17,320 bases of DNA from an uncultured archaeon (GTDB taxonomy: Archaea > Asgardarchaeota > Heimdallarchaeia > Heimdallarchaeales > Heimdallarchaeaceae). Position 1 is the first letter of the stretch. Each line of letters begins with the position of its first letter. Location of the stretch: assembly GCA_964549075.1 (NCBI GenBank), contig CAZJUB010000055.1, forward strand, positions 1 through 17,320. The letters run 5' to 3'. This document shows, piece by piece, positions 1-17,320 of this stretch. A program made the position numbers and the translations under genes. The notes beneath the pieces are model-generated. The model was not told the DNA's origin. It saw only the letters and a program-made list of their open reading frames with translations, and did not search any database.

Positions 1-95
1 TTAATTATATATTTTAGGCATCCAAAGATACTCAAAATTAATTTTCATTCAAAATTTAACTAAGGTAATTTCTCGATTCTATTTTTCTGAATAAT

Positions 96-608
96 TTATT
101 TAGATTCTTCTATTGAAATATCTGATTTAGCAGTAACTAACTCTTTAGACATTAAATCTGATATTTGAATTGTACCATTTTCTTCGAATAAAATATCTCG
201 AGTGGTAAGAATTCCTACCAAAGTATTATTATTTTCAGTTACCAGAATACCTGAAATTCCTTTTTCATCCATCATTCTTTTAGCATCAGCTAAAGTATTT
301 GTTGGAGATAACGTATAAGGATGGTCAATTCTGATCATTTCAGAGCGTTTAACCTTATTTACTTCTGAAACTTGATCTTCTACAGACATAAAACGATGAA
401 TAATTCCTATAGCTCCTAGTTGAGCCATAACTATACTCATTTTACTCTCACAAACTGTATCCATGTTTGAAGCAACAATCGGAATATTAAGAGAAATATT
501 TCTTGACAATTTTGATGCTGTATTTACATCTTGTCTTGAAGAAACAGAAGATCTTTTAGGAACAAGAAGTACGTCGTCAAATGTTAACCCTAGACGCATA
601 AAACTCAA
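96..608 (-). CDS. guaB: IMP dehydrogenase / GMP reductase family, N-terminal part with CBS subdomain; truncated by a premature stop (pseudogene or sequence error)
   Basis: GLTFDDVLLVP, LNIPIVASNMDTV and GIIHRFMS are IMPDH/GMPR N-terminal motifs, followed by CBS repeats. Homology continues in frame past TAA 96-98 (IIQKNRIEKLP). The catalytic domain is absent. Start is TTG 608 or ATG 599. Confidence 0.85.
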   Translation of the reverse strand: MSFMRLGLTFDDVLLVPKRSSVSSRQDVNTASKLSRNISLNIPIVASNMDTVCESKMSIVMAQLGAIGIIHRFMSVEDQVSEVNKVKRSEMIRIDHPYTLSPTNTLADAKRMMDEKGISGILVTENNNTLVGILTTRDILFEENGTIQISDLMSKELVTAKSDISIEESK

Positions 609-630
609 TCCAATGAGAGAAAGAATCTGG

Positions 631-638
631 ATTTAAAA
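631..638 (-). promoter_or_regulatory. Putative archaeal TATA box (TTTTAAAT) for guaB
   Basis: 22 nt upstream of TTG 608, a spacing repeated at several genes in the window. Confidence 0.45.
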
Positions 639-716
639 GGATTGTTTACCTAGTCTGGAAAATTGAAATAAAATGCAACTCCTTTTTAAATTGCTTTACT
701 TCTGTTTATATGCATA

Positions 717-724
717 TTTATATA
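717..724 (+). promoter_or_regulatory. Putative archaeal TATA box (TTTATATA)
   Basis: Consensus-like box 31 nt upstream of ATG 756. Confidence 0.5.
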
Positions 725-755
725 AGACTGTATATACAAACAAAACCAGATTAAT

Positions 756-1643
756 ATGAATCAAGGCATAAATATTCAATTATTTGAAAGATCCAAACAT
801 AATATTTCAGATAGTGCAAACAAACTGAAGAATTACATCATTTTTCAACTTGTGCTTGGAATAATTCTAGCTATTATTCTAGGAGTAACTCTTTTCGTTG
901 CTTTGGGGTTTACAACAGCTGAATTGGAGAATTTAAATCAAAATAACATGTATCAGTTTGGTCAAGATCTTATTAATAGGGGTTTATTTTCTACAGCAGT
1001 TGTAGCAGCAGTATTTCTAATTCTTGTAGGAGTAGCTTTCATAATTGTAAGTATTTTGTTATTTGTGCAATACATTAGGTTAGGATCTTCTTTCAATAAA
1101 TTATATGAATCTGAAAGAATGGTAGGAGCATCTAAAAATATTAGTTATGGATTTTATGGTTATGTAGTTGCAGTAATCATAGGATTCTTTGCTCCAGGTA
1201 TTGGAGGATCAATTGTATCAATTGCTGGGAATACCTCTCTAGCTATTGCAGCTTACTTTATCTACCAATTATTTATAGAATATAGGGATCTAGGAAGATT
1301 TAGAGGAAAACCATCAAACCTACTATTCATTGGTCTAGCTTTACAAATAATATCATCAATAGTGTCATTTTTCACATTGTACGGTGGGTTGGTAGGACTA
1401 ATAGGTTTTATCATGATGTTGATGGGATTCAGAGATTTAAGTAGAGACATGAAACTTGTTGCATCTCCAGGAAGACAAGTAGCTCAAAAACAAGCACCAC
1501 AAGCAGCTGTTTATACACCTACTCAACCTGCAAAAGCACCAGCTCAAGCAACAGCTGATACAAAAATAAAGTATTGTGAGAACTGTGGTGCAAAACTGAT
1601 AGCTAACGCTAAGTTTTGTTCTAGCTGTGGCGCTAATGTGTGA
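756..1643 (+). CDS. Multi-pass membrane protein with C-terminal zinc-ribbon domain (DUF973/DUF996-like architecture)
   Basis: About 6 hydrophobic segments, a Q/A/P-rich linker, then CENC-x10-CSSC at the C-terminus. Confidence 0.8.
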   Translation: MNQGINIQLFERSKHNISDSANKLKNYIIFQLVLGIILAIILGVTLFVALGFTTAELENLNQNNMYQFGQDLINRGLFSTAVVAAVFLILVGVAFIIVSILLFVQYIRLGSSFNKLYESERMVGASKNISYGFYGYVVAVIIGFFAPGIGGSIVSIAGNTSLAIAAYFIYQLFIEYRDLGRFRGKPSNLLFIGLALQIISSIVSFFTLYGGLVGLIGFIMMLMGFRDLSRDMKLVASPGRQVAQKQAPQAAVYTPTQPAKAPAQATADTKIKYCENCGAKLIANAKFCSSCGANV

Positions 1644-1715
1644 TTTTTCTGTTTTATCTCGTGAAATACTGTGTTTCACGAGTACATTTTTAATCTTTTA
1701 AAATTTTTAGAAATT

Positions 1716-2627
1716 ATGACTATCCGATTCGTTACTGATTCTACTTCCGATTTATCTTGGGATTATGCGAAAAAAAACAAGGTGGAGATTGTTTCTTTAT
1801 ATATCATGATTCATGGCGAAAGTCATTTAGAAGATGAAAATTTCGACAAAGAAAGTTATTACAAATTATTTGAAGAAGAACATGCTTTTCTCCATATTCC
1901 TCAACTCAAACTTTATTCTTTTGTTCCTCAAACCTCCCAACCTAATCCTGGAGATTTTATTGAAGCTTATCAAAAACAAGTCGATGATGGAGCTACAGAA
2001 ATAATTGTAGTTAATGTTACAGAAGGTCTGAGTGGAACAATAAATAGTTCTTCTCTTGCTGCTAAACAGTTCTTAAGAAACAATCAAGAGGTAAAAATTC
2101 ACATAGTTGATGCTAAATCTGCATCTTATCCAGAAGTGTTTCTAATTAGAATGGGTTTAAATCTTGTTAAGAAAGGATATGAAGCTGAGAAAATAGCAGA
2201 AGTACTTCGAGAACAAGCTCTCAAAATTAAAACAATTATTTTGCTCCCAACCTTGCGTTATTTATGGAAAGGGGGAAGATTAAGGATTTACAAATATGCT
2301 TTAGGCTCACTTTTGAGAAAGAAACCTATCGTGACCATGAATTCAGAAGGATATGTTGAAACCGCAGGATCTGCTACCACTGTAGAAGAAGGTTTGAATG
2401 AATCTTTAAGATTGAATACAGAAAACTTTGCCAAAAATCCTAGATCTTTCACAATAGTTTATGGAAGTAGGAAAGATTATGCAGAGAGAATGGCAGAAAT
2501 TATACTTGAAAGATATCCAAAAATGGAAATAGAAATAGCTCAAAGTGGTGGATCAGTTTTATCTCATCTTGGCCCAGAATCGATAGGAGTAATTGGAGAT
2601 TATACTGACGACGAATATTGGAAATAA
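1716..2627 (+). CDS. DegV / FakB family fatty-acid-binding protein
   Basis: IRFVTDSTSDL, TSQPNPGDF, LSGTINS, YLWKGGR, KPIVT and SHLGP motifs. ATG 1716 is preferred over GTG 1671 because DegV proteins begin at MxIxxxTDS. Confidence 0.93.
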   Translation: MTIRFVTDSTSDLSWDYAKKNKVEIVSLYIMIHGESHLEDENFDKESYYKLFEEEHAFLHIPQLKLYSFVPQTSQPNPGDFIEAYQKQVDDGATEIIVVNVTEGLSGTINSSSLAAKQFLRNNQEVKIHIVDAKSASYPEVFLIRMGLNLVKKGYEAEKIAEVLREQALKIKTIILLPTLRYLWKGGRLRIYKYALGSLLRKKPIVTMNSEGYVETAGSATTVEEGLNESLRLNTENFAKNPRSFTIVYGSRKDYAERMAEIILERYPKMEIEIAQSGGSVLSHLGPESIGVIGDYTDDEYWK

Positions 2628-2634
2628 CATTCTT

Positions 2635-3687
2635 CTAACTTCTATTCCTTTTTATTGACTTTAGGTACATGGAAAATCCAACCAACAAAAGTGCAAAGAT
2701 TACAATTACTCCACCAAAAGCTAAAGTTGTTGGTATTGTAGTTGACGAAAATGAGGTGCTAAAAGTACAATCTCCATCTTTGTTTAACGGATACATATCG
2801 AGAGATCCAGCTGCACCATCAAGAGCATAATAGCAACTGAATCCTAAATCTGACCACAAATTTCCAACTAAACCAATTTCATCGTACCAGATATTTTCTC
2901 CGCTATCATAAGCTTGAGAATTATAAGGTAATGAGTTATTAATAAATGAATTTAGATAAATCTCAATATCATTTGTATTAGAGGTTAAATAAACAGCATA
3001 GGCATAGTTTTCGATAAATAAATTTTGCAAGATCAAACTAGCCTGAACAGTATTGAACTTTATTCCAGTTTGGAGATTTTTGTATATCATATTATCAGTT
3101 ATAGCAATCCATATGCAATCATAAAATTCGAACCCACACTGATTATTTTTTGTACAATTGTTATAAGAAACTGTTAACAAATCTGAATTAAAAGCATATA
3201 ATCCTTTGATATTACCTTTCAACATATTTCCACTAATATTCATTTTAGAACAATGGTTAAGATACAATCCAAAGATATTATCTTCACACGTGTTATTTAA
3301 AACAGAACAATCTATTGGAGAATCTTGAAGATATATAGCATAAGTTGTAGAAACAAAATCTAGATTGATATAACAATTTTGTATAATATATTTTTTATCT
3401 ACACAGCAAATTTTGATTCCATACTCAGCAGTAGCAACAATACTATAATTGGCAATTATGTAAGGTTGTTCAGTTGTACCATTTCCCTCAAATCCATAGC
3501 TTATGAAATCATCATTTGAGTTAATTATGATAGGTTCATGAGTGATATACTCTTTAAAATAAGGAATAGGTTGAGATGAAGTTTCTTTTAAAGATGTTTG
3601 AGAGGAGTTTACTTTATTTTGATTTAAAAAAATCAAGAACATTAGAAAACTAACTAATAAAGTTCTACTGAAACCTTTCATATTCAT
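2635..3687 (-). CDS. Secreted parallel beta-helix (NosD/CASH-like) surface protein with C-terminal membrane anchor
   Basis: Signal peptide, HEPIIINSNDDF..GNGT..PYII cap, ~22-aa NN..GIxL beta-helix repeats, GNLWSD..D.YPL end motif, S/T linker, TM helix and basic tail. Confidence 0.88.
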   Translation of the reverse strand: MNMKGFSRTLLVSFLMFLIFLNQNKVNSSQTSLKETSSQPIPYFKEYITHEPIIINSNDDFISYGFEGNGTTEQPYIIANYSIVATAEYGIKICCVDKKYIIQNCYINLDFVSTTYAIYLQDSPIDCSVLNNTCEDNIFGLYLNHCSKMNISGNMLKGNIKGLYAFNSDLLTVSYNNCTKNNQCGFEFYDCIWIAITDNMIYKNLQTGIKFNTVQASLILQNLFIENYAYAVYLTSNTNDIEIYLNSFINNSLPYNSQAYDSGENIWYDEIGLVGNLWSDLGFSCYYALDGAAGSLDMYPLNKDGDCTFSTSFSSTTIPTTLAFGGVIVIFALLLVGFSMYLKSIKRNRS

Positions 3688-3712
3688 TACACAAAAAAAT
3701 AGAGAATATCTG

Positions 3713-3720
3713 ATATAAAA
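3713..3720 (-). promoter_or_regulatory. Putative TATA box (TTTTATAT) for the beta-helix gene, overlapping the T-tract after the upstream gene
   Basis: 25 nt upstream of ATG 3687. Confidence 0.45.
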
Positions 3721-3738
3721 AAATATAGGGGTAGGTTA

Positions 3739-4743
3739 TTATTTTCTTCTTGTTTTAATTAGAAGAGCTAAACTGACCATGAAACCTAAACCCAGTATGC
3801 TAAATAGATAATCATACTGAAGTGTTAGCGTATTTCCACCATCAGTGTTATCAGAATCTCCAAAATAAATTTTATCTACAGAGAACTGATAGAAAGGATG
3901 TCCTGTCTTATTGTATTGTATAAAACCTGCTATCATTCCAGTCTTTGCTTCATAAAAGAAATCACTCTCATACATAATGTAGTAACGAGTTGAATAATCA
4001 TCAATATAAATTGGTGGGCTTTCAGTATAATCTATATGAACTTTGATAATATTATAAGCTTGGTCACCTATTTCTTGTGAAATAATTCCAACTACTTCAC
4101 CTGTGAACCAACTATAATCTATAATTTCTTCTACTGCAGCTTCTGGACTGATAGCATATTGTTCTTTACTAGGAAGATAGACTTCTGAAAGCCATTGTTC
4201 TCGAATAGTAGTTTGAAGAGCTAAATCTAGCTCTGTTAAAGCTGACATACTTACAAAAACATTCCAAAGAACTTCTCTTCCATCCTCAAGCTTTACAACC
4301 ATATTACTAAGATTAGAAATATCTTGAAATGTTTCTTCACTCATTAAACTTGCTTGAACTACTACTGACCCATTAGTAATTTTAAGATAAGAAAGAGGAA
4401 CAGCTTTTGAGCGATTATGGTACCATACAAGATAACTATATTCATAAATAATACCTGTAGCAACTGTATCACTAGGAGGGGAAAATATAACAGTAATTTT
4501 CATTCCTATCTCAATTATTTTTTTAGATACATCAGGGAATTGGTGAAATTTTACTACTTTGTAAATAGTATCATATTCAAAATAAGAAAAAGACGCAAAA
4601 TTTCCTAAATCCATAACAGTGGTACCTTCAGTATAAGAACCTGGAATTAATGCAAGCTGATCAGATGCAAAGTCAGAGATAGCTTGTGTTGAACCAATAA
4701 ATAAAAATATCAAAAAGAACCCCACAAATACTTTCTTGAACAT
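3739..4743 (-). CDS. Hypothetical secreted protein with C-terminal TM anchor
   Basis: Signal peptide from ATG 4743 (MFKKVFVGFFLIFLF; ORF open to 4764), acidic/aromatic beta-rich body with a YEAKTG motif, C-terminal TM + KTRRK. Confidence 0.75.
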   Translation of the reverse strand: MFKKVFVGFFLIFLFIGSTQAISDFASDQLALIPGSYTEGTTVMDLGNFASFSYFEYDTIYKVVKFHQFPDVSKKIIEIGMKITVIFSPPSDTVATGIIYEYSYLVWYHNRSKAVPLSYLKITNGSVVVQASLMSEETFQDISNLSNMVVKLEDGREVLWNVFVSMSALTELDLALQTTIREQWLSEVYLPSKEQYAISPEAAVEEIIDYSWFTGEVVGIISQEIGDQAYNIIKVHIDYTESPPIYIDDYSTRYYIMYESDFFYEAKTGMIAGFIQYNKTGHPFYQFSVDKIYFGDSDNTDGGNTLTLQYDYLFSILGLGFMVSLALLIKTRRK

Positions 4744-4835
4744 AGAATCACATCTTCTATACATATTAGTACACTTAAAGATTTAAATAATTTTGCAAGA
4801 AAAAAAATACAAACATGATCCAAACAGCTTTACAC

Positions 4836-5426
4836 TTAAGTTTGCTTAACAGATGTATTTTCAATACTCTCCAGAATGTGTTTTACTTGCATTCCTAATA
4901 ATTCTATGTGTTCCAGTTCGTGTTCTCTTTGATAATGATGGAAATAATCACTCCCATAATACATAATTAAAAATCCACTAAGAAGTCCAACTAGTACAAA
5001 TCCCACAATTGAGATTGGATTTCCATTTGGGATGAAACTTAGAAGTATAGATCCACTTAAAATAGTGCTGTAATATATCCACCAATATCTCATAAAAGAG
5101 AACCAGATAGGTTTTCGAGACTTGTTTCTTTGTCTTGCTTCTAATATTTCTAATATAATTTTATCTAAGTCTAATAATATTTTACGAGAGATTTCTACTA
5201 TCACTAAATCACCGATTCTATCTTGTTTAAATGCAAGTTTTACTATCCAATAAAACAGATTTTTCGATAAATATAGAGAATAGTATTCTAGTGATTCTTC
5301 CTCTGCCTTCTTAACTTTATAATCGAGCTCTGTTATTTTTGTCTCTAAAATTGAGATTATAGTCAATAGATCTTTATCTCTAAAACGAACTTCAAAGCTC
5401 TCAGTAGTCATTAATTGATAAGACAT
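4836..5426 (-). CDS. Hypothetical membrane protein (helical N-terminus, two TM helices)
   Basis: 196-aa ORF filling the intergenic space, with two hydrophobic segments separated by PNGNP. Confidence 0.7.
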   Translation of the reverse strand: MSYQLMTTESFEVRFRDKDLLTIISILETKITELDYKVKKAEEESLEYYSLYLSKNLFYWIVKLAFKQDRIGDLVIVEISRKILLDLDKIILEILEARQRNKSRKPIWFSFMRYWWIYYSTILSGSILLSFIPNGNPISIVGFVLVGLLSGFLIMYYGSDYFHHYQREHELEHIELLGMQVKHILESIENTSVKQT

Positions 5427-5513
5427 TACAGTATATTTGAATGTTCCAAAACTAATAATTAAATTGTAAAAAATTAGACTTAATTTACCATTTTTTCTAG
5501 TTTTAATTTACTT

Positions 5514-5552
5514 AAAAAAGGAAAGTATAATGAAATAAAAGTAAAGGGAGAG
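5514..5552 (-). terminator. Oligo-T/pyrimidine-rich archaeal-type terminator region after tdh
   Basis: T-rich tract ending TTTCCTTTTTT on the minus strand directly after the stop codon. Confidence 0.45.
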
Positions 5553-6509
5553 TTATTTGTAAGGTATTACAAGTTTCTTACTTACTCCTTCCAACATCTC
5601 AATTACCATTTTGTCAAATGGAAATTCAGGTTTCCAACCCCATTCTTTTCTAGCTGCACTATCATCTAAGCTATGTGGCCATGAACGTGCAATTCCATCT
5701 CGAAAATCAGGTTTGTAAGTAATCTCAAAATCAGGTATATAGTCTTTAATAGCATCAGCTAATTGTTCTGGAGTAAAACTCATACTTGTAACATTGTAAA
5801 CACGATGTTGTAGTTTATCATCAGGAGCTTCAATTAGATCAAAAGTTGATTTCAAACAATCAGACATCATCATCATTGGAAGTTCAACATCAGGTCCTAA
5901 GAAACATTCGTATTTTTTATTCTTAATTGCTTCATAAAAAATCCATATAGCATAATCTGTTGTACCACCGCCTGGTTCCTCAGGACTCAACACTCCCGGA
6001 TATCTTAAACTTCTGAAATTCAATCCATACTTCTTGTTATAATAATTCCCCATCAGTTCTATATAGACTTTCGAAACACCATAAATACTAGTTGGTTCCA
6101 TTATTGTTATATTAGGTGTATTATCTAATGGTGTTGTTGGACCAAAAGCTGCTATAGATGAAGGAGAAAAAAGCTGCTCTAGATTCAATTCTCTTGTAGC
6201 TTCTAAGACGTTATAAAAACCTTCAAAATTGATCGAATGTGCTAATTGAGGATTCCTTTCACCTGTTGCAGAAAGAACAGAGGCGTTGTGAATGACAATA
6301 TCGATATCATATTCAACTAATAACCTTCTTAAACCATATTCATCTCGTGCATCCAATCTATTATAAATTACATCTAATTCCTTGAAAGCTTCAGGAATCT
6401 TTTTTCTTCCAGTTGCTATTACATTTTCCTTCCCATAACGTTTTAACATTGCAGGAACAAGATCCATTCCGATTTGCCCATACGAGCCAGTTACAAGATA
6501 TTTCTTCAT
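5553..6509 (-). CDS. tdh: L-threonine 3-dehydrogenase (extended SDR, NAD-dependent epimerase/dehydratase fold)
   Basis: LVTGSYGQIG, LSATGE, SSIAAFGP, YGVSK (YxxxK), PGGGTTDYA and IARSWP motifs characteristic of SDR-type TDH. Confidence 0.92.
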   Translation of the reverse strand: MKKYLVTGSYGQIGMDLVPAMLKRYGKENVIATGRKKIPEAFKELDVIYNRLDARDEYGLRRLLVEYDIDIVIHNASVLSATGERNPQLAHSINFEGFYNVLEATRELNLEQLFSPSSIAAFGPTTPLDNTPNITIMEPTSIYGVSKVYIELMGNYYNKKYGLNFRSLRYPGVLSPEEPGGGTTDYAIWIFYEAIKNKKYECFLGPDVELPMMMMSDCLKSTFDLIEAPDDKLQHRVYNVTSMSFTPEQLADAIKDYIPDFEITYKPDFRDGIARSWPHSLDDSAARKEWGWKPEFPFDKMVIEMLEGVSKKLVIPYK

Positions 6510-6530
6510 GGAACAAAGAGAAAAAGAGGA

Positions 6531-6538
6531 TTTTAAAA
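6531..6538 (-). promoter_or_regulatory. Putative TATA box (TTTTAAAA) for tdh
   Basis: 21 nt upstream of ATG 6509, with no SD, consistent with a leaderless mRNA. Confidence 0.45.
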
Positions 6539-6568
6539 ATTTATTGCAATGTAAAAGAGAAAATATTT

Positions 6569-6595
6569 AAAAAAATAAAGGAAAAGAAAAAGAGG
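6569..6595 (-). terminator. Oligo-T terminator after the large surface-protein gene
   Basis: Near-continuous pyrimidine tract with T runs of 4-7 nt directly after TAA 6597. Confidence 0.55.
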
Positions 6596-6596
6596 A

Positions 6597-9344
6597 TTAT
6601 TGGTTAATCTTCTTCTTTCTTCTCAAAGTTAATAATACAGCTGCTGAGAGAGCTCCAAGGATTGGTAATAAGGATAGAGCAGTAAATTCAGGAACTACAA
6701 TAGGTTTCTCAATTTTCCACCAACAGTTTGCGATTTTTTCAACACCAGTTGTGACATCTGTTACAATAAAGTATACGTCATACCAGCCTTCGTTATAGAA
6801 GATCCAATAGACATAGAAGCTATACGTAGTCATTGCTAAGACAAGTTTCGTCTCGTTATGAGCAATCCAAGAATCACTTCCATGAACAATTTTCACAACT
6901 AAATTGAGAGTCTTATCTATAGGATAGAGATTACCTACTCCAAATTGCATAGTATAGTTCTGTTCGACTTCTCCATAATAACTTTGTTCAATCCAAATAT
7001 CAAACCAACCATCTTCATGGACAAACCAGCGACATTCAGAAGTCCAAACTAAACCAGTTTGAAGTTCTACAACAATTAAGTAGATTTTGTATATTCCAGG
7101 ATTCGTGAAAGTGTAGGAGAGATTCAACATCAAAAGTTGATATGCTAACAATACCAAGGAGTTCGTATAAATCGCTACTACTCCGTAACCCGTATCGATT
7201 CGAACTTCAATGTATAATGGAACATCGTAGGAATAGAAACTCTGGATATAAAATTGCATCCAAACAGTTTCGGAAACAACTGCTTCATAGTCTTGAACAA
7301 TCCAGACTTCTATGTAACCAGTTAATATTCGCCAGTGACAGAATTCAGACCAATGAGCACCAGTATTGTTATCAATCACTTCGAGTTCAACCGTATATGG
7401 TCCTGCTACTAGGAAAGCATAGAGAACCGTGAAATTATAGAGACCATTAGCAGGTATAAGAACAGAAGTTGTAAAGACCAATATTGGTGAAACTCCATCA
7501 TCTATCCAGACATTAATGGTTACATCCATTGTAATAGCGTAATAGTTGAAAACATAGAACTCCATTAGTACTTCTTCTCCAACTTGAGCTGTGAAATCTT
7601 GAATTATCCAGAGATCAAAGTATTCTGCATAAATTTCCCACCAGCAAGTCTCAATCCATACTATCTGAGTTGCTACTTCCGTTACTACAAAGATTATATC
7701 ATAATAACCAGCCATATCGAAAACATGTGTTAAATCTAGAATCCAGAAATCGAAAGGATTGATTAGTTCTACATAACTATAAAGTTCAACATATTCTGTT
7801 CCATCATAAACAAGAATTTGTATTACAACTTCTTTCTCCATAGCGTAGTAGTTGTATAGTTCGAATCTCATCCAAAGTTCTTCACCTACCAATCCGTAAT
7901 AGTCTTGATAGATGTATAGATCAATATATCCACCATAGACGTACCACCAACAGTAATCAACGAATATTTCATCAGAAAATATATCTATAACTACTAGTTT
8001 TACATCCCAATAGTCAGGATACAAGAACGTCCAATAAACCGTGAAATTATATAACTCTCCAGGAGCAATGACATAGGTTTCTCCGTAGATGAGAATTTCA
8101 TCAGTTCCATTGTTGATCCAAACTGAAATATCTATGTCTCTATCAACAGCATAGTTACTCAATATCCAGCAATACATTATTGCTTCTTCGCCAACAAACA
8201 CTTCGTATTGCTGATAAATCCAGACATCAAGAAATCCGCCATATACAATCCATCCTTGAGGGCAATATTCAGTCCATGTAATATCAAAGTCAAGAACATA
8301 GACTTCTACATACAAATCCCAGTAACCTTCAGCTAAGAACGTAAAGAATACTTCATCCATGAAATAGGTACCTGCTAAAATAAGTACTCCATCACGAGTA
8401 TAGATCAAGATAGTATCAGTACCATTATCAATGTACACATCAATATGTGCAGTTATATCAATAGCATAATAATTATACACCCAAAATTGTATTCTTTCTT
8501 CAACGCCAACAACAGCTTCGTAGTTTTGTTCAATAAGTATGTCAATAAAGCCATCGTAAACTTCCCAATAGCAGTAGTCATAATAGTCTTTGTCTATCAT
8601 TATATCAAGAATATGCAAGGTAACATCATAATATCCAGCTACTATAAACGTCCATGGAACAACTACTACAAAAATATCATACGCAAGTATCAAAACAGTA
8701 TCCTCATAAATCTGGACAGCTCCAGAACCATCATCTAATAAAATCTCAAAGTAATAATATTTGTCTATAGCATACCCATTCTGGATGAAAACCGTCATAT
8801 TGACTTCTAAACCAACTTGTGCTTCAAAGTCTTGGTAAATAGTATACTCTATCCAACCATCATAAACATACCATTGACACTCTGTAGTATATTCCATCCC
8901 TTGAGCTACATCCATGACTTTCAGGTTGACTAGATGATACCCAATTAGAGTGAAGGAGTAAGTTACGGTAAAAACATATTCGATGTAAGGATGGAGTAAT
9001 TTTGTTTCAGTATAGATTAAAAATACACTTCCATTACTATATTGAATCCAGACTTCAATGTCAACTGTAATATCAATAGCAAAAAGATTTAGTATATGAC
9101 ATTCCATATACGCCGTCTCATAGATAGCGACCTCATAGTCTTGTTCTATCCACACATCTATCGTGTTTTCTGTTTGATCTAATCCCAATTCATCTTGAAC
9201 TGGATTGCTTTCTACTTCTTGTAATTCAGTATCTGTAGGTCGATTCGAATACAATGCTTGAGCGGCTTGATTTGAACCCCCTATCACAGCAAGCGTAAAA
9301 AGTAGAATAAAAAAACTTGTTTCAATTAATTTTCGCTTATTCAT
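6597..9344 (-). CDS. Large cell-surface glycoprotein with 8 tandem ~102-aa Ig-like (CARDB-like) repeats and a PEF-CTERM-type sorting signal
   Basis: Signal peptide from ATG 9344 (MNKRK.., ORF open to GTG 9356). Repeats follow IxQxYxxxVGE..N.YAID..DDG..GYYDV..CxW. Many NxS/T sequons. C-terminus is VVPEF + TM + RRKKK. Confidence 0.88.
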   Translation of the reverse strand: MNKRKLIETSFFILLFTLAVIGGSNQAAQALYSNRPTDTELQEVESNPVQDELGLDQTENTIDVWIEQDYEVAIYETAYMECHILNLFAIDITVDIEVWIQYSNGSVFLIYTETKLLHPYIEYVFTVTYSFTLIGYHLVNLKVMDVAQGMEYTTECQWYVYDGWIEYTIYQDFEAQVGLEVNMTVFIQNGYAIDKYYYFEILLDDGSGAVQIYEDTVLILAYDIFVVVVPWTFIVAGYYDVTLHILDIMIDKDYYDYCYWEVYDGFIDILIEQNYEAVVGVEERIQFWVYNYYAIDITAHIDVYIDNGTDTILIYTRDGVLILAGTYFMDEVFFTFLAEGYWDLYVEVYVLDFDITWTEYCPQGWIVYGGFLDVWIYQQYEVFVGEEAIMYCWILSNYAVDRDIDISVWINNGTDEILIYGETYVIAPGELYNFTVYWTFLYPDYWDVKLVVIDIFSDEIFVDYCWWYVYGGYIDLYIYQDYYGLVGEELWMRFELYNYYAMEKEVVIQILVYDGTEYVELYSYVELINPFDFWILDLTHVFDMAGYYDIIFVVTEVATQIVWIETCWWEIYAEYFDLWIIQDFTAQVGEEVLMEFYVFNYYAITMDVTINVWIDDGVSPILVFTTSVLIPANGLYNFTVLYAFLVAGPYTVELEVIDNNTGAHWSEFCHWRILTGYIEVWIVQDYEAVVSETVWMQFYIQSFYSYDVPLYIEVRIDTGYGVVAIYTNSLVLLAYQLLMLNLSYTFTNPGIYKIYLIVVELQTGLVWTSECRWFVHEDGWFDIWIEQSYYGEVEQNYTMQFGVGNLYPIDKTLNLVVKIVHGSDSWIAHNETKLVLAMTTYSFYVYWIFYNEGWYDVYFIVTDVTTGVEKIANCWWKIEKPIVVPEFTALSLLPILGALSAAVLLTLRRKKKINQ
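6708..9161 (-). repeat. Eight diverged intragenic protein repeats, ~306 nt period
   Basis: Manual alignment of aa 66-883 of the ORF gives 8 units, each starting [IFL][DE]xxIxQ and ending CxW (CPQGW in unit 3). Confidence 0.9.
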
Positions 9345-9668
9345 AGTTATACACACCCGAACTGTGAGTACAAAATACTAGTTGTGATTATGGTATTTAT
9401 CTTTTTCTTGCACTTGATAACTTTTGAAATCTCCCGACATTAATCCTTTCAGTTTTAAAGCTGCAAATATCATGTTTTGAGCTTATTTATAGTTCTCAAA
9501 ATCATGTAAAGCAAAATTGAGTCCAGAGGAAGTCTAAAAACTCAAACATTTATAAATACTAATAAGCTTAAAGGCGTTTATTCAAAAAGACTATAGAAAG
9601 TATTAAAAGAGATTTTTTTATAGTATTTGTATAAGCATCTATCAACCACATGAAGATGGGAGTTCAGA

Positions 9669-10619
9669 TTGAGTACTGCAAAAACATCAAAAATTCTGGA
9701 GTTCAATAAAAAAGGGATACCTCTTGTTGTAATAGGTTTACCACAGGCAGGAAAATCTTCATTTGTACAACGAATCAAAACTGGGGAGTTTCAAAATACT
9801 AGAACTACCATGGGTATGAAATTCGAAAGTGCAAATATTGGTGATGCTCGATTTGATATTTTCGACTTAGGAGGACATGAAACATATAGAAAAACAATAT
9901 GGCAAACTTACACAAAACTTGCTTACAGTATAGTTTTTCTTGTAGATTCAGCTGATCCTGAAAGTTTTGATCTTGCCAAACAAGAGTTCTGGAAAAGTAT
10001 TGATTTGAAAGGAGAACAAGATGAGTTTATTATCTTGATACTATGTAACAAATCAGATTTGGAGAAAAGTGTTAATCTGGAAACCATCATCAACCAACTT
10101 GAATTGTATAAATTAGCTGACAAAGAAAATGCTTCTTTTCATTTCTTTAAAACCAGCATGAAAACAGGTGAAAACCTAGATCCTGCACTTATGTGGTTGT
10201 CTAAAAATACTTCGAGAATTGTCCAGAAACGCAATGTTGACCCTCAAATGTTTATGCTGGCTGATTTAGAAGGTTTTCCCATTTTAGAAATAGACAAAAT
10301 GAACCTGGAAGAAGAACCTTCTTTAATGGCGGGTTTTCTTTCAGCAATTGAGAGTTTCAGTAAACAATTATTTGGCAAAACAGGAATTCTGCAATTTATG
10401 CAATCTGGTGAATATAAGTACATCGTAAAAACAGATGACAAATACATTTACTCTTTGATCATAAAGATTGAGGAGTGTCAAGAAGAAGCAAGAAGACTCA
10501 TAGATATTGTTAGTGAACAAGTGTATGATTTAGAGAATTTTGCAATTTTGGAAGGAATAATAACACAATTACTCAATATCGACCCTTCTAACTATGTGTT
10601 AAGAAAAGGTTTTACATGA
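9669..10619 (+). CDS. Arf/Sar1-like small GTPase fused to a C-terminal longin/roadblock-like domain
   Basis: G1 GLPQAGKSS, G2 TTMG, G3 DLGGH, G4 NKSD, G5 TSMKTG. From ~aa 192, FMLADLEG..LMAGFLSAIESFSKQLFG followed by three short beta strands. TTG start with GGGAG upstream. Confidence 0.92.
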   Translation: MSTAKTSKILEFNKKGIPLVVIGLPQAGKSSFVQRIKTGEFQNTRTTMGMKFESANIGDARFDIFDLGGHETYRKTIWQTYTKLAYSIVFLVDSADPESFDLAKQEFWKSIDLKGEQDEFIILILCNKSDLEKSVNLETIINQLELYKLADKENASFHFFKTSMKTGENLDPALMWLSKNTSRIVQKRNVDPQMFMLADLEGFPILEIDKMNLEEEPSLMAGFLSAIESFSKQLFGKTGILQFMQSGEYKYIVKTDDKYIYSLIIKIEECQEEARRLIDIVSEQVYDLENFAILEGIITQLLNIDPSNYVLRKGFT

Positions 10620-10670
10620 AGTTCTAAGAAAAGAATTAAAAATTCTTGAGTTACTTCATCCTTGAGAACT

Positions 10671-12041
10671 ATGGTAAAGGAATTCTTCTATCCAAAAACC
10701 ATTGCTATTATAGGTGCTACAGCTGATCCCAAAAAATTTGGTAATGCAGTAACAGTCAATTTGCTTGAGAATGAACAACTAGAAAGTGAACTATTTCCCA
10801 TTAATCCCAAATCTACAGAAATATTAGGTTTGAAATCTTATTCTTCCATTTTAGAAGTTGAAAAAGATGTTGACTTAGCAATCATTTTAGTCCCTTCTAA
10901 AGCAGTCCCTATCATTGTTGACCAATGTATTGAGAAGAAAGTAAAACGAATTATTATTGTTTCTGCAGGTTTTGGTGAAATTAATAAAGAAGGGAAGAGG
11001 ATCGAGCAAGAAATGGCTCGAAAAGCTCGTGAGAAAGGTATTAGATGCATTGGTCCTAATTGTGTTGGAATCATGAATGTTGATACTGGTATGAATGCCT
11101 CTTTTATTTTAACTCCTCCTAAAGGTAATGTAAGTATGGTCACACAATCAGGCAGTTTTGGAGCTGCTTGCCTTTATGAAATGAAAGATCAAGGTTTAGG
11201 ATTTTCGAAATTTGCTAATCTTGGTAACATGTCAGATGTTAACTTAACTGACTTATTACGATTCTACCTTGAAGATAATAATACAAAAGTAGTTTGTATT
11301 TATCTTGAGAATGTCATTGATGGGAGGAAATTCTATGACACATTATGTGATCTAGCTAAAATTAAACCAACCATCATTCTTAAAGGAGGAAGAACTGCTT
11401 ATGGAACTACTGCAGCTGCTAGTCATACAGGTTCAATTGCAACTAATTATAGTTCTCTTAAAGCAGCAATTAAACAATCAGGAGCTACTTTATGTGAAAG
11501 TCTTAATGATTATGTTGCTGCAATCAAAGCTTTCTCTTTTCTTCCATTGCCAGAAGGGAATAGAGTGGGAATCTTAACTAATAGTGGTGGAAGTGCGGTT
11601 CTTTTTAGTGACAACGCTGATGAATTTGGGATGAAATTAGCAGAATTTTCGGAGGAATTTAAAGCAAAAATCACACCACATATTATTCCTTTAGTTAAAA
11701 AAGTGAACCCTCTTGACTTGATAGCAGGAGCTAATGGTGAAACATATTATCAGGTTACAAAAACTATGCTTGAAGACCCAAATATAGACATTGTTGTTAC
11801 TTGTGCTGTTATACCAACTTTTCTAGAAATGACTTTAGATGAACACTATTCAGGAGTGGTACGAGCTTGGAATGATACAGGTAGGAAAAAACCTATTATA
11901 CCTATTTTCATGAGTGGAGAACTAGTCATTAAATCAAAGAAAATAGCCGAAAAGGAATTAGTTCCTCTATTCCTATCGCCTAGACAAGCAGCATTTGCTG
12001 TAAAAGCTCTAATAGAAAGAAAGCAGAAACTTCAGAAATAA
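10671..12041 (+). CDS. acdA: Acetate/acyl-CoA ligase (ADP-forming), alpha subunit
   Basis: PKTIAIIGA CoA-binding domain, SAGFGE, IGPNCVG, QSGSFG, LKGGRT..AASHTGS (phospho-His) and NPLDL motifs. No ATP-grasp beta subunit is fused or adjacent. ATG 10671 preferred (TTG 10662 possible). Confidence 0.93.
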   Translation: MVKEFFYPKTIAIIGATADPKKFGNAVTVNLLENEQLESELFPINPKSTEILGLKSYSSILEVEKDVDLAIILVPSKAVPIIVDQCIEKKVKRIIIVSAGFGEINKEGKRIEQEMARKAREKGIRCIGPNCVGIMNVDTGMNASFILTPPKGNVSMVTQSGSFGAACLYEMKDQGLGFSKFANLGNMSDVNLTDLLRFYLEDNNTKVVCIYLENVIDGRKFYDTLCDLAKIKPTIILKGGRTAYGTTAAASHTGSIATNYSSLKAAIKQSGATLCESLNDYVAAIKAFSFLPLPEGNRVGILTNSGGSAVLFSDNADEFGMKLAEFSEEFKAKITPHIIPLVKKVNPLDLIAGANGETYYQVTKTMLEDPNIDIVVTCAVIPTFLEMTLDEHYSGVVRAWNDTGRKKPIIPIFMSGELVIKSKKIAEKELVPLFLSPRQAAFAVKALIERKQKLQK

Positions 12042-12322
12042 AACTGAAGAATCATCTCTTTCACTTTCTCTACATCCTCAGTATATTTAGGATTAAGTTC
12101 CTTTCTACGTTTCATAAAAGTGTCTAAATCTTCTTCTTCTTTTATATATCCTCTCTCCAAAAGCTTCAATGTAGATAGTAATAGGGTAATACTCACTTTG
12201 TCTTCTAAACATTTATGAATTAAAGGTATGGAACGTTCAAAGACTTTGTTGTTATGTATTTTGTCGGAAGCTTCCATCAAGAAATTCAAAGAGATTATCT
12301 TATTTAAAGATGTGTCAGACAC
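12032..12322 (-). CDS. Small hypothetical soluble helical protein
   Basis: 96-aa ORF with GTG start and protein-like composition, overlapping the acdA 3' end convergently by 10 nt. Confidence 0.6.
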   Translation of the reverse strand: MSDTSLNKIISLNFLMEASDKIHNNKVFERSIPLIHKCLEDKVSITLLLSTLKLLERGYIKEEEDLDTFMKRRKELNPKYTEDVEKVKEMILQFYF

Positions 12323-12367
12323 AATTAATACCAGTTTTACCGTGAAAAATCAAGAATAAAACAGTTT

Positions 12368-12619
12368 TCAACTTGTTTGTAAACTTGAATCGTGTATAGA
12401 TCTTTTTTCGTAAATCTTGTATCCTAGAATGTAGAATACTGCAAAAGAGAAGCATAGAAGTATCAGAATTATTCCCCAAACAAATGCAGGAAAGGACTGT
12501 TCTCTAAGTGATTCAATATATCTAAATAAGAAAATTAAACCTATAGCCAAAATTCCACTAAGAAAGGTAGCAATAGTAGACAGAATAAAAACTGTTGTTT
12601 TAGGATTCCTCTTTTTCAT
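12368..12619 (-). CDS. Small two-TM membrane protein (copy 3 of tandem trio)
   Basis: Basic N-terminus, two hydrophobic helices, 20-nt overlap with the upstream gene. Confidence 0.7.
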   Translation of the reverse strand: MKKRNPKTTVFILSTIATFLSGILAIGLIFLFRYIESLREQSFPAFVWGIILILLCFSFAVFYILGYKIYEKRSIHDSSLQTS

Positions 12620-12938
12620 CTTCTAAAAGATCCTGTTCAATTTTTTTATCAATGGGATGAAGTTCTTCTTCACCTATACTTTCAACTCTCCCTTCAAATT
12701 CAAGAACTTTACCCAAAGGTGTTGATATGATCTTTGGTTGTCTATAAGCTCGTATACTTCTGAAACCTATTATAATTATGATTAAATCAATAATAATAAT
12801 TACAACCCAAAAAGCTGTATCATGTGTAAAAGCTGCTAAAATCAATAAACCTATCACCAGCAATGTGATAAAGATTATAAGAGCAGGAATAAACGCTTTA
12901 TGATACTTGGGTTTAACCTTAATCATCATTCTAATCAC
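12600..12938 (-). CDS. Small two-TM membrane protein with acidic tail (copy 2 of tandem trio)
   Basis: Two hydrophobic helices, E/D-rich C-terminus, overlaps both neighbours; several possible start Mets. Confidence 0.72.
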   Translation of the reverse strand: MIRMMIKVKPKYHKAFIPALIIFITLLVIGLLILAAFTHDTAFWVVIIIIDLIIIIIGFRSIRAYRQPKIISTPLGKVLEFEGRVESIGEEELHPIDKKIEQDLLEDEKEES

Positions 12939-13266
12939 TTTTTTGAAGAGACGAAGATGAATTCAGAGCTATTTCTTCTTTCTCAGATTTTTCTTTATCA
13001 GACTTTTCCTTGTGCATTAATAAAGATATCAGTTTAAAGCTTATATAAAAAAGGATAACAAAAAATAACCAACCAAAAAGAACCCACACAGAAATAATAC
13101 CTAAATCATCCCATCGATTCAAAGAAATTGTAAGAAGTGAATATACCAAGAAAGAACCAGTTAAAAACACGGTAATAATCAGAAAAATCTTACCAGTAAG
13201 AGATTGTTTTCTGTACCTAAAAACATCTAGCCATGATTTATCTGTATTCTTCTTGTCGGAGTTCAT
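12931..13266 (-). CDS. Small two-TM membrane protein with charged tail (copy 1 of tandem trio)
   Basis: Two hydrophobic helices, KEKSDKEKSEKE tail, TTATAAT box ~27 nt upstream. Confidence 0.72.
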   Translation of the reverse strand: MNSDKKNTDKSWLDVFRYRKQSLTGKIFLIITVFLTGSFLVYSLLTISLNRWDDLGIISVWVLFGWLFFVILFYISFKLISLLMHKEKSDKEKSEKEEIALNSSSSLQKSD

Positions 13267-13320
13267 TTAGATAGAATGATGATAACGAGGATGATTATAA
13301 GTTTTGTTTGTTTTGAGGAT

Positions 13321-13335
13321 AAAGGAAAAAAAAGG
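13321..13335 (-). terminator. Oligo-T terminator after the longin-DENN gene
   Basis: CCTTTTTTTTCCTTT on the minus strand 11 nt after the stop. Confidence 0.5.
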
Positions 13336-13346
13336 TTGAACAAAGT

Positions 13347-14357
13347 TCAGCCTTGAAGTTTTTCTAGAAGCTCTAGTAAAATCATCTGTTTTTCTAAAGG
13401 TAAAGATTCTTTGGAATGAGTTTTTATTGAAAGCGATTCTAAAGATTGGAAGATCCAGTCTAACTCTGTTCGAATAAAACTGTAAGCTTCCATAGCACTC
13501 AAATCTGTAAGTTGTTTAGCTATTTTCTCGAAATAAGATGAAGATCTTCCTCCATAAACAATGCCATCATCAAGGTTGACAATAATTAAGTTCACTGAGG
13601 GGATTAGTCCTTTGTAATCATTGGTTCCAACAATATCAAAGCCTTTTTCATACTTGAAAGACCAGGACTTGACCTTGAGTAGTTTGGTTGGAGAGAGAAA
13701 ACGTAAAGATTGAATCATAGATTCAACTATATTTCGATTACCTGAGATAATTACAGGAACACCTACAACCAGTCCGTAAATAATCTTATCAATTCCTTCA
13801 GGAATTAATCTTGTAATAATATCAAAAGAAAGAAAATCACGGGAATTATCTAACATACTATCTTTAGCTACGTTTTTCAGTTTAATCAACGATTCATAAT
13901 CTGTCAAATCAGTTTTTTCGAAAATATGGATCATATTAGTTTGGATGTTTGATAAATATTCAGCGAGACAAGATTTAATGCGTGTACCTATTTCTTCTTC
14001 GTAGCGAATAGCTTCATAGGCATGGAAAGTATATTGAAGTTGTAATTGCTTGAATTCAGCGAGTAAAAGTGGGAGAATATTACCATTGAACGGGGATTCA
14101 ATATCTACCAAAAGAGAGATGACAAGGTCATTTTCATTGTAAAAATACAGAATCTTGCCTTCATATTCTATTTCTCGAGGAAATGAACAGACAACTTCTG
14201 AGGAAAGTGCAATAATAGCACTAATCAAGCCTGTCACTAACGCATTATCAATTATAACAGCCTCAGATGAGGAGTCATACTGATAAAGTAATTCTCCATT
14301 CTTGGATGTGATAAGTATCTTCACTTCTTTCACTCTTTGTACTAATTCAGTGAGCAA
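13347..14357 (-). CDS. Longin (uDENN)-like + folliculin/DENN-like protein
   Basis: N-terminal ILITSKNGELLY..LVTGLISAIIALSSEV longin-like pattern. C-terminal IIYGLVVGVPVIISG..VESMIQSLRFLSP..SWSFKYE..DIVG..IIVNLDDG resembles the cDENN core. Start TTG 14357 (GTG 14333 possible). Confidence 0.75.
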   Translation of the reverse strand: MLTELVQRVKEVKILITSKNGELLYQYDSSSEAVIIDNALVTGLISAIIALSSEVVCSFPREIEYEGKILYFYNENDLVISLLVDIESPFNGNILPLLLAEFKQLQLQYTFHAYEAIRYEEEIGTRIKSCLAEYLSNIQTNMIHIFEKTDLTDYESLIKLKNVAKDSMLDNSRDFLSFDIITRLIPEGIDKIIYGLVVGVPVIISGNRNIVESMIQSLRFLSPTKLLKVKSWSFKYEKGFDIVGTNDYKGLIPSVNLIIVNLDDGIVYGGRSSSYFEKIAKQLTDLSAMEAYSFIRTELDWIFQSLESLSIKTHSKESLPLEKQMILLELLEKLQG

Positions 14358-14470
14358 CCTCTAACACACCATGTAGTACACAAAGGATATGTCTGCCTTT
14401 TTAATCTAGATAGTACGTAGATATTAACCCCGTTAAACATACATAGTCAAATAAATCTTATAAGCTCTAT

Positions 14471-14504
14471 GAAAGAGGAAAAGAGAAAAGAAGAGAAAAA
14501 AAGA
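14471..14504 (-). terminator. 34-nt pure pyrimidine tract (minus strand), probable terminator of the zinc-ribbon gene
   Basis: + strand 14471-14504 is all A/G, 50 nt downstream of the stop at 14555. Confidence 0.45.
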
Positions 14505-14554
14505 CATAAAACAGCATTAGAAAAGCTGGAAATGTTGTATTTTCGTATTTAAGT

Positions 14555-14914
14555 CTACATCATCCAGAAAACAGAAAAGAAAATAATGACCACTAAAGCA
14601 GGAATTCCAAAGAAAGCTAGAATCAGCAAAACTTTGACCCAATTAGGCACTCCACCAGGTTTTCTAGGAGGATAACCATAGGGTTGACCTGGTACTGCAT
14701 CATACGATCCTGAAATACTTCTCCCTTGCTGAGGATGTTGAGTTTGATAAGGTTGGTAAGGCTGGTAACCTTGTTGTTGTACATCTGTTTGTTGTGGTTG
14801 GGATTGATACTGTTGACTACCTGAAGGTTCTCCCAAACTCTGACCACAATTCTCGCAGAAACGATTGTTAGACTTGTTTTGAGCACCACAGAATTGGCAG
14901 AAAACATAACTCAT
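14555..14914 (-). CDS. Zinc-ribbon protein with Q/P/Y/G-rich linker and C-terminal tail anchor
   Basis: CQFC-x10-CENC, low-complexity QQYQSQPQQ..GYQPYQPYQ, terminal hydrophobic helix; TTTAAATA box ~29 nt upstream. Confidence 0.85.
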   Translation of the reverse strand: MSYVFCQFCGAQNKSNNRFCENCGQSLGEPSGSQQYQSQPQQTDVQQQGYQPYQPYQTQHPQQGRSISGSYDAVPGQPYGYPPRKPGGVPNWVKVLLILAFFGIPALVVIIFFSVFWMM

Positions 14915-15125
14915 TTTTCTCTAAAATCTATTTAATATCCAGCTATTTAAAAGCATTCTTTTAGTTTTTGAGTACTACAATTGAAAATATGTAATAGATA
15001 CAGTATAAAACTGTGAATCAAAAACAGGAATATATAATTCCAAATGTTTATTTTTTCTCTTTTTATTCATTTCGAAACTTAATTAAAGCTATTCTAATGT
15101 TTCATCCTAACCTTAAGTGATTTGA

Positions 15126-16211
15126 ATGAATTGGTTCATTATTACGACAAATAGATGCAATCTCTATTGTAAATATTGTCAAAATGAACCACACCCAAAT
15201 CTTCCAGTTAGACCAAGTTGGAAAATTGAACAATTAAAAGATTTCTTAGCTAAAGATGACTCTCCTAATATTTGCTTCTATGGTGGTGAACCTTTACTTT
15301 TTATGGATAAGATTCAAGAAGTTATGAACAATATTTCAGCTGTTCATTATACGCTCCAAACCAATGGATTATTGCTATACAAACTTCCAACTGAATATCT
15401 AAATCGTTTTACTTCTATCTTAATATCTTTAGATGGAGATGAGCGAATTACGGATTATAGTAGAGGGAAGGGAACATATCAATCAGTTGTTCAGAATATC
15501 AAAGATATAAGATCCAGAGGATTTCAAGGAGATTTAATCGCTAGAATGGCTGTTCATGAACAATCAGATATCTATAGAGATGTATTTTATCTATTAAATT
15601 CAGAGGAACTTACATTTGATCATGTTCATTGGCAACTAGATGTTGAGTGGGATGACAGTATAGACACTAGATGGGTAGATTTCGAACAATGGTCCAAAGA
15701 TTATAACCTTGGAATAACAAAATTAGTTAATTACTGGCTGGAAGAGATGAAAAAAGGAAGAGTAAGAGGGATAGTTCCGTTTTTAGGTACTTTTAAACAC
15801 ATCCTAAATGATACAACAACCGATTTACCTTGCGAAGCAGGATTACGAAGCTTTGCAATTAGAACAGATGGAAAAATAACAATCTGTCCTCTCCCTCCAG
15901 AATATGAATTTACAGTAGTTGGAGATTTAGAAGATTCTACTCCTCAATCAGTTGAAAATTCCTTACAAGTAGGAGAATATTGTAAAGAATGTGATGTCTA
16001 TGGACTGTGTGGAGGAAGATGTTTGTTTGCTGAAAAAAGCAGACTCTGGGGAGAAGAAGGATTTGAAAAAGTTTGTAATTTAGTCAAGCATTTTATCCAA
16101 AAACTAAAAGAGATAAAACCTGAAGTACAGAATTTAATTGAGAAAAAGATACTAAAAAGAACAGATTTTGATTATCCTCTTTACAACAACACAACCGAGA
16201 TTATTCCGTAA
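15126..16211 (+). CDS. Radical SAM/SPASM domain protein, probably the AF0577 (TIGR04084) putative peptide-modifying family
   Basis: CNLYCKYC, YGGEPLL, LQTNG, SLDG, HVHWQLD, SPASM C..C..CKEC...CGGRC and terminal EIIP. Confidence 0.88.
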   Translation: MNWFIITTNRCNLYCKYCQNEPHPNLPVRPSWKIEQLKDFLAKDDSPNICFYGGEPLLFMDKIQEVMNNISAVHYTLQTNGLLLYKLPTEYLNRFTSILISLDGDERITDYSRGKGTYQSVVQNIKDIRSRGFQGDLIARMAVHEQSDIYRDVFYLLNSEELTFDHVHWQLDVEWDDSIDTRWVDFEQWSKDYNLGITKLVNYWLEEMKKGRVRGIVPFLGTFKHILNDTTTDLPCEAGLRSFAIRTDGKITICPLPPEYEFTVVGDLEDSTPQSVENSLQVGEYCKECDVYGLCGGRCLFAEKSRLWGEEGFEKVCNLVKHFIQKLKEIKPEVQNLIEKKILKRTDFDYPLYNNTTEIIP

Positions 16212-16217
16212 ATTTGT

Positions 16218-17320
16218 TTAAGATGCTTTACTAAATTCTTTAGTAATTTCTTCTTTGCTATCTTGTTCTTCTCCATATAGATTCTTGTATATATTCAATC
16301 TAGAGGCGTCACGTTTTGTTAATACACTAGTGATTTTTCCATTTAACCATTCTATAGTTCCTTTAAATTGCACCCGTTCTAACATTTTTAATAATCCTTG
16401 CCAGAAGAAGATTAGTGCTACTCCATAACCAAAAGCTAGATACGCATATTGTGACCAATTGGGAAAAAGAGGATCTAAAACAAGTTTTTTTATTGTTGCT
16501 CCTACTAAAGGTTCGAAAACAAAAATCGTTAATGTTAGTAAACCAAACCGTCTGATTGTTCTACTTTGAAAAACTCTCTTTAATCTACTTTCTTTCTTTA
16601 GATAGTGGACATAGAAAATTAACGTAGAGATAAAAATTAGAACTCCAATCTGCAGATAATTCCATTGCATGGGAAGAGTCTGAAAAATTGTTTCAACGGG
16701 AGGATTCCCTAAGATTGCTAGAAGGATAGATCCTGAGATGACGTAGATACCTCCAGCTGTCATTCCTGTAGTAATCACCTTTTTCTTGTTCAAATTTTCT
16801 GCAAATGCTATACCAAACATTGCACCATAGAGAGCGTAACCAGCAAAAGGGAAGAAAGGATAAGAATCACCTATAAATATCCCTAGAAATGTACCAAGAA
16901 GATGTTTATTATTCAAGTAAGCATCAAGCCAAATAGGTCGTAAGTATTTAATCATTATATCTGTTAAAAGAATTATACAAGTAGCTGTGATCCCTATAAT
17001 TATCAGGTTTCGTTTAACTTTTTTGTAACCTTCTTTTAGACCCAATAAAGCTAAGATTATTCCTGTAACTATAATGCTCAATCCTATAGCTGTTAAAGCA
17101 GTGTTTTTGTAAAGTAAAGTATAAATTGAAGGAAGTTGCAATGTTCCAGTCACAATACTTCCTACAATAAGACTATAATTTGGAGGACCGTTGGGATAAG
17201 GATTTGCTGCGTTTCCTATTAGAGTGTGATTAAAAACAGAAACTTGAATTTTACCAATAATAATTACCCACAACCCAATTATTAAACCACTAAGAAAGAT
17301 TTGTTTTGGTTTACTTTTTC
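16218..17320 (-). CDS. Multi-pass membrane protein, DUF1624/HGSNAT-like or DUF418-like acyltransferase superfamily; 5' end outside the window
   Basis: About 8 TM segments, YPFFPFAGYALYG and RFGLLTLTIF..GTIEW motifs. The frame stays open from 17273 to the window edge (KSKPKQIFLSGLIIG). Confidence 0.7.
   Translation of the reverse strand, partial: KSKPKQIFLSGLIIGLWVIIIGKIQVSVFNHTLIGNAANPYPNGPPNYSLIVGSIVTGTLQLPSIYTLLYKNTALTAIGLSIIVTGIILALLGLKEGYKKVKRNLIIIGITATCIILLTDIMIKYLRPIWLDAYLNNKHLLGTFLGIFIGDSYPFFPFAGYALYGAMFGIAFAENLNKKKVITTGMTAGGIYVISGSILLAILGNPPVETIFQTLPMQWNYLQIGVLIFISTLIFYVHYLKKESRLKRVFQSRTIRRFGLLTLTIFVFEPLVGATIKKLVLDPLFPNWSQYAYLAFGYGVALIFFWQGLLKMLERVQFKGTIEWLNGKITSVLTKRDASRLNIYKNLYGEEQDSKEEITKEFSKAS

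Follow-up and report, generated by a model that had tools for sequence, protein, structure and literature searches.

A gene in a 17,320-nucleotide stretch of DNA from an uncultured Heimdallarchaeial archaeon (the window) encodes eight tandem Ig-like repeats, each of which carries one Gln near its start and one Cys near its end, and the conservation of these two residues is beyond chance. Our preferred, though tentative, reading, to which we give a little short of an even chance, is that the Gln and Cys form a non-covalent clamp between the first and last strands of each domain.

Architecture and fold of the repeat protein

The mechanically delimited open reading frame covers 6597-9356 (-) and gives a translation of 919 aa, starting at a GTG (9356) that lies four codons upstream of the ATG at 9344. 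The ATG is taken as the start because homologues begin there, with P0002-P0010 showing N-termini of the form MNKRK or MNRxx at this ATG. As annotated (Table 1), the protein runs from a signal peptide through an acidic linker and eight head-to-tail beta-sandwich domains to an anchor composed of a PEF motif, a transmembrane segment, and a basic tail. In the full-length model the signal peptide region is a predicted helix (residues 3-32) of low pLDDT, and its cleavage site, placed by eye from the sequence, is putative; the acidic linker (aa 35-61) is probably disordered, judging from the model. The C-terminal anchor looks like an archaeosortase-type sorting signal. The match of the C-terminus to the Heimdall-CTERM model NF045529 is weak, reaching 16.1 bits (cut-off 24, E 0.011), and an exosortase/archaeosortase homologue (PF09721) is encoded elsewhere in the genome, on contig C176 (54.9 bits, above the cut-off). 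Searches of the whole protein against NCBIfam and Pfam (Pfam threshold E 0.01 or below) returned no family. The gene product is best explained as a secreted stalk protein of the Heimdallarchaeial cell surface that is anchored in the membrane. The gene order epimerase, repeat gene, Arf-like GTPase, and acetyl-CoA synthetase alpha is kept in all three same-genus loci and in none of three other-genus loci, so that gene context offers no functional lead.

Table 1. Features of the repeat protein gene, with codon positions of the paired Gln and Cys given in window coordinates.
Feature	Position	Strand	Residues	Gln (codon)	Cys (codon)	Remarks
Surface protein CDS	6597..9344	(-)	915 aa			From ATG at 9344; stop codon 6597-6599
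Predicted signal peptide	9255..9344	(-)	aa 5-34 of ORF translation			Basic N-terminus, hydrophobic core, A-Q-A
Acidic linker	9174..9254	(-)	aa 35-61			pLDDT 24-36, without secondary structure
Repeat 1	8862..9173	(-)	aa 62-165	Q72 (9141-9143)	C160 (8877-8879)	Extra Cys86 (9099-9101)
Repeat 2	8556..8861	(-)	aa 166-267	Q175 (8832-8834)	C262 (8571-8573)
Repeat 3	8247..8555	(-)	aa 268-370	Q277 (8526-8528)	C365 (8262-8264)
Repeat 4	7935..8246	(-)	aa 371-474	Q382 (8211-8213)	C469 (7950-7952)	Extra Cys396 (8169-8171)
Repeat 5	7629..7934	(-)	aa 475-576	Q484 (7905-7907)	C571 (7644-7646)
Repeat 6	7323..7628	(-)	aa 577-678	Q586 (7599-7601)	C673 (7338-7340)	Modelled alone
Repeat 7	7017..7322	(-)	aa 679-780	Q688 (7293-7295)	C775 (7032-7034)
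Repeat 8	6708..7016	(-)	aa 781-883	Q791 (6984-6986)	C878 (6723-6725)
C-terminal anchor	6600..6707	(-)				P-E-F, hydrophobic helix, RRKKK tail; helix 889-914 in full-length model

The repeats, each 102-104 aa in length, occupy aa 62-883 (window 6708-9173). Identity between repeats is 25.5-40.8% (mean 31.6%), and only four columns are identical in all eight repeats, namely I, Q, F, and C. The first-pass annotation had drawn attention to the Gln of an I-x-Q motif and to a Cys near the repeat end, and both are indeed kept in all eight repeats (EQD, YQD, EQN, YQQ, YQD, IQD, VQD, and EQS for the Gln; CQW, CYW, CPQGW, CWW, CWW, CHW, CRW, and CWW for the Cys). Its remark that six of the eight repeats lack a second Cys also holds; the additional residues in repeats 1 and 4, at aa 86 and aa 396, fall in the same strand-B column (column 24). 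The Gln and Cys of a repeat lie 87-88 residues apart, and 15-17 residues separate the Cys from the Gln of the following repeat.

An AlphaFold2 model of repeat 6 alone is a sandwich with pLDDT 94.8, and the full-length model shows the same eight-strand pattern in all eight repeats. Together with structural matches to CARDB, MG, FnIII, and PKD domains, these models bear out the assignment of the repeats to Ig-like sandwiches that had been made from the sequence. The top match is 3idu_A (CARDB), both by Foldseek (TM 0.79) and by VIA-align (Z 13.2, rmsd 2.2 A over 100 residues), followed by further good matches to MG, FnIII, and PKD domains. CnaB, ester-bond, or TED chains do not appear among the Foldseek or VIA-align matches listed, and a likeness to them may still exist. 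A profile search of the PDB gave weak matches only, to the F-G strands of the ColH PKD domain (E 0.004 and worse). Look-alikes in the ESM Atlas, which serve as leads only, score up to 0.92; unnamed clusters head the list, and CARDB clusters score 0.90 and 0.89.

The models also agree with the earlier placement of the Gln in the first strand and of the Cys in the last. The Gln stands at the end of the first strand, at the break between A and A', and the last strand is G. In the full-length model the Gln directly follows strand A in seven of the eight repeats and is the final residue of that strand in the remaining one, and the Cys lies inside strand G in all eight. Both residues face the core, where W99, F72, and I8 form an aromatic pocket. 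The pair is positioned approximately 10 residues from the start of the domain and 5 from its end, much as in isopeptide and ester stalk domains, whose covalent cross-links have a similar location.

Conservation and co-evolution of the Gln and Cys

Within the phylum the repeat family is confined to 34 of 400 genomes, nearly all from two genera, and a paralogue search of the same genome returned this gene alone. The relatives supply 355 distinct full repeats. Both Gln and Cys are present in 340 of them, and these are the two best-kept columns (weighted conservation 0.98 and 0.95, compared with 0.94 for F72, 0.94 for G76, and 0.86 for I8 among the core columns). Cys occurs at column 97 in 343 of the repeats and at column 24 in 45, but never in more than three repeats at any other column. 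In 13 of the 15 exceptions one partner alone is lost. Ten of the 12 repeats without Cys retain the Gln, and all 12 Cys replacements are polar (six S, three N, and one each of T, D, and Y), with Ala, Val, and Leu absent from this set. Joint loss of Gln and Cys is observed twice against an expectation of 0.17 (odds ratio 22.7, Fisher p 0.0099), although the p-value overstates the case because the rows are related and not independent.

Direct-coupling analysis was carried out on the repeats from relatives using mean-field and pseudo-likelihood methods, each ranking 4851 column pairs. By the mean-field method, the pairs 13-98, Q10-C97, and 14-101 rank 2nd, 5th, and 10th, respectively; by pseudo-likelihood, 13-98 ranks 1st, 14-101 5th, 12-98 8th, and Q10-C97 31st. 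The best parallel diagonal has an offset of 87. This offset and the pairs 14-101, 13-98, and Q10-C97 back the parallel register proposed earlier, with Q-x-Y-x-A beside C-x-W-x-V, and co-evolution and topology together suggest that the Gln and Cys are probably in contact. Column 24 belongs to the core of strand B and is coupled to columns of strands F and G (24-93 ranks 7th and 11th, and 24-82 is also high), but direct coupling of column 24 to column 97 is absent, with ranks of 4331 and 3605 among the 4851 pairs. The pairs 8-93, 5-96, and 3-99 suggest an antiparallel pattern that could not be squared with the model, and were treated as noise.

A conserved catalytic His or acid column is absent from the 355-repeat alignment, in which His reaches at most 0.16 in any column and the best acidic columns have a D/E content of 0.68-0.82, none being invariant. 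Similarly, no column of the repeat alignment exceeds 0.21 for Lys, and the ORF translation contains 18 Lys in 919 aa, none at a repeated position.

A proposed Gln-Cys clamp and its alternatives

In every domain the core-facing Gln lies where the opening strand leaves sheet 1 (A, paired with B) for sheet 2 (A', parallel with G), and the core-facing Cys of strand G probably adjoins it. As a clamp, the pair would join the first and last strands where pulling force would enter and leave each domain. In the non-covalent version, the buried Gln amide would fix the A/A' kink, and the Cys would serve as a small, hydrophobic, and hydrogen-bond-capable neighbour that satisfies the Gln. A comparable case is the buried Gln or Glu at position 6 of antibody variable domains that Honegger and Pluckthun reportedly described in 2001; this too is a buried residue at the first-strand kink of an Ig-type sandwich, with a structural and not a chemical role, but it is not known to have a partner Cys on strand G, unlike the repeats. 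The Gln appears to be needed even without the Cys, since most Cys-less repeats retain it, and the exclusively polar replacements of the Cys fit a hydrogen-bond partner of the buried amide. Furthermore, a non-covalent pair is favored because no column provides a conserved His, Lys, or invariant acid to catalyze a bond. Ester-bond Ig domains require a His base and a buried acid, and form a thioester poorly upon a Thr-to-Cys change (PMC12679949). Against the clamp, Ser, Thr, or Asn should be freely accepted if only a hydrogen-bond partner were required, so that the retention of Cys in 343 of 355 repeats at approximately 25-40% identity, as strong as that of any core residue, points towards thiol-specific chemistry. 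The joint loss of Gln and Cys above the expectation for independence is likewise counted against it, and so is the position of the pair near the domain ends, which resembles that of known covalent cross-links.

Such chemistry could be a thioester, for which the Cys thiol would attack the neighboring Gln amide on folding and ammonia would leave, producing a buried bond between the first and last strands. We regard this as possible but doubtful. Eight thioesters 15-17 residues apart would amount to a near-continuous covalent spine, resembling the isopeptide and Thr-Gln ester stalks of Gram-positive adhesins except in its chemistry and in having the nucleophile on the last strand. In a possible variant the thioester would be a reactive warhead for amines on a partner surface. 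The rank of the Gln and Cys as the two best-conserved columns, their joint presence in 340 repeats, the near restriction of Cys to column 97, the direct coupling of Q10 to C97 with the strands side by side in register, the enriched joint loss, and the shared aromatic pocket are all consistent with a thioester, and in five of the ten repeats with Gln but without Cys the substitute is Ser or Thr, with which an ester is still possible. The exceptions do not refute the bond, because cross-linked stalk families, DUF11 among them, also have repeats without the bond residues (PMC12617251). However, the single losses among the exceptions count against a thioester, and so do the N, D, and Y replacements, which are unable to cross-link, the absence of a conserved base or acid and the absence of the motifs HxDxxDxxQ, TQxx[FWY]W, and CGEQ from all 38 family proteins searched. 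Moreover, authors in the field consider a thioester unlikely to stabilize a protein and find that T450C in Cpe0147 cross-links poorly (PMC10619420; PMC12679949). Literature searches found no description of a Cys-Gln thioester in Ig-like stalk domains, and the prior is low when conservation is the sole ground for proposing a new post-translational chemistry.

A quite improbable alternative is a redox or related role of the strand-G Cys, which could pair in a disulfide with the strand-B Cys of repeats 1 and 4, link separate molecules through disulfides elsewhere, bear a sulfur adduct, or act as a metal ligand, with the Gln kept for unrelated structural reasons. In favor, the column-24 Cys of repeats 1 and 4 does not vary among the 11 orthologues aligned, always occurs together with the Gln and C97 (45 of 45 repeats), and occupies the strand-B core position that is coupled to strands F and G. 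Nevertheless, 274 of the 355 repeats contain a single Cys within the aligned columns and thus no intradomain disulfide partner, and columns 24 and 97 are not directly coupled; a core-facing Cys in mid-strand is a poor site for intermolecular bonds, and a conserved His or second ligand for a metal is absent. It is very improbable that the two are independent structural residues, the Gln serving the strand-A kink and the Cys being a small core residue, whose joint conservation is a coincidence of a young, lineage-restricted family. The limitation of the family to few genera and the predominance of single losses agree with independence, but both columns persist at 25-40% repeat identity, Ala or Val never replaces the Cys in the 355 full repeats, and direct coupling and joint-loss enrichment speak against independence.

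Relation to known domains and significance

A close parallel in arrangement is found in the Thr-Gln ester-bond domains of Cpe0147 from Clostridium perfringens and of a Mobiluncus mulieris adhesin, which are likewise tandem Ig-like domains in the stalk of a surface protein. There, too, the two terminal strands carry a Gln and a nucleophile close to the ends of the domain, so that cross-links would build a spine through the stalk (PMC10619420; PMC12679949). In those domains the nucleophile, Thr or Ser, is on the first strand and the Gln or Glu on the last, whereas here the order is reversed: the Gln (column 10) belongs to the first strand and the Cys (column 97), the candidate nucleophile, to the last, and the organism is an archaeon. 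The last-strand motif HxDxxDxxQ (PMC10619420) matches none of the 38 family proteins (P0001-P0038) as a regular expression, and the His base and buried acid of the oxyanion site have no conserved counterpart in the repeats. CnaA and CnaB isopeptide domains use a triad of Lys, Asn/Asp, and catalytic Glu/Asp that the repeats do not have, as they contain no conserved Lys.

TED adhesin domains and C3/alpha-2-macroglobulin share with the repeats a conserved Cys and Gln in a hydrophobic setting, and their Cys-Gln pair forms a thioester spontaneously (PMC10619420; PMC13685950). The TED motif TQxx-aromatic-W and the CGEQ motif of complement C3 and alpha-2-macroglobulin occur in 0 of 38 family proteins, and P0001, the window protein, has no Pfam TED match. 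TED is also a single N-terminal adhesive domain, in contrast to the eight 102-aa all-beta sandwiches seen here. The repeat does resemble the MG domains of C3/C4/A2M in structure (Z 12.0-12.6), but those domains are not known to carry the thioester.

The best structural match, CARDB (PF1109 of Pyrococcus furiosus, PDB 3IDU and 2KL6), is likewise a domain of an archaeal surface protein, but its sequence identity to the repeat is 14-18%, P0001 has no Pfam CARDB match (PF07705), and CARDB is not known to have a Gln-Cys pair. PKD domains (PF00801, PF18911) have in common with the repeat the F-strand motif F-x-x-x-G-x-Y-x-V-x-L-x-V-x-D, and the repeat profile recovers PKD-rich proteins only over positions ~67-90, the F-G region. 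Two homologues exceed the PF00801 cut-off of 23.5 bits (P0015 with 38.7 and P0007 with 24.8), with no single stretch passing alone, whereas P0001 has no Pfam match at E 0.01 or below; the repeat is also ~17 residues longer than a PKD domain, and its I-x-Q and C-x-W motifs fall outside the PKD profile alignment. The repeat is an uncatalogued, lineage-restricted, CARDB/PKD-like family of Ig-like domains.

Should each domain be closed by an autocatalytic Cys-Gln thioester, which we think unlikely though conceivable, the protein would be a covalently stapled surface stalk of an Asgard archaeon. The intramolecular cross-links of Ig-like stalk domains, namely isopeptide, ester, and disulfide, would then be joined by a fourth, which would also be the first thioester outside the TED and macroglobulin folds to act as a structural staple or multi-copy reactive warhead. 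Self-forming stalk cross-links would gain another type of bond, another fold context, and a place in the archaeal lineage closest to eukaryotes, and the 102-aa repeat would offer a small module for tag/catcher-type protein engineering with a cleavable or exchangeable bond. If the pair is not covalent, the Ig-like repeat family is still one absent from the catalogues and restricted to its lineage, and it points to a surface protein, probably expressed, of the Heimdallarchaeia, a group whose cell envelope has hardly been characterized.

Architecture and surroundings of the repeat protein

The window is AT-rich (GC 0.28-0.35), and its minus strand carries an open reading frame of 919 codons at 6597-9356. 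Because homologues start at an ATG four codons in, the gene is placed at 6597-9344 and the protein at 915 aa (residue numbers follow the 919-codon frame). Its C-terminal tail matches the NCBIfam model Heimdall-CTERM weakly (16.1 bits, cut-off 24), and an exosortase/archaeosortase homologue above the Pfam cut-off is encoded in the same genome. The mature protein is strongly acidic (pI 4.05), with ten N-x-S/T sequons. Its composition is unusual, with 10.5% Tyr, 4.0% Trp and 5.2% Phe (aromaticity 0.20), and 14.3% D+E versus 3.2% K+R.

Features of the repeat protein and of neighbouring genes
Feature	Location	Strand	Remarks
Signal peptide	N-terminus of repeat protein	-	
Acidic linker	between signal peptide and repeats	-	no structure predicted
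Eight tandem repeats	aa 62-883, window 6708-9173	-	102-104 aa each
C-terminal tail		-	P-E-F, hydrophobic helix, RRKKK
NosD/beta-helix protein	2635-3687	-	secreted
Protein matching no Pfam family	3739-4764	-	secreted
Arf-family small GTPase	9669-10619	+	E 4e-34; C-terminal extension of ~136 aa
336-aa protein	13347-14357	-	weak Folliculin_C match, below threshold

Both secreted neighbours carry a signal peptide, and their C-termini, a hydrophobic helix with a basic tail, resemble that of the repeat protein, so three anchored surface proteins are predicted to be encoded here. By sequence, the Arf-family GTPase and the 336-aa protein resemble the eukaryote-like signature proteins of Asgard archaea. 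Two metatranscriptome libraries (X13 and X15, two studies) contain short contigs that match parts of the repeat gene within 6663-9085 (for example, 6663-7003 with one mismatch and 8242-8406 with none), and likewise the gene of the 336-aa protein (13529-14409); DNA runs covered 29-30 of 30 bins. With runs picked by the repeat gene itself and DNA carry-over possible in RNA libraries, these matches are a weak hint that both genes are transcribed in salt-marsh or rhizosphere sediment.

Conservation of the Gln and Cys

Pairwise identity among the eight repeats is 25.5-40.8%, and just four columns (I, Q, F and C) never vary. The Gln of I-x-Q (alignment column 10) and the Cys of C-x-W (column 97) are 87-88 residues apart, with 15-17 residues from each Cys to the next repeat's Gln. 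On re-reading, the triplets around both residues proved identical in 8/8 repeats to those of the first-pass annotation, which had suggested a thioester between them, and its remark that six of the eight have no second Cys was borne out. Only repeats 1 and 4 have one (aa 86, window 9099-9101; aa 396, window 8169-8171), both in strand-B core column 24 and unchanged in 11/11 aligned orthologues.

A word-index search returned 13 proteins, 12 at 56-95% identity (two of them annotated just 'hypothetical protein', Candidatus Heimdallarchaeaceae) and one distant relative at 25%. The eight-repeat profile matched 366 of 1.84 billion representatives at E <=0.001 and 24 at <=1e-30. The stretch spanning both pair columns (profile positions 8-98) was matched in 56 of the 162 proteins of the two search sets; in many others the match was confined to positions ~67-90, and the seven of these that were domain-scanned were all PKD-rich. 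The repeat is present in 34 of 400 genomes of the phylum, the window's own counted: besides that genome, 15/30 in its family (including 14/24 in its genus) and 17/22 in a single genus belonging to another family, with one weak match elsewhere. No paralogue of the repeat gene was found in the window's own genome.

All retrieved proteins and loci yielded 355 distinct full repeats (353 different rows when reduced to the aligned columns), and 340 of the repeats have both residues. Ten keep Gln and lose Cys (Ser 4, Asn 3, Asp 1, Tyr 1, Thr 1), three keep Cys and lose Gln (His 2, Met 1), and two lose both (T/S, H/S); the terminal repeat of the relative P0014, only partly aligned, has S/A. Weighted conservation of Gln (0.98) and Cys (0.95) is equal to or above that of core columns F72 (0.94), G76 (0.94), I8 (0.86) and Y78 (0.80). 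Cys occurs at column 97 in 343 repeats, at column 24 in 45 and at any other column in at most three; 274 repeats have exactly one.

The pair is degraded in three of the six full repeats (M/C, H/C, T/S) of P0016, a relative at locus L029 of sister-genus genome G013. This protein is a natural test case for how much the domain can bear once the pair is gone.

Fold and probable proximity of the two residues

An AlphaFold2 model of repeat 6, built with a 93-row repeat alignment, has eight strands (pLDDT 94.8). In it, Gln (residue 13) falls within a gap of three residues separating strand A (7-12) from A' (16-18), and Cys (residue 100) is mid strand G (95-105). This strand pattern recurs eight times in the full-length model (11 orthologues in the alignment; mean pLDDT 75.6, repeats mostly 70-90), where Gln is the first residue past strand A in 7/8 repeats and the final residue of A in one, and Cys lies within strand G in 8/8. 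Both models thus agree with the proposed placement on first and last strands. The best structural match in both Foldseek (TM 0.79) and VIA-align (Z 13.2, rmsd 2.2, 100 aligned) is the CARDB domain of PF1109, followed by RbmA, macroglobulin domains of C3/C4/A2M, transglutaminase barrels and an archaeal PKD domain (Z 11.3). The eight strands and the CARDB, macroglobulin and PKD matches also uphold the earlier description of Ig-like sandwiches. Neither Pfam nor NCBIfam assigned the repeat to a family; the structural matches, CARDB first and PKD among them, therefore make it an uncatalogued CARDB/PKD-like sandwich.

Direct-coupling analysis of the 353 rows (effective number 232, 4851 pairs) stood in for the distance from Cys sulfur to Gln side-chain carbon. 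Mean-field ranks were 2nd for columns 13-98, 5th for Q10-C97, 10th for 14-101 and 17th for 12-98; by pseudo-likelihood, 13-98 was 1st, 14-101 5th, 12-98 8th and Q10-C97 31st. In both, the top-scoring parallel diagonal has offset 87 (columns 8-16 versus strand G), pairing Q10/C97, Y12/W99 and A14/V101, the very register (Q-x-Y-x-A beside C-x-W-x-V) that had been read from the motifs. Few variant rows lie behind the Q-C coupling itself; the register is carried by neighbouring pairs because those vary freely. Hydrophobic alternation (columns 4, 6, 8, 10, 12, 14, 16; 97, 99, 101) puts both residues on the core face, and a weak PKD alignment sets the Cys and Trp opposite ColH core residues. A Q-C contact is well supported by these sequence patterns. 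Separately, pairs 8-93, 5-96 and 3-99 (columns 3-8 versus 93-99) have a constant sum of ~101, as if strands A and G ran antiparallel; the model does not account for this pattern, which may be noise.

A possible clamp or covalent bond

The pair is read here, tentatively, as a non-covalent clamp. A covalent Cys-Gln thioester is a less probable reading, favoured by conservation specific to the thiol although the repeats have diverged, by the near absence of Cys elsewhere in them and by a pair facing the core amid conserved aromatic and hydrophobic columns. Covariation, proposed as a check in homologues, also speaks for it in part: losses of both residues at once exceed expectation (odds ratio 22.7, Fisher p 0.0099, among related rows), but 13 of the 15 exceptional repeats lack just one of the two. 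On the first strand and the last, close to either end of the domain, thioesters would make a covalent spine with just 15-17 free residues between links; isopeptide and ester cross-links occupy much the same place. Against a thioester, no column holds a conserved His, Lys or invariant acid, the HxDxxDxxQ, TQxx-aromatic-W and CGEQ motifs are missing from 38/38 family proteins, and Gln is retained in 10/12 repeats that lost Cys. All Cys replacements are polar (S, N, T, D, Y), as would suit a side chain hydrogen-bonded to a buried amide, although five of the ten beside a retained Gln are Ser/Thr, for which an ester is possible in principle. In an antibody variable-domain study, a buried Gln at a first-strand kink reportedly had a purely structural role.

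According to two papers, ester-bond domains depend on a base together with a buried, protonated acid, a Thr-to-Cys mutant gave mainly non-crosslinked and disulfide-linked species, and the authors judged a thioester unlikely to stabilise a protein (PMC12679949, PMC10619420). A cross-link is not refuted by the exceptions alone, since among DUF11 isopeptide domains, too, some repeats lack the bond residues (PMC12617251). The thioester of the M. mulieris adhesin is located in the N-terminal TED and not in the Ig-like repeats (PMC10619420). Literature on intramolecular thioester, ester and isopeptide bonds, Ig-like domains, and archaeal and Heimdallarchaeia surface proteins yielded nothing on the present family, no papers on Heimdall-CTERM and no Ig-like stalk domain with a Cys-Gln thioester, although such sites might be tabulated in the supplementary surveys of PMC12617251 and PMC12679949. 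A disulfide, redox or metal role for the Cys is improbable. The column-24 Cys, accompanied by both pair residues in 45/45 repeats, might form a disulfide or exchange thiols with the Cys of strand G, but the coupling analysis gave no direct coupling of columns 24 and 97. Slightly less probable still is that Gln and Cys are unrelated residues; they are probably in contact.

The Gln-Cys pair is real and strongly conserved, and a thioester is a good hypothesis for it, yet not the likeliest reading on present evidence. The repeat that carries it is a new CARDB/PKD-like type in a Heimdallarchaeial surface stalk protein.
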